Shown here one piece after another: positions 1-64,000 of a stretch of DNA of 64,000 nt. The stretch's first letter is position 1. Every line of letters begins with the position of its first letter. The notes beneath the pieces are model-generated. The model did not search any database, was not told the DNA's origin, and saw only the letters and a list, made by a program, of their open reading frames with translations. The stretch covers positions 1,568,001 through 1,632,000 of the forward strand of contig CBDFJG010000003.1 in assembly GCA_965248445.1 (NCBI GenBank), in the 5' to 3' direction. The position numbers were made by a program, and so were the translations under genes. The DNA is from Planctomycetota bacterium. GTDB taxonomy: Bacteria > Planctomycetota > JAJSAM01 > JAJVHW01.

Positions 1-417
1 CACTTTCAGGTTGCTCGCAACGTCGAGTCCGGACAGGACGACGCCGCCGTTGACTCCGCCGAAGAAGTTGAGCTTGCGAACCGACGCACGGGGGATACCG
101 GCACCCGGCGTGTTCGCCGTGAATCGAACGCGGCTGGTCCGGGCGAAGCGCCGTCTCCTGTCGCCGTCGACATCGTCGGTGACGAACGGGTCCGTGCCGC
201 CGTTCAGCGTCGTCTCGCCCAAGCCGTCGATCTGGATGCCGGTCGTAGTAGGTGTGATCGTCACCTCGACGTCGCCGCCCACCTGACCAGTCATCGTGAG
301 ATGACCGCTCTTCACCTTGACGGCCACGTTGTCGGCGTATGCACTCGAGACAAGCGCGAGCGCCACGACCCCGAATGCGAGTCCACGAATCACGCGAGCG
401 CTGCGAAGTGTAAGCAT
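1..417 (-). CDS. Secreted beta-rich hypothetical protein, tandem paralog of 492..1544 (partial, runs off the window edge)
   Basis: Manual translation from ATG 417 gives MLTLRSARVIRGLAFGVVALALVSSAYADNVAVKVKSGHLTMTGQVGGDVEVTITP...RASVRKLNFFGGVNGG...SNLKV, collinear with the neighbouring ORF. Not present in the ORF track. Confidence 0.85.
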   Translation of the reverse strand, partial: MLTLRSARVIRGLAFGVVALALVSSAYADNVAVKVKSGHLTMTGQVGGDVEVTITPTTTGIQIDGLGETTLNGGTDPFVTDDVDGDRRRRFARTSRVRFTANTPGAGIPRASVRKLNFFGGVNGGVVLSGLDVASNLKV

Positions 418-491
418 GATCCCTGTCTCTTGGCGGGCAGTAGGTTGGGGGCGGGCCGCTGCGCCCGCCCGCGATCGGACGATGCCGCTTG

Positions 492-1544
492 CTACTCCAG
501 CGTGTCGATGTCCTCGACCCGCACGGTCTTGATCTCGTTGAGCGCGCCCGTCGTGCGCCAGCTGTCGTTCCCGAACGAGCCGTCGTACTTGCTCTTGGTG
601 CCGAGCACAGAGTCTGCCGTCACGAGCTCGTCGTTCCCCTTGCCCGTCGTGACGATGAGCTTCCCGAACGTCGAGCCGTTGATGTCGATGAGATCGTCTT
701 CGACGCCGACGACTATGACCGCCTTCCCCGTGACGTCGAGGGACTCGATGAACAGCTCCTGCTCGTGGAGGTTCGCCTTGGCGGAGAAGTTTCCGCCCAC
801 GCCCACGTCGTCCAGGAACAGGTCCATGTCCGCGCGGAAGTTCAGGTTGCCGGCGACGTCGCACCGCTCCATTGTCACGTTCGAGCTGTTGACTTTGACG
901 CCCAGGGACATCGATCCGAGCGTGAGGTCCGTGAACACGAAGTCGGTGTTGCGGCCCGCGGTCCCAACTTGCGCCACGGCGTTGACCTTGAGCGCCTTGG
1001 CGACGGTCGTATCCGCGATGGCGACGGTGTCGATCTCATCGCGCACCCCGATCTTGGCCTTGATGGACTTCCCGACGCTGCAGCCCACGATCTCGAGGCT
1101 CGCGTTCTGACGCGCACGGGCCAGATCGACCTTCAGGTTGCTCTCGACGTCGACCTGATTCAGGACCAGGCCGGCGTTGATCCCGGCGAAGAAGTTCAGC
1201 TTGCGCACCGAGGCGCGCGGATCCTCACCGGAGGGGCCGTTCACCGTGAGCCGCACGCGGTCGGTGCGCGCGAAGCGCAGCCGCCAGTCGCGCGTGACCT
1301 CGTCCGTGACGAACGGGTCGCCCGACCCGTTGATCGTGGTGGTGTCAACGCCTTCGATCTGGATGCCGGTCGCGGTCGGCGTAATCGTCACCTCGACATC
1401 GCCGCCGACCTGTCCGGTCAGCGTCAGGTGGCCGTTCTTGACCTTGGCGTTCACGTTGTCGGCGTACGCACTCGAGACGAGCGCGAGTGCCATGGCACCG
1501 AACACGAAGCCACGAATCAAACGAGTTCGAAACGGTCTGAGCAT
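492..1544 (-). CDS. Secreted beta-strand-rich hypothetical protein
   Basis: Signal peptide ending in AYA-D; alternating hydrophobic/polar beta pattern; paralog immediately downstream. Confidence 0.8.
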   Translation of the reverse strand: MLRPFRTRLIRGFVFGAMALALVSSAYADNVNAKVKNGHLTLTGQVGGDVEVTITPTATGIQIEGVDTTTINGSGDPFVTDEVTRDWRLRFARTDRVRLTVNGPSGEDPRASVRKLNFFAGINAGLVLNQVDVESNLKVDLARARQNASLEIVGCSVGKSIKAKIGVRDEIDTVAIADTTVAKALKVNAVAQVGTAGRNTDFVFTDLTLGSMSLGVKVNSSNVTMERCDVAGNLNFRADMDLFLDDVGVGGNFSAKANLHEQELFIESLDVTGKAVIVVGVEDDLIDINGSTFGKLIVTTGKGNDELVTADSVLGTKSKYDGSFGNDSWRTTGALNEIKTVRVEDIDTLE

Positions 1545-1638
1545 GATCCCTCTCTCTCCTTCGGGCGGCTGCGATGTCGCCCGGCCGTCCGCAGCCTAGC
1601 CGTGATCGGCAGAACTGCTGGGAATGCCCGGTCCGGCG

Positions 1639-2364
1639 CTATTCGGAGTTGTACCGCAGTCCCCTCACCCGGCGTGCGGGACCCTCCAGGCAGAGGGCTC
1701 CGACGTAACTGCGATGCGGTCTCAGGTGGATCAGCGTCCAGCGGCGCCGTTCGGGCGGCTCGAAGCGTGTCGCGACGACGCGCGGCACCTCGTCGCTGAG
1801 CAGCGTCACGTCAAACTGGTGGAGCGGGGTCATCAAGCCGGTTCCGCGAGCCTTGAGCAGCGCCTCCTTGCGCGTCCAGCAACGGAAGAACGCCGCGTGC
1901 GGGTCGACCGCCCGTGCCAGGCGCTTCCGCTCCGCCGGTGAGAAGAACCGCTCCCCCACTCCCGAGTGATCGATGTCGTCACGCACGAGCTCGACGTCTA
2001 CGCCGAGCACGCCCCTGCGCGTCATCGCCACGAGCAGGAGGTCGCCGGAGTGCGTCACGTTGAACTCGATCGCGCTCTCGTCGTCGACGAGCGACGGCCG
2101 CCCGTCCTTGCTGTACTCGAACGCGAGATCGCTGGGATCTGTGCCGGTGTAGAGGCCCAGCAGCCGCCGCAAGGTGCCGCGCGAGACGACGGACTGCTCG
2201 CGCTTCTCCGGCACCACGATTCGGTCGGCCTTGGCGATCTCGTCCGCCGCGAGCAGAGAGCGCATCGCGCGACGGACCCGCGACGGGACCCGCAGTGGCG
2301 CGGACCACACGTGCACATCCGTGCCGGTCAGGCCCGGGCGCCCGGCGGGCGCGCGCCACCTCAT
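1639..2364 (-). CDS. Sfp-type 4'-phosphopantetheinyl transferase
   Basis: Motifs FNVTHSGD, GVDVE and WTRKEALLKARGTGL. ATG 2364 overlaps the oleD stop (ATGA). Confidence 0.92.
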   Translation of the reverse strand: MRWRAPAGRPGLTGTDVHVWSAPLRVPSRVRRAMRSLLAADEIAKADRIVVPEKREQSVVSRGTLRRLLGLYTGTDPSDLAFEYSKDGRPSLVDDESAIEFNVTHSGDLLLVAMTRRGVLGVDVELVRDDIDHSGVGERFFSPAERKRLARAVDPHAAFFRCWTRKEALLKARGTGLMTPLHQFDVTLLSDEVPRVVATRFEPPERRRWTLIHLRPHRSYVGALCLEGPARRVRGLRYNSE

Positions 2365-3356
2365 GCGCTGCTCTCCGCAAGCCAGGCTGCGAGGCGCTCC
2401 AGGCCCTCGTCCGTGGAGACCTGCGGGTCGTAGCCGAGGTCGCGCTTGGCCGCCGTCAGGTCGAACCAGTGCGACGTCGCGAGCTGTTTGGCGACGAAGC
2501 GCGTCATCGGCGGCTCCTCCTCGCGCCCGATCAGGTCGTAGTACGCCTCGAGTGCCGCGCCGACCGCATACGCGATGCTGGGGGCGATGGTGCGCGCCAC
2601 GGGTTGCACGCCGCCCGCTGCGAGGATGCGATCGATCAACTCCCACACGACGATGGGCTCGTCGTTCGCGATGAAGTACGGCTTCCCCGCGCACGGCGCA
2701 CCCGGGCCGAGACGGTCCGCGGCCTGGATGTGCGCGTCGGCGGCGTTCTCGACGTACGTGGCGTCGATGAGGCAGTCGCGCGTTCCGACCCGCCGCAGCT
2801 TTCCGGCCCTGCCCCGCTCGAGCAGCCGCGGCACCAGATGGTTGTCATGCGGCCCCCACACGAGATGCGGGCGAAGGGCGACCGTCGAGAGCTGCGGATT
2901 GTTGGCGGCCAGGACGTTCTGCTCGGCGCGCGCCTTCGTCGCCGGGTACGCGCACAGGAAGCGCTGCGCGTACGGCGCGCTCTCGTCCACGCCCTCCTGG
3001 TCGGTGCCGTCGTGGATGACGCTCGGTGTACTCGTGTGGACCAACTTCGTGACGCCGTGCTTGCGGCAGGCGTCGAGCACGTTGCGCGTCCCCTTGACAT
3101 TGGCTGCGTGATAGTCCTCGTCCGGTCCCCACACACCGGCCTTCGCCGCAACGTGGAAGACGATATCGACGCCTTTCACGGCGTCGTGCACGGCGTCGGC
3201 ATCGGCGATGTCGCCCCGCCGTGCGTCGACACCGAACTCCTCGAGCCACGGATACGCGCTCCTGTTGATCGTCCGGACCTCGTCGCCGCGAGCCGTCAGC
3301 TTCCGCACGATCCACCCGCCGAGGAAGCCGCCGCCGCCGGTGATCAATGCCTTCAT
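2361..3356 (-). CDS. oleD: 2-alkyl-3-oxoalkanoate reductase (3-beta-HSD / extended SDR family)
   Basis: MKALITGGGGFLG Rossmann motif, YPATK catalytic motif, RPHLVWGP. ATGA overlap with oleC; operon context. Confidence 0.9.
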   Translation of the reverse strand: MKALITGGGGFLGGWIVRKLTARGDEVRTINRSAYPWLEEFGVDARRGDIADADAVHDAVKGVDIVFHVAAKAGVWGPDEDYHAANVKGTRNVLDACRKHGVTKLVHTSTPSVIHDGTDQEGVDESAPYAQRFLCAYPATKARAEQNVLAANNPQLSTVALRPHLVWGPHDNHLVPRLLERGRAGKLRRVGTRDCLIDATYVENAADAHIQAADRLGPGAPCAGKPYFIANDEPIVVWELIDRILAAGGVQPVARTIAPSIAYAVGAALEAYYDLIGREEEPPMTRFVAKQLATSHWFDLTAAKRDLGYDPQVSTDEGLERLAAWLAESSA

Positions 3357-4972
3357 CCGTACAGCTTCTTCTGCGCCCACGCGGCGAGCAACTCCCGCCG
3401 GATCTTGGCGTTGTGGCGGGGGTCGACGGGGAAGCCCCTGTGCTCCAACGCATGCCGGAGCAGGGCGAATTCGGGACGCTCGCGTGCAACGGAAGCGATG
3501 CGTGCCGAGACCGGAGTCGGCGCAGGGCGGCCCGACATGCGCTCGAACACGAGGACTGCCTCGCGGCCCTGCGGCCCGTCCACGCCCACGAGCGCCGTGC
3601 GCACATCCACTGTGTCGAGCACTCGTTCGATCGGGATCGTGAAGAGCGTCCGCCCTGCCAGCACCACTCGGTGCGCCTTGCGGCCGCAGTACCAGATCCG
3701 TCCGGCTTCGTCGAAGTAGCCGACGTCCCCCATGCGGTGCCAGATCGAGTCCGTGTCCCGGATCTTCGCGTGTTGCGTCTTCTCCGGCTCGTCCGCGTAC
3801 GAGAGCGTCACCGACGGGCCGCGCACGCAAATTTCGCCGATCTCACCGGCCGGGACCGGGAGGTCGTCGGACCACGACTCGATCCGATCGTCGGAGATCC
3901 CGATGATGCGCACCTCGCTCGGCGCGGTGGGCCGGCCGACGCAGACACCGGCGCCGTCACGCGTCTTCGCCGCCGTCTCGCCCAAGATCTCCGCATCCTG
4001 AATCGTCGCAACGGGGAGCGCCTCGGTGGCTCCGTACGGGGTGTGCACCGGAGTGGTCGGCGGCAACACGTCGCGCAGGTCCTGCAGCACCTGGGCCGGC
4101 ACGGGAGCGCCGGCCGAGATGACCCTGCGGAGCGTGCGGACGTCGACGGGATCGAACTCCCCCGCGACCCGCCGCAGCAGGGCGGGCGAACCGAACAGGT
4201 TCGTCACGCCGAAGCGCGCAATCGGCGCGGTGATCTCGTCCGGATCCACGCTGCCGGGCTTCGTGAAGTCCATCTTCGGCACGACGGTCGTCATCCCGAG
4301 CGCGGGATCGAACAGCGCAAACAACGGGAACGTCGGCAGGTTGATCTCACCGGGCTCGATGCCGTACAGCTCCTTCAGCATCGCGACCTGCGCATTGAAC
4401 GTGCGATGCGTGTAAACCGCGCCCTTCGGCGATCCGGTGCTGCCACTCGTGAAGATGATCGCAGCGGGCTCGTCCATGCCGATGTCCACGAGTGGGCTGC
4501 GACCCGAGACATGGCCGAGCCGGCGGACCTGCTCGAGCGTCTGACAACCGGGGAGGTAGTTGGGTCCCACCCACACGGTCTTGGTGACGCTGCCCTTCGC
4601 CCAGCCCGCGAGCTTCCGCGCGAGGTGCGCCTTGATCACGCCGATGAACGCCTCGGGCTTCACGCGATCGAGGGACGTCTTCAACGCAGCGAGGCCCATA
4701 CCGGGGTCGAGCAGCACGGGGATCGCACCGCACTTGAAGAGTCCGAAGAACAGCGCGAACAGATCGCGGCCGGGCGTCACGAACAGAGCAGTCCGCACGC
4801 CCTTGCCGATCCCGATCTCGGTGAGTCCCCGGGCGATGCTGTCGCTGTCCGCATCCAACTCGCGGTACGAGATCGTCCAGTAGTCACCACCGGAGGGGAC
4901 GATCAGCGCAGGCAGGTCAGGCTGCGTCCGCGCCAGCTCGGTCAGGTGCCGCGCAATGCTGGCGTGGCTCAT
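3353..4972 (-). CDS. oleC: Olefin beta-lactone synthetase (AMP-dependent ligase)
   Basis: FTSGSTGSPKG, PYGATEALP, WHRMGDVG and the C-terminal FPVDPRHNAKIRRE. Start MSHASIARHL at 4972 is coupled to oleB. Confidence 0.92.
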   Translation of the reverse strand: MSHASIARHLTELARTQPDLPALIVPSGGDYWTISYRELDADSDSIARGLTEIGIGKGVRTALFVTPGRDLFALFFGLFKCGAIPVLLDPGMGLAALKTSLDRVKPEAFIGVIKAHLARKLAGWAKGSVTKTVWVGPNYLPGCQTLEQVRRLGHVSGRSPLVDIGMDEPAAIIFTSGSTGSPKGAVYTHRTFNAQVAMLKELYGIEPGEINLPTFPLFALFDPALGMTTVVPKMDFTKPGSVDPDEITAPIARFGVTNLFGSPALLRRVAGEFDPVDVRTLRRVISAGAPVPAQVLQDLRDVLPPTTPVHTPYGATEALPVATIQDAEILGETAAKTRDGAGVCVGRPTAPSEVRIIGISDDRIESWSDDLPVPAGEIGEICVRGPSVTLSYADEPEKTQHAKIRDTDSIWHRMGDVGYFDEAGRIWYCGRKAHRVVLAGRTLFTIPIERVLDTVDVRTALVGVDGPQGREAVLVFERMSGRPAPTPVSARIASVARERPEFALLRHALEHRGFPVDPRHNAKIRRELLAAWAQKKLYG

Positions 4973-5862
4973 TCCGGACCGACGGGGTGACGCAGGAGGA
5001 AGTCGCGCACGAGCGGCGCAATCTCCTCCCCCGCGTCCTCCAGCACGTAGTGGCCGGCGTTCTCGAAGCGGTGCACCTCGGCGTCCGGGAAGCGGCGCTC
5101 CCATTCCTCGCGGAACACGGCGTCGAAAACGAAGTCCTGCTCACCCCAGCAGATGAGCGTGGGCCGCGACGACAAGTCACTGAGCGACGCCTCAGTCCAC
5201 TCCACGATGTCGTAGCCCGCGTCCTGTGGCGAAAGCGGGATGGTCTTCACGAATTCGTGGATCGCAACGCGGTTGGCCCACGAGTCGTACGGACGCTCGT
5301 ACATCGCGCGAACCTCGTCGGGCAGCGGCTTCACCGTGCAGGTACTCGACGCGCCTTTCACGAACGCGTTGAACCCGCGCGTGATCAGTCCTCCGACGAG
5401 CGGATTGCGGCACGCCGCAATCTGCCACGGCAGTTTTGTGCCCTTTGGATTGCGAAAGGCCGCCGTGTTCAGCACGACGAGGCGTGCGACACGGGACGGA
5501 TCACGTGCCGCCCAGGCCATGCCGATCATGCCGCCCCAGTCGTGCACGACCAGCGTGACCCGCTTGGCCGCGCCTGCCTGCACCAGGACGGACTCGAGGT
5601 CGTCCACGCGGCGACGCAACGAGTAGTCGTAGTCCTCGCTGGACGGCTTGTCCGAGAGGCCGCAGCCGACGTGGTCGATCGCGATCACGCGGTGGTCGCT
5701 GCGCAGTTCCTGAACGAGTCGGCGGTAGTAGAACGACCAGGTGGGGTTGCCGTGGACCATCACGACCGGCGGAGCGTCCCGCGGCCCCTCGTCCACGTAG
5801 TGCTGCCGCACCCCGCCGTGGTCCACGAACTGCCCCTCGAAGGGGTACAGTTCCGACTTCAC
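4969..5862 (-). CDS. oleB: Beta-lactone decarboxylase (haloalkane-dehalogenase-like alpha/beta hydrolase)
   Basis: HGNPTWSFYYR, VHDWGG nucleophile motif, AGHYVLED. GTG 5862 overlaps the oleA stop; alternative ATG at 5871. Confidence 0.9.
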   Translation of the reverse strand: MKSELYPFEGQFVDHGGVRQHYVDEGPRDAPPVVMVHGNPTWSFYYRRLVQELRSDHRVIAIDHVGCGLSDKPSSEDYDYSLRRRVDDLESVLVQAGAAKRVTLVVHDWGGMIGMAWAARDPSRVARLVVLNTAAFRNPKGTKLPWQIAACRNPLVGGLITRGFNAFVKGASSTCTVKPLPDEVRAMYERPYDSWANRVAIHEFVKTIPLSPQDAGYDIVEWTEASLSDLSSRPTLICWGEQDFVFDAVFREEWERRFPDAEVHRFENAGHYVLEDAGEEIAPLVRDFLLRHPVGPE

Positions 5863-6905
5863 CACCGGCATCCGAGCATCAGGCAGTTCAGCCCGCTCCC
5901 GATCCCGAGGAAGCCGACGTTCTGGCCCTCCTTCAGGACGCCGCGCTCCTCTGCCAGGGCCGCCGTCAACGGAAGCGCGACCGTGCCCATGTTCCCGAGG
6001 AACGGATACGTGACGTAGTCCTTGTCGTCACTCAAACCCGTGCCCGCGAGCATCGCTTCGCGGTGCGCGCGGCCGATCTGGTGCGCAACCCAGCGATCGA
6101 CGTCGTCGAGCGTCCACTCCATCTCGCGCAGGAGGTCGTGCCACGTCGCCGTGAACAGCGCCTCGCCGTGCTTGAGGACACCGATCGCATCGGTCTGCGC
6201 GTACTCCTCGACGTGCGGACCGCCAGCGACCTCGCGGACGCCCCAGCGGCACAGGCGATGGTGCGCCGGCTCGGCTCGCTGCACCGCGCCGAGGATGCGC
6301 CGCCGGTCTCCTTCACCGAACGACCCGTCGGTGACGAGAACGGCCGCGGCACCCGAGCCGCCGGTCAGCGTCGTCAGCGAACCTCGGAACGCTTCCATCG
6401 TCGGTGCGGCGAGGAGCCGCTCGACGGTGAGTTCGTTGATGCGCCGAGCGCTCTCGCACGCGACGACGAGGCCCGCACGAATCTGTCCGAGCTCGATCCG
6501 GTTGCTGACGTCGATGATCCCGTTGACGACGCCGAGGCACGCGTTCGATACGTCGTACACCGCGGCGTCCGGCGCGCACCCGATCACCGCCGCGACATCA
6601 CACGCGGTGGCCGGCTCGAAGTCCTCGCGGCACACGCCGCAGTACAGGAGTGCGCCGATATCCGACGGCGCGACGGAGGAGGCGGCGAGGGCCTTTTCAG
6701 CCGCTCGGATCGCGCCCTCGGAGACCGAGAACCCGCGTTCCCACCAGCGCCGCTCCTCGATCCCCGTCCACGTGACCAGTTGTCCCTCGGGGATGCGGAG
6801 TGCCGCGAAGAGCGGTGCCAGACGATCCTCGAGTTCCGCCGTGGTGACCACGACGGGCGCGAGTTCGTACGCCAGGGAGGCGATCCGGGCCTTCGAGAAG
6901 CGCAT
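5859..6905 (-). CDS. oleA: Acyl-CoA:acyl-CoA alkyltransferase (thiolase/FabH-like head-to-head condensing enzyme)
   Basis: OleA signatures EPATA (catalytic Glu), NACLG (Cys), AHQIG (His), GNMG and GIGSGLNC. First gene of oleABCD. Confidence 0.92.
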   Translation of the reverse strand: MRFSKARIASLAYELAPVVVTTAELEDRLAPLFAALRIPEGQLVTWTGIEERRWWERGFSVSEGAIRAAEKALAASSVAPSDIGALLYCGVCREDFEPATACDVAAVIGCAPDAAVYDVSNACLGVVNGIIDVSNRIELGQIRAGLVVACESARRINELTVERLLAAPTMEAFRGSLTTLTGGSGAAAVLVTDGSFGEGDRRRILGAVQRAEPAHHRLCRWGVREVAGGPHVEEYAQTDAIGVLKHGEALFTATWHDLLREMEWTLDDVDRWVAHQIGRAHREAMLAGTGLSDDKDYVTYPFLGNMGTVALPLTAALAEERGVLKEGQNVGFLGIGSGLNCLMLGCRW

Positions 6906-7068
6906 GACCGAGCGATCCTACCGACCCTGCCTGGGGCACGTGCGGGAGGTTCGGGGGACCTGGGTCGCGGTGCGGGAGACCACTCGCGCCGACACCCGTT
7001 GCCGCCTCGCCGTCCGCTGCTACGCTTGAACGCGGGAAGGTTGGGGATGATCGGGGAAGGAGCCTCTC

Positions 7069-8904
7069 ATGGCCTCTCGCAGCACCCTCCTCGCCGCCTT
7101 CGCGGCCACTGCCCTCAGCGGCGGACTCCTGGCCCTCGCCCCGCCGGCCACCGGCGGATCCAAGCCCGATCCGTTGCGCGACCTCGTCCGGCGGGACGAT
7201 GCTCTCGCGCTGCGCCTGTCGGGCCGCACCCGGATCAGTTCGGACGGCTGGATCGCCGGGCTGACTATTCGGCGGCTCACGGACGGTACCCAGGTTGACG
7301 GCACGTTCGTCCGTGGCCGGCCGCTGACCGACCGGAGCGGCGGCCGCGTCCGGGTGATCCCCTGGCTCATCGAGGACGAGTTGCAGTCTCAGGGCGCATC
7401 TGCGGCGGAGGCGGCGGCGTCCGTCGATCAGTTGCTCTCCGGACGGCGCACCACGCGCCTGGGCAAGCTGCTCCGCTTCGACCGGGCGGTCCGGGACCGG
7501 CTGCCCCTCGGCGCGTACGGCGGCGTCCTGGTGGGCGAAGGCGTCGCGGCGCCCATCCCTCCACCCGTTGACGGGGGCTCCGCGTTGGCCGCGACGCGTC
7601 GGCGCATCGCGGGCGACGACACGCTCTGGGCCGCCGCGCTCGCCGGCGACGCCTCCGCGTATGCACAGCTGCGGTCCGATCCGGAATTCGGTGGCCTGCG
7701 GTTCACCGATGCCTCGGACGGACAGCGGCGCATGGCTCATTTCCGTCACTCGACGCTGGTGCTGAAGCGCGCCCGGCGGGACGTCACGCTGCTGCCGATG
7801 GTGCCGGCCGAGAGCTCCCTGACCGGCTGGCTCGTGGACGAGTCCCAGTACGAGATCGCCGTCGCGGGACGCCGGCGCGTGCTGAGCGCGCGCGTCGCGT
7901 CGAGCGGCAAGCGCATCCAGGGGGCACGCGGCAGGCTGCGATTCCGAACGCCGACGGCGGACGAGCGGTTCCTGCTGCACTCCGGCGCTTTGACCAGGCC
8001 GCGCCCGATCACCGTGACGCCGCCCAATGGCGACTACCTTGTCCACCCGCGAATGGACTGGGAGAGTCCGCAGGACCCGACGACGTACGCGGGCGGAGAG
8101 AACGAGTTCGTGGTGCGCTTGCGCTTCCCCGAGCCGCTAGATCCCGCGACCGTCACGGACCGGGAAGTGTCTCTCACCGCAACTCGCGTGCACGTAGGGA
8201 CGGAGGACGAAGCGGTGGTCGCCGCGTACGTCCCCGGCCACGTGACGTTGACGCAATCCGTGCGAGACGGAGCGATCGTAGAGCTGCGACCGAACGAGCC
8301 CCTGCAGCCGAAGACCGAGTACGAGGTCCGCGTGCGGGGCAGCGTCACGACCCTCGGCAACCAGTACGCGGGATCGGACTGGCTCTCGCGTTTCACGGTC
8401 GCCGGCTCGGCACCCGCGCAGGAACTGACGCAGACGTTCGAGGGATCGCCGCCGGCGGACTACCTCGGTACCGTGCCGACTCCGACGGCGCTGTGGCCCC
8501 GGCCCGAGACGTTCCCGGACGGATCGCAGCGGCTCGCGCCCGATCCGTCGCTCACGACGTCGGTCGCGCACACGGCGTGGCTCGACACGGGACGTCTCGC
8601 GGCGCGTCTCTCACACGTGCTCGACGATCCGGACACGCCCGGGATGGAGGGCAGCGAGATCGACGTGCCCGCGAACGGCTCGACCGTCACTATCGAGGTG
8701 CGGACCGCGCCGCGACACCCGGTGGATCCCTCACTGCCCCAGCCCCTGCTTGCGACATCCTGGCAACCGATCGACGACATCGCCGTGCTGGACGACCGGG
8801 CGTTCGCGCAGGTTCGCGTGACGTTCACGCTGCCACCCGATCTGCCCCCGGGTGCCGCACTGCCGTCGGTCGAGCGCATCGTGATTGGGGTCGCCGCTGA
8901 GTAG
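7069..8904 (+). CDS. Secreted protein with a bacterial Ig-like domain
   Basis: GGAAGGAG RBS; signal peptide; Ig-like segment LRFPEPLDPATV...LRPNEPLQPKTEYEVRV. Confidence 0.7.
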   Translation: MASRSTLLAAFAATALSGGLLALAPPATGGSKPDPLRDLVRRDDALALRLSGRTRISSDGWIAGLTIRRLTDGTQVDGTFVRGRPLTDRSGGRVRVIPWLIEDELQSQGASAAEAAASVDQLLSGRRTTRLGKLLRFDRAVRDRLPLGAYGGVLVGEGVAAPIPPPVDGGSALAATRRRIAGDDTLWAAALAGDASAYAQLRSDPEFGGLRFTDASDGQRRMAHFRHSTLVLKRARRDVTLLPMVPAESSLTGWLVDESQYEIAVAGRRRVLSARVASSGKRIQGARGRLRFRTPTADERFLLHSGALTRPRPITVTPPNGDYLVHPRMDWESPQDPTTYAGGENEFVVRLRFPEPLDPATVTDREVSLTATRVHVGTEDEAVVAAYVPGHVTLTQSVRDGAIVELRPNEPLQPKTEYEVRVRGSVTTLGNQYAGSDWLSRFTVAGSAPAQELTQTFEGSPPADYLGTVPTPTALWPRPETFPDGSQRLAPDPSLTTSVAHTAWLDTGRLAARLSHVLDDPDTPGMEGSEIDVPANGSTVTIEVRTAPRHPVDPSLPQPLLATSWQPIDDIAVLDDRAFAQVRVTFTLPPDLPPGAALPSVERIVIGVAAE

Positions 8905-8933
8905 ACGACTGGCGGGCGTGGACGTCGTTCTGA

Positions 8934-9512
8934 TCACGCAGGACTGAGGACGCCTGCGTCGCGCATGTCGTGCAGCAGCCGGCCGATGCCACCGTAGTGG
9001 GCGGCGAAGTGTTCGAGCACGTGGTAGAGCATCCAGCGGCGGGCGAACGTCTTGTTGCGCATCTCGATCGTCAGCGAGAGGTCGGCATCGCTCCACGCGA
9101 GGAGCACTTCGCGCACCCGCGCGCGCGCCTTGCTCAGCATGTCCTGATAGTCGGCCAGCGTCTTGCCGCGCAGCGCCTCGGGGAACGCGCCGTCCGGCGG
9201 CTGCGGCATGCCGTCGTCCTCACCGGAGAGGCCGATGATCCGCGCGTACTCCGCGTAGACCTCCGGCCGCTCGTCCACGCCGAACGGCGCGCAGGTGAGC
9301 CACCAGATCTCGACCATCGCGAGATGCGCCAGCAACATCCCGACGGAGTTGTGACCGGGTCCCGGCCGCCACTCCAACTGCTCTACCGACAACCCGGCGA
9401 CGGTGTCATTCAAGCGGCGGAGCTGGTCGTCGAGAGACGCGGTCAACACACCGACCAGTTGCTGGGTCACCGGGTCGAACGCGGCGTCGATCTCGAGAAG
9501 GCGGTCGCTCAT
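8934..9512 (-). CDS. DinB/DUF664 family protein
   Basis: NSVGMLLAHLAMVE and WMLYHVLEHFAAHYG His motifs. Confidence 0.85.
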   Translation of the reverse strand: MSDRLLEIDAAFDPVTQQLVGVLTASLDDQLRRLNDTVAGLSVEQLEWRPGPGHNSVGMLLAHLAMVEIWWLTCAPFGVDERPEVYAEYARIIGLSGEDDGMPQPPDGAFPEALRGKTLADYQDMLSKARARVREVLLAWSDADLSLTIEMRNKTFARRWMLYHVLEHFAAHYGGIGRLLHDMRDAGVLSPA

Positions 9513-9660
9513 CGCGGCATCGTAGCGACCCCAGACCGCGTACGGCCGTCGCATCCTCGCAGGGACCGCGGACGGGTTGACGCCTCTGCGGTGCCCGCTA
9601 CGGTCGATGTGGTTGGACTTGGCAGAGTTGGCTTGAGGGCCGCGCTAGACGGAGGACTGG

Positions 9661-12003
9661 ATGTCCCTACGCACTCAGCGCGCTACGTTGTTCGTGTTCT
9701 TGGCTGCCGCCGGCCTGCTGGGTGGTGGAGGGACGCACGCAGCCGAGGCGCCCGGGTCGGACTGGCTGGACCCCGGGTTTGGCGTGGCGACCACGTGTTA
9801 CGAGGGCTACGGCGACCCAAGCTCCGAGGAGCAAGAGCTGCTCGAGCACATGAACCGCGCGCGAAGGGATCCTGTCGGCGAGGGCGATCGTGCGGCGGCC
9901 TTCTACCGCGATGTGTCCTTGCAGTCGTCGCACCTTCTCGCGGCCGCCCGGCTAACCGGGGTTCCGGAGTTCACTCCCGTCGAGACTCACGATGCGATCA
10001 CGGCGATTCCCCCGGCGCCGCCGCTCGTTTTCGACGGCACCCTGATCGACGTCGCACGTGCCCACGCTCAGGTGATGTCCGACCTGGATCAGCAGACGTT
10101 TCAGGGTCCGGGCGAGGCCGTGCTCGAACAGCGCGTCGTGGATGCCGGGTACCCCGATGGCGCCACGTTCGACGAGTTCATCTACGGGTACGGCCGCGAA
10201 CCACTCAACATTCACGGTGTGTTCATGCTCGACGTCGGCCAACCTGTGGACGCGACCACCGGCCGGCGCGCTACCGGTCACCGCGACACGATCATGGACC
10301 CGGACTTCATAGAGATCGGCGTCGGGATCGTCGATCGCCAGCGCACAGACGGCTCGCCGCCTCTCGTTACGCTCGGCCCCAAGGTCGTCACGATCGACTT
10401 CTCGAAACCGCTCTCCCCTCTGCGCTACGTGACCGGTGTCTGCTACGTCGACTTGGACGGAGACGGTGCGTACGGCCGCGACGAGGGCATCGAGGGCGTG
10501 CGTGTAGAGACCGACGCGACGAGCGAGTACACGATCACGTCGTCAAGCGGCGGTTACGCCATCCCGGTCACCCCCGGGATTGGCGAGATCCAGGTGCGTG
10601 CCACGGGACGTCGCGGACATCTCTCGGCGCGCTTCGGTGTGGACACGAAGACGGTGAACGTCGGTGACAACAGTGTGAAGGTCGACTTCGTGGTGCCGTT
10701 CGAGTTCCCGCAGCCGACCCGGATCTCGGCGTCGTTCATCGATCTCGACGATGGCGAGACGACCGTCATCGATCTGCCGATCGCCGAATCGGAGCCGGCC
10801 GTGGGCCGCGTCCATCGGGTCGACCTGGATGTCGGCATCGGTCACTCCGACCGTGCGGATCTGACGCTCGTGCTCGAGTCTCCCGACGGCAGACTGGTCA
10901 CCTTGATCCGCGGCGGTTCGCCCGGGGTCGACTTCCGCGGGTCGTTCCCGCTGAACCTGGCCCCGGTCGAGGACATGCGAGCATTCGCGGGGGCGCCCGT
11001 GTCGGGCACGTGGCGATTGCACGTCACGGACGCCGCCGCAGGCGGCGTCGGCCGCGTTGACGCAGTCATGCTGCACGTGCTTCCCGAGCAGTTCGAACCG
11101 ATCGAGTCACCACTGACGGGGCTCCGACTCACGCGGCTGCGGCTGCGCAATTCGAAGCGCTCGGGACGGGACAGGGTCGAGATCGCGGGGACGATCGACG
11201 CGTACGGCAACGTGCTCCAACCGGCCGAGGGAGCGGAGATCCGCATTCGCGTACCGGGCGACGGCGGTGCCGAGATCCTCCGGGCTGTGCTGGTCGGCGA
11301 CGACGTCAACAACGCTCCGCTCAAGGTCCGCTCGAAGTTCCGCTGGAATCGCAAGGGCACGACGCGCACGACGTTCACAGCGACGATCAAGAGAGCGAGT
11401 CTGCCGGCGTTGCCGGAGCGCGTGATCGTGGAGCTGCATCTCGGTGGAGTCATCGTTGCGGAAGACGTGCCGCTGTACTCGAACGGACGTCTCGCCGGGC
11501 AGTTCGCGAGCCCGAGCCGTCGCGACCCGGAACTGCGTCTCAGCATCGACCGGGTCACGACGAGTACGCGCCGCGGCGTTCGCGTCCTGAAGGTCCGGGC
11601 GAAGATGTCGGTGCCGCCCGGACTGGTCCCGCCGCCGGTCCTGCGTCCGATCGTCTTCCCGGACGGGCGCGCGCACCTGCGAATCGGTCGTGTGACGATG
11701 ACGGCTCCCGTGGATCCGGCTCCGTTCGCCCGGCGCGGCTGGGCCAACACTCCGCTCGCAGACTTCGCCGTTTCCCCGGAGCACAAGGCCCTGCTCGCGC
11801 AGCCGGAATTCGCGCTGTTGCACGATCCGTACGCCGAGATCCGGAGCGTGAGCATCAACTTCCGAACGGGTGGGGTCATCATGCACGTACCGGCGGCGGA
11901 AGCACTGCTGGATGGCACTGTGCTCGTGCGGCTGCGCATCGGCTCGCATGTCGCCTTCGCCAGCGTGGGCGTGCGCACGACTCGGCGCGGCGTCCGCTAC
12001 TGA
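9661..12003 (+). CDS. Secreted CAP (SCP) domain protein with SdrD-B-like and proprotein-convertase P domains
   Basis: GGAGG RBS, signal peptide, ELLEHMNRARRDP, GHRDTIMDPDFIEIGVG (CAP), YVDLDGDGAYGRDEG, and HSDRADLTLVLESPDG...GTWRLHVTD (P domain). Confidence 0.8.
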   Translation: MSLRTQRATLFVFLAAAGLLGGGGTHAAEAPGSDWLDPGFGVATTCYEGYGDPSSEEQELLEHMNRARRDPVGEGDRAAAFYRDVSLQSSHLLAAARLTGVPEFTPVETHDAITAIPPAPPLVFDGTLIDVARAHAQVMSDLDQQTFQGPGEAVLEQRVVDAGYPDGATFDEFIYGYGREPLNIHGVFMLDVGQPVDATTGRRATGHRDTIMDPDFIEIGVGIVDRQRTDGSPPLVTLGPKVVTIDFSKPLSPLRYVTGVCYVDLDGDGAYGRDEGIEGVRVETDATSEYTITSSSGGYAIPVTPGIGEIQVRATGRRGHLSARFGVDTKTVNVGDNSVKVDFVVPFEFPQPTRISASFIDLDDGETTVIDLPIAESEPAVGRVHRVDLDVGIGHSDRADLTLVLESPDGRLVTLIRGGSPGVDFRGSFPLNLAPVEDMRAFAGAPVSGTWRLHVTDAAAGGVGRVDAVMLHVLPEQFEPIESPLTGLRLTRLRLRNSKRSGRDRVEIAGTIDAYGNVLQPAEGAEIRIRVPGDGGAEILRAVLVGDDVNNAPLKVRSKFRWNRKGTTRTTFTATIKRASLPALPERVIVELHLGGVIVAEDVPLYSNGRLAGQFASPSRRDPELRLSIDRVTTSTRRGVRVLKVRAKMSVPPGLVPPPVLRPIVFPDGRAHLRIGRVTMTAPVDPAPFARRGWANTPLADFAVSPEHKALLAQPEFALLHDPYAEIRSVSINFRTGGVIMHVPAAEALLDGTVLVRLRIGSHVAFASVGVRTTRRGVRY

Positions 12004-12096
12004 CCCCTGCCCTCAACGCTCGGTCGGCGGGCAGACAGAGCGCCGGTAGCATCCCGGGTCCGCCCTGCGGGAGCAGCGCGGGCACGGAGCAGAACG

Positions 12097-14748
12097 ATGT
12101 CGATGGCCAAGCACTGGGTCCCGAAAGACCACGAGCAGGAGATCTACCGCCGCTGGGAGGAGTCCGGCGCGTTCGTCGCGGACGCGAGCTCGGACCGACC
12201 GGCGTTCACGATCTCCATGCCTCCGCCCAACGCCACGGGAACGCTGCACCTCGGGCACTCGATCATGCTCGCCATCGAGGACGCAATGGCCCGCTGGCGG
12301 CGCATGTCGGGCGACGAGGTGCTCTGGCTCCCGGGCACCGATCACGCGGCGATCGCGACCGAGGCCGTGGTGATCCACCAGTTGCAAGCGAGCGGCATGG
12401 CCGACCCGCGTGGTGAGCTCGGGCGAGATGAGCTGGTACGGCGGATCGCCGAGTTCGTGGACGGCTCGCGAAGCACGATCCGCTCGCAGATCCGCGCCAT
12501 GGGCGCATCGTGCGACTGGTCGCGCGAACGTTACACAATGGACCCGTCACTGCACCGCTGCGTGGACGAGGTGTTCGCCAAGATGTTCGCGGACGGACTG
12601 ATCTACCGAGGGCCGCGCATCGTGAACTGGGACCCCCATCTCCAGACCACGGTGTCCGACGACGAGATCTACCACGAGACGCGCCAGGCCAAGTTCTACA
12701 CGCTGCGGTACGGGCCGTTTCTTGTCGGCACCAGCAGGCCGGAGACGAAGCTCGGCGACACCGCCGTCGCGGTGCATCCGGACGACGATCGCTACAAGCA
12801 CCACGTCGGCAAGACGTACGAGGTGCCGTGGCCCAAGGGCCCGACGATCTCGGTCAAGGTCGTGGCGGACGAGGCCGTGGACCCCGAGTTCGGGACCGGC
12901 TGCCTGGGCGTGACACCGGCACACAGCGCGATCGACTTCGAGATCGCCCAGAAGAACGACCTGCCGCTCGTCCAGATCATCGGCGAGGACGGTCGCATGA
13001 CCGAGGCCGCCGGTCCGCACTACGCCGGCATGACCGTGCTCGAGTGCCGCAAGGCGTTCGCGGCCGAACTCGAAGCCGTCGGCTTGCTCGCCGACGTGAA
13101 GGACTACGACCAGCAGCTGTCCCTCTGCTACCGGTCGAAGAAGCCCATCGAACCGTTGCCCAAGGAGCAGTGGTTCGTGAACGTGAACCGCTCCGTGGTC
13201 CCGTGGAAGGGCCGCAGCATGTCGCTCAAGGAAGTGATGCGCGACGTGGTCGAGTCCGGCGACATCCGCATCCTCCCGGACCACGAGGAGCGCAAGTACT
13301 TCCACTGGATCGACAACCTGCGCGACTGGTGCGTGTCGCGGCAGATCTGGTGGGGTCACCGGGTGCCCGTGTGGACGCGCGGCGACGAGCAGCACGTGGG
13401 ACACGTGGCGCCGACCGGCGATGGCTGGGTGCAGGACAACGACACCCTCGACACGTGGTTCAGCTCGGCGCTCTGGACGTGGAGCACACTGCTCGATCCG
13501 GCGATCGTCGAGGACACGTCGCGCGACCTGGCACAGCTCCTCGCGGACAGCCCGGACTTCCAGAAGTTCCACCCGACCTCCGTGATGGAGACGGGCTACG
13601 ACATCATCTTCTTCTGGGTCGCGCGCATGATCCTGATGACGACGTACGCCACGGGACAGATCCCGTTCGAGACCGTGTACCTGCACGGCATGGTGCTCGA
13701 CCGCGACGGCGACAAGATGTCGAAGTCCAAACCCGAGACGTCCATCGATCCGGTCGAGACGATCGACGAGCTCGGTGCCGACGTCCTACGCCTGGCGATG
13801 ATGCTCGGCAACTCGCCCGGCCGGGACCTCAAGCTCGGCAAGGAGCGGCTGACCGGCTGCAAGCGGCTGATCAACAAGCTCTGGAACGCGACGAAGCTCG
13901 TGCTCATCACACTCGGAGACGACCGTCCGGACGGGCTCCCTGCAACGATCGAACACCCCGTCAACCGTTGGATGGTGGCCCGTCTGGACACCGTCGTCTC
14001 GGAGGTGGACAAGCGATTCACGGGCTGGCACTTCGGCGACGCTGCCGAGGTGATCCGCGCGTCGTTCTGGGACAACTTCTGCGATGTGTACCTCGAAGCG
14101 ATCAAGGTGCCTGAACTCGCGGAGCTCGCCGAGACCAAGGGCGTCCTGCTGCACGGACTTCGCACCTACGTCGCACTGCTGCATCCGTACATGCCGTTCG
14201 TGACGGAGCACCTGTGGGCCAAAACCGGCGGCGAAGGCATGCTGGTCCGCGCACCGTGGCCGACGGCTTCGGGCCACGAGATCCACGCATCCGGCATCGA
14301 CGCCGTCGTGCGTCTGCTCAACGCCGTGCGCGGCATCCGCGCCGAGCAGGAGATCGACCCGCACAGCAAGGTGGACGTAACCGTCATCGCGAATCGCGAC
14401 ACGGCGGCATTCGAAGCATCCCGCGCGGTGATCGAGCGCTTGATCAAGAGCGACAAGCTGACGATCACGGCCGACGGCGAAGCTCCCGACGGCGCCGCCG
14501 TCGCTGTGGACCCGGAATTCCAGGCCGCCGTCATGCTCGGCGCCGCCGACCGCGAGGCCATGCGCGCCCGCTTCGCGAAGCAACTCGAGAAGTCCGAGGG
14601 ACAGCTCGCGGGCGTCGAGAAGCGGCTCGCGAACGAGAACTTCGTCAACCGCGCGAAGCCAGAGGCCGTCGAACGCGCCCGCAACGACGCCGAGAGCCTC
14701 CGCACGACGATCGCAGCACTGCGCGAACGCCTTGCGACGATGAACTGA
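12097..14748 (+). CDS. valS: Valine--tRNA ligase
   Basis: PPPNATGTLHLGH (HIGH), GTDHAAIATE, DWCVSRQIWWGH, KMSKS and a C-terminal coiled coil (RLANENFVNRAKPE). Confidence 0.97.
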   Translation: MSMAKHWVPKDHEQEIYRRWEESGAFVADASSDRPAFTISMPPPNATGTLHLGHSIMLAIEDAMARWRRMSGDEVLWLPGTDHAAIATEAVVIHQLQASGMADPRGELGRDELVRRIAEFVDGSRSTIRSQIRAMGASCDWSRERYTMDPSLHRCVDEVFAKMFADGLIYRGPRIVNWDPHLQTTVSDDEIYHETRQAKFYTLRYGPFLVGTSRPETKLGDTAVAVHPDDDRYKHHVGKTYEVPWPKGPTISVKVVADEAVDPEFGTGCLGVTPAHSAIDFEIAQKNDLPLVQIIGEDGRMTEAAGPHYAGMTVLECRKAFAAELEAVGLLADVKDYDQQLSLCYRSKKPIEPLPKEQWFVNVNRSVVPWKGRSMSLKEVMRDVVESGDIRILPDHEERKYFHWIDNLRDWCVSRQIWWGHRVPVWTRGDEQHVGHVAPTGDGWVQDNDTLDTWFSSALWTWSTLLDPAIVEDTSRDLAQLLADSPDFQKFHPTSVMETGYDIIFFWVARMILMTTYATGQIPFETVYLHGMVLDRDGDKMSKSKPETSIDPVETIDELGADVLRLAMMLGNSPGRDLKLGKERLTGCKRLINKLWNATKLVLITLGDDRPDGLPATIEHPVNRWMVARLDTVVSEVDKRFTGWHFGDAAEVIRASFWDNFCDVYLEAIKVPELAELAETKGVLLHGLRTYVALLHPYMPFVTEHLWAKTGGEGMLVRAPWPTASGHEIHASGIDAVVRLLNAVRGIRAEQEIDPHSKVDVTVIANRDTAAFEASRAVIERLIKSDKLTITADGEAPDGAAVAVDPEFQAAVMLGAADREAMRARFAKQLEKSEGQLAGVEKRLANENFVNRAKPEAVERARNDAESLRTTIAALRERLATMN

Positions 14749-14791
14749 GGCGCAGAGACCGGATCGCCCGAGCGTGTCGTAGCCTGCGACA

Positions 14792-16669
14792 GTGAGTGCC
14801 AGGGCGGGTCGGAGGGAGCGGGTGGTGGCGGCGCTTCTGCTCGTCGCGTCCGTCGTCGCCGGCGTCCAGTGGTTTCGCCATCCGCAACTGCAGGACGGAG
14901 TGAACTGGACGCGCGCTGCGCCCCCGGCCGACGAACAGCCGCGCAGCCGTGTGACGAACTTGCTCCTGCGTTTCGCGGACGGCGCGTGGTCGCTCGACGA
15001 GAGCGAGACCGTCGCGGTCGCCCCCGCCTACAACGCCGGGTGGACGCTGCAGCGGCCCCTGGGACCGTCCGCCCTCGACCGGCGGATCATGGGCCTGTGG
15101 CCCGTCGGAGCGACGTACCCGCGGTGGTCCGGGCCGTCCGCGACGCTGCGGAGCGAGTACGAGTTCGTCGGCGACGAGGCCGTCGACCTCGCACACATCT
15201 CGGCGCGGCCCACCTGGTACGCGCGCGTCAGCGACTGGCCCACACAGCGGACCCTACTGCCCGGCCGGTTCGCAACGCTCAACGCCCCGAGCCTCTGGTT
15301 GCCGTACGCGCAACCGGCCAACTCGCAGCACCGGGCCGTGCTCCAGGTGGTGAGTATGGACTCCGCGACGGCCGATGAGATCACCTCGCTGGAAGACGTG
15401 CGCACTCGCATGGCGCTGCTCGCGGGAGAGATGGCCCGGTCGGCAGAGCTCTACACCGGCGACCGGCACGGCTGGCTGCATCTGTACGAGGAGAGACTCG
15501 TCGACGCGTTCGGGCTGACTCTCGTGCTGAATCTGCGTCGCGACTCTCTCCGGCCCGTGCGCGATCGACTGGCGGAGTGGGTCTCGGCGCCGGACACGGA
15601 TATTCGCGACGGTCACGCGAGCCTGGATCGGGTTCTCGCCTGGGGACGCTTACTCGGACCGGCTCAGCCGACGGACGACGAGGTCGCGACCGCGTTGGAG
15701 GAACTCTCGAGCTGGGCCGGGGATCGCGCCGTGCGTTGGGTCGTCTCGTCGAACGAACACGCGCTGCGCGACCACCCGGCGGTCGTGCGGAGACGCGCGC
15801 AGCTGTCTGCGCCGCACTCCCGTCCGCAGCGTGCCATCGCGTTGGTCAACACGTTCATGGTGTCGATACTCGTGGCCGCAGGTGCCGGCGTGTGGTGGGT
15901 GCTGCGGCGCGGCGGATTTCGTCTCGCGGCCGGCCCGGATGGCGAGCGCCGCTTGCAGCTGTCTCTGCTCGTCGCTCTGATCCTCGCGTCGGTCCACCGG
16001 CCGGCGTGGGCCCGGATCGATCTCGGCAACGTTGGGCTGCTGTTGGCAGCTCTGTCGTGCTGGTCGCTTGCATCATCCCGGCGCGCGCGCTGGGCCGGCG
16101 TCGCATTCGTGACGGCCGCGTTGCTGCAGCCCATGTCCGAGTGGTTCGGGTCCGCCGCGCTGGATGCGCTCTCCCGCGCCGCCGCGTTCGCCGGGCTGGC
16201 ACTCGTCGTTGTCGCCCGGCGCGCGACGACTGCGGTCGACGAGACGCTGCCCCCCCGTCGCGCCGCGCCCGCGACCCGGCGAACTGCACTTCAACACGTG
16301 GCCGTGGTCGGCGTCGCGGTGCTTCTCATCCACTACGCGTTCGGTTTCGACTACACGGGTCTGGTCCGGCCCGAGCCCGAGGCGCTCGGCCGTGCGGCAT
16401 GGCTTGTGCTCGCGCTGCTCGCCGGGGCGGTGCTGGTCGTGCCTCGCCGCAGCCCGCGGGATTCCGTGCTGCGCGTTCCACTGGCCGCTTACGCCCTGGC
16501 GGTCGGGGCGTCGGCCCACATCGTCACCTGCCTGCTCGCGGCGACGGGTAGCCGGATCGACGCCTGGGACAGCCCGTCCGCCATCGGAGCGCTGGCAGCC
16601 GTCGTACTGCTCGGCGGCGTCGCGATCCGGATACTCTTCCGCGCACGGTTGCACGGGAGGGCGACGTGA
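14792..16669 (+). CDS. Multi-pass membrane hypothetical protein
   Basis: N-terminal TM, large soluble region, then many TM helices. GTGA-coupled to the next gene. Confidence 0.65.
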   Translation: MSARAGRRERVVAALLLVASVVAGVQWFRHPQLQDGVNWTRAAPPADEQPRSRVTNLLLRFADGAWSLDESETVAVAPAYNAGWTLQRPLGPSALDRRIMGLWPVGATYPRWSGPSATLRSEYEFVGDEAVDLAHISARPTWYARVSDWPTQRTLLPGRFATLNAPSLWLPYAQPANSQHRAVLQVVSMDSATADEITSLEDVRTRMALLAGEMARSAELYTGDRHGWLHLYEERLVDAFGLTLVLNLRRDSLRPVRDRLAEWVSAPDTDIRDGHASLDRVLAWGRLLGPAQPTDDEVATALEELSSWAGDRAVRWVVSSNEHALRDHPAVVRRRAQLSAPHSRPQRAIALVNTFMVSILVAAGAGVWWVLRRGGFRLAAGPDGERRLQLSLLVALILASVHRPAWARIDLGNVGLLLAALSCWSLASSRRARWAGVAFVTAALLQPMSEWFGSAALDALSRAAAFAGLALVVVARRATTAVDETLPPRRAAPATRRTALQHVAVVGVAVLLIHYAFGFDYTGLVRPEPEALGRAAWLVLALLAGAVLVVPRRSPRDSVLRVPLAAYALAVGASAHIVTCLLAATGSRIDAWDSPSAIGALAAVVLLGGVAIRILFRARLHGRAT

Positions 16670-18588
16670 ACGAGCGGCAGGCACCCCGGTGGCGCGGGCT
16701 TCTTGGACTGCGTGCCGCCCTCGCCGTGGCGATCGCCATAGGCGTCGTGCTGGCGTTGGTCCTCGAGATCGATCGAGCACAGGACGGCTTTCACTTCACA
16801 CACCGCGCGGTCACCGCGGACGACAGGCCGGCCGGCGTCGCCCGGTACGCAGTCATCCGTAAGACCGAGACCGGATGGGAGATCCTCCGCGGGAGCGCCG
16901 TGTCGCAGCCCGTGCGTGACCGAGAGAGGTGGCACTACCAGACCTCCTCCAACACCGGCGAGCTGGGCCCCGTCCAGTACATGCTGCTGCAGCCTCCCGG
17001 CACGGCGGCGCTTGCGGACTGGACGCCGGAGTCCTGGGTTCGTCTGTCGGTGAGCGTGGCCGACAAGCCACGTCTGCTGAACCCGACTCAGGAGAGTTAC
17101 GACGGCGCCCGGCTGATGTTCGGCGACGGGGACCGCTTCCTCTGGACGCCGGGCAATGCCACGCTCGTTCCGCGGGACATCGTGAGCGTCCCGTGGAATT
17201 CGTATCCGGATGCGAGTGAAGCGGGTCGTGCCCACGTCCTTCTGGCTGTGCTCGACTCGCAGGGTGACGCGGAATGGACCCTCGACACCTGGCGCTCACG
17301 CATCGCCGAGAGTCTGTCGCTTGCGGCGGACGCGCTGGAGCGAGACGTCGGGCGAAACTTCGAGAGACAGCGAATCTACGCCATCGCGTGGGGAGCTCAC
17401 TGGGAACAGAACACGGCACAACTCGCGGACCTGGCGATGTTGCTGCGGATCCACGAGGCGGCGCCCGCTCTCGAGCGGCTGGAGCAACACTGGCAGGGAA
17501 GAGGCGGCGCGCACGCCCGCTTCGTGCTGCGCGTGCTGACCGATGAGGTGAGTCCGGCCGACCTCGAACCGGATCACCTCTGGACGTTCCTCGCGCGTTG
17601 GCAGGGGAACCCGTGGATTCTGGATTCGATCGCGCACGGCGACGCGTATCCGCGACATCTGCGCGATGCCGCCACACGCGCCGCGACCTTCGCCTGGCGA
17701 CGCCAGCGAGACCAACGGTCCCGACACTGGTCGGAGTGGACTCGCGGCGAACGACTCGCGGTGTTTGGGTCGCTCCTCTTGCTCTCCGCCGGGCTGGTCG
17801 TGCTCGGCCTGCGCGGCGCCGGGTGGCGAACGCAGATGGCCGGCGGCGCCCTGGCGATCGCGCTGTTCGCTGCAACGCTGGCCGGCGTCGCCGGATTCCC
17901 CCTCGTCACGTGGGCGGCGGCGGGCGTCATGGCCGCGACCGCGGTCGCTCTCGCGCACCGCGCTGCGCGCCCCGCGGCGAGACCCTGGCCGGCGTGGCTC
18001 ATGGCAGTCGGCGCGGCCTGCACAGCCGCGGCGCTGGCCGACGGCGGGTTCGCAGCGGTGCTCGCCCGTGCGGGGGCGTTCTGCACGTTCGTCTCGCTTG
18101 CCGGACTCGCGATCGCCGCGGACGATCTGTGGACGACGACGGATGTGCCTCCACCGGTAAGTCCCGGGCGGGTACGCCGTGGTCAAGTCGTGGTCCTCTC
18201 ACTGGTGGCCATTGCCGGTGCGGCCGTTGTCGTCTGGGTGTACGAACCCGGCTATGGCAAGGCGCTCTTTCGGCTGTTGCGACGCGCGGCCTACCTGGTT
18301 CCCACGGGGACGGTGCTACTGCTGGCCACGGTCGGCGTCCTGATCGGAGCATCACGCTTCTCCACGCGGGACGGAGAGCGCTCCCTCGGGCACGGCGCCG
18401 TGTTCACACCCGCCCTTCTCCTGGGCGTGTGTGCGCATGTGACGTTCCTCGTGCTCGCAGCGCGCAGTGCGGTGACCGACCAGCGGGCACACGTTCTCTC
18501 GTGGATCGGGATTGCGGCCGCGCTCATCGTCGTGTGGACCGCTGTCACGCGCGTGCTTGCAGGCGGACGCCCACGGCGGCAATCATGA
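16666..18588 (+). CDS. Multi-pass membrane hypothetical protein (same architecture as upstream gene)
   Basis: Same topology as 14792..16669; GGGAGG RBS; overlapping start/stop. Confidence 0.65.
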   Translation: MNERQAPRWRGLLGLRAALAVAIAIGVVLALVLEIDRAQDGFHFTHRAVTADDRPAGVARYAVIRKTETGWEILRGSAVSQPVRDRERWHYQTSSNTGELGPVQYMLLQPPGTAALADWTPESWVRLSVSVADKPRLLNPTQESYDGARLMFGDGDRFLWTPGNATLVPRDIVSVPWNSYPDASEAGRAHVLLAVLDSQGDAEWTLDTWRSRIAESLSLAADALERDVGRNFERQRIYAIAWGAHWEQNTAQLADLAMLLRIHEAAPALERLEQHWQGRGGAHARFVLRVLTDEVSPADLEPDHLWTFLARWQGNPWILDSIAHGDAYPRHLRDAATRAATFAWRRQRDQRSRHWSEWTRGERLAVFGSLLLLSAGLVVLGLRGAGWRTQMAGGALAIALFAATLAGVAGFPLVTWAAAGVMAATAVALAHRAARPAARPWPAWLMAVGAACTAAALADGGFAAVLARAGAFCTFVSLAGLAIAADDLWTTTDVPPPVSPGRVRRGQVVVLSLVAIAGAAVVVWVYEPGYGKALFRLLRRAAYLVPTGTVLLLATVGVLIGASRFSTRDGERSLGHGAVFTPALLLGVCAHVTFLVLAARSAVTDQRAHVLSWIGIAAALIVVWTAVTRVLAGGRPRRQS

Positions 18589-18627
18589 TCGCCACGGCGA
18601 AGCGTATCCTCTGAGCAGGAGGACGGC

Positions 18628-19362
18628 GTGAGAGAGGTCCCATTCGAGACGCACGGGATGTTCGGGGAGCGCGCGCGGCTCTACGACCGCATCTACCACT
18701 GGAAGGACTACGCCGCGGAGTCGGAGGCGCTGCACGCGCTGCTGCAGGCCGAGGGCGTGGCCGACGGGGCGCGGCTGGTGGATGCGGCCTGCGGCACCGG
18801 GACACACCTCGTCGAACTCGCCAAGTGGTACGACGTCTCCGGGTTCGATCTGGCGGAACCGATGCTCGCGATCGCCCGGACGAAGCTGCCGGGCGTGTCG
18901 CTGGTGGAGGGAGATCTCGCGGATTTCACGGTCGACCGGCCCGCGGACGTCGTCACGTGCCTGTTCAGCGCGTTCGGGTGCGTCTATCCCGAGGAGCGCA
19001 TCCGTGCATCCGCGCACAGCTTCGCCCGGGCGCTGGCACCGGGCGGAGTGGCCCTGATCGAACCCTGGATCCAACCGGAAAGCTTCATTCCCGACCACGT
19101 CAGCGTGCAGACTGCGCTCGACGGATTGCCGAAGCTCGTGCGCGTCTGCCGGACGCGCTTGGACGGGCGCAAGACCGCCCTCGAGTTCACGTGGCTCGTC
19201 TGCAGTCCGGACGGGATCGAGCAGTTCGAGGAGACACAGGTGCTCTGGTTGTCCACGCGGGACGAACTGCTCGGCGCGTTCCGCGGCGCGGGACTCGACG
19301 CGCGCTGGGAGCACCCGGGGCCGATGGGCCGCGGACTGGTCGTCGCGAAGAAGCCGGCGTGA
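18628..19362 (+). CDS. Class I SAM-dependent methyltransferase (TylM1/DesVI-like)
   Basis: YDRIYHWKDYAAE, LVDAACGTGTH, VTCLFS, IEPW; AGGAGG RBS. Confidence 0.88.
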   Translation: MREVPFETHGMFGERARLYDRIYHWKDYAAESEALHALLQAEGVADGARLVDAACGTGTHLVELAKWYDVSGFDLAEPMLAIARTKLPGVSLVEGDLADFTVDRPADVVTCLFSAFGCVYPEERIRASAHSFARALAPGGVALIEPWIQPESFIPDHVSVQTALDGLPKLVRVCRTRLDGRKTALEFTWLVCSPDGIEQFEETQVLWLSTRDELLGAFRGAGLDARWEHPGPMGRGLVVAKKPA

Positions 19363-20303
19363 CCGAGGACTTCCCCTGGACGCCGGATCACAAGCTCACC
19401 GTGGAGCAGGTGCGTACCGCTCTCGCGGACGCGCTGCCGGAATCAGCGCTCGGCGACGTCGCCTTCCTCGCCTCGGGCTGGGACAACTACGCCTACGAAG
19501 CCGAGGTCGACGGCGCGGCGTGGATCTTCCGGTTCCCCAAGCGCGAGAACCGCGTGGCGTGGCTGCTGCGTGAGGTCCGCGTGCTGGACGTGCTGCGGCC
19601 GCACGTACCTTGCCCCGTTCCTGCGGAAGTCGGACCGTTCACGTCGGATGCGGTGCCCTACCCGTTCGCCGGATATCCGCGGTTGCCGGGAAGGCAGGCG
19701 CAGTACCTCCCTGCGGACTGGCCGGGCGCCGTTCGTGTGGCCGAGGACCTCGCGGCGTTCCTGTCCGCGCTGCACGCGATCCCGGTCGACGCGTACGACG
19801 GCATCGACATCCACGACTATCGCGCGGGCGGCAGCCTCGCGAACAGCCGCAAGAAGGCCCTCGCCGCGCTGGACGTCGTGACGGACATGCTCACGCCCGC
19901 ACTCGTGCGCGACGTCCGAACTGCTCTCACGATCGAGGTCACAGAGGCGGCGGATCACTGCGGCATTCACTGCGACCTGGGTGACGACCACATCCTCACC
20001 GACGAGGCCGGCCGCGTGACCGGCATCATCGACTGGGCCGACTTCTCGCACGGCTCGCGGCACGTCGACTTCGTCGGCGGGACGATGACGTTCGGCGATG
20101 CGTTCCTGCTGCCGGCACTCGAGGCCTACGACCGGCCGATGGACGGCGACTTCGCGCGACGTGTGCGGTTCTCGAGCCTCTCCGTGATGGTGCGGTGTCT
20201 GGACTGGGGCCGGAAGGAGGAGGACCACCGGTGGACGGCGTGGGGTCGCGCGCGGTTGCCGTTCGTCGTCGCCGAGGTCCTGGGGAAGCCACCGATCGGA
20301 TAA
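19359..20303 (+). CDS. Aminoglycoside phosphotransferase family kinase
   Basis: GWDN, IFRFPK, HCDLGDDHIL (Brenner motif), GIIDWAD. GTG overlaps the methyltransferase stop. Confidence 0.85.
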   Translation: MTEDFPWTPDHKLTVEQVRTALADALPESALGDVAFLASGWDNYAYEAEVDGAAWIFRFPKRENRVAWLLREVRVLDVLRPHVPCPVPAEVGPFTSDAVPYPFAGYPRLPGRQAQYLPADWPGAVRVAEDLAAFLSALHAIPVDAYDGIDIHDYRAGGSLANSRKKALAALDVVTDMLTPALVRDVRTALTIEVTEAADHCGIHCDLGDDHILTDEAGRVTGIIDWADFSHGSRHVDFVGGTMTFGDAFLLPALEAYDRPMDGDFARRVRFSSLSVMVRCLDWGRKEEDHRWTAWGRARLPFVVAEVLGKPPIG

Positions 20304-20313
20304 CCTCCCTCTC

Positions 20314-20871
20314 GTGACGACCGAGCGGCGCCCGTGGATCCGATGGCTCAGGTATGCCGGCATCACCGCGGGCTGCCTGCTCGCACTCGTGGCCGGATTC
20401 GTCGCGTTCGTGAACGCCGGTGCCCCGCCTGCCGCGGACGCACCCTCAGAAGCCCAGCTCGACATGGTCATCCCGACCGACGACGGACCGAAGATGACCG
20501 TGCGCGACATCGCGAACGCGTTCGTGCCGAAGTCGAAGGAACCCATGGGCGCAGCGGACGACGACGAAGAGGGCGACGAGAGCGGAGTGCTCCCCGCGCT
20601 CACGGGGGTGGAGATCTACCGCATCGGGATCGAGCACACGTACGCGGGCCGGCTCGAACTCGGCGAGGCGATCTTGCTGACCATCCCGCGCGGAGATCCC
20701 GCGTACGCGCGGGCGCAGCGCCAGATCGCGCGCTGGGTCTATCTGGCCGGCCGCAACGACCCGAAGGGCGGTGTTCGCTACGCGACGCGTGCCATGTTCG
20801 CCGACCCCGTCGATCCGAAGGTCTGGGAGGACGTCGGCCGCGTGTACCTCGGCGTCGTCGGACTCGACTAG
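20314..20871 (+). CDS. Membrane-anchored hypothetical protein, possibly TPR-like C-terminus
   Basis: N-terminal TM followed by a helical region; coding-like GC3 bias. Confidence 0.6.
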   Translation: MTTERRPWIRWLRYAGITAGCLLALVAGFVAFVNAGAPPAADAPSEAQLDMVIPTDDGPKMTVRDIANAFVPKSKEPMGAADDDEEGDESGVLPALTGVEIYRIGIEHTYAGRLELGEAILLTIPRGDPAYARAQRQIARWVYLAGRNDPKGGVRYATRAMFADPVDPKVWEDVGRVYLGVVGLD

Positions 20872-22181
20872 ACCTGCGGGCGCAGGTGCTCGGGGGCCGG
20901 CGACCATGTCGCGGGATCGGCCGCAGCCTGCTCGCCCGCGCCAAGGTCCTTCACCTCGTGGGTGTCGCCGTCCACGAACCAGACGTACGGAATGCACCGC
21001 TTCTGGGCGTACTTGATCTGCTTCCCGAACTTGACCGGCTCGTGGAAGACCTCGGTCGCGATCCCGCGCGCACGCAGTGACTGTGCGACTGCGCGGGCGC
21101 TGCGTCGGGAGTCCTCGTCGTTCAGGATGACGAGCACGCACGTCGGCACCGGCCGTGACGCCGCAAGACCGCCCTTGCCGAGGACCGTCGCGAGCATGCG
21201 CGTGACGCCGATGGACACACCGTTGCCGGGGAGCTTCACCTTACCGCCGCCGACGAGGTCGTCGTACCGCCCGCCTGAGCACACCGTGCCGAGATCCGCC
21301 TGAGTCGGCATCACGCCCTCGTAGACCGTCCCGGTGTAGTAGTCGAAGCCTCGCGCGATGGAGAGGTCGAACTCGACAGCACCGGCCGGCAGATCGGAGA
21401 GAGCGTCGGCGACGTACGTCAACTCTGACAACCCGTCGTCCAGCAGATCGCCGGAGAGGCCGAGGCCCCGGACGGCGTCAGCGAACGACGCGTCCGTCGT
21501 CTTGATGCGGCCGAGCGCGAGGCAGGTGTCAGCGGCGGACTCCGCGAGACCGACCTCATCGGTCAGCGCCTTGCGCACCTTGTCGGCGCCGATCTTCTGG
21601 AGCTTGTCCACCGTGCGCAGCGCGGCGGTGATGTCGCCGACACCCAGACACTCGTAAGCACCCTGAAGCACCTTCCGGTTGTTGATGCCGATCGTCACCG
21701 GGTCGACGGGCATCGCGCTGACGGTCTCCCACAGAAGGCGCGGCATCTCGGCGTCGAAGTGCAGCGACAGCGTGTCGGTATCGACGACGTCGAGGTCCGC
21801 CTGCAGAAACTCGCGGTACCGCCCCCTCTGCGGCCGCTCCCCGCGCCACACCTTCTGGATCTGGTAGCGCTTGAACGGGTACGCGAGCTGGCCGCGGTTC
21901 TGCGCGACGTAGCGCGCGAACGGAACGGTCAGATCGAAGTGCAGGCCGAGTCCGCTGTCCGACCCGCCCTCCGCCGCCTGCAGACGCCGCAGGACGTAGA
22001 TCTCCTTGTCGGTCTCGCCCTTGGCCTGCAACCGTTCGAGCGGTTCGACGGCGCGCGTCTCGATGGACGCGTAGCCGTAGCTCTCGAAGCGTGCGCGCAG
22101 ATCGTCGAGCACGCGCTGCTCGATTATGCGCTGCGCGGGCAGCCACTCGGGGAAACCGCTGATGGGGTTGATCTTGGACAT
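20868..22181 (-). CDS. hisS: Histidine--tRNA ligase
   Basis: GLHFDLTVPFARY, VWRGERPQRGRYREFLQAD, ARGFDYYTG, SGGRYDDL. Start MSKINPISGFPEW at 22181. Confidence 0.96.
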   Translation of the reverse strand: MSKINPISGFPEWLPAQRIIEQRVLDDLRARFESYGYASIETRAVEPLERLQAKGETDKEIYVLRRLQAAEGGSDSGLGLHFDLTVPFARYVAQNRGQLAYPFKRYQIQKVWRGERPQRGRYREFLQADLDVVDTDTLSLHFDAEMPRLLWETVSAMPVDPVTIGINNRKVLQGAYECLGVGDITAALRTVDKLQKIGADKVRKALTDEVGLAESAADTCLALGRIKTTDASFADAVRGLGLSGDLLDDGLSELTYVADALSDLPAGAVEFDLSIARGFDYYTGTVYEGVMPTQADLGTVCSGGRYDDLVGGGKVKLPGNGVSIGVTRMLATVLGKGGLAASRPVPTCVLVILNDEDSRRSARAVAQSLRARGIATEVFHEPVKFGKQIKYAQKRCIPYVWFVDGDTHEVKDLGAGEQAAADPATWSPAPEHLRPQV

Positions 22182-22184
22182 CGT

Positions 22185-22292
22185 CTGACGCGCCGGAATT
22201 CTCTGACTCGCCGAGTTCCTCTGACTCGCCGAGCCAGGGTAGCGCCGCACGCCGTCAGTCGCGGAGGTCGATCACGGGGCGTCAGTCGCGGA
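22185..22292. repeat. Short direct repeats upstream of hisS
   Basis: Three imperfect ~18-nt copies of tctgactcgccgagttcc (22185-22235), plus a 13-nt duplication cgtcagtcgcgga (22253-22265 and 22280-22292). Confidence 0.6.
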
Positions 22293-24054
22293 AGCGGGCA
22301 CTCTCGGTGTTGCGCCGCAGGAACTCCCGGGCGTCGTCGGGCTCGAAGCCCTCGACGACGACGACGATGCGCTCCTCGCGGTTGGCGATGACGCCCGCCG
22401 CGTCTCCGACCGCGTACTGGAAGATGCCCTGTGAGACCTCGTCGGCGCTGCGTGCCGCGCGCAGCGCCGCAGCGAACTCATTCGCGTCGGCCTGCGAGTC
22501 GAACACCACGGTCGTGGCGATGGCAGCCGCGCCATCGGGTCCGGAGTAGACGACGCGGATGTCTCCGTCCCAGCCCTCCGCGGCGCGGCGCGCCTCGAAG
22601 AACGACGCACCGTGCGCACCCAGGAAGCGGATCATGCCGACCTCTCCGAGCACGGCCCTCGTGCGTGTGCGCCAGCCGTCGGGCTTCCAGTCCGGTTCAC
22701 TCACCGCACTCGGCATGTCGCGCGGAACGCGAATCAGCTTCTCAGGGTGCAGGCACTGCTCCGTAGTCTCGGGAGGTCGGGAGTACAACTCGTTGACGCC
22801 CTCCCACCCCCGCTCCAGCCAGACCGAAGCGACCATGTACCGACCCAACCCGTACTCGATCCCTAGGCCCCAGACCGGCACGGCCGCCGCGGCGTCCGTC
22901 AGGGAGCGGTCGTAGTCGCGGAACATCCACCTCCGTTTCGCGCGGCGGTCGACGTTTGACGCTGCGGTGCTGCGCAGCGACGCGTCGAGGCCTGTGCGCT
23001 GATCGATCTTCGTCCGAATGACGTCTTCCACGAACTCGGGATCGCCCTCCACGAGGCTGCGCAGCGCGAGGGCACGGTCGAAGTTCACGACGTACCCTCG
23101 AAGGTGGCTGAACGCGTTCTCGAGGCGAGGGAAGTGATCCGCTTGCATCGCGTGCATGTGCTCGTGGGCCAGCAGCAGGTGGAGGTCTCGCGGATCCTCC
23201 TCGTCGGTGATGATCGTGATCCGGTGCGTGCTGGATGAGAAGTACCCCGCCGTGTTCTCCGCGCGCGCGTTTCCCACGGTATCGGCGTCGAGCTCCGCCT
23301 GACCGATCGTGTTGCGCGCCGCAGCGAGCACTCCGGAGTCCGATGCGCGCATCCACCCCACCGAGTCCTCGGCGTGGGCCTCGCGAGCGCCGTACACGAT
23401 CCTCGCCTCGCGACGGAACGCGAGCCCGCGAGCCTGCTGCACGCCCGCGCGGATCGAGGGCAGGCTGACGCCGCGCACGATCGCTTCGTACTTCGCCGGA
23501 TCGAGTTCCGAGGAGCGACGGTGATGGTCGAACCACCGGCTGTGAAACCCGCGCAGCTGTGACAGCGTCGCCAGATTGTGGTGGGCGTCGGCCGCGCGAT
23601 GGCCGAGGTCGATGGCGTATTGGTACATCTCCATCGCCCGCAGCTCGTCGCCGAAGTCCCACTCGAGTTCGGCGGTGTCGAACCACACCGCGCCGTCCGC
23701 CGGCTGCAGCTTTCTTGCGACGCCGAGCGCGTGGCGAGCCTCCTCGACCTGGCCCTGCCGCGCGGTGACACGGCCGAGGCCCTTCCAGCCGAGCATCAAC
23801 TCCGGGGCAAGTTGCACGGCGGTCCGCAGGCGGCGCCGTGCGCCGAGGAGATCGCCCTCCGCCTCGAAGATCCGGGCGCGTGAGATCAGAAGGCGCGCGT
23901 CGTTGCGCTTCTCGGCGAGGGTCGGCTCCGGCCGCGGCGGCTCCACGAGCTCGACGGACGTGAGCGTGAGGGAGACATGGACTTGGAGGACGACGATGGC
24001 GATGCACGCCACCGAGAGCGTCAACCATCTCAGCCCTCGCTCCAACCGAACCAT
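22282..24054 (-). CDS. TPR-repeat protein fused to a putative zinc metallopeptidase domain
   Basis: N-terminal TM; TPR-like helices; AHEHMHAMQ (HExxH), EGDPE, PETTEQCLHPEK, AAEGWDGD. Confidence 0.8.
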   Translation of the reverse strand: MVRLERGLRWLTLSVACIAIVVLQVHVSLTLTSVELVEPPRPEPTLAEKRNDARLLISRARIFEAEGDLLGARRRLRTAVQLAPELMLGWKGLGRVTARQGQVEEARHALGVARKLQPADGAVWFDTAELEWDFGDELRAMEMYQYAIDLGHRAADAHHNLATLSQLRGFHSRWFDHHRRSSELDPAKYEAIVRGVSLPSIRAGVQQARGLAFRREARIVYGAREAHAEDSVGWMRASDSGVLAAARNTIGQAELDADTVGNARAENTAGYFSSSTHRITIITDEEDPRDLHLLLAHEHMHAMQADHFPRLENAFSHLRGYVVNFDRALALRSLVEGDPEFVEDVIRTKIDQRTGLDASLRSTAASNVDRRAKRRWMFRDYDRSLTDAAAAVPVWGLGIEYGLGRYMVASVWLERGWEGVNELYSRPPETTEQCLHPEKLIRVPRDMPSAVSEPDWKPDGWRTRTRAVLGEVGMIRFLGAHGASFFEARRAAEGWDGDIRVVYSGPDGAAAIATTVVFDSQADANEFAAALRAARSADEVSQGIFQYAVGDAAGVIANREERIVVVVEGFEPDDAREFLRRNTESARFRD

Positions 24055-24108
24055 GTCACGCCCCCGGACGGGCCCTGCGCTCCCCCAAGCTACCAGCGAT
24101 TGGCGCGG

Positions 24109-27100
24109 TCACTCTCTCCGGGTCACCAGCAGGGTGAGCAGCACGAGACCGGCAAGGACGAGGACGGGCGTGCTCAAGAAGCGCGGCCGACCCTTGCGCT
24201 CCTCGAGGAGGGTCATTCCGGGCCGGTCGAGCGTCTCCACCAGAGTATCCGCATCCGACGCGACCGCGGTTCCGGCGTCCTCGTCGGCGTCGAGGAAAGC
24301 CACCAGCTCGAGCAAGGGCTCGGGGTCGTCCTTCGTGTCCACCCACCGGCGGACGATCTGCAGCGCAGGCAGCGTCTTGCGGTCCATGATCTCGACCAAC
24401 TCGAAGTCGAGTGACTTGCCATACGCCTGGTGGATGACTTCCGTGCAGACCAGTTTGTCGGTTGAGAAGAAATCGAAGTCGAAGTCGTACGGCTTGCCCA
24501 GGTGGGAGAACGCGCGCGCGATGGCTTCGTCAATCGTGGCCTGCGGCAGCAAGGGACGCAGCACGCAGACTGCATCCGCCCCCCCCACCGAGTACTCGAG
24601 CGAGGTGAACACGACACCGTCGGAGATGGACTCGATCACGACACGTTCGCCGCCGTGGGGGTCCGGTAGGTCCAGATCGCTCACGTGCGGAGAAACGCGC
24701 TCGTCGTTGTGCAGCCCCAACTTCTCGATGTCGGCGCGGCTCCCGATGTAGAGCGCGGAGTGCGGCCAGAAGCCGGGCAGGAACGCGTTGGAGAGGTACC
24801 AGTTGCGGCGTTCGATGAGGATGTCGCCGGGACGCAGCTCACGACGCAGGTCCTCGACCTGCTTCTCACTGATCAGCCCGCCGTCGCCCGGCCGCTGACG
24901 CACGCGCGCATCACCGATCCACGTCGAGACGACAGCCGACACTTTGTAGATGCCGTCCTCGCCAAGATTGACGGTGTGCCTGAGCGAGTGCTTCACCTTG
25001 TACTTGACGACACGTTCCGAGAGCTGCTCCACGACGCGCGCACCGCGCTCGGCCTCGCGAGCCAGTCGCTCCCACGGTTCGCCACGTGGCAGCTTCCCGC
25101 CGTGATCGAGTTCGGCAAACGCCTCGGACCCCGCGGCCAGCGCCTCGAGAGCGGCGCGGTCGCCCAGGCGTGCCCGGATCTTGTTGAACATGCGCGGTGG
25201 CACGCCACGGGCCGGATCGGCCTCGTTGAGCTTGCGCTTGGCCTCGTCGTCGTCTCCGAACGTGTCGATGAACTGCATCTCGCGCGCGCACAGCTCGACG
25301 GTCGCGGTGTGCGCCAGGACGAGGGCGCGAGCGGTAGCGTCGTCGTCGCGCGTGTCGGGCGTCTCGCGGTAGTACCAAGCGATGCGTACGAGCCCTTGGC
25401 GGACATGCAGGAACCGCGCCAGAGCCATGTGAATCGCCAGATCGTCGGCCGGGGTGTAGTAGTCGCGACGCCCCTCGCGGAAGTCCTCGCGCAGTTCGAT
25501 CTCGGCCTGGTCGAGCGTGTCCAACGCATCCAGGTAGCCGGCGAGTGCGAGTGCATCGCGTTCCACCACGAGATCGGCCTGATCGGCCGGCAGTCGCATC
25601 CACGGAGACGGCACGTCCACGAGTTGATCGGGTACGGCCTCCTCGCAGCCGCGGATGACGAAGAACGCGGCCACCACGCCGGCCACGAGAAGGGCCCTGC
25701 GCACGAGGATCTTCATGCGCTGCCGCCGCTCTGCCTTGCGCAGGACCTCCGCCTCGGTCGGCAGGACCTGCTCACCGGCCTCCTCCTGGTACCGGACGAG
25801 CGCCTGGTGCACATACCACACGAGGCGGCTCCGCGACTCCCGGGCGGCAGCCAGCGCCTTGCGCTGGATGAACGCCGGAGAGAGCGCCAGCAGGCGGTGG
25901 TACCACGCGCGTGCGTGCCGCCGGTAACGCACCATGAACATCGTGCACGCGACGAGGATTCCGATGAACGCGAGCGACGCCCAGTGGCTCTGCGACCAGT
26001 CGTGGAACAGCCCGCCGATCACTCCGTAGAAAAGCAGGAACGCGAATCCGCCCACGACGACGCGCGTGACGGGCAGCGCGGCCTCGCCGCCACCCGTTCG
26101 GATGTAGCGGCGGGAGATGTACTCCGTGAGTCGCACCGGGAGCAGGCTGACCACAAACCCGATGGCGAAGATCGGGAAGCCCAGGATCAACTCGATGAAC
26201 AACCCGATGAACGTCAGGAACCAGCGCCTCTTGTGCCCGCGGACACGCAGCGCCGCTTCGCGCACCTTGCTGTCACCGGCCAATTCGACGTACTGGTCGT
26301 GGCGTCGCCGCACCTCGTCGATCACGGCGGGGTCGGTGGCCAGGAAGTGGTTGAACGCGAGGCTCGCGATGCGTTCGGACTCCGGGCGCGACGCGACTTC
26401 GCGCCCGGCCGCCTTCTGGTGCGCGCGATACGCCCTCGCGACGCCGTGCACGAGCGGCGCGAGATCCGGCCGCTCCATGTGGATCATCAACGGCTCGATG
26501 GCATCCCGAATGCGCTGCTGGACGACCGGGATCGACTCCTCGAACGGCCGCGCGGCAACGTCCTCGCACGTGAACGGCTGGCCGATGTTGACGTAGGCGT
26601 CGCCTCGGAACGCCTGCTCCGGACGGAACGACAGCCCGACGGGGACGATGGGGATCATCAGTCCCGCACCGCTCATCTGCTGCGCCACGAGCGCGATCTT
26701 CGCGGCGCCGGCCTTGACGACGCCGAGCCGCGGCTCGAGGTGGGAGAACCCCTCGGGGAAGATCGCGCAGACGTCGCCTGCGTGCAGCCCCGCCACGAAC
26801 GCGGAGTACGTGTCCTGGTTGCGCGTCGGGTCCGAGTCCTTGTCCTGTCGGCGGTGGATCGGGATGCCGCCGGTCCCCCGCAGGATCGGACCCCAGATCT
26901 TGTTGTGGAACAACGGCTCCTTGGCACCGAAGCGCACTGCCCGCGGGATCGCGCTGATCAGCGCGCCGGCGTCGAGAACCGAGTTCGGGTGGTTGACGAC
27001 CAGGAGGACGGGGCCCTGCGGCGGGACGTTGGCTGCGCCGATGACCTTGAACGACCGGTAGTACACCCGCGTGATCAACCACGCGAGCGTGAGCGCGAAT

Positions 27101-27120
27101 CGTCTCCACAAAGGCGACAC
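24109..27120 (-). CDS. Fusion of a glycerolipid (PlsC/GPAT-like) acyltransferase and a YiiX/YebB-like permuted NlpC/P60 domain
   Basis: NHPNSVLD and IFPEG acyltransferase motifs, then TM helices, then PGDILIERRNWYLSNAFLPGFWPHSALY...GKPYDFDFDFFSTDKLVCTEV. Confidence 0.85.
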   Translation of the reverse strand: MSPLWRRFALTLAWLITRVYYRSFKVIGAANVPPQGPVLLVVNHPNSVLDAGALISAIPRAVRFGAKEPLFHNKIWGPILRGTGGIPIHRRQDKDSDPTRNQDTYSAFVAGLHAGDVCAIFPEGFSHLEPRLGVVKAGAAKIALVAQQMSGAGLMIPIVPVGLSFRPEQAFRGDAYVNIGQPFTCEDVAARPFEESIPVVQQRIRDAIEPLMIHMERPDLAPLVHGVARAYRAHQKAAGREVASRPESERIASLAFNHFLATDPAVIDEVRRRHDQYVELAGDSKVREAALRVRGHKRRWFLTFIGLFIELILGFPIFAIGFVVSLLPVRLTEYISRRYIRTGGGEAALPVTRVVVGGFAFLLFYGVIGGLFHDWSQSHWASLAFIGILVACTMFMVRYRRHARAWYHRLLALSPAFIQRKALAAARESRSRLVWYVHQALVRYQEEAGEQVLPTEAEVLRKAERRQRMKILVRRALLVAGVVAAFFVIRGCEEAVPDQLVDVPSPWMRLPADQADLVVERDALALAGYLDALDTLDQAEIELREDFREGRRDYYTPADDLAIHMALARFLHVRQGLVRIAWYYRETPDTRDDDATARALVLAHTATVELCAREMQFIDTFGDDDEAKRKLNEADPARGVPPRMFNKIRARLGDRAALEALAAGSEAFAELDHGGKLPRGEPWERLAREAERGARVVEQLSERVVKYKVKHSLRHTVNLGEDGIYKVSAVVSTWIGDARVRQRPGDGGLISEKQVEDLRRELRPGDILIERRNWYLSNAFLPGFWPHSALYIGSRADIEKLGLHNDERVSPHVSDLDLPDPHGGERVVIESISDGVVFTSLEYSVGGADAVCVLRPLLPQATIDEAIARAFSHLGKPYDFDFDFFSTDKLVCTEVIHQAYGKSLDFELVEIMDRKTLPALQIVRRWVDTKDDPEPLLELVAFLDADEDAGTAVASDADTLVETLDRPGMTLLEERKGRPRFLSTPVLVLAGLVLLTLLVTRRE

Positions 27121-27164
27121 GGGCGCAGGCTATACGAGTGGCCGGTCAGGCCATCGGCGGCGGG

Positions 27165-30100
27165 TCACGAACTGCGACGGCGGAGGGAGAAGCCTCGCAT
27201 CGCGTAGATCGACAGGCCGTCCACGGCGAGCGTCCCGTCGGCCGTGACGGTGCCGAGCTCGTCGTCGAACACCACGTTCCGCGCCTCGACCGAGACCCGC
27301 CGCGCGGAGGGAGTCACCTGTCCGCGGTAGGTCCACTCGTGCTCCATACCGGGAGACGTGGCCGACGCATCGAACGCCGCCTCGGCGCCCCATCGCTCGG
27401 CCGCTGCGATCTGAAGCAGTTGCACGAGCGCCTCGAGGCCGAGAGATCCCGGCCACACGGGGTCGTCCTTGAAGTGAGCGTCGAAGAACCAGGCCGACTC
27501 GTCGACGTCGATCCCGCCGCGGACGATGCCCTCGTCCAGATCCAGCCGCTCGATCTCAGCGACCATGCGCCAGCTCTCAGCAAGCGGCAGCGCAGCCTTG
27601 CGCGGGGCCAGTGCGACCGAGTCCTGGGTGAAGGCACCGAGGCCCTCCTGCCGCGCGAGGGAGTCCTCGGTGAAGAATCCGAAGTAGGACGTGCCGTCGT
27701 AGACGAGGTCACCGTCCTCGCGCACCTCGAACGCGTAGTTCTGCACGATCATGTCGCCGGCGGACGAGACGCTGGTACAGGTTGCGCGCGTCGTCAACCG
27801 GGCACCGGCGCGGACGTCCCGGTGGACGGTTGCCTGTCCGCCGAGGTTGCGGAAGCGCAGGTCGTTCGGACTCGTGAGCGCCGAGCCCATGTAGGCGGCG
27901 AACCACCCGCACGCCTGGAGCGCGATCTCGTTGAGCACGGCATACGGCATCGCAGTGCGGCCGGAAGCCGCGAAGTACCACGCGTCGCCGGGGACCTCGT
28001 AGGCGGCCTGGATCGTGCCGCCCTCCTGCATGGCAAACGGAGGCGCTGCAAGCGGATCGACGGAGTCGATGAACGAGAACGGCGGCGCCGGCAGCCGCGC
28101 CACGAAACGCGCGGTGTCGAACGCAGCGTACACCGGACCCCAGGCGTCGGACGGACGCCCGGTGGCAAACGCGAGAATTCCCTCCCGCGTCGTGGCCGGG
28201 AGGGCGCAATCGTCTGCACGGAACAGCGACTCGACCTCTTCCCTCGTCGTGCCGGAGACGCGCAGAGACATGTCCGTCATCTGCACGACCAACCGGCCGT
28301 CGGCGTACATGAGCGCATCGGCGATCGCGTACGGCTCGGGGCCGTAGCCGATCTCCTTGACGTGCACCTCGTACTGGGAGACGCGCGTCGAGGCGATCAC
28401 CTGACCGCGGCATTGGAGGCTGCTGGCAATGCCGGGAACCGGTTCGTACACCACGCTGTCGCGCTCGCCCACGAAGCCGAGGCGCATGAGGAACACGCGC
28501 AGAGTGTGCAGCGAGCACTCGTACATCAGCGTGCCGGGCATCACCTCGTCGTCCACGAAGTGGCACGTCAGGAACCAGTCGTCAGGGTGAATGTCGGTCT
28601 CGCCGCGCACGAACCCGCTGCCGAAGCGGCCGCCGTCCGGATCGAGGTCGGTGATGCGGTCGATCAACGCAAGACGACCGGACGGCATCGGAGCGGGGTC
28701 ACGAAGCCCTTCGAACTCCGCCCCGAACGCCGCCGCCAGGTCGCCGCGGCCGAGCGCCGCCATCCCGTCCTCGTCCAGTGACGTGCGTTTGACGTCGGCC
28801 GGCGGCCGCCAGTCCTCGGGCAGCACGCCCGACGCGGGCGCTCTGTCCTCTTCCGTCAGCACGACACCCTTGCCCGACGCCAGTTCCTCGTTCGTGAAGA
28901 AGCCGGCGCAGCCGTCGCGCATCGTCAGCAGGGGCCGGCCGTCGACACTGCCCTCGAACTGGAAACGGAAGAGATGTGTCTCGCCCTGCCGGAACCAGTT
29001 CAGGATGCGAATGTCGTAGCGGATCACGGCGCCGGGCCGCGGCAGCGGTGAGTGGAACGTCACCTCGGCGTCCAGCAACCGGTAGACAGCATCGCCCCAG
29101 GTGAGGAAGTCCACGCCCATGAAGGCGGAGAGGAACAGGTCGGCCTGACCGGACTCGATCGCAATCGAAGTCGGGATGCGGTCGAGATCCAGGTACCAAC
29201 CGTCGTCGAGCACGTCGTGCTCCGTGACAATGCGCCCCGGGCCGATGCGGCCCTGGTCCGCTTCGACCGACACGATGCGGTCGACGAGCATCAGCGGCTC
29301 GTCCGGTAGCCGCACGCGCGTGGGATGAGCGTCGACCGCCGCGAACTCCGGTCCGAGCACATCACCGATGCGCCCCCGGCCGAACGTCAAGCACGCCTCG
29401 CGGTCGAAGGCGACGTCGGTCCGCGGCGGCGCCGCCACCGTTGCTACGGACGCCCCGCCTGCGACGAGTGCCATCTGCGCCTGCATGTTCGCCTCGGCCA
29501 GTTGCGCGGAACGTGCACTCACCCGCAGGAACGCGTAGTGCGCCGCTGTGCGCGCCGCGCTGGCCCCGGCCACTGCCGCTGCAAGTCCGTCCGAGAGCGG
29601 CGGAGGCTGCGGCGACGCCACCGGCGGCCGCGGAACGTCGAACGGCGCCCCCCGCGCGCGCAGCGCGACGAGCGGTCCGGCACCCGGCCTGGCCTCGTAG
29701 TCGCGGTAGAGCGACAACAGGTCCAGGTCGACTCCGTGTGATGCGAGCGTCGCCAGTCCCTCGAACAGCGACTCGAGCGGATCACGATTACGCGGGCACA
29801 GGGCCACGGTGGCGTGCGGGCGGTCGGCCAGGATCTCGCCGATCATGCGCGTGCACGACGCACCCGGTCCGACCTCCACGAAGATGCGCACGCCGTCGTC
29901 GTACGCCTGCCGCACGAGCTTTGGGAAGTCGAACCCGTGGAGCGCGCCCTCGGTGATCGAGTCGGCGCACGCGTCGGGGCCCGGCTCGTACTCCCGGCCC
30001 CAAGCGGCACTGTAAAAGCGAACGCCGTCGACGGGAGACGCGTCCGGGAACATATGCAGCGCGCGGTACCGATCGCGGACCGGCTCGACGACCTCGCAAT

Positions 30101-33100
30101 GGACGGTCGTGACGCCGTGCAGGTTGTGGAACGCGGCGCCGACGTCCTCGACGAGATCGCGCATGGCACGGGAGTCGCCCCCGATCACACACTGGGTGTC
30201 CGTGTTCACGATGAGCAGGTACGTGCGCGGGTGGCGCGCCACGGCTTCGCGGACGAGCTCCGCCGGCGCGTCGACCACACCGACCGCCCACGAGACCGGT
30301 ACGTCGGCCCGCAGCTGCCATGTCTCACGGGCGGCCTCACACGGGCCGGCCAGGTCGCGGGAGAACAGCGTCGTGTCGCGCATGCGGAGCAGCATCTCGT
30401 CGCGGTGCCCCCATGCGTGCAACGCCCAGAGCGCCGTGCTCTCTCCGAGCGAGTAGCCGAGGGCCGCATGCGGCTCGACCCACAGCGCAGCGAGGATCGA
30501 TGTCACGAACATCCCCACGCCCACCTGCGCACGAAGGAGCGGCCCGTGGTCGTCCGGCCGCTGAGGCGCATCGGCGCGCCACGCGTACTCGGGGGCCATC
30601 TGCGAGCGCTCGGCGACGGTGTCGAGGCCCTGCGCTGCCGACGGGAACCAGACCGCGAGTTCGCGTCCCATGTCGGGGAAGTGGTTTCCCGAGCCCGGAT
30701 ACACGAACGCCACCTGGCCGGCGGCGGCGAGCGGCTCCGCTGCGACGCGCACTCCGCGCTCGGTCGAACCGGTGTCGAGCGCGCGACCGGCCGCCGCCAC
30801 GCGGTCGGCCAGGTCGTCCCTTTCGCGCACCACGAGCGCGACCCGTGCGGACTCGCTCTTCGCCTCACGCGACCACCAGCGTGCGGCGGCCGCATGGATG
30901 GACTCACCCGCGCGGCGCCACGCCGCCAGCGCACCGAGTTCGTGCGGCGCCGCCAAGAACACAGCGAGTGGCAACTCGCGGAGCCGGCGCATTCCGCCCG
31001 GCCGGAGCAGGACACCGCCCGCCTGAGCGATGCGCAGACCTCGGTCGTTCAGCCACGGCCGCGGCCGGTCAACCGTGCCGTCGTTGATTCCGGGCGGGAG
31101 GACGCCTTCGGTGAGGCAGCCCACGGCCAAGGCGACGTCGGCCATGCCGCTCGCCGACCCCAGGCCGCCGAGTCGTCCGGAGAGACCGTCGAACGGCAGT
31201 GTGGCGGCGACCGCCGCCGGCCATGCCGCCGGAGCAATCACAGCGACACAGGTGCGAGGATCCCACTCGTGAAGGCCCTCCTTCTCCCAGCGCTCGAGCA
31301 CGAGCACGGCAGCACCGTCGGCCGCGGGACGGTCCGCGCCCGTACGCCCCGACACGAGATTTCGCACCTCCCCGGCCGCGTCGACCGCCCCCACCACGGC
31401 ACAGTCGATCTCGCCGCGGCGGATCGCCTGAAGCGCGAGCGACATCGCCGTCGTTCCGGGGTCCGCGGCACCGATCGACATGCACGGTCCGCCAAACCCG
31501 AACTCTCGCGCGACGCGAGTCGCGATGACGCCACCGAGTGCTCCGAGCGTGCGATCGGCGGTGAGCGGGGGCGAAGCGAGATCCGCACCGGTCCAGCGAA
31601 CGTGAAAGTCGGTCGTGCCGGGATCGAGCTCGATCCCGAAGAAGACGCCGGTGCGAAGCGGGTCCTCCGCGTCGTGTGTACTGCCCTTCATGAGGTCGCT
31701 GCGAACCGCCCGTCGCTTGGCTTCAGCCATGTCGAGTGCGGCCTTCGCGACGTCCAGCGCGACGACCTGCTGCGGGAGCATCTCGCGGAGTTCGGTCGGG
31801 GGGATGCGGAAGCGGCGGGCCGGGACACTCAGCGTCCCCCAGCGGCGCGCGGCCGGGGCATCGATCCCGAACGAGCCCTGCGTCGTGGCGTCAACCGCCA
31901 CGTCCTCTGACAGGATCCGTTCGTACACGGCCGTCGTGTCCGCGTCTGGTCCTACTCGGAGTGCGAATCCCGTGATCGCGATCCGCTCCTCGCTCGGCAC
32001 ACGAGTCTCCGAGCGCGGCGGCGCGCCGTTCCACTCTTCGAGGAGCACGTGCGCGTTCGTGCCGCCGAAGCCGAACGCGTTGATGCCCGCGCGACGCGGC
32101 TCGCCGTCACGTGGGGTCCACGGCCGTGACTCGGTCAGGACGTCGAACGGTCCACCGAGGCCCTTGTTCGCCTGCTCAAACCCTGCCGTGGGCGGCAACT
32201 CGCGGTGCCGCATCGACAGCAGCACCTTGATCAGGCCTGCCGCGCCCGCGCCGGTCAACAGGTGGCCGACGTTTGACTTCACCGACCCGACGACGCACGC
32301 TCCGGTGGCGTCGCCCCACAGTTCACGCAGCGAGCCCAGCTCGATGGCGTCCCCCACCGGTGTGCCGGTGCCGTGGCACTCGATCAGCTCCACCTCTTGC
32401 GGCTGCCAGCCCGCTTGGGCGTACGCGGCGCGCAGTGCGCGCAGTTGCCCTTCGCGGCTCGGCGAGAGCAGGCTGCCGTCGACATCGTTCGAGAGACCGA
32501 TGCCGCGAATGACGGCGTGGACGGTGTCGCCATGAGCGATCGCATCCTCGAGGCGCTTCAGGACGACGACACCCGCGCCCTCGCCGACGACGAGCCCGTC
32601 TCCACGCGCGTCGAACGGACGACACGCGCCGGTGGGAGAGAGCGCACGAAGCTGGGTGAAGCCCATCTGCGTGTAGAGCGCGTCGGGACGGGAGAGCCCA
32701 CCGCTCAACACCGCGTCGCACTCACCGTCTTCGAGTGCGGCGCACGCGAGATGGAGCGCGAAGAGCGACGACGCGCACGCGGCATCGAGAGTGAAGGCCG
32801 GTCCGCCGAACCCGAGCGCCTCGGCCACCATCTGCGCCGGCAGGCCGAGCACCTGCGCGTCCTCGGGGTACACGGGCTCGTCGGGGACGTCGCGACCGAG
32901 TTGCTTCGCCAGCTGCCGGCCCAGCGTGGCTCGCGCCAGCGCCGACGCGCGCTCCGTCGGGAGCGCGATGTTGCCGAGGATCACACCGACCCGGGAGCGG
33001 TCGACATCGTCGGTCTGCGCGTCTTCCCACGCCGCCCGAGCGGCGTGCAACGCGAAGTGCACGGACGGATCGAGGCGAGCGAGGCGCTCCGGCTCGATGT

Positions 33101-33334
33101 CGAGGCCGCGCGGATCCAGCTCGAACCCAGTGACGAAGCACCCGTGCTTCGATACGACGTGGTCCGCGCGTGGTCCGGACGGATCGTGGATCGCATCGGG
33201 ATCGAGCAGCCAGCGTCCGGGCGGCGGCTCGCGGAACGCGCTCCGTCCCTCGCGCACGTTCGACCAGAACGCCGCGAGATCCGGGGCGTCGGGGAACAGC
33301 CCCCGAGACCGCAGATCGCGATGCTGCGTGGCAT
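27165..33334 (-). CDS. pfaC: PUFA synthase subunit PfaBC/Pfa3 (KS-CLF-AT-DH-DH), with an apparent 1-nt frameshift at about 33300-33304
   Basis: DAACASS, CHGTGT and VGHLLTGAG (KS); degenerate second KS (CLF); GYSLG (AT); FabA-like CHFVDDEVMPG and AHFKDDPVWPG. The N-terminal MPRSIAICGLGG from ATG 33334 lies in another frame. Confidence 0.88.
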
Positions 33335-33336
33335 GC

Positions 33337-36300
33337 CTACACCGTGACGGGGAGTGCGTTCTCGCTGTACGCGGTCTCGAGAGATGCGTCCACGACGCAC
33401 TCGTATCCGTCTGCGGACAGCAGGACGGCCCCGTCGGCTTCGACGAACGCCAGATCCGCCGTGGCCGCGCTGTTCACCGTGCGGCGCACGTTGGCGACGA
33501 CGCGGACGCCGTCCCGCGGCAGGGACGACGCGTACATACGCAGCCGCCCGATCGCCGTCGGGAGTGAGGGAGCGCCGCGCGTGGCGCGCGTCCAGAGCAC
33601 CATCAGCTGGAACGCTCCGTCGAGCGCCAGCGGATCGGTGACGAAGCGCCCGCGCAGCGGTGACTCCATCCAGTCGCCGGGACGCGGCGCCGTGGCGACG
33701 TCGCCCACGATTCCGTCCGGACCGCAGGCGTCGACCTTGCGGATCGCACGCAGTAGCGGACCGTGGAACAGCTGGTCGGGGTAGAGAGCCCCGCTCCCGA
33801 TCGGCTCCCCCGCCGGCTGTTCGGGCGCAGCGGGTGCGGCCGGGAGCTGATCGACAAGCAGCGCCGTGGCGCGGGCGTGCAGTACGTCTCCCCGGGGACC
33901 GGCATCGCTGCGCAGTTCGACGGACACTCTCGACACGCCGTCTGCGTCAGCGTATGGGGCGGCGGACACGTGCACACGAACCCGCGCACTCTGCTCGGCC
34001 GTCAGCTTCAGGCCGTTCAGGACGCGCAGGTCGTCGAGACCGTGGAAGCGCAATCCCGGGTTCACGTGCAGTGCCCCGTGGGCCATCCACTCGATCATGA
34101 GGACGACCGGCAGGACGGCCTTGCCGCCGACCACGTGGTCGCGCAGGACCGGGTGAGACGCGATGTCGACAGAACGCTCGAACGCCACCGGCGCAGCCGT
34201 GATCGGCGCGGGCGGTGCGAGCGCAGCGCTGCTGCCTTCGCCAAGCACCACGACCTCGACCGCGCCACCGACGCTGGCGCGCGCCTCGCGCACGACATGA
34301 CGGGCACCGACCGCGCGGTCGATGACCTGGATGCCCTCGTCCTCGAACACGCGGCGCAGCGACGCGTCGACCATGCCGCCGTCCCATGGTCCCCAGTTGA
34401 CGGAGACGACGCGGCACGCCGGACGGCCGACCGCCTCTCGCTGCGACATCTTGTTGAGGACCTCGTTCGCTGCCGCGTAGTCGATCTGGCCCGTGCGGCC
34501 GAAACGGCCTGTCGACGACGAGAACACGACGAGCAAGCGCAGGTCCTCGGGTTCGTCCGCGGACGCCGCATCGAGCAGCGCACGGAGGCCGTCCACCTTG
34601 GTGCCGTAGACGCGGTTGAACTCCTCGATCGTCTTGTCTTCGATGCGACTGTCGGCGAGCACGCCGGCGCCGTGCACGATCCCGCGTACGGGGCCGTGGG
34701 TCGCGCGCGCGTCGGCGACGGCCGCGGCGACCGCCTCGGGGGAACGCACGTCGCACGGTGCGTAACGGACCTCCGCGCCGGCCTCGCGCATCCGGTCGAG
34801 GTTCGCCCGCGCCTCGCGCACGGCGAGCACACGGCCGACCGCGTCCTTGGCGGCGCGGGGAGAGCCGCCACCGGTTCCGCGCGCGATCATCTCTCGCAAC
34901 AGCGAGCTCTCGTCGGCGAGTCCGGCCATCCACGCGGGCTCGTCATCGAGCGTGCTGCGTCCGAGGACGAGCAGCGCGGGCACGAACTCGGCGGCGAGGG
35001 CGACGGCAACGTCCGCCGTCACACCGCGGGCGCCGCCGCTCACGACCACGAGGTCACCCTTGGCGAGAGGTGTGGCGTTGCCGTCCTCGAGCGCCTCCGC
35101 GCGCAGCGTCGGAACCATGCGGATACCCGGTGCGAAGAGACCGACTTCCGTCGGCTGCGCGAAGAACGCCTCCTCGACGATGGCGGCGGCAGCCGTTTCG
35201 AGGTCCTCGGCATCGGGTGCGACGTCGAGCGCGCGGCATGTGACGCCGGGCCACTCGTGAGCGGCAGTCTTCGCGAATCCCGCCAAGCCGGCTGTGGTCG
35301 TGTCCGCGCCGTTCATGGCCTTCAACCCGAACGCTCCGTCGAGACGCGACACCGTCACGAACAGACCGCGCGCCTCACGGAGTGCGGGCGCCGCACGGAC
35401 GAGCAGCGACAGCGTGTCGCGCAGGAACGCGTCGCCCGCTCCGCGGGATGGCGCGACGACGAACAGACCCGCAAGGCGCTCCGGCAGATCACCGGCGTTC
35501 TGCACGGCAACCACCTGGGCCGTGTGGCCGTGGTCCTGCAGCGCCGCTGCGACCGCAGCGCCGAGGCCGTTGCCGTCGCAGGCCACGAGGATCGTGCCCT
35601 CGCCCGGCGCGACGCGCTCGCGCACGTCGCCGTTCAGGTCGACCGTCGTCAGCACGTGCCGCTCGATCGCCGCCGGCGCCGCGGTCGGCGCGGGAGCGAC
35701 GGACACCGGCGCAGGAACCGCATCGCCGGAACCGCCCAGTTCGGAGACGACATCGCCCAGTGTGCGCAGAGCGCCGAGCCGTTCGCTCGCCACCGCGGGC
35801 AGGGACGGCACGCGCTCCTGCATCGCCGAGAGGATCTCGACGCGCTTGATCGAGTCGATGCCGAGGTCCGCATCGAGCTCCATGTCGAGGTCGAGCATCT
35901 CGACCGGATAGCCGGTCTTCTCGCACACGACCTCGAGCAGCAGCGAACCGAGATCGGGACCGGACGACGCGGCATCGGCCTGCACGGGCGCGGACGCGGC
36001 GACGGGCAGTTGACCCAGTTCGGCGACGACGTCGCCCAGCGTGCGAAGTGCACCGAGACGATCGCTCGCAACGGCCGGGAGCGACGGGACGCGCTCCTGC
36101 ATCGCCGAGAGGATCTCGACGCGCTTGATCGAGTCGATACCGAGATCCGCGTCGAGTTCCATGTCGAGGTCGAGCATCTCGACCGGGTAGCCGGTCTTCT
36201 CGCACACGACCTCGAGGAGCAGCGGACCGAGGTCCAGACCAGCGGCGGGCGTGGGAGTCGGGGCTGCGGCCGGCGCGGCGATCGGTGCGATCGGCGGCGC

Positions 36301-39300
36301 CACGAGCGCAGGTGCGGGAGCCGTGATCGGTGCGGCTACAACCGCGCCATCTGCGTGAGCAGATGGGCCAGAAGGCAATCCCAGCAGGGCCTCCTGCTGG
36401 CGGAGCAACGTCTCGAGGGCGCGCTGTGCGGCCTCCTGGCCCTCGAGGAACCGCCGGTGAACATCGGCGGTCTGCTCCTGCATGCGGAGGAGCGCGGTCA
36501 TCTGCTCGCGCAACGAGGCGAGCGCCGCGCCGCCTTCCGCGGCGGCACGCGGTGGCGGTTCGGCCGGTCTCCTCGTGATGGGAGACGGCGGAACGGCACT
36601 CGCCGGTGCGTGAAGCGCGGCCCCGATCGCGGGGGCGGCGAACGCGGCGGACGGAGCGGTGGCGCTGGGTGTGGGCGCTGCCTGCGGCGCGCTCGCTGGC
36701 ACCATCGGCGCGGCGGTGTCGCCGCGCACGACCGGCATCGGTGGTGCCTTCGGTCGCTTGGGACGGGGGTTCATCACGTTGGCTCCACAGATCGGGATGC
36801 GCAGGCGGCGCACCGCGTCGGCTTCATCGGCTTCTGGCGGACCGCCGTCGTTCCAGGCGTCCAGTGCGACGCCGTGACCACCGGCGGCGAGGCGCGCGAG
36901 GGCGACGGCGAGATCGTGCATACCGCTCCGCTTGCCGCTCGACGCGTCGAGTGCGACGGCTGCGTGCTCTCGCCCTTCGAGTATCCGTCCGACCAGCGCG
37001 GTCAGCCGCCCGCCGGGTCCGACTTCGAGGAAGGTGTGCACGCCGTCCGCGTGCATGCGTTCCACGAGGCCCGTCCAGTCGACGGAATTCACGAGTTGCC
37101 CGGCGAGCAGATCGCGCGCGGCGTCGGCGTCTTCCGCATACGGCTCCGCGGTCGTGTTCGCGTAGACCGGCGTCTCTCCCGCGAACGGAAGGTCGGCGAG
37201 AGCGTCACGCAGCGGACGGGCGGCGTCCGCCACCAGCGGGGAGTGGAACGCGGCGGACACCGGCAGCAGGGTCGCGCGGACTCCCTGCTCTGCGGCGAGC
37301 TCCTGGGCCCGCTCGATCTCCCGGCGTTCGCCGGAGACGACCGTTTGCACCGGCGCGTTGAGGTTGGCGATCGAGAGACGCAGTTCGCCGTCCTCGACGA
37401 ACCGCACCGCACCGTCTCCGTCCAGCGCGAGAGCCAGCATCGCCCCGCGGCCGCCGTCGCCGTCCGCCATCAGAGCACCGCGGAGACACGACAGTTCGAT
37501 CAGCGCCGCGGTGTTCCAGCCGTGCGCGGCCGAGAGCGCCGACAGTTCCCCGTAGCTGTGTCCGGCGTATGCCTGCGGCGCCAGAGCGAACGTCCCGATC
37601 AGCGCGGCGAGCGCGCCGACGCTGACCGCGCCGATGGCCGGCTGCGCGACGCGCGTGTCGCGGAGGAGCTTCTCGGCGTGCCCCCGGACGATGTCGTTCC
37701 ACTGGTTCTGCGGGAAGATGCGGTCGGACAGTTCCATCCCGACCGTCACGCCCCCGGCGAGACCGCTGGCCGCCAGCTCGAATGCCTGGTCGGCTGTTTC
37801 GAGCGCGCGCTGCACGGCCGGGAACCGGCAGGCTAGATCGCGCAACATGCCGACGTACTGCGAACCCTGTCCCGGGAACAGCACTGCGAGCTTGCCGATG
37901 AGAGAGCCGTGTCCGAAGTGTGCGCCGTCCGGCGTGCTCCACTGCTTCGCCTTCGGACGGCTCTTCAGCATTGCCTGCGCGTTGTGGAGCTGTGAGCCGA
38001 GGTCGGTGCGGTCGCGCTCGATGACGAGAACCAGCCGGTTGTCCGCGAGCGGATCGAACCGGCCCCGTGCGTCGGCCGAGCGGCGGGCGAGTTCGTCCCA
38101 CTCGATCTCTGCCGGGAACGCGGCCACTGTTGCGCGGAGCTCCTCTACCGACGCAGCGGCGAACGGCAGGATCTCGACGTCGGGGTCCCAGTCGATGCCG
38201 GGCTTCTCCGACCGATGTTCCTCGAGCACGCCGTGGAAGTTGCTGCCTCCGAATCCGAACGCGCTCAGCGCGGCGCGGCGCGGATGTGCGACCCGCCGCA
38301 GCCACGGACGCTTCTCGGTCGGAAGGTAGAACGGCGACTCACCGTCTGCGAGCGGCTCGAGCGGATCCGTGATTCGCAGCGTCGGCGGGACCACCTTGTG
38401 GAACAACGCCAGCGCGGACTTGATCAGTCCCGCGATGCCGGCGGCGGCTTTGGTGTGTCCGATCGCGGACTTCACCGAACCGAGCGCAGCCCACTGCCCG
38501 TCCGTACGAGAATCGCGGTACACCTCGGTCAGCGCGGCGAGCTCGGTCGCGTCGCCGACCCGCGTCCCGGTGCCGTGAGCCTCGACCAGTTCGACCGTCT
38601 CGGGCGAGACGTCGGCTGCGGCATACGCGCGACGGAGCGCGCGCATCTGGCCGTCGGACTTGGGCGCGTAGACAGCGCCGCCCTTGCCGTCGCTAGAAGA
38701 GCCGATGCCCTTGAGGACTGCGTAGACGCGGTCCCCGTCGCGCTCCGCGTCCGCCAGCCGCTTGAGCACGACGATGCCGACGCCCTCGCCGAGGATCGTC
38801 CCGTCGCCGGCGCAGTCGAACGGACGCGCGGCGCCCGTCGACGACAGTGCGGTCGTCTTGCTGAAGCACATGTACATGAACACGTCGCTGAACGTGTCGA
38901 CACCACCGGCGAGCACCATGTCGCTCTTGCCGGATGCGAGTTCCATCGAAGCGACGTGCAACGCGCCCATCGAACTGGCGCACGCGGCGTCGACGACACA
39001 GTTGGTCCCGTGCAGGTCCAGCCGGTTCGCGATGCGTCCGGCCACGACGTTGCCGAGCAGGCCGGGGAACGAATTCTCCTGCCACTCGGGGTAGCTGTCG
39101 GAAATGCGTGCCACGACGTCGTCAGCGAGTTCCTTCGGTACGCCCGCTTCGGCCAGCGCGCGGCGCCACACCGGGTGACCGAGACGTGCACCCAAGGGGA
39201 TGACAAGCTCGAGAGCGCCGGTGACGCCGAGAATCACACTCGCGCGATCGCGGTCGAACGTCTTGCCGTTCTTGCCGTAGCCCGCGTCGCGCAGAGCGCG

Positions 39301-39642
39301 CTTGGCTGCGACGAGTCCGAGCAGTTGCGACGTGTCGGTCGCCTCGAGGTCGCGCGGCGCGATGCCGAACTCCATCGGGTCGAAGTCGATCGCGTCGAGG
39401 AAACCGCCCTTCGCTCCGTAGAGCATGTCGCGGGACTTTGGGTCCTCGGCGAGATACGACTCGACGTCCCAGTGCGTCTCCGGAACGTCGGTGATCGCGT
39501 CGACGCCCTTCTGGAGGTTCTGCCAGTAACGCTCGAGCCCGTCGGCCTTGGGGAACATCGCCCCGATGCCGACGATCGCGATCGGGACGGAACTCCCGGT
39601 CACGGGACGGTCGATGGGCGTGGCGTCGGTCGTGTCGCTCAT
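33337..39642 (-). CDS. pfaA: PUFA synthase subunit PfaA/Pfa2 (KS-AT-ACP-ACP-KR-DH)
   Basis: WQENSFPGLLGNVVAGRIANR, DAACASS, HGTGT, GHSYG, two LGIDSIKRVEIL ACPs, GGARGVT (KR), HVVGGKAVLP (DH). ATG 39642 is coupled to the pfaD stop. Confidence 0.93.
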   Translation of the reverse strand: MSDTTDATPIDRPVTGSSVPIAIVGIGAMFPKADGLERYWQNLQKGVDAITDVPETHWDVESYLAEDPKSRDMLYGAKGGFLDAIDFDPMEFGIAPRDLEATDTSQLLGLVAAKRALRDAGYGKNGKTFDRDRASVILGVTGALELVIPLGARLGHPVWRRALAEAGVPKELADDVVARISDSYPEWQENSFPGLLGNVVAGRIANRLDLHGTNCVVDAACASSMGALHVASMELASGKSDMVLAGGVDTFSDVFMYMCFSKTTALSSTGAARPFDCAGDGTILGEGVGIVVLKRLADAERDGDRVYAVLKGIGSSSDGKGGAVYAPKSDGQMRALRRAYAAADVSPETVELVEAHGTGTRVGDATELAALTEVYRDSRTDGQWAALGSVKSAIGHTKAAAGIAGLIKSALALFHKVVPPTLRITDPLEPLADGESPFYLPTEKRPWLRRVAHPRRAALSAFGFGGSNFHGVLEEHRSEKPGIDWDPDVEILPFAAASVEELRATVAAFPAEIEWDELARRSADARGRFDPLADNRLVLVIERDRTDLGSQLHNAQAMLKSRPKAKQWSTPDGAHFGHGSLIGKLAVLFPGQGSQYVGMLRDLACRFPAVQRALETADQAFELAASGLAGGVTVGMELSDRIFPQNQWNDIVRGHAEKLLRDTRVAQPAIGAVSVGALAALIGTFALAPQAYAGHSYGELSALSAAHGWNTAALIELSCLRGALMADGDGGRGAMLALALDGDGAVRFVEDGELRLSIANLNAPVQTVVSGERREIERAQELAAEQGVRATLLPVSAAFHSPLVADAARPLRDALADLPFAGETPVYANTTAEPYAEDADAARDLLAGQLVNSVDWTGLVERMHADGVHTFLEVGPGGRLTALVGRILEGREHAAVALDASSGKRSGMHDLAVALARLAAGGHGVALDAWNDGGPPEADEADAVRRLRIPICGANVMNPRPKRPKAPPMPVVRGDTAAPMVPASAPQAAPTPSATAPSAAFAAPAIGAALHAPASAVPPSPITRRPAEPPPRAAAEGGAALASLREQMTALLRMQEQTADVHRRFLEGQEAAQRALETLLRQQEALLGLPSGPSAHADGAVVAAPITAPAPALVAPPIAPIAAPAAAPTPTPAAGLDLGPLLLEVVCEKTGYPVEMLDLDMELDADLGIDSIKRVEILSAMQERVPSLPAVASDRLGALRTLGDVVAELGQLPVAASAPVQADAASSGPDLGSLLLEVVCEKTGYPVEMLDLDMELDADLGIDSIKRVEILSAMQERVPSLPAVASERLGALRTLGDVVSELGGSGDAVPAPVSVAPAPTAAPAAIERHVLTTVDLNGDVRERVAPGEGTILVACDGNGLGAAVAAALQDHGHTAQVVAVQNAGDLPERLAGLFVVAPSRGAGDAFLRDTLSLLVRAAPALREARGLFVTVSRLDGAFGLKAMNGADTTTAGLAGFAKTAAHEWPGVTCRALDVAPDAEDLETAAAAIVEEAFFAQPTEVGLFAPGIRMVPTLRAEALEDGNATPLAKGDLVVVSGGARGVTADVAVALAAEFVPALLVLGRSTLDDEPAWMAGLADESSLLREMIARGTGGGSPRAAKDAVGRVLAVREARANLDRMREAGAEVRYAPCDVRSPEAVAAAVADARATHGPVRGIVHGAGVLADSRIEDKTIEEFNRVYGTKVDGLRALLDAASADEPEDLRLLVVFSSSTGRFGRTGQIDYAAANEVLNKMSQREAVGRPACRVVSVNWGPWDGGMVDASLRRVFEDEGIQVIDRAVGARHVVREARASVGGAVEVVVLGEGSSAALAPPAPITAAPVAFERSVDIASHPVLRDHVVGGKAVLPVVLMIEWMAHGALHVNPGLRFHGLDDLRVLNGLKLTAEQSARVRVHVSAAPYADADGVSRVSVELRSDAGPRGDVLHARATALLVDQLPAAPAAPEQPAGEPIGSGALYPDQLFHGPLLRAIRKVDACGPDGIVGDVATAPRPGDWMESPLRGRFVTDPLALDGAFQLMVLWTRATRGAPSLPTAIGRLRMYASSLPRDGVRVVANVRRTVNSAATADLAFVEADGAVLLSADGYECVVDASLETAYSENALPVTV
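35735..36230 (-). repeat. Tandem near-identical ACP-coding repeats inside pfaA
   Basis: Two ~215-nt copies encoding LLLEVVCEKTGYPVEMLDLDMELDADLGIDSIKRVEILSAMQERVPSLPAVAS(D/E)RLGALRTLGDVV. Confidence 0.9.
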
Positions 39643-41306
39643 CCCATCCGTTCCTCGAGGTCCGCTCGCGGAAGCGCACGAACGTCGTCCGCTCCAGGGG
39701 GCAATGTTACGCCCTGAGCCCGCAGACTCACCGTTCGCGTGAGAACCGCCGCACCCTGAAGCAGGTTCAGGGCTACGGTCATCACGTCGCGGTTGGCCGG
39801 CTCGGCCAGGAAGGTGCCGGCCGTCCACTCGTTGAACGCTCCCATCGCCGGGCCGCACCAGACCTGGTAGTCGACCTTCCTGGTGGGCTCCCCCCCGTTG
39901 GCCCAGGCCGACGACTGGCCGAGATACCACCGGAAGACCAGCGCCATGCGGTGCTTCGGATCGGTCGCCGCCCGCTCGATCTGGCGCGGGTCTCGTACCT
40001 CGAAGTACGCGACCGTCTCCCGCCACACCTCGTCCAGGGGCTTGCGGAGGATGCGCGTCTCGAGCTCGGTCCGCTCCTTGGCGGTCAGATCGTCGAGCGA
40101 GGCCCGTGCGCGGTAGAGGTCGAACAGCTTCTGCGCCCGCATGGCGAAGAGCGTTCCGCGCTTGAGCACCTGGACCCGCACGCCCATCTCGAACATGTCG
40201 GCGGCGGGCGCCATGACGACGTCAGCCTGCCCGGCCGCGGCCAGCATCGACCGCACCTCGTCCGAGGTGCCGGCCTCGCGGCACGCCTGGTTGACGCTGC
40301 CCGTGAGCACGTACGCCGCGCCCAGTGCGAACGCGGCTGCGGCCGACGCCGGCGTCGCAATGCCTCCGGCGGCGCCGACACGCAGTGGGATGCCGTAACC
40401 GTGCTCGCTCGCCATCCGGGCCGCCAGCGCGCGCATGGTCGGGATGAGCGCGATGGCCGGACGGTTGTCCGTGTGGCCTCCGGAGTCCGCCTCGGCGGTG
40501 ATGTCCTGCGCCACCGGAACGTTCGCCGCGAGATCCGCCTGCTCGCGGGTCAGGTCGCCCCGTCGCACGAGTTCGTCCACCATCGCGGCCGGTGCGGGCG
40601 ACAGGAACTGCGAGGCCACCTCGACGCGGGAGACCTTGGCCAGGACGCGGTTCGGCGTGACGACCGAGCCGTCGGGCCCTCGCGCAATCCCCGCGAGCCG
40701 GTAGCGGACGAGCGGCAGCGTCAGCCCGAGGTACGCCGACGCGGACACGAGCCGCACGCCCTGCCGCACGTACAGGTCCGCAACCGCCTTCTCGACGGCC
40801 GGTTCGTTCGGACTGTGGATGAGGTTGAACCCGTGCGGCAGCCCGCCGACGGTGCGCTGCAACCGGTCCACGGCCGCCTCGACCTTGCCAACCGGCAGGC
40901 CCGCGGCGCCGAAGAACCCCACGCACCCAGCCCGTGCCATCGCCTCGACAACGTCGCACGAGCCGATCCCGTTGGCCATGGCCCCCGCCACGTACGCGAA
41001 GCGAAGCCCATGTTCCTCGCGGAACGAGGCGTCACCGAGGCTCTCGGCCCGGCACGCGGGCACGATCGCCAGAAGACGCAGCCCCTCGCCACCGTCGAAC
41101 TCGACAGATCCGCCCGTCGCGACGGCGGGCCCGTCCGGTGTAGCGACCACGACGAACGGCGTCGGGCCCGCGAGCGCTCTCTTGAGCGCACCGCGCGACG
41201 CGTCGGGGACGGTCTGTCCGCGCCACACCGCCCCCGCTGGGAGCGGCGCCGCGTCACGCGCACCCGCGTGCGGCGGGCGGACCGGGGTGGATTCGGTGAG
41301 ACTCAC
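39639..41306 (-). CDS. pfaD: PUFA synthase enoyl reductase PfaD/Pfa1 (FabK-like)
   Basis: YVAGAMANGI, AEADSGGHTDNRP, VGAAGGI, MAPAADMFEMGVRVQVLKRG, YQVWCGPAMGAFN. Confidence 0.95.
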   Translation of the reverse strand: MSLTESTPVRPPHAGARDAAPLPAGAVWRGQTVPDASRGALKRALAGPTPFVVVATPDGPAVATGGSVEFDGGEGLRLLAIVPACRAESLGDASFREEHGLRFAYVAGAMANGIGSCDVVEAMARAGCVGFFGAAGLPVGKVEAAVDRLQRTVGGLPHGFNLIHSPNEPAVEKAVADLYVRQGVRLVSASAYLGLTLPLVRYRLAGIARGPDGSVVTPNRVLAKVSRVEVASQFLSPAPAAMVDELVRRGDLTREQADLAANVPVAQDITAEADSGGHTDNRPAIALIPTMRALAARMASEHGYGIPLRVGAAGGIATPASAAAAFALGAAYVLTGSVNQACREAGTSDEVRSMLAAAGQADVVMAPAADMFEMGVRVQVLKRGTLFAMRAQKLFDLYRARASLDDLTAKERTELETRILRKPLDEVWRETVAYFEVRDPRQIERAATDPKHRMALVFRWYLGQSSAWANGGEPTRKVDYQVWCGPAMGAFNEWTAGTFLAEPANRDVMTVALNLLQGAAVLTRTVSLRAQGVTLPPGADDVRALPRADLEERMG

Positions 41307-41577
41307 GGTGTGTGGGGCAGGCTCGCTCCTCGGCCAGGGGGAACGTGCGGCCGGGGAAAGAGATGCCCGGCCGCTGCGCTACGATCGGGCGGCCGAGCGC
41401 AGCCTGGCAACCCTAGCACTCCCCTCGCGCGCGACCGCACACGCGCGAGGGCCGATGACGCAGGACAGGCCCCGCGGCACCGCTGACCCGTCAGCACCGC
41501 CGGACAGGCGCGTCCCGGGACGAATCCCAAAGTCGGGACACCACTGTCCAGGAAACCGGATTCGTGCGGGCCGGACG

Positions 41578-42396
41578 CTATCGACGCCGCTTGCGCCGGC
41601 GATACGTTCCAGGCTCGAGATCGAGTTTCTGCAGCTTCGCGTGGAGGAACGTCCGAGCCAGTCCTGCCCGGCGTGCCACCTCGGAGACGTTGCCCCGGAA
41701 GCGCTGCAGCAGTTCGTCGAGGTACATCTTCTCGAACTGGGCTCGCGCCTCGCGAAGAGGCATCTCCATCATCGACGGCACCAGACTGGCGCTCGCGCCG
41801 GGGGACGCCGACGCCTGCGGCGGCTCCGGATAGCCAATGCCCGTGCGACGGGCGACGCCCGCGGTCGGAGCCTCGGCCACGCTGCGACCATTCCCTTGTG
41901 AGGCCGGCGCATCGACTGCAAGGAGCGCCGTCAACGCCTGGACGGGCCGGGTCGGGCCCTTCCCGCTGCGCTTCAGCTCGTCGAGGAGGTCCATAGCGGG
42001 AGCGCCGGGAACCGTGCGGTCCACGAGAACGAGACTGGCGCCGTCGAGCGCCACATGCTCTCGCGCCTTGGAGACGCTCGAGGCACCGATGACGGCGATG
42101 CCGGCAGCGCGCAGCGCCCGCACCCCCGCCTCGCGCGCCGCCGCGTCGCCGTTCACGAGAACGGCTCCCCTGGCGGCGTCTACGGTGGCGTCTACAGATT
42201 CGGAGGAGGCGGTCACTTCACGTGCCGCCAGCCTTCCGGCCTGGTCGGTTGGCATCGCGCCCGTCACACCGGAATCCCTGTTGATGGGCGCCGCGTTGAT
42301 GGGCACTGAGATAGGCACTGCGATGGGTGCGCCGTCCGCTTTCGCGGACGCGACGGAATCAGAGTGCACTCGATCGGAGTCACCGCGAGACACCAA
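41578..42396 (-). CDS. Fis-type HTH protein with a degenerate receiver-like domain and no AAA+ domain (start uncertain)
   Basis: C-terminal PLREARAQFEKMYLDELLQRFRGNVSEVARRAGLARTFLHAKLQKL; receiver-like LVLVDRTVPGAPAMDLLDELK. Confidence 0.7.
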   Translation of the reverse strand: MVSRGDSDRVHSDSVASAKADGAPIAVPISVPINAAPINRDSGVTGAMPTDQAGRLAAREVTASSESVDATVDAARGAVLVNGDAAAREAGVRALRAAGIAVIGASSVSKAREHVALDGASLVLVDRTVPGAPAMDLLDELKRSGKGPTRPVQALTALLAVDAPASQGNGRSVAEAPTAGVARRTGIGYPEPPQASASPGASASLVPSMMEMPLREARAQFEKMYLDELLQRFRGNVSEVARRAGLARTFLHAKLQKLDLEPGTYRRRKRRR

Positions 42397-42488
42397 TGGA
42401 TGTCCTCCCCGGCCGACAGCGTCAGGAGGCTTTGACAGGTCCGAGAAGCATTGTGCAGTAGACCAGGGACAGCGCCCACACTAACAAG

Positions 42489-42504
42489 CGGCACGCGACG
42501 TGCT
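42489..42504 (+). promoter_or_regulatory. Putative sigma-54 (-24/-12) promoter
   Basis: cGGCACgcgacgtGCt: GG at 42490-91 and GC at 42502-03, with exact GG-N10-GC spacing. Confidence 0.55.
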
Positions 42505-42516
42505 TTCCTCTCCCGC

Positions 42517-42624
42517 ATGAGATCACACCTCACCACAACACTGTCAGCAGCACGGGACGACTTCCTCGCACTCGCCGCGATGACGACCGTCGTCGTCGCG
42601 TTCATCGCGCTGCTCGCCGGCTGA
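42517..42624 (+). CDS. Putative 35-aa small membrane protein
   Basis: MRSHLTTTLSAARDDFLALAAMTTVVVAFIALLAG*; one hydrophobic helix; ATG just after the predicted sigma-54 start site. Confidence 0.45.
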   Translation: MRSHLTTTLSAARDDFLALAAMTTVVVAFIALLAG

Positions 42625-42635
42625 ACAACTCGCGG

Positions 42636-43916
42636 TCACTCTCCACTGACAGTGGGGAGCGCGATCGTCTTCCGTTCACCCCCGCGGATGACGACGATCT
42701 CGACGCTCTCCCCGGCTGCGTGCTCGAGCCGGAACCACGACTGAAAGTGCAGTTCGCTCCGGAAGTCGGTCTTTCCGCCGACCGAGACGACGACGTCGTC
42801 CTTGCGGATGCCGGCCTTGTGCGCGTTGCGGCCGGTGTGGGCGTTCGGCCCCCAGGTCACCAGGTAGCCCACCCGGAAGGCGAACTGCTCGACCGGGATG
42901 CCGAGATCGCCCTTGGCCGCGGCGTCGATGGCGCGGCCGCCGAAGCCGGGCTTCGGGTCGAGGCGCCACATCGTGCCCCGCCAAGCCATGTCGAGCGGCC
43001 CACCCTCGCGCCAGCCCTTGGCGAGACCCCGGCGGAGAGTCCGCTCCTCCTCACCCCGGCGGACGACGAAGCTCGGCTTCCCGCCCTTCGAGGGGACGCC
43101 TTCGAGCACGGCCTGCAAGTCGCCTTCGGTGGCGATCGGCCGGTCGGCGCCGCGCAGCAGCCGGTCGCCCGCGAGGAAACCCGCCTTCGCCGCCGCCGAA
43201 CCCTCGTCCACCGACGTAACGAGTGACTGATCGTCCCTGTCGGTGTGCAGGCCGACGCGACCGCCGTCCGGCCAGCGCCACGCGTCCCGTTCGTCCCACT
43301 TGCCGTCCTCGCGGGCTCCCTCGTCGCGCGCCTGGAACACCATGTGGCAGTGGAAGCACTCCGGCCCCTTGCCGGCCTTCACGCGGCGCGCCATCGTCGG
43401 GAGTTCCTCGACCGTGCTCGGCCGGCGCTTCTTCAGCTTGACCGGCGTCAGCGCGGGGAACTCGGTGAGCGTTGTGCGCATGACGGCGGCGAGCGAGTCC
43501 ATCGAGAGATGCGACTGCGCCCCGCTCGGATCGCGGTTGCCGTAGTGGTGCAGGATGCGCCCGTCCGGCGCCATGAACAGGATGGAGAACGTGAGGTCGT
43601 AGTCGAACACGTAGGTGTTCAGGTCGACGCCTTCCATGTTCATGATGCGAACGCACTCGAACTCGCGGGAGAGACGCGCGATCTCCTCCGGCGGCTGACG
43701 GACCAACTGCCCGTCGAACGCTTGCGCGTCCTTTCAAGGGTCTCAACGGAAGACGACCATCAGTGGCCGGCCCTTGTCCGCCGCGTCCGCCCGCGCGGCT
43801 GTCAGGTCCTGCCGCCACTGGATGGTGACGGCCTGGTCCTCGGCGGTCGCGAACGCGGCGAACCCGGCGACCACCGCCCCGAGGAGCAGCAAGGCAAACG
43901 TGTAAGCTCTCGGCAT
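42636..43916 (-). CDS. Secreted thioredoxin-like / c-heme / PDZ selenoprotein with a UxxU motif (Sec58, Sec61)
   Basis: In-frame read-through TTC CGT TGA GAC CCT TGA AAG GAC joins a signal peptide plus WRQDLTAARADAADKGRPLMVVFR to the downstream 356-aa ORF. Contains CFHCH and two PDZ-like domains. Confidence 0.85.
43697..43715 (-). promoter_or_regulatory. Candidate bacterial SECIS hairpin
   Basis: GACGGGC-AGUUG-GUCCGUC: 7-bp stem (one G-U pair) with G at loop position 2, 25 and 34 nt downstream of the two UGA codons. Confidence 0.6.
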
Positions 43917-43973
43917 GGTGCTCTCACGGTACTTGGGACCTCGCCCGAGGTACAGAGAGCCGAGGAGGCGGCG

Positions 43974-44759
43974 ATGGCAACCACCCGCGACATGCTGATC
44001 TTCACGGTCCTGGCGGTGCAGACCGCCGCCATCGGCTGGCTGGTCGTCGACCGTCTCGACCCGGGTGACTCGGGGGTCCTCGACCGCATCGACACGCTCG
44101 AGACGGGAATCGCCAAGGCGGCGCATAACTCGCGGGGTGCAGAGCTTTCCGCAGAGCGCCAGCACCGTTTCGTCGCCGCGCTGGAGCGCCGCGTGCTCGA
44201 CGTCGAGCGGGATCTGCCCGACGCAACGATGGCAGCCGACACCGCGAGCACCGAGTCACCAGAACGGGCGACTGACGACGCGGAGAGAGCGCTCACCCGC
44301 GCGAAGTCCGCGAAACTGATGCAGCGTCGGATGGAAGCCGATGTCGTCGCGCAGACCGACGTGGTCGCAGCGAAGCTCGCGAGCGTCGGCATCAAACTCA
44401 AGACGATGAAGCTACGCAGCCTGGCGGAGGAAGACCGCTGGGCGGCGGCCTCCGAGAAGGTGGGTCTCAACGACACGCAAGTCCGTGAGATCCAGGAAGC
44501 CACGCGCAACCGGGACATCGAATTCGAACGCGCGACGTCTCACGAGATCAGCACCGACGACGACGGGAGCATGCGCAAGGTCGTGCACGTCGACGCCGAG
44601 ATCCGCCAGGCCGCCGACGAGGCCTACACCGATCGAGTGAGCCGCACCCTCAACAACGAGCAGCGCAAACAGTGGCGCAGCGAGGGGTTCGAGGGCGCGT
44701 TCGGCGTCCACCGGCCGCGCGCGTCGGTTTGGGTGGACCGCCGAGGCGGCAAGCGCTAG
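43974..44759 (+). CDS. Membrane-anchored coiled-coil hypothetical protein
   Basis: GAGGAGG RBS, ATG 43974, N-terminal TM, helical body. Confidence 0.7.
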   Translation: MATTRDMLIFTVLAVQTAAIGWLVVDRLDPGDSGVLDRIDTLETGIAKAAHNSRGAELSAERQHRFVAALERRVLDVERDLPDATMAADTASTESPERATDDAERALTRAKSAKLMQRRMEADVVAQTDVVAAKLASVGIKLKTMKLRSLAEEDRWAAASEKVGLNDTQVREIQEATRNRDIEFERATSHEISTDDDGSMRKVVHVDAEIRQAADEAYTDRVSRTLNNEQRKQWRSEGFEGAFGVHRPRASVWVDRRGGKR

Positions 44760-45036
44760 CAGTGCGTGGAAGAAGTCGGCGTGCGCCACGATTGTGTCCG
44801 GCGGTGCCGCATGCAAGGCGCAGAGGTTCGAACGCGACGCCAAAGCGTCGCTGAGTGCCGGCAACGCAGCAGGCGGTGCCGCCGGGCACAACCGCTTGCG
44901 GTCGAGCGACTTGCGGCTGCTCGGCGGTGAGCTGAGCGCCGCGCGTGAGCGCAGAGCTCAGGTTACCGACGCGGGCACAGCCCGAAGCCGCAAGTCGCGA
45001 GATCGTGGCCCGTCGAGTTGTTCAACACGCTGCTAG
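44756..45036. mobile_element. MITE/REP-like non-autonomous element flanked by CTAG
   Basis: Imperfect 21-nt terminal inverted repeats (tagcagtgcgtggaagaagtc / gagttgttcaacacgctgcta, 16/21 match), CTAG at both ends and two internal long hairpins. Confidence 0.6.
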
Positions 45037-46052
45037 TCGTCCTTGCCGCCGGTGATCGCGGGGGCCTCGAACAGCGTGAACACATAGTCCGCACCGGTCA
45101 CCATGATCGTCAGCTTGTCGCCCTCGAGCGATGCATCGACGGTCTCGAGCGGCTTCTTGCGCTTGACCACGCGCCGGAACCCGCCGAACTCGGCGACGTC
45201 GTCCTTACCATTCCGCGAGCGCACCCACAGGTAGGGTTCGTCGCCACCGGTCAGCGCCAGGAGGGCGGCGCCGCCCTCGCCCGGAGCGCCCTTGTGCACG
45301 ACCGCCACGGCGATCTCGCCCTCGTGTTCCTCGAGGAAGCTCGTCCGCACGGCCGGTTCGGCGAACTGCACGAAGTCGAGCACGATCTCCTCGCCGTCGG
45401 CCCGCTCACCCTTGAGTCGCGTTATCTTCGCCGCCTCGAAGCGCACGACGCCCGCGTTCGGTCCGAAGCGCAGGCGCACGTCGACGGCAGGGAGTGCTTC
45501 CCACTTCTTGCGAAGGGCGGGTTCGTACTCGACGTCGTCCGGAACCTCGAACAGGTCCAGCAGCGCAGCGTCACCGGTCGCAGCGGGACGCTCGATCGGA
45601 ACGGCCGCTCCGCGAGTCGTCTTCACGAGCTCGATCTCGAGCGACTTGCCGGCCTTCTTGTCCGTCGTGCCGGCCGGCGTTCCAACCGTCGCGGGCAGGA
45701 CCGCGAACTCGGTGCTGTCCTCGCTCCACTTCCAGTCGTTCTCCTCGAAGACGACGAGCTCCCACTTGCGCTCCTCCCAGAAGCGCAGGTTCAGGGTCAT
45801 CTCCCCGGGGAGGAGCATCGAGTCGGCGCCGACGAGCGCCATCTTCTCGATCGTGAGTCGCGTGGGCCCGTCCTTGCCGAGCCGCCACGTCAGACCCGGC
45901 TGTAGCTGCTCCATCAGTTCGGGCCGGAACCGAATCGCGTTCCAGCGCACGCGCGCCGAGCCGAGTCCCTTCATCTTGAGCGCGCTGTCGCCCGCGAACG
46001 CGGCGGCGGCAACCACGAGCAGTGTGGCGGCCGTGACCGTGACGCGCCTCAT
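45033..46052 (-). CDS. Secreted hypothetical protein
   Basis: Signal peptide ending in AFA-G; ATGA-coupled to the upstream CMD gene. Confidence 0.7.
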   Translation of the reverse strand: MRRVTVTAATLLVVAAAAFAGDSALKMKGLGSARVRWNAIRFRPELMEQLQPGLTWRLGKDGPTRLTIEKMALVGADSMLLPGEMTLNLRFWEERKWELVVFEENDWKWSEDSTEFAVLPATVGTPAGTTDKKAGKSLEIELVKTTRGAAVPIERPAATGDAALLDLFEVPDDVEYEPALRKKWEALPAVDVRLRFGPNAGVVRFEAAKITRLKGERADGEEIVLDFVQFAEPAVRTSFLEEHEGEIAVAVVHKGAPGEGGAALLALTGGDEPYLWVRSRNGKDDVAEFGGFRRVVKRKKPLETVDASLEGDKLTIMVTGADYVFTLFEAPAITGGKDD

Positions 46053-46417
46053 CGGGAGTCACCCTGCGCCGCGAAGACGTGATCCAGTTGCGTGCGCAGT
46101 GCGTCGTGGGCGATGTCCGCGCCGTCCACGACGCTTGCGGCTGCGACGCCGAGGGTGACGGCCACGACCTCCTCGAGTTCGGCGCGCGTTGCGCCCATCT
46201 CGACGAGCTTCCGCATGTGGCCCTCGATGCAATTCTTCGCGCCGGTGCCGAGTGAGACACCGAACGCGATGAGCTCCTTGGTCTTCATGTCCAGGGCGCC
46301 GTCGCGGAACACCAGCCGGTAGTAGCCGAGGTAGTGCCGACGCACGTCCTCTCCGAGGAGCGCGTACGAGTCGATATCGCCCGGATCGCGAGCCGGTTCG
46401 TCACCTGCCATGGTCAT
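46049..46417 (-). CDS. Carboxymuconolactone decarboxylase / AhpD-like family protein
   Basis: GALDMKTKELIAFGVS...AKNCIEGH...GATRAELEE motif. Confidence 0.85.
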   Translation of the reverse strand: MTMAGDEPARDPGDIDSYALLGEDVRRHYLGYYRLVFRDGALDMKTKELIAFGVSLGTGAKNCIEGHMRKLVEMGATRAELEEVVAVTLGVAAASVVDGADIAHDALRTQLDHVFAAQGDSR

Positions 46418-46501
46418 CTCCGCGTCATCTCCACTTGGGGCTCACCCCGCGTCCGGGCGCTACACGCCCGCCCGGGGTTCCGTGGAAGGCTCTTGCGCCG
46501 G

Positions 46502-48910
46502 CTACTGCGTATCGAGAGGCGGGCCGGGCACGCCCAGCACGAGCCCGAACTCTTCGGCACCGCCGATCAGACCGAAGATCAGGCCGCGCCTGCGGGTCAG
46601 CGCGCCGAAGACCGCATTCGCGTCCACGTACCTCCCGTCCGGGCGCACCCGGTAGGTCCCCGGACCGGACTGACTCTGCAGAGGCTGCATGATGACCCGT
46701 CCCGAAGCCGCGTCGTTCAACGTGAGCACTCCCGTGCTGCTGATGGTGAATCGCCCGGCGCCGCCCGAATCGGCCTCGATCTCGAGGCGTTTCACCGAGT
46801 TCGTCGGGATGACCGTCTGCCCAGTGTCGGTGTTCACGGCGGGCGAGGTCAGCGCCTTCAAGAACGCGTGTCCGACGAAGTCCTCGTTCCCCGCATTCTG
46901 CGCACCGCGCACGAGCGCGACGAGCCGGAGCGTCGCGAGCGTGGGCGCCCCCGGGCTTCCCTCGAGGCGTTGCGCGCGCCCGATCAGGAGGTCGCCGCGC
47001 AGGGCGGGAATGAGGTCCACCTCGGTGAGCTGCGGGTCCCCGCCGAACGCGACGTCCAGGCGGGCGGTGCCGCCGTTGGGCGTGAGTCGTCCGCGCTTCG
47101 GTTTCTGCTTGCCTGCGCTGTTCTCCCAGCCGCCCGACGGGAACGAGGCAAGGTTGGAGACGGTGAAAGAACGCAGAGGGGCGATGGTGCCGTCCTGCGC
47201 GACGAGTATGTCCGCACGGCCGCCGAAGCGGCGCAGGTCGATCTCGCCTGTGGGGTTGGTCTTGGCACTGAACTCGTACACGAAGATGTGCCAGAGGCCG
47301 GCCAGGGTGAGCTTGGTCGGGTTGCGCTTCGCCCTGCGCAGGAACAGCCGCATCGACCTGTCCGTGATCCCGACGCCCAGGTTGTCCGACCGGCCGCGCC
47401 TGTAGATGCGCGGGCTGGACAACAGGTCGAACGCGAAGTCCGCGTTCGTGCCGAGTTGCACGAGCCCAGTTTCCGGCGGGCCGCCGCTCACGTTCTCCAG
47501 CTCCAGTTCGGGAGCACCCGTCCCCCGCCGCCACTCCATCCGTCGTTCGTCGCGCGTGAACTCGACCGCATTGCCGTTCCGTCCGCCGAACTTCGCTGAC
47601 ACCGGGTTGATCGAAATTCCGAACTCGCCGCCGTAGTCATCGAGCGGGCCGGAGAGGACCTCGACCTCGAAGAACGTGCCCTTCACGGGCCGCGGGCGGG
47701 GCGACGTCGCCTGCAAGGTCGAGAAGTGTGAGAGCGAGACGGTCGCGGTCGAAGCCAGAATGTCGATGTCGTAGGGACCGGGGATGGTCTCGAGTTCGCC
47801 GGTCTCGCTGTCTCGGACGACGATCGACAATTCGGACTCGGGGTCGTCGTACGCCTGGGGGTTGAACGGGATGGTGACGGTGAGGGCCTCCGCGAACTCG
47901 GTGCCCGGCGGACCGAACGTCACGGCCGGGCTGCCGGCGTTCTCGCCGTCCTCCACGAAGAAGTTCTCGTCCTCGGAGATCGTGAGAACGATCGTCCCCG
48001 ACACGGCGTCCGGCGGCACCTCCACGGAGACGTCGTCGATGTTCGAACCGTCCTGCGACGGTTCGATCACGCCGCCGCCCTCGTCCACCGGGCGCCCGTA
48101 CACCGCGCCCTCCTCGGAGAGTTCGTCGCCGTCACGGTCGCGCAGGTCCACCTTCGTCTTCGTCGTCGCGGCCGGCGTCAACTTGACGGCGATCGCGAAC
48201 GATCCGGGCGTGGCGCCCGCGTTCCGCACGGTGATCCGGTAGTCGCCGGTCTCCGGCACGCCGCCGAGCTTCGCCTTGTGCTTCGTGCTGCCGTCCTCGG
48301 GAGGATCGATCGGCGTCACCGAGTCGTCCGGTGCGCGCACGGACTCGATGACGGGGACGAACGCAGAGCCCTGGGCAGGCGTGCACCTGATCCCGACCTT
48401 TGCGCCCGCGGGGGCTGCGAACACGAACTCCGCGGTCGCACCCGGATCTACGGATCCGCCGTCCACGGTTCCGAAGAGCCTCTTGTACTTGGCCTTGATC
48501 TTCGCCTTGTAGTCGCCGTCGTTCTCGCCGTCTCCGGTGATGCGGAAGCGGTACGCTCCCGTCTCGGGAGTGATGTACCCGGTGATCTTCGTGGCCTTGC
48601 CCGAGGTGACACCGGCGATCACGTCGTCGTCCGGCTCCACGACCTCGATCACCGGCACGAGTTCGCCCTTGCCCTTGCGCTTGACCGACGCAGTGACCTT
48701 GGCGCCCTCCGGCAGTTCCACCACGTACGTCTCGCGCTCGTCGGCCGGGCGGATCGTGCCGTCCATCTTGGCGGGCGCGCGCACCTGCACATCGACGGTG
48801 TCTGTGATCGCCAGCGCGCAGAAGCACGACGCGGACACGGCGAGCGCCAGGACGATCCCGGCTGCTCGTGGCCCGCGGCCCACTCCCCAGAAGCCACGTT
48901 GCGTTCTCAC
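46502..48910 (-). CDS. Large secreted multidomain protein (PPC-like repeats plus a ZU5-like domain; start approximate)
   Basis: Signal-like GIVLALAVSASCFCALA; TGAYRFRITG / TGDYRITVRN repeats; VEVPPDAV...FGPPGTEFAEALTVTIPF...LSHFS. Confidence 0.7.
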   Translation of the reverse strand: MRTQRGFWGVGRGPRAAGIVLALAVSASCFCALAITDTVDVQVRAPAKMDGTIRPADERETYVVELPEGAKVTASVKRKGKGELVPVIEVVEPDDDVIAGVTSGKATKITGYITPETGAYRFRITGDGENDGDYKAKIKAKYKRLFGTVDGGSVDPGATAEFVFAAPAGAKVGIRCTPAQGSAFVPVIESVRAPDDSVTPIDPPEDGSTKHKAKLGGVPETGDYRITVRNAGATPGSFAIAVKLTPAATTKTKVDLRDRDGDELSEEGAVYGRPVDEGGGVIEPSQDGSNIDDVSVEVPPDAVSGTIVLTISEDENFFVEDGENAGSPAVTFGPPGTEFAEALTVTIPFNPQAYDDPESELSIVVRDSETGELETIPGPYDIDILASTATVSLSHFSTLQATSPRPRPVKGTFFEVEVLSGPLDDYGGEFGISINPVSAKFGGRNGNAVEFTRDERRMEWRRGTGAPELELENVSGGPPETGLVQLGTNADFAFDLLSSPRIYRRGRSDNLGVGITDRSMRLFLRRAKRNPTKLTLAGLWHIFVYEFSAKTNPTGEIDLRRFGGRADILVAQDGTIAPLRSFTVSNLASFPSGGWENSAGKQKPKRGRLTPNGGTARLDVAFGGDPQLTEVDLIPALRGDLLIGRAQRLEGSPGAPTLATLRLVALVRGAQNAGNEDFVGHAFLKALTSPAVNTDTGQTVIPTNSVKRLEIEADSGGAGRFTISSTGVLTLNDAASGRVIMQPLQSQSGPGTYRVRPDGRYVDANAVFGALTRRRGLIFGLIGGAEEFGLVLGVPGPPLDTQ

Positions 48911-48933
48911 GCTCGCATCATAACGCGCGAATC

Positions 48934-49479
48934 TCAGAGCAACCCGAGTAGCTCCAGTGGCAGCAGTACCAGCGCCGCCACGATCTCGTCGCCCAGATCC
49001 GTCTCGGTGGTGCGGAAGTTCGGGTGGAACACGCCGGGAGGCCTCTCGCCCTGCGGCACCGGGCGGACGCGGACGTGTGCACGGGCAGTGGGCGGCGGAT
49101 CCGGACTCCGCGCGACCGCCGAGAGCGCGGACGCATCGAACGCCACGAGGCGGCAGGTCCCGCAGCCCATCGCAGTGACCGAACCCTCCTCGCACACTCC
49201 GCGGACTTCCTGGAACGGGCGAGCGCAGGTCGGACAGGCATGGTCCGCGGTTCTCTCCCCGTTCTCGAGGAGCGCACGCCAGAGCGACTTCGCGAGGCGC
49301 TCGTCCAGGAACGCACGGAGGGCCGCGACGTTCATGGTGACGGTGCGGCATCCCCTGCACGGGAACGTGAACACGCTCCGCAGCCGGACCCCGCCAGCGG
49401 CCTCACCGCAGCTCGGGCACGCGAGCCTGACGCCGTCCTCCATGCCGCCTGAAACCGGCGCCCCTCCCTCGCCGTTCAC
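48934..49479 (-). CDS. Zinc-ribbon (zf-TFIIB-like) protein
   Basis: Four CxxC pairs (CPSC, CRGC, CPTC, CGTC). GTG overlaps the stop of the YbeD-family gene. Confidence 0.65.
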   Translation of the reverse strand: MNGEGGAPVSGGMEDGVRLACPSCGEAAGGVRLRSVFTFPCRGCRTVTMNVAALRAFLDERLAKSLWRALLENGERTADHACPTCARPFQEVRGVCEEGSVTAMGCGTCRLVAFDASALSAVARSPDPPPTARAHVRVRPVPQGERPPGVFHPNFRTTETDLGDEIVAALVLLPLELLGLL

Positions 49480-49754
49480 AGCACGAACTTCACGGCCGCG
49501 TGGACGTGCAGCGTGTTGGCGATCCCGCGCCGGTCTTCGTGGCTGGTGACGATCAGCTCGAGGCGCAGCGAGACGTACTTCCCGCCGCTGGATCGGCGGG
49601 AGACGGAGATGTCGTGGTGCCGTTCGTCGACCGCCGCGGCGATGGCGTCGCGCAGCCCCGCCTCGTCCGGTCCGATCAGCTTGTAGGACCACTGGGTGGG
49701 GTAGTCGATCTCGACTTCCGGTAGCTCGGCATCGGGCACGCAGAGAGGGTACAT
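49476..49754 (-). CDS. YbeD/DUF493 family protein
   Basis: IDYPTQWSYKLIG...SSGGKYVSL...VKFVL. Confidence 0.85.
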   Translation of the reverse strand: MYPLCVPDAELPEVEIDYPTQWSYKLIGPDEAGLRDAIAAAVDERHHDISVSRRSSGGKYVSLRLELIVTSHEDRRGIANTLHVHAAVKFVL

Positions 49755-49787
49755 CCGTCGCGGTACGGTGGTTGCGCTACCCCGGGC

Positions 49788-50732
49788 ATGACGATGGAGA
49801 CCGAGCCCGGGGATGACGCGGTGTCACTGAGGGTCCAGGTCTCCCGCCAGATCGACGTGCTCGAGATCCTGACCACCACCCGCGAGAACGAGAGCCTGGA
49901 CGCGGCGCTCGTACTGACCGCTGCCGGGATTCCGCACTCTCGTGTGTACCGCCTCGGAGTGCACCGGCTGCTGGTCGACGAGGAGCACTACCACGTGGCG
50001 CGAGAGGAGCTCGCGGCGTTCCGCGAGGAGAACGCGCTGCAGAAGCCGGATCACCCGGTAGCCGTGCGGCGCGCAGAGTGGTGGCCCGGCGTTCTGGCGT
50101 ATGCCGCGTTCCTGATCATAATCTTCTCGCTCGAGCGCTATCCGGAGATCACGTTCCCGTTCAAGGCGGCCGGCCGGATGGACGCGCTGGCGGTGCAGGA
50201 CGGCGCGTGGTTCCGGACGGTGACGGCTCTGACGCTGCATGCGGACTTCACGCACATCATCGGAAACCTGTTCTTCGGAGCCGTGTTCGGGGCACTCCTG
50301 GCGCAAGTCGTCGGCAACGGCGTCGCATGGGGCACGATCGCGGTATCCGGTGCGCTAGGCAACACACTGAACTCCGTGCTGCGCACGGAGAACCACTTCG
50401 CGGTCGGTGCCTCGACCGCCGTGTTCGGCGCACTGGGTGCGCTGGTGACGTGGCAGTGGGTCTACGGGCGCTCGGCGAAGATCTCGTGGCCCAAGCGTCT
50501 TGCCCCGGCGGCGATGGGACTGGTGCTGCTGACGTACATCGGCGCGGGCGGCGAGAACACCGACGTGCTCGCACACGTCTACGGCTTTCTGGCCGGCGCC
50601 GCGCTCGGGTACCTGCACTTCCACATCACCGCGCGCCGCGCGCTGTCCGCGCAGACCCAGGCGATGATCGGCGTCGCAGCGGCGGCGCTGGTGGTCGTGT
50701 CGTGGGCGATCGCCTGGAACGCGTGGTACTAG
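49788..50732 (+). CDS. Rhomboid family intramembrane serine protease
   Basis: TALTLHADFTHIIGN, GASTAVFG (catalytic Ser), AHVYGF (His). Confidence 0.9.
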   Translation: MTMETEPGDDAVSLRVQVSRQIDVLEILTTTRENESLDAALVLTAAGIPHSRVYRLGVHRLLVDEEHYHVAREELAAFREENALQKPDHPVAVRRAEWWPGVLAYAAFLIIIFSLERYPEITFPFKAAGRMDALAVQDGAWFRTVTALTLHADFTHIIGNLFFGAVFGALLAQVVGNGVAWGTIAVSGALGNTLNSVLRTENHFAVGASTAVFGALGALVTWQWVYGRSAKISWPKRLAPAAMGLVLLTYIGAGGENTDVLAHVYGFLAGAALGYLHFHITARRALSAQTQAMIGVAAAALVVVSWAIAWNAWY

Positions 50733-50734
50733 GA

Positions 50735-51436
50735 TCAGCCGAGGTACCGGGTCGGCAGTTCCTCTTCCGTTACGCCATCGCTGCTCCGCGTGACGCGATA
50801 GCACTTCGCGTCCGGCAGGGACGCGACGCACTCGACGAGATCCGTCCCGCGGAACACGAGTGCGGCGCAGTCGTCCGCTGCGTACCCGCCCGGAAACCCG
50901 TCGCGAACCGCAGCGCGATACGTCGGCCGCCGCTCCTCCTCGCCGTCGTAGTGCGGACACGCGCTGCCGGGCAGGAAGCCGAGTCCGTCGCGCCACGCGC
51001 GCACCGGACCGAACGAGTCCGACATGCCCGCCTCGAACCAGCAGATCATCCCGGCGGAGAGGCCGGCGAGCACGACCCCCGCCTCCCACGCCTCGCGTAG
51101 GACTGCGTCCACGCCATGGACACGCCAGATGGCGAGCGCGTTGGCTGTGTTCCCTCCGCCCACGTACACGACGTCCTGCGAGAGCACGAAGTCACGAATG
51201 TCCGTCCGCGGCGCCCCGAACAGCTTCAGGTGAGACGCTTCGACCGGCCGGCCGTCGAACGACGACTGGAAGTGCGCGATGTACCCCTGCGCGTCGCCGG
51301 ACGGCGTCCCGAGGAAGCACAGCCTCGGGCGGTCGCGGGCTGCGAGCGACAGCACGAAGTCGTCGAGCAGCGTGTTCTCCGACTCCATCGAGAAGCCGCC
51401 GCCGCCCATGGCGACGATCGTCGGTGCGGCGGTCAC
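50735..51436 (-). CDS. pepE: Peptidase E (family S51)
   Basis: YVGGGNT, GLSAG, CPHYD. Confidence 0.88.
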   Translation of the reverse strand: MTAAPTIVAMGGGGFSMESENTLLDDFVLSLAARDRPRLCFLGTPSGDAQGYIAHFQSSFDGRPVEASHLKLFGAPRTDIRDFVLSQDVVYVGGGNTANALAIWRVHGVDAVLREAWEAGVVLAGLSAGMICWFEAGMSDSFGPVRAWRDGLGFLPGSACPHYDGEEERRPTYRAAVRDGFPGGYAADDCAALVFRGTDLVECVASLPDAKCYRVTRSSDGVTEEELPTRYLG

Positions 51437-51454
51437 GCCACTACCACTCGCCGA

Positions 51455-52384
51455 TCACCATTCATCTGAGAAGCGGTAGTCCTGGCCCTTCATGGTGAAG
51501 ACGGTCTTCAGGTACTCGGAGTCGGCACCCTCGGGGTGCACCTCGAACATGCCCTTCACGATGATCGGCATGTACGCGTCGTACATCGCGCCGTCGTCGT
51601 TCGTCATCTCGACTTCGACGACCTCGTTCGCCTTGGGCAGCATGCCGAAGCAACAACTCATCATGTAGCGCGAGAGATAGAACGTGCGGACGTTCCCCTT
51701 CTCGAACTTCAGCGGGATCATGTAGCCCTCGAGCTCGACGATCTGCCGGTCCATCTTCTGGACAGCCCGCGGGATGCCCTTCTTGCCCGTCGTCTCGGAC
51801 TTCTCGGCGTGCTGCGCCATCACGCTGTCTTCGGCGATCGCCATCATCCCGGAGTCGAACGAGCCGAGGTAGTCGAAGGTCGTGTACCACACGCCGTCCT
51901 TCAGCTCCGGCAGCGCGACGTCGGGGTCGGCCGGCGCGTCCTCGACGAGCGGCGGGTCGCCCCCGTCGTCCGTGTCACCGATCGCTTCGTCCCCGTCCGG
52001 CCCGTCCCCGTCCGGCCCGTCACCTTCCGGCTCGTCACCTTCCGGCTCGTCACCTTCCGGCTCGTCACCTTCCGGCTCGTCACCCTCCGGCTCGTCACCC
52101 TTCGTTTCGTCACCTGCTGCTTCCGGCGTGGTGACGTCGGGAGCGGCCATCTCCGGGCCGGTGGTGTCCGGCGCGACGGCGGGCGGTTCGGTCACGCGGC
52201 CGTGCCCCGCCCCGACGAGGGGTTCGAGTTCGGTGTTCGCGACTCCCGAGTCGACCAGACTCCCCGAATCAATCGGTGCTCCTTGCACGACCGGCGCCAC
52301 CGCCACGTCGAGGTCGTCGGCACGCTCGCACGCGGCCACGGTCAGCGCGGCGGCGAGCAGGGACAACGTGACGAGGTGCTTCAT
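51455..52384 (-). CDS. DUF3299 family lipoprotein with an acidic tandem-repeat linker
   Basis: Lipobox VAAC; VELEGYMIPL...MSCCFGMLPKANEVVEV; adjacent to an ABC transporter. Confidence 0.8.
   Translation of the reverse strand: MKHLVTLSLLAAALTVAACERADDLDVAVAPVVQGAPIDSGSLVDSGVANTELEPLVGAGHGRVTEPPAVAPDTTGPEMAAPDVTTPEAAGDETKGDEPEGDEPEGDEPEGDEPEGDEPEGDGPDGDGPDGDEAIGDTDDGGDPPLVEDAPADPDVALPELKDGVWYTTFDYLGSFDSGMMAIAEDSVMAQHAEKSETTGKKGIPRAVQKMDRQIVELEGYMIPLKFEKGNVRTFYLSRYMMSCCFGMLPKANEVVEVEMTNDDGAMYDAYMPIIVKGMFEVHPEGADSEYLKTVFTMKGQDYRFSDEW
51988..52114 (-). repeat. 15-bp tandem repeat encoding (GDEPE)n / GDGPD
   Basis: cgtcaccttccggct repeated about 5 times near-perfectly, with degenerate flanking copies. 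Confidence 0.9.
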
Positions 52385-52445
52385 CGGGGGGACTCCGGAG
52401 GGAAAACGCGGGAGCGAGCAGCTCCCAGCGGCAGAGACTACAGGG

Positions 52446-53699
52446 TCAGGACGTCGGGAGCAGGTTCGGGGCCACGTCGGTCGAATACGCCTTGAACGCA
52501 GGCAGCAGTCCCGCCGCGGCGCCGAGGAGCGTCATTCCGAGCGGAGCGGACCAGAGCGCGGGGTGCCCGGTCATGACGTCGATGACGACGCCCGTCTGTT
52601 GCCGGACGATTGCCGCGGCTACGCCGACGATGGCGACGTACACGACGTAGCCGAGGAGCGCGCCGAGGAACGCGATCGTGGCCGACTCGAGGACGATCAC
52701 ACCGAACACGGTCCTGCGCCGCGCGCCGAGCGCACGCAGGATCGCGAACTCTCGACGGCGTTCGTTCATCGTGTTGTAGAGGCTCGCGAGGATCGAGAAC
52801 GCCGCAACGACCATCACCAGGTACGCGACCAGGCGCAGGATCTCCGCCACCCAGGCAAGCTTGTTGAACAGGTCCGCCACAATCTGGTCTACCGGCCACG
52901 CGAGGGTCGCCACCTTGCCCTGACGGTTGATCTGATGCGCGAGCATCAGACCCGCGGCGGGATCGCGCAGCCGCAGCATTACGGCGCTGACCTCCTTGTG
53001 CTCGTCGGGGATCGCGTGACCGTCCTTCGGGAGGAACGACGCGCCCGTGCCGCGCAGCTCGTGGCCATCCATGCGGAACGCGCCGTCGATCGGGATGAAC
53101 AAGACGCGGTCGACCGGCGCGCCGGTCTGTTCGAGGATGCCCACGATCGTGTACTCGGTGTCGTGCGCTTTGCCCCTCGCGCCCACGTCGTGCACCGGGT
53201 GGAACGTCGCCCCGACGCGAAGACCGGTGTCGACGGCGGCGGTGTGGCCGATGACGGCTTCGCGGCGCGCCGGGTCGAACACGCGTCCGCCCTTGCGCGG
53301 AGTCAGCTTGCGATCACCGCCCGCGAGGAACACCTCGAACAGCTCCGGAGTCGTGCCGACGATCCGGAACCCGCCGAGGTTGTCCCCCACCGCGTACGGA
53401 ATCGCCGACTCGACGGCCGGGTGGTTCTGGATCTCCTGGTACATCGACCACGGGACGTTCCCCGGCGACGTCTCCAGGTGGAACACCGTGTTCAGCACGA
53501 GCTGCACCGGGCTGCCGCGCGCCCCGAGCACGGCATCGAAGCCGCCGTCACCACCGGTGAACGCGTCGCGGCTCGCCTTGCTCAGCGTGAAGACCGACAT
53601 GACGAGGCCGACCGCCAACGCGACCGAGAACACGGTCACGGCGGTGGCCAGCGAGTGCTGGCGGAGGCTCCTGCGGGCGATGAGCCAGAGGCCCTTCAC
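52446..53699 (-). CDS. ABC transporter permease (MacB/FtsX family)
   Basis: GARGSPVQLVLNTVFH, ERRREFAILRALGA, TM helices. Confidence 0.9.
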   Translation of the reverse strand: MKGLWLIARRSLRQHSLATAVTVFSVALAVGLVMSVFTLSKASRDAFTGGDGGFDAVLGARGSPVQLVLNTVFHLETSPGNVPWSMYQEIQNHPAVESAIPYAVGDNLGGFRIVGTTPELFEVFLAGGDRKLTPRKGGRVFDPARREAVIGHTAAVDTGLRVGATFHPVHDVGARGKAHDTEYTIVGILEQTGAPVDRVLFIPIDGAFRMDGHELRGTGASFLPKDGHAIPDEHKEVSAVMLRLRDPAAGLMLAHQINRQGKVATLAWPVDQIVADLFNKLAWVAEILRLVAYLVMVVAAFSILASLYNTMNERRREFAILRALGARRRTVFGVIVLESATIAFLGALLGYVVYVAIVGVAAAIVRQQTGVVIDVMTGHPALWSAPLGMTLLGAAAGLLPAFKAYSTDVAPNLLPTS

Positions 53700-54388
53700 G
53701 TCGCGGCTCCGTCGGATGCGCGGTTGATCTCGTCGAGCGAGAGCACCTGCTCGAAGCTGCCGAGTACGGCCTCGTCGTGACTCACCAGGAACAGCGCGGC
53801 GTCGTGCTCACGGCACGCGCTCCGGATCGCGTCGAGAGCGGTGCGCGCGTTGCGCGCGTCCAGATTGCCCGTCGGCTCGTCGGCCAGGACGAGCTTCGGT
53901 TTGTTGGCGAGCGCCCGCGAGAGCGCCACCCTCTGCTGCTGGCCGACGGAGAGCTGCGCCGGCTTGTGGTCGAGGCGGTCCGCCATCCCGAGGTCGGTCA
54001 GGAGCGAGCGGGCGTACGCCTCGTCGGGTCCGGGGCCGAACATCATCCCGAGCAGCACGTTCTCGAGGGCGGTGAAGCCCTGCAACAGGTTGAAGGTCTG
54101 GAAGACGTAGCCGAGGTGCGTCGCGCGGAAGGCGTCTCGCGCCGACTCGCTCAGCTTCGCGACATCGGTGCCGAGCACGCTCACCTCGCCGGCATCCGGC
54201 CGGAGCAGCCCCGAAATCACGTTCAGCAGCGTGGTCTTGCCGCTGCCGCTGCGCCCGCGGATCGCGATCTCCTTCGGCGCGGGGACGACGAGCTCCGCGA
54301 CGTCGAGCACGACCTGGGTCGTGCCGTCCGGCGCACGGTACGACTTGCGCACGCCGCGCAGGTGAAGCAGAGGTCCGCCGTCCGGCAT
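53696..54388 (-). CDS. ABC transporter ATP-binding protein (LolD/MacB-like)
   Basis: GRSGSGKT Walker A, LSVGQQQRV signature, LADEPTGNLD. Confidence 0.95.
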   Translation of the reverse strand: MPDGGPLLHLRGVRKSYRAPDGTTQVVLDVAELVVPAPKEIAIRGRSGSGKTTLLNVISGLLRPDAGEVSVLGTDVAKLSESARDAFRATHLGYVFQTFNLLQGFTALENVLLGMMFGPGPDEAYARSLLTDLGMADRLDHKPAQLSVGQQQRVALSRALANKPKLVLADEPTGNLDARNARTALDAIRSACREHDAALFLVSHDEAVLGSFEQVLSLDEINRASDGAAT

Positions 54389-54551
54389 CGCGGGACGATA
54401 CCGGATCGGGCGAGCGCGCGATCAGGAGATGAGGCCGAGATCCGTGTACGTGTGTCCGGTGAACACGCGCGCCGGATCGTCGCTCAACCAGTGGTCCACG
54501 ACCCTGCCGAGTACCTCTCGATCGTCGACCTGAAGACAACCGGTCAGGCGA

Positions 54552-55538
54552 CTACGAGGAGACGCGAATGGCGATCTTGCCGGTCGTGTGCCCGGCCTCG
54601 AGCGCGCGGTGTGCCTCGGGCACCTCGGCCAGCGGGAAGGTGCGGCTGACCACGGGCCGGATCGAGCCGGCCTCCACGAGTTCTCCCACGCGCCCCAGCA
54701 GGTCGCCCTGCGCCTCCATCCGCTGTCCGTGCATCGACGGGGCGCCCATGAACTCGTGGATCAGCGTGGCGTTCTTGACGAACAGCTTGGCCGAGACGTT
54801 GGGACTCTCGTTCGCCACGATCGTCACCACGCGGCCGTTCACGGCGACGCAATCGAGAGAACTCTCGAACACCGCTCCGCCCACGGTATCGAACACGAGC
54901 GGACAGCCGGCGCCGCCGGTGAGTTCGAGGACCCGCGCCGTGACGTCCTCTGCCCGGTGGTCGATGACGTGCTCGGCGCCGAGGTCCTTGCACAGCTTCT
55001 TGGACTCCTCGCGGCTGGCCGTGGCGATGACGTTGGCGTACCGGAGCCGCGCGAGCTGGATCCCGATGTGCCCCACCCCACCCGCTCCGGCGTGCACGAG
55101 AACCCACTCACCGGTGCCGACCTCGGCGCGATCGTAGAGGGCCTCCCAGGCAGTGATGGCCACCAGCGGCAGCGCGGCCGCGTGCTCGTGGTCGAGCGAG
55201 GGCGGCTTGAGCGCGGCGCGACGGTGGTCAACGAGGACCAGCTCCGCGTTGCTGCCGTCGCGAAACAGGCTGGGCGACGCGATGACCTCGTCACCGGCCG
55301 CGAACCCGGAGACATCGGAGCCGGCTCGCGCCACCACGCCGCTGACATCGAATCCGAGGACGTAGGGCGCCGGGCGCTCACCGAGATAGCCCGCGCGGAT
55401 CTTCGTGTCCACCGGGTTCAAGGCCGCGGCGCGCACGCGCACGAGCAGATCGTTCGGCCCGGGCGAGGGCTCAGGATGGTCGTCCCGCAGTTCGAGGACC
55501 TCGGGACCGCCGTGGCCGGTTGCAACGAGGACGCGCAT
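54552..55538 (-). CDS. MDR-family NADPH:quinone reductase / zinc-binding alcohol dehydrogenase-like protein
   Basis: ALNPVD, LGFDVSGVV, HAGAGGVGH, GHTTGKI. ATG at 55538. Confidence 0.9.
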   Translation of the reverse strand: MRVLVATGHGGPEVLELRDDHPEPSPGPNDLLVRVRAAALNPVDTKIRAGYLGERPAPYVLGFDVSGVVARAGSDVSGFAAGDEVIASPSLFRDGSNAELVLVDHRRAALKPPSLDHEHAAALPLVAITAWEALYDRAEVGTGEWVLVHAGAGGVGHIGIQLARLRYANVIATASREESKKLCKDLGAEHVIDHRAEDVTARVLELTGGAGCPLVFDTVGGAVFESSLDCVAVNGRVVTIVANESPNVSAKLFVKNATLIHEFMGAPSMHGQRMEAQGDLLGRVGELVEAGSIRPVVSRTFPLAEVPEAHRALEAGHTTGKIAIRVSS

Positions 55539-55606
55539 CGCGTCCGTTCTACCGCAGGGCAATCCCGCCGTCGATCTGTCCCCACCGCTTGCGAAGCTGG
55601 GCGGCT

Positions 55607-56443
55607 GTGAGAGAAGAGCAGCGGCAGATTCGCGTCACGAAGGTCCCGTTCTGGTTCCACTCCATCGACATGGGCGACGGACTCGTCAGTCCCGGGGTGA
55701 AGCCCCAGGAGCAGCTGAAGCGCGAGTGGGAATCCATGGAACTCCCCGCTCTCAGCGGCAAGTCCGTGCTCGATATCAACTCCTGGGACGGGTTCTTCGC
55801 GTTCGAAGCGGAAGAGCGCGGAGCGACCAAGGTGACCGCGCTGGACCGGTTCATGTGGACGATGCACTTGGACCAGCACATGGAGTACTGGCAGCGCTGC
55901 AAGGAAGAGGGGCGCGCGCCCGAGCCATACGAGACGCGCCCGTACTACGACCCGGAGAGCCTGCCAGGCAAGATCGGCTTCGACACGGCACACGCCCTGC
56001 GCGAGAGCGGCGCCGCGTCCGTCGTCGGCGACTTCATGGACATGGACCTCGCGGAGGTCGGCGAACACGACGTCGTGTTCTTCCTCGGGTCGCTCTACCA
56101 CATGGAGGATCCGCTCCGGTCCCTGCGACGGGTGGCGAGCGTGACGAGCGAGCTGGCGATCATCGAGACCGAGGCCGCCGAGTTCCCCGGGCACCATGAC
56201 CGAGCGGTTTGCGAGTTCTTCCCCGGCAGTGAGCTGAACGGCGACCCGTCGAACTGGTGGGCGCCCAACGCGAAGGCGCTGACGGGGATGTGCCGGGCCG
56301 CCGGCTTCACGCGGGTGGAACTCGTCTCCGGGCCTCCCGGCTGGTCCCGCTCGGGCCTGATGACGCGCGCGAAGAACCTGCAGAAGACGGGGCAGGCGTC
56401 CGCCGTGTCGCGCTACCGCGCGACGGTCCAGGCCTGGAAGTAG
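55607..56443 (+). CDS. SAM-dependent methyltransferase (CmoB/DUF1698-like)
   Basis: WFHSIDMG, VLDINSWDGFFAFEAEERGA, FFLGSLYHMEDP, SNWWAPN. Confidence 0.85.
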   Translation: MREEQRQIRVTKVPFWFHSIDMGDGLVSPGVKPQEQLKREWESMELPALSGKSVLDINSWDGFFAFEAEERGATKVTALDRFMWTMHLDQHMEYWQRCKEEGRAPEPYETRPYYDPESLPGKIGFDTAHALRESGAASVVGDFMDMDLAEVGEHDVVFFLGSLYHMEDPLRSLRRVASVTSELAIIETEAAEFPGHHDRAVCEFFPGSELNGDPSNWWAPNAKALTGMCRAAGFTRVELVSGPPGWSRSGLMTRAKNLQKTGQASAVSRYRATVQAWK

Positions 56444-56464
56444 GCGGCCGGCCGACGACGCGAC

Positions 56465-56713
56465 CTACGGCGTGAGCGGCGGTCCCGGCGGCGCGTCGTA
56501 GCAGGTGCGACCGGGTCCGTCGCAGTCGCCGGGACACGCGCTCGAGCCGTCCGGTCCGAGCGCTTCGGTCGTGCGGCCGCACCACCAGATGGCCGTGTCG
56601 TACGGGTTCTCCTGCTCGTCGTCGTCGGGCAGCGGCTGCACCATCTCCTTGGTGCAGAGATGCACGCAGCGCGTGCGCAGGATCTTCTGAAGCCGCCGGC
56701 GGTACGTGCTCAC
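56465..56713 (-). CDS. Small Cys-rich protein at the end of the molybdoenzyme operon
   Basis: GTG overlaps the FAD-subunit stop (GGAGGGCGGA upstream); RCVHLCTK...WWCGRT...GPDG...CPGDC...RTCY. Confidence 0.75.
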   Translation of the reverse strand: MSTYRRRLQKILRTRCVHLCTKEMVQPLPDDDEQENPYDTAIWWCGRTTEALGPDGSSACPGDCDGPGRTCYDAPPGPPLTP

Positions 56714-57720
56714 TCCGCCCTCCCCGCCGCGCTCAGCAGCGCCCGACGCACCGCGACCTTCACGAGGTGGACCTTGTACTTGGTGCCATCGAGCGGCTTC
56801 GCTCCGCTGGCCGCGGCCTCGCTCGCCTTCGTGATGACACCGTCGGTCAGCTGCTTGTTCAGGATCGCCGCCTCGGCCGCCGCCGCGCGATACGGGGTCG
56901 GCGCAACCGAGCCGAGCCAGACCGAGACCTTCTCGGCCACCCTCTTGCCGAATACCTCTCCGTTCCAGCTGACCTTCACGGCCGCGGAGACGAGCGCCCA
57001 GTCGAACGCGGCCTTCTGCCTCACCTCTTCGTAGGCGGCCGCGTCGGAACCGGTGAGAACCGGCAGCGAGAGGGCCGTGACGATGTCGCCGGGTTCGAGG
57101 GACGCATCCGAGTGGCGACCCTTCCGCGGCGGGACGTACAGCTCCCCGAACGGCAGGTCGTCCGTGGCGGCATTGGCCCGGCGCACGTGCACGGTTGCTC
57201 CCAATGCACCGAACACGGGCGGGAGGCTGGCGGGGTGCGCCGATGCGCACTGCGAGTTGCCGAAGATCCCCGCCGTCTCCTGAACTGCGCCGTCCGCGAG
57301 CACGGGGCAAGCGTCGTCCCCGCGCCGCCAGCAGGGGAACGAGCGGATGCGGAAGTACCCGCACCGGGTGCGTTGCAGCAGATTGCCCGCCACGGTCGCC
57401 CGGTTGCGGATCTGGAGACTCGCTGCCATCCCGGCCGCCTGTGCGAGCGGCGCCGCGTGCGCGCGGACCAGGTCGGACGCCGCGACGTCCGACAGCGTCG
57501 CGAGTGCCCCGATCCGCAGCGTCGCCCCGTCCTTCGTGATCGCGCGGAGCGCGGGATCGCCGAGCGACAGCAGCGCCACGACGCGATCGGGTTCGTCAAC
57601 GCGCTCCTTCATGCGGTCTAGGACGTCGATGCCGCCGGCCTTCATGAGCGCATCGGCGCTCGCGCCGTGCTTCGCGGCCCCGGCGACGTCGTTCGGGCGG
57701 ACGTAGCGGAACGCCTTCAT
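56710..57720 (-). CDS. Xanthine dehydrogenase family FAD-binding subunit (YagS/PaoB-like)
   Basis: KAGGIDVLDRMK, QIRNRATVAGNL, and a Cys insert RCGYFR...C..RG...CP...C..HP. Confidence 0.92.
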   Translation of the reverse strand: MKAFRYVRPNDVAGAAKHGASADALMKAGGIDVLDRMKERVDEPDRVVALLSLGDPALRAITKDGATLRIGALATLSDVAASDLVRAHAAPLAQAAGMAASLQIRNRATVAGNLLQRTRCGYFRIRSFPCWRRGDDACPVLADGAVQETAGIFGNSQCASAHPASLPPVFGALGATVHVRRANAATDDLPFGELYVPPRKGRHSDASLEPGDIVTALSLPVLTGSDAAAYEEVRQKAAFDWALVSAAVKVSWNGEVFGKRVAEKVSVWLGSVAPTPYRAAAAEAAILNKQLTDGVITKASEAAASGAKPLDGTKYKVHLVKVAVRRALLSAAGRAE

Positions 57721-59945
57721 CAGATTCGGCCCAGCGCTGTGAGGACACGGGCGGGCGTGATCGGCAACTCGTGCACGCGCACGCCGAGCGCGTGGAAGAC
57801 CGCGTTGCCGATGGCGCCGGCAGTCGGGACGGTCACCGGCTCACCGAGGCCCATCATGCCCGTGTTGTTGAACCCACTGTCGATCGACGTCAGGACGACG
57901 TCGATCTGCGGGCAGTCGGAGACGCCGAGGATCTTGTAGGTGTCGAAGGTCGGATTGACCATGTCCCCCAGGTTGCGGTCCATGCGCCGGTCCTCGTGCA
58001 GCGCGTACGAGATACCCTGGATGACGCCGCCGATGACCTGGCTGCGCGACGTCAACCGGTCGATGATCCGGCCGGCGTCGTGCACGGCCACGACGCGCTC
58101 GACCCGGACGATCCCCGTGTCGGTGTCGACCGCCACGTCCGCGAACTGACAACCGGCGGTGTCACCGTGGAAGCCGTCGTAGTTGCGGCGCCGCTCGCCG
58201 CGCACGGTCAGGCCGTCCGGACCGATCAGGCCGCAGGCCTCCTTGAACGTCGCCTTCTTGCCACCGGGCCCGTTGAACACGCCGTTGTCGTGCTTGACCT
58301 TGTCGACGTCCGTCTTCCATTCCTCGGCCAGCAGGGCACCCAGCGACTCGTGTCCACGAGCCGCCGCCTCGCGGGCCGCCGGACCGATCGAGGGCGCCGT
58401 GGTGCTGCCGCCGCTCCCCGGCCCCGCCGGGTACGACGTGTCGCCGATGCGGACGGTGATGTCGCTCGGCGCGAGACCGAGTTCCTCCGCCACGATGATC
58501 GCGAGCACGGTGCGGGTGCCGGTGCCGATGTCCTGCACGGCGTTCTTGACCGTCACGCTTCCGTCGCGAGAGAGCTCGAGCTCGACGACCCAACTTCCCC
58601 GCCCGCGGCTCTGCCACACCCCCGCGGCGCAACCGACGCCGCGCTTGACTGCGCCCTTCGACGCGCCCGGAGCGACCTTGCGGCGCTTCTCCCAGTCGAT
58701 CCGCTCGGCGCCGATCCGCCACTGCACCTGTCGCAACGGATGCGGGTCGTTCCGGAGGCGAAACGCGAGCGGATCCTCGCCGCGGGCGTGCGCGAGCATG
58801 TCGATGATGCCCTCGAGCGCGAAGAAGCCCTGCGGGTGACCGGGCGCGCGGAAAGCGCGACCGCGACCGGTGAACGTCGAGACTGCCGTGTGCTGCGCCA
58901 GGAGGTTCGGGATGGAGTAGACGCGCGTGTTGGTTGCGCTACCGCCGCGCGATCCGTTGCCCGGGGTGCCGTGGGTTTCGGACGTCATGACGGTGATCTT
59001 CCCGCCCTTGTCCGCGCCCATCGTGAGCTTCTGGATCGAGTCCGGTCGGTTGCCGGCGATCAGGTGCTCGGAGCGCCGGTCGAGCATGCCGTTGACGGGC
59101 CGCTTCAGCTTCACGGCGAAGTGTGCGGCAGCGCGGTCCCATGCGTCGATCCCACCCAGCTTCGCGCCGAAGCCGCCGCCGACGTGCTCGGCGATCAGGC
59201 GCACCTTGCCCGGCGGCACGCCCAGCGCCTTCGCGATCGATCCGCGGAACGAACCGGTGCCCTGCGTAGACGCGTACACCGTGAATCCGTCGCCGCTCGG
59301 CTCGACCACGCAGCCGTGCGACTCGAGCGCCGAGTGGGTCTGCACCTGCGTGCGGAACACTGCAGAGACTCGCTTATCGGCCTTCGCGAGCGCGTCCTCC
59401 GGGTCGCCGCGGCGGACCGGTCCGCCCCGGCGGCCCTTCGACTCAACGGCGTTGTCTCGCTTAGCGTCGACGCGAGGCGCGCCCGGTGCCATCGCGTCGT
59501 CGGTCGTGACAGCGCACGGCAGGATGTCGTACTCGATGTCGACAGCCGCGAGTCCGTCGGAGAGCGCCTCGGGATTCTCGGCGCAGACTGCGACCACGCC
59601 CTTGCCGGCGAACTTGACGATGCCGCCGCTATCGACGAGCACCTGCGTCGCAAGAACGCCCGGCACACCATCCGCGGCGGCGGTGCTGACGCGCTTGACG
59701 CGCGCGTGTGCGTGCGGGCTGCGCAACAGCGCCGAGTACGCCATGTTGGGCAGCAGCATGTCGGCGCTGTAACGCGCGGCGCCCGTGGTCTTCTGCGGAG
59801 CTTCGAGACGCGGCACGTCGGTTCCGACACACCGCAGGTCGGCGCCGGAACCCCACGGCGCGATGTCGAGATCGTGGATCTCGACAGTCACCTCACGCTC
59901 CGGGCCGTCCGGGCGGCCGAGCATCACCTTGACGCGGCGCGGCAT
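57720..59945 (-). CDS. Xanthine dehydrogenase family molybdopterin-binding subunit (YagR/PaoC-like)
   Basis: TGAARYSAD, VGGGFGAK, AFRAPG, QDIGTGTRT, GSGGS, GLGEP. Confidence 0.95.
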   Translation of the reverse strand: MPRRVKVMLGRPDGPEREVTVEIHDLDIAPWGSGADLRCVGTDVPRLEAPQKTTGAARYSADMLLPNMAYSALLRSPHAHARVKRVSTAAADGVPGVLATQVLVDSGGIVKFAGKGVVAVCAENPEALSDGLAAVDIEYDILPCAVTTDDAMAPGAPRVDAKRDNAVESKGRRGGPVRRGDPEDALAKADKRVSAVFRTQVQTHSALESHGCVVEPSGDGFTVYASTQGTGSFRGSIAKALGVPPGKVRLIAEHVGGGFGAKLGGIDAWDRAAAHFAVKLKRPVNGMLDRRSEHLIAGNRPDSIQKLTMGADKGGKITVMTSETHGTPGNGSRGGSATNTRVYSIPNLLAQHTAVSTFTGRGRAFRAPGHPQGFFALEGIIDMLAHARGEDPLAFRLRNDPHPLRQVQWRIGAERIDWEKRRKVAPGASKGAVKRGVGCAAGVWQSRGRGSWVVELELSRDGSVTVKNAVQDIGTGTRTVLAIIVAEELGLAPSDITVRIGDTSYPAGPGSGGSTTAPSIGPAAREAAARGHESLGALLAEEWKTDVDKVKHDNGVFNGPGGKKATFKEACGLIGPDGLTVRGERRRNYDGFHGDTAGCQFADVAVDTDTGIVRVERVVAVHDAGRIIDRLTSRSQVIGGVIQGISYALHEDRRMDRNLGDMVNPTFDTYKILGVSDCPQIDVVLTSIDSGFNNTGMMGLGEPVTVPTAGAIGNAVFHALGVRVHELPITPARVLTALGRI

Positions 59946-59946
59946 G

Positions 59947-60597
59947 TCAGCGTACCTCCCCGCCGGACGTCTCGCGCACGCCTGCCGCGGCGAAGGCCGC
60001 CGCGACGACGTGCGGGTACGTGCCGCAGCGGCAGAGGTTGCCAGAGATCATCGGGAGGAGGCGGTCGCGCGTGAGCGACTTGCCGTGGACCTCGACCGCA
60101 TGCGCGACCGACATCACGAAGCCCGGGGTGCAGAACCCGCACTGGAGCGCGTCGTATTGCCGGAATGCGTCCTGCACGGGGTGCAACGCGTCCGCCGTGC
60201 CGAGCCCCTCCACGGTCGTGATCTCGGCCCCCTCGGCCTCGATCGCGAGCAGCGTGCACGCGTAGACGGGGCAGCCGTCCAGCCAGACCGTGCACGCGCC
60301 GCACGTACCCCGGTCGCAGACCTTCTTCGCGCCGGTCAGCTGGACGTCGCCACGGAGTGCGTCGAGGAGCGTCCGGCGTGGCGGCACGCGGATCGTCCTG
60401 TCCTTGCCGTTGACGCGCAGGGCGACCGGCACGTCACCGGGGCCGACGACCTCGCCACCGCCGCCGGCATCCTGGCCGAGGGCCTCGCCCGCACCGAAGG
60501 CCGCACCCGCCGCAGCGGCAGTGCCGGCGGACTGCAGGAGCTGACGCCGCGTGATCCCGCGCGGCTCGTCGCTCTCCGGCCCTCGTCGCTTGCCCAT
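59947..60597 (-). CDS. (2Fe-2S)-binding subunit with a Tat signal (YagT/PaoA-like)
   Basis: ITRRQLL twin-arginine motif; CDRGTCGACTV, QCGFCTPG, NLCRCG. ATG at 60597. Confidence 0.92.
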   Translation of the reverse strand: MGKRRGPESDEPRGITRRQLLQSAGTAAAAGAAFGAGEALGQDAGGGGEVVGPGDVPVALRVNGKDRTIRVPPRRTLLDALRGDVQLTGAKKVCDRGTCGACTVWLDGCPVYACTLLAIEAEGAEITTVEGLGTADALHPVQDAFRQYDALQCGFCTPGFVMSVAHAVEVHGKSLTRDRLLPMISGNLCRCGTYPHVVAAAFAAAGVRETSGGEVR

Positions 60598-60696
60598 CCG
60601 GGCCCTCCTCGTGCGGCCCGAGTGTACGACCCGGCGCCCGCGCGCCACGCTGGTCAAACTCTCTCTACGGTGCGCCCGGGAGGCGGCTATGCTCCC

Positions 60697-60845
60697 TGTC
60701 CCCTCAGGAGGAACCACGGTTCCTCCACGAGGACGGTTCCCCGGACTGGGGTGTCTGCAGAGATCGGGCACGCGCGTTGCGCCGTGCTGGGCCAGGGTGC
60801 AGGCTTCCCCGTTCGGGGAAGGGATGAGTCAGAGGTAAGGGGACA
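60697..60845 (+). ncRNA. Unidentified structured RNA candidate
   Basis: Closing stem tgtcccct/aggggaca with internal hairpins, preceded by a TATGCT -10-like hexamer. No family recognised. Confidence 0.3.
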
Positions 60846-61162
60846 CCGCGCGAAGCGCATGACGGGTCCCGGTTGGCTACGGCCGAGGAGTGAATGACAT
60901 GGGTTACAAGATCGACGAAAAGTAGCTCGTGGGGAGGCTCTGGGGGTAGCGGAAACGGCGTATCTGCCGTAACCGCAAGAGCTTCGGCGAGTCGAGCAGC
61001 CTTCGTCCCGGGGTCCGCCCACGCGCGACACGTCGCGTGTAGTCGAGCCTGGCCAACTGTGCTCGGCCTCATCGGTGGACCCATAGTCCGCCCCCCGACT
61101 TTGGGCGAGGCGGCGGAGGCGGACGAGCGCCGCGTCGATGAAGCCCTGCGGGAGATTCTCCC

Positions 61163-61354
61163 GTGAAGCGCCACATCCCCAGAGGCGTGGCCACCCGCGT
61201 CATGCTCTGCGGCCTGACCCGCCACGAGGTCAACGACCGGGTCTTCATGCCGCGGGACCTGCCGATGGACCTCGACCTGCTCGGGGACTCTCTGCGCCTC
61301 CTGTGCAGATCGGCCTGGCGCGGCGCCCCGGCGGCACTCGAGGAAGCGGCGTGA
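61163..61354 (+). CDS. Hypothetical phage-like protein
   Basis: GGGAGA RBS, GTG start, stop overlaps the next start. Confidence 0.5.
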   Translation: MKRHIPRGVATRVMLCGLTRHEVNDRVFMPRDLPMDLDLLGDSLRLLCRSAWRGAPAALEEAA

Positions 61355-61578
61355 CCACCGCCACCAGAACCCCGATCGAGTGCGGATCGACCAGCCGCTG
61401 CGGCGAGCTGGTGCTGGAGTCGGTCACCGCCCTTGGGGACTCGCTCGGGGCCCGTCGGGCTGCCCGGCGTAAGGCGAAGCGGGCGAAGGACGAGGCGTTC
61501 GAGCGGCACCGGTCCAGGTGCCCGGCTTGGTTGAGGGAAGCGGAGGCGGCTGCGGTCGCGGGAGGTTCCATTCGATGA
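61351..61578 (+). CDS. Hypothetical phage-like protein (Cys-containing)
   Basis: GTGA coupling upstream and ATGA coupling downstream. Confidence 0.5.
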   Translation: MTTATRTPIECGSTSRCGELVLESVTALGDSLGARRAARRKAKRAKDEAFERHRSRCPAWLREAEAAAVAGGSIR

Positions 61579-62570
61579 AGGTCTACGTCGCTTCTTCGTG
61601 GCGCAACACGATCCAGCCGGAGGTGGTTGACGCTCTCCGTACCGCCGGCCACGAGGTCTACGACTTCAGGAACCCGGCTCCGGGCAACAGCGGCTTCGCG
61701 TGGTCGGACCTCGACCTCAAGTGGAAGGAGTGGGACGACCACGCGTACCGGGAGGCGCTGGATCACCCTCTCGCGAGAGAGGGCTTGCGCCTCGACATGA
61801 CGGCGCTCCGCGGATGCGAGGCGTGCGTTCTCGTACAGCCGTGCGGGATCAGCGCACACCTCGAGTTCGGCTGGGCCGTTGGGGCTGGCCGCCTCGGTGT
61901 TGTCCTGCTGCCCGGGGTACGGGAGCCGGAGCTGATGATCAAGATGGCGGACGTTCTCTGCCTGTCGATGGACGAGGTGATCGCGGCGCTGGCGTCGGCG
62001 CCGGAATGCGCCGCGAAGGACGCGCAGCTCGCCATGCAGGAGCCCCCGACGGGCCTCTCTATCGACATGCAGGCCAAGACCGTCGGGGCGCTGATCGGCA
62101 TGGTCTGTCAGGACCTGGATGGCCACGAACCCGCCGAGCTGGAGCGCGAGTTCGGCATCAAGCCCCCGCACCGTGAGTTCGTGTCCGTCCACCTGGGCTT
62201 CCACGCCGAGGCACTCCGCGTCCTCGGTGCGCTCGGGGTGATGGACATCGACGACCGTGGTGGGCGATGCGTACTGGGCGACTCCGTCCGCGAGGACGTG
62301 CTCGACCTGACCGGGGTCATCCCGGGATGGAAGGGTGGACAGGCTCCCCGGATTGAGCCCGCCGTGGCCGCCGCCGCCTCGCAGCCCTCCGCCTACATGC
62401 CGGACTTGTCGTACCTGGCAAACCAGGCGGCCCTAGCCCGCGAGGCGACCGCCTCCGTCCGGCTGGACGGGGAACCGCCCGCCGTCGATGAACGCGCCGA
62501 CCTCGTGGACAGCGCCGGTGTCGGGGCGGAAGAGGACGGGGTGGACGTGCACCCGGGGGAGGGTAGCTGA
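61575..62570 (+). CDS. Nucleoside 2-deoxyribosyltransferase-like domain protein with a C-terminal extension
   Basis: MKVYVASSWRN...GHEVYDFRNP...DMTALRGCEACVLVQPCGISAHLEFGWAVGAG; GGAGG RBS. Confidence 0.75.
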   Translation: MKVYVASSWRNTIQPEVVDALRTAGHEVYDFRNPAPGNSGFAWSDLDLKWKEWDDHAYREALDHPLAREGLRLDMTALRGCEACVLVQPCGISAHLEFGWAVGAGRLGVVLLPGVREPELMIKMADVLCLSMDEVIAALASAPECAAKDAQLAMQEPPTGLSIDMQAKTVGALIGMVCQDLDGHEPAELEREFGIKPPHREFVSVHLGFHAEALRVLGALGVMDIDDRGGRCVLGDSVREDVLDLTGVIPGWKGGQAPRIEPAVAAAASQPSAYMPDLSYLANQAALAREATASVRLDGEPPAVDERADLVDSAGVGAEEDGVDVHPGEGS

Positions 62571-62619
62571 TGGGCGCACTCCGGAGCTGCGCCTCGCCCG
62601 AAAGCCCCAAGGTCCCCGC

Positions 62620-62919
62620 GTGAAGTTCCGCGGCACCGAGATGGCCCAGAGCGACGCAGGCCACGGTCTGCACCTGTCCTACTGGGACGAGGACAGCCAG
62701 ACGGACGTGGTCGTGGAGTGCCGCCAAGGCCCGGCGCATGCGCACGTGGGTGGCCCATGGGGGACCGCGTCCGTCCTGCTCCAGCGTCTCCCCGACGAGA
62801 CCCGCGAGGCCGCGTGTCGCCGCGCGCTCGCGGCGATCGAGCGGGTCGTCCCGCCGCAGGAGACCGAGGACCCGTGCAGGTGCCTGATCTGCGAATGGGA
62901 GGTGCTGGGTGTCGGTTGA
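62620..62919 (+). CDS. Hypothetical phage-like protein (start uncertain)
   Basis: Open frame with a C-terminal CRCLIC motif; overlaps the next ORF. Confidence 0.45.
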   Translation: MKFRGTEMAQSDAGHGLHLSYWDEDSQTDVVVECRQGPAHAHVGGPWGTASVLLQRLPDETREAACRRALAAIERVVPPQETEDPCRCLICEWEVLGVG

Positions 62920-63115
62920 CCGCATCCAGGAAGAGGAGGTGCTGGTGCTTCGGCGCGCTGTCGCTGGGGGCGCTCGCGGTTTCTCGACGAGGCGGTGGGA
63001 CGCCACTCCCGTCTGGCACCTGGCGCACAGAGGCTTGCTGCGCTGGGAGCCAAGGCTGATGCGCTACCAGGTGACGACGAAGGGTCGCTCGTGGCTCGGG
63101 GAGCACGACGCGTGA
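62909..63115 (+). CDS. Hypothetical protein, possible winged-helix
   Basis: GGAGG RBS; LAHRGLL...YQVTTKGRSWL resembles a wHTH wing. Confidence 0.5.
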   Translation: MSVDRIQEEEVLVLRRAVAGGARGFSTRRWDATPVWHLAHRGLLRWEPRLMRYQVTTKGRSWLGEHDA

Positions 63116-63327
63116 GCGGACCGCGCTACCCGTCGCCAGCGGACATGAAACGGCTTCGGTCGATGGCCCTGGTCGTGGCGGAACTCGGTAGGGATGTGGA
63201 CGTCGAGCACCTCCGAGACATGGACCCCAAGAGCACCGCGTACAAGCTGCTGCGCCGCTGGACTGAGGAGCTGATCTACCGGGACCTGCCGTGGATGCTG
63301 AAGCGGGTGGTGGAGGGTTGGCAGTGA
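63112..63327 (+). CDS. Hypothetical phage-like protein
   Basis: GTGA coupling at both ends; GGAG RBS. Confidence 0.55.
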   Translation: MSGPRYPSPADMKRLRSMALVVAELGRDVDVEHLRDMDPKSTAYKLLRRWTEELIYRDLPWMLKRVVEGWQ

Positions 63328-63560
63328 ACCGCCCCGTGCCCTTCCGAGTCGTCTTCCGTTGCGCGGAGGGGCGGGTGTACGTGCGGCACCACGCGCCGGA
63401 CGGCGAGAACCGGAGGGTGACGGGCCCGTACACCGACATCACGGACGCGTGCATGTACCTCTGTCGCTTCTGGCCTGACCAGGTGCCGATGGTGGAGCGC
63501 GGTTCCCACGGCGAACGCAGGGTCGCGCTGCCGCCACACGCTGAGGAGTGCGACGCGTGA
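63324..63560 (+). CDS. Hypothetical phage-like protein
   Basis: GGAGG RBS; GTGA overlap with the upstream gene. Confidence 0.5.
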   Translation: MNRPVPFRVVFRCAEGRVYVRHHAPDGENRRVTGPYTDITDACMYLCRFWPDQVPMVERGSHGERRVALPPHAEECDA

Positions 63561-63606
63561 AGACGCCACCGCGCGAGATCCTCGCCTCACTCGATCGGAG
63601 ATCCCC

Positions 63607-64000
63607 ATGACCACATGGATCGGCCACTGGGTCGTCGTCCTCCCTCCAGAGGAGCCCCCTCTCTCGAGCTCCATCACGATGGACGTGTTCTCCGAGGCCG
63701 ACAGGGACGCGCTCCTCCGCTGCAAGACGGGCTCCGTGGCCTACCAGGTCGCCGAGCTGCTCAAGGGGAAGGCGGAGCCGTTCCAGCTCGACGAGGACGA
63801 ACAGAAGCCGGGGGAGAAGGGAACCGGTACGTCCCAGGGCGGGGCGCCGGCGGAGGACACAACACAAGGAAGAGATCCGACCGAAGGGGACAACACCGAG
63901 CCCGACCCCGGCACCCCGCCGAACCGATGCTTCTGCGGCCGCCCGAGTCGTCGTCTGAAGGTCGTGTTCTACCGACCCGTGAGCCCTCCTACTCCTTCAC
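63607..64000 (+). CDS. Hypothetical protein (partial, runs off the window edge)
   Basis: GGAG RBS; MTTWIGHWVVVLPPEEP... stays open to the window end. Confidence 0.5.
   Translation, partial: MTTWIGHWVVVLPPEEPPLSSSITMDVFSEADRDALLRCKTGSVAYQVAELLKGKAEPFQLDEDEQKPGEKGTGTSQGGAPAEDTTQGRDPTEGDNTEPDPGTPPNRCFCGRPSRRLKVVFYRPVSPPTPS

Follow-up and report, generated by a model that had tools for sequence, protein, structure and literature searches.

A double-UGA thioredoxin/PDZ gene of Planctomycetota and a candidate spacer hairpin in front of its SECIS element

We describe an intact gene of the NF041199 family in which a single SECIS-type hairpin may serve two in-frame UGA codons, both likely read as selenocysteine (Sec), with a second, helper hairpin folding out the spacer in front of it. 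On the evidence of sequence comparison, we give this reading a probability of roughly 60%. The gene, called here the focal gene, is the UxxU Trx7/PDZ gene on the minus strand (43916-42636) of a 64,000-nucleotide stretch of Planctomycetota DNA, the window. UxxU in other families was already known. Literature searches, mostly of openly readable papers, found no UxxU in the NF041199 family and no description of a helper hairpin.

An intact frame with two internal UGA codons

Translation of the focal gene (42636..43916) yields 426 amino acids and ends at a TGA stop at 42638-36. Codons 58 (43745-43743) and 61 (43736-43734) are also TGA, 9 nt apart, in the context PLMVVFR*DP*KDA. A preliminary description of this DNA had reported both in-frame TGAs and a read-through joining a signal-peptide ORF to a 356-aa downstream ORF, with a CFHCH motif (residues 187-191) in the resulting 426-aa product, and the minus-strand translation agrees on each point. 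The product scores 369.4 bits against the NF041199 Trx7/PDZ (seleno)protein HMM (curated cut-off, 300) and covers positions 1-389 of the 390 in the profile, which places it in the Trx/PDZ (seleno)protein family that the description had mentioned. In the protein database the focal gene is represented by its C-terminal 335 residues alone, and none of 99 database matches to the protein, which are 239 to 381 residues long, covers more than 85% of the query; gene callers therefore split the gene, as had been anticipated.

Contigs from three runs of one sample show zero letter differences from the window over positions 43500-44000. They thus agree with the two TGAs, where TGC or TGT would have spoken against Sec, but they are contigs rather than the raw reads originally proposed for this check, and they are possibly the window's own source. 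A fourth run of the sample covers 130 bases of this interval, with codons 58 and 61 outside the covered part. Two stops within one frame, in a genome where insertion sequences are abundant, might suggest a pseudogene or a sequencing artefact. This explanation is refuted by the conservation of both codons, since the same two recur in 76 genes from about 30 family-level groups, in a frame that is otherwise intact, and the contigs of the three runs agree; we consider its probability negligible.

A scan for promoters and terminators around the focal gene found nothing. A divergent gene (43974-44759, plus strand) encoding a 261-aa protein without a Pfam match lies 57 bases from the focal start codon, and a gene with a Fis-type helix-turn-helix lies downstream (41578-42396, minus strand). 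Farther along the minus strand, positions 33337-41306 hold a large gene for an iterative polyketide synthase with tandem carrier domains, together with an enoyl-reductase-like gene, which we take, from their translations, to resemble pfaA and pfaD. This polyketide-synthase-like cluster is not common to the 58 long family loci, among which no conserved gene neighbours were found beyond single families.

Double UGA is the commonest form sampled in the family

The NF041199 family is present in 20 of 41 relatives and, for the phylum as a whole, in at least 135 of the 401 genomes sampled. Among the matches listed, we gathered 160 family loci; 3 without the motif and 3 duplicates were set aside, leaving 154 distinct genes. 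Columns 58 and 61 hold Cys or TGA in every one of these, so the TGA pair is not a matter of chance, and the alignment of homologs that had been proposed as a check came out in favour of the Sec reading. The census comprises 76 UxxU, 44 CxxU, 34 CxxC, and no UxxC genes. Cys thus stands at position 58 in 78 genes and at position 61 in 34, and no gene has the first Sec alone. UxxU had been called rare in the preliminary description, a view that has to be given up for this family, in which double Sec is the commonest form sampled. A tree from which the motif and hairpin codons were excluded requires about 21 switches between UxxU and CxxU.

The motif of the wider family is C/U-x-x-C/U-x-x-C. Its third position, Cys64, is kept in 141 of 154 genes; the 13 that have lost it are all Sec genes and include the focal gene (Ala64, 43725..43727), and no CxxC gene has lost it. 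A paralogue in the same genome (C3:1539388-1540575, plus strand; 29% identical) has two TGAs in the motif U-V-P-U-A-G-C and carries both hairpins described below, the helper at -10.6 kcal/mol; contigs of the three runs agree on it as well. Paralogues of the family are tandem or near-tandem in some relatives (G306:C9, G235:C242, and G117:C255).

Two reviews tabulate the family as CxxU with one Sec, citing the GOS paper; the entry in PMC9312934 reads "PDZ domain-containing protein, CxxU," and the table of the GOS paper (PMC2398784) lists a CxxU "putative secreted serine protease MucD." By its motif, its position in the table, and the cited reference, the latter is probably NF041199. The focal protein has in common with the tabulated family a full-length match, the Trx7 plus PDZ layout, and Sec at the second position; it differs in having UGA at both positions, a wider triad motif, and an invariant CxHCH. 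A single Sec in CxxU is a feature of the tables rather than of the HMM, and the focal gene departs from it. Judged by the genes gathered here, the review-table entry describes NF041199 incompletely. The protease function implied by the name MucD was considered for the focal protein and rejected, as there is no trypsin-like domain, HtrA matches cover the PDZ stretches only, and the N-terminal domain is thioredoxin-like.

Both UGA codons are very probably read as selenocysteine

The tRNA-Sec(UCA), selA, selB, and selD each score over cut-off in the focal genome, so that the proposed search for selA, selB, selC, and selD found all four; selD itself contains an in-frame TGA. Across the phylum, selA is present in 57 of 59 other UxxU genomes versus 9 of 26 CxxC-only genomes, kin among them not being independent. 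Together with the Cys/TGA columns and the SECIS-type hairpin, the complete gene set and the distribution of selA make it very probable that both UGAs encode Sec, as the preliminary description had proposed.

A genome-wide TGA scan returned 860 raw candidates, mostly noise, of which 34 were picked by hand and followed. Of the 33 besides the focal gene, 24 align through the TGA with thiol-redox or selenoprotein families; another marks the boundary of a PhoU gene, and the other 8 lack a family match. The genome therefore has at least 24 further TGA genes, plus SelD, on a hand-picked and incomplete list that includes thioredoxin-like, AhpD-like, SelW, ArsC-like, deiodinase-like, DUF3179, and DUF1223 families, and by these predictions it is selenoprotein-rich. 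A coding-like frame at C2:719266 (plus strand) without a Pfam or NCBIfam match has two adjacent TGAs (G-G-D-H-U-U-P-S-F) and a strong GU-loop hairpin 23 nt past the second.

The tRNA-ReC (SelC*) system, with its extra UCA/GCA tRNA and its own CysRS and SelB paralogues, could read one or both UGAs as Cys and so produce a CxxU or CxxC protein. According to PMC13582414, about 56% of the genomes that encode UXXU hydrogenases contain tRNA-ReC. The focal genome, 92% complete, has one tRNA-Cys(GCA) and one tRNA-Sec by ARAGORN at default settings, and one cysS and one selB over cut-off; no tRNA-ReC system was seen in it with these general models, and the only other selC-like match is a 63-nt 3' fragment. 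We therefore think it very improbable that tRNA-ReC decodes these codons. The fragment (C2:392731-392793, minus strand) is a 98% identical, inverted copy of the 3' part of selC, lies 63 kb from it, and looks like an integration-site remnant. Two identical tRNA-like elements, C2:356409-356481 (minus strand) and C4:1915915-1915987 (plus strand), lie within a 1.3-kb repeat between insertion sequences. ARAGORN at default settings misses them, and they have an apparent G3:U70 acceptor stem and a UGG-containing loop. At least three repeats of insertion-sequence size (1.5 to 1.7 kb) occur in the genome in dozens of near-identical copies each.

One SECIS-type hairpin lies within range of both codons

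The preliminary description, whose reading of the codons as Sec is very probably right, overlooked both predicted RNA hairpins. The distal one, predicted at -11.7 kcal/mol, is GACGGGC-AGUUG-GUCCGUC at +19..+37 after UGA2 (43697..43715, minus strand), with a 7-bp stem and a 5-nt loop whose second base is G. The distance to its loop is 25 nt for UGA2 and 34 nt for UGA1. The bacterial consensus calls for a loop of 3 to 9 nt with G within the first two positions, a stem of 4 to 16 bp, and a distance of 16 to 37 nt from the UGA (PMC13188914), and the focal hairpin agrees with every one of these constraints for both UGAs.

With hairpin windows that were set after the data had been inspected, a hairpin at +19..+37 of -5 kcal/mol or better is found in 75 of 76 UxxU, 43 of 44 CxxU, and 6 of 34 CxxC genes. 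GU is present in the loop or its closing pair in all 120 Sec genes, at +27/+28 in 117 of them, and the stem positions +23/+33 and +21/+35 are filled by several pair types among the family genes. The SECIS position is unchanged when the first codon becomes UGA. An independent-pair test of this hairpin had only 3 pairs to draw on.

A predicted helper hairpin accompanies the first UGA

Directly 5' of the SECIS-type hairpin in the focal gene, and abutting it, lies a predicted helper hairpin of -7.7 kcal/mol, GGACGC-GCAA-GCGUUC, at +3..+18 after UGA2 (43716..43731, minus strand). The 18-nt stretch between UGA2 and the SECIS reaches -5 kcal/mol or better in 52 of 76 UxxU genes versus 3 of 44 CxxU and 0 of 34 CxxC genes. 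Relative to synonymous shuffles, the excess is -3.1 for UxxU, +0.3 for CxxU, and -0.3 for CxxC. The UxxU paralogue has the stronger helper in all 11 genomes that hold both forms (p = 0.001), and over 11 independent tree pairs the synonymous-shuffle excess follows UxxU in 8.4 versus 0.2 (median p = 0.008). This excess was the fourth measure applied to the tree pairs; the other three, raw thresholds of -3, -4, and -5 kcal/mol, went in the expected direction and were non-significant (median p = 0.125, 0.18, and 0.125). The 73-nt stretch of the focal gene folds no better than its dinucleotide shuffles (z = -0.58). Nor is the association strict: at -3 kcal/mol a helper is absent in 8 of 76 UxxU genes and present in 11 of 44 CxxU genes.

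The 68 helpers at -3 kcal/mol or better comprise 57 distinct 18-mers in ten registers, and GU occurs in the loops of only 11. The shape of the helper, rather than its sequence, thus appears to be kept. This composition bears on whether the helper could be a second SECIS that binds SelB for UGA1, an arrangement of tandem SECIS elements that would give each codon its own signal. The 11 of 68 helper loops with GU compare poorly with the 120 of 120 distal loops, the G in the helper loop mostly comes from the Cys64 codon, and single-UGA genes with a distant SECIS carry a helper too (see below). We thus disfavour the helper as a second SECIS on its loop content and regard it as improbable.

The E. 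coli fdhF gene has a spacer of 11 nt between UGA and SECIS. Across the 68 genes, folding of the helper would reduce the single-stranded stretch between UGA1 and the SECIS stem to a median of 12 bases.

The helper goes with SECIS distance in two single-UGA families

Of the 34 hand-picked TGA genes, 27 have a GU-loop hairpin, in 24 of them at +28 or nearer. The genes with loops at +33 and +35 also have a hairpin in front; the third distant case lacks a family match. The two families represented here, a TlpA-like family and a third family, are unrelated to NF041199.

The TlpA-like family was found in 61 of 201 genomes, as 90 loci (L226-L315) that give 82 distinct motif rows, with 4 loci lacking a motif match. 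Of 74 Sec genes, 69 carry a distant GU loop, placed at +33 in 57 and at +40 in 12; the +40 class goes past the published 37-nt limit. The spacer folds better than its shuffles in 64 of these 69 Sec genes (mean, -2.0) versus 4 of 8 Cys genes (+0.3). An Arg codon that forms part of the stem is CGG in 47 of 57 cases versus 173 of 537 elsewhere, and in one gene both arms of the helper stem have changed. The helper is weak in this family, with 3 to 4 pairs and a mean of -3.7 kcal/mol, and its members are kin.

The third family was found in 15 of 301 genomes (19 loci, 18 rows). Of its 16 Sec genes, 15 have the loop at +35/36, and in each of these 15 the spacer is more stable than its shuffles; the remaining one, with the loop at +27, lacks a helper. 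The helper is therefore found in single-UGA genes with a distant loop and is absent from the one third-family gene with a near loop, which indicates that it goes with the distance of the SECIS rather than with the number of UGAs.

A spacer-folding model and its main rival

We propose that when UGA1 is in the A site, with the SECIS stem 27 nt away, folding of the helper would leave about 12 single-stranded nucleotides, and that the shortened spacer would place SECIS-bound SelB within reach of the A site. The ribosome would then move on by three codons and melt the helper, and the same SECIS would serve UGA2 across a spacer of 18 nt. Unwinding of the lower SECIS has been described (PMC4513850). 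Judged from the pattern of helpers across the family, this spacer-folding step, with the helper folded for UGA1 and melted for UGA2, is somewhat better than an even bet. Both loop distances, 25 and 34 nt, fall within the published 16 to 37 nt (PMC13188914), so that one SECIS might suffice without the helper.

The main rival to spacer folding is that the helper stimulates ribosome pausing or read-through and does not shorten the spacer, with the double Sec being real. Eukaryotic Sec codons have precedents for this, in stem-loops a few bases downstream that stimulate pausing or read-through. The helper begins about 9 to 12 nt past the UGA being decoded, and this is where mRNA enters the ribosome, whose cover extends over about 11 nt (PMC4513850). 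Neither the sequence nor the register of the helper is constrained, and slower termination would benefit two recoding events. Against pausing, the helper also occurs in single-UGA genes, where it tracks a SECIS distance of +33 to +40, and it is lacking where the loop is near, at +27/28 in CxxU genes and at +27 in the one third-family gene. We judge pausing unlikely as the function of the helper, though clearly less so than a second SECIS.

A broader proposal is that Sec recoding in bacteria depends on a further cis-element that has gone unrecognised, a spacer hairpin of no fixed sequence stacked on the 5' side of the SECIS, which telescopes the distance to the UGA; to this we give even odds. 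The consensus in PMC13188914 is of one stem-loop, and the part of that paper that sets it out does not mention a separate 5' hairpin for long spacers.

A shifted pair of predicted Sec residues, a heme c motif, and two PDZ domains

The focal protein begins with a predicted Sec-pathway signal peptide, read from the sequence (residues 1-25, ending A-T-A; 43842..43916). Of 58 long family loci, 56 have a hydrophobic 11-mer ahead of the domain, which upholds the signal peptide first proposed. A thioredoxin-fold domain follows at about residues 33-155 (43452..43820), with Pfam Thioredoxin_7 at 33-117, and then CFHCH, a predicted heme c attachment motif (residues 187-191; 43344..43358). Pfam gives two PDZ stretches, in keeping with the PDZ pair described earlier: domain 1 at residues 226-294 (43035..43241) and domain 2 at about 319-426 (42639..42962), both found by fold search as well, the second with Z 12.6 to the Deg2 PDZ (rmsd 2.5, 97 aligned). 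A structure model of residues 31-426 from a 143-row alignment (pLDDT 96.9, pTM 0.93) shows the thioredoxin and two PDZ domains. Its thioredoxin domain matches 3f9u, 2lst, and 3ph9 at Z 10-11 (3f9u: Z 11.1, rmsd 2.3, 116 aligned). Sequence matches to solved structures, among the best 60 of 121, were to PDZ domains alone.

The UGAs had been placed exactly at the thioredoxin CxxC, a register that is off by three residues. A gapless profile alignment to solved thioredoxin-like proteins sets predicted Sec61 (UGA2, 43734..43736) at the N-terminal Cys and residue 64 at the resolving Cys, so that the pair at the start of the active-site helix is U61/A64 in the focal protein and not CxxC. Predicted Sec58 (UGA1, 43743..43745) is an extra residue at the end of a core strand, three residues N-terminal of the canonical nucleophile. 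The cis-Pro is absent; by sequence-profile alignment, the Pro of 3fk8 falls on an aromatic residue, Phe110 in the focal protein. Because Cys64 is lost in 13 Sec genes and position 58 never is, positions 58 and 61 appear to be the indispensable pair, and a Sec58-Sec61 diselenide is plausible.

C187, C190, and H191 are invariant in all 154 family genes, so that the CxxCH motif noted earlier is a family feature, and H189 is kept in 153. Beyond the motif, the family has no conserved residue that could serve as a distal heme ligand; His153, present in 131 of 154, is Phe in the focal protein. Genes like CcmF and CcmC in the focal genome are partial sequences that score over the Pfam cut-off and under those of NCBIfam. 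No cytochrome was among the fold-search matches for the middle region, a part of the protein that this search barely covered; modelled separately, the heme region reached pLDDT 40 and was set aside, and an ESM Atlas search with this region returned the family's own fragments (0.75-0.77) and no other lead.

The product may be an exported protein to which the Ccm system would attach one heme c at CFHCH. It would act as a periplasmic sulfur/thiol oxidoreductase, with Sec61 as the nucleophile and Sec58 as its partner; the partner bond would be a diselenide because Cys64 is lost in the focal protein. The heme would pass electrons in or out and the PDZ pair would hold protein clients. We give this picture of an exported heme c/selenol oxidoreductase slightly less than an even chance. 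A role as a metal or metalloid binder or sensor is also conceivable, with the triad binding a soft metal and CxHCH perhaps zinc rather than heme. Cis-Pro disfavours metal binding in thioredoxins, and here it is missing; three chalcogen residues are present in 141 of 154 genes, and the extra His189 is near-invariant while a conserved distal heme ligand is lacking. However, 13 Sec genes, the focal gene among them, have lost the third ligand, and exported CxxCH proteins are normally heme loaded in genomes with Ccm genes, a setting that the CcmF- and CcmC-like genes and the export signal of this CxxCH protein recall. We hold metal binding to be unlikely and the oxidoreductase a better, if tentative, account.

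Discussion

SelL is said to be a UxxU selenoprotein with a diselenide, and the UxxU of SelL-type proteins occupies the place of the canonical CxxC pair. The focal UxxU is shifted by three residues, and the focal protein adds a heme motif and PDZ domains. What it has in common with SelL and with the Prx-like UxxU, NF041115, and FmdB-family proteins tabulated in PMC13188914 is a predicted redox site with Sec at positions i and i+3. Heme c combined with Sec in an exported-type protein with sulfur chemistry is also seen in the multiheme selenoenzyme MccSep (PMC13510729), which may by analogy serve as a precedent for the chemistry of the focal protein; MccSep has five hemes and one Sec, and no thioredoxin or PDZ domain is reported in the abstract of that paper.

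How one in-frame SECIS serves two UGAs was posed as an open question in a 2026 paper on UXXU Group 4 [NiFeSe] hydrogenases, for which a single downstream SECIS is proposed and additional factors may act (PMC13582414). Those genes have in common with ours UGAs three codons apart and repeated CXXU/UXXU switches. They differ in that their Sec is a metal ligand in another fold and in that tRNA-ReC is enriched there and was not seen in the focal genome; a helper hairpin is not mentioned in the Discussion or the related passages of that paper.

The NF041199 family offers a natural experiment on this question: in about 21 UxxU/CxxU switches the helper is gained and lost together with the first UGA, while two unrelated families with a single UGA add a comparison of the helper with SECIS distance. 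The interest of the focal gene lies mainly in a testable spacer rule, and the gene itself belongs to a known family; a few synonymous changes would put the spacer model to the test. For annotation, gene callers shorten the commonest form of the family and tables give the wrong motif. The focal protein unites PDZ domains and a heme c motif with a predicted two-selenium site in a shifted register, and the searches turned up no relative of solved structure.

If the broader proposal is true, a telescoping hairpin would keep the effective distance between UGA and SECIS short once the GU loop is more than about 30 nt away, and spacer hairpins would account for the broad 16- to 37-nt spacing of the consensus. 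It would also guide the design of recombinant proteins that are to contain more than one Sec. Decoding of two successive UGAs by one SECIS would be a possible route to the repeated origin of UxxU.
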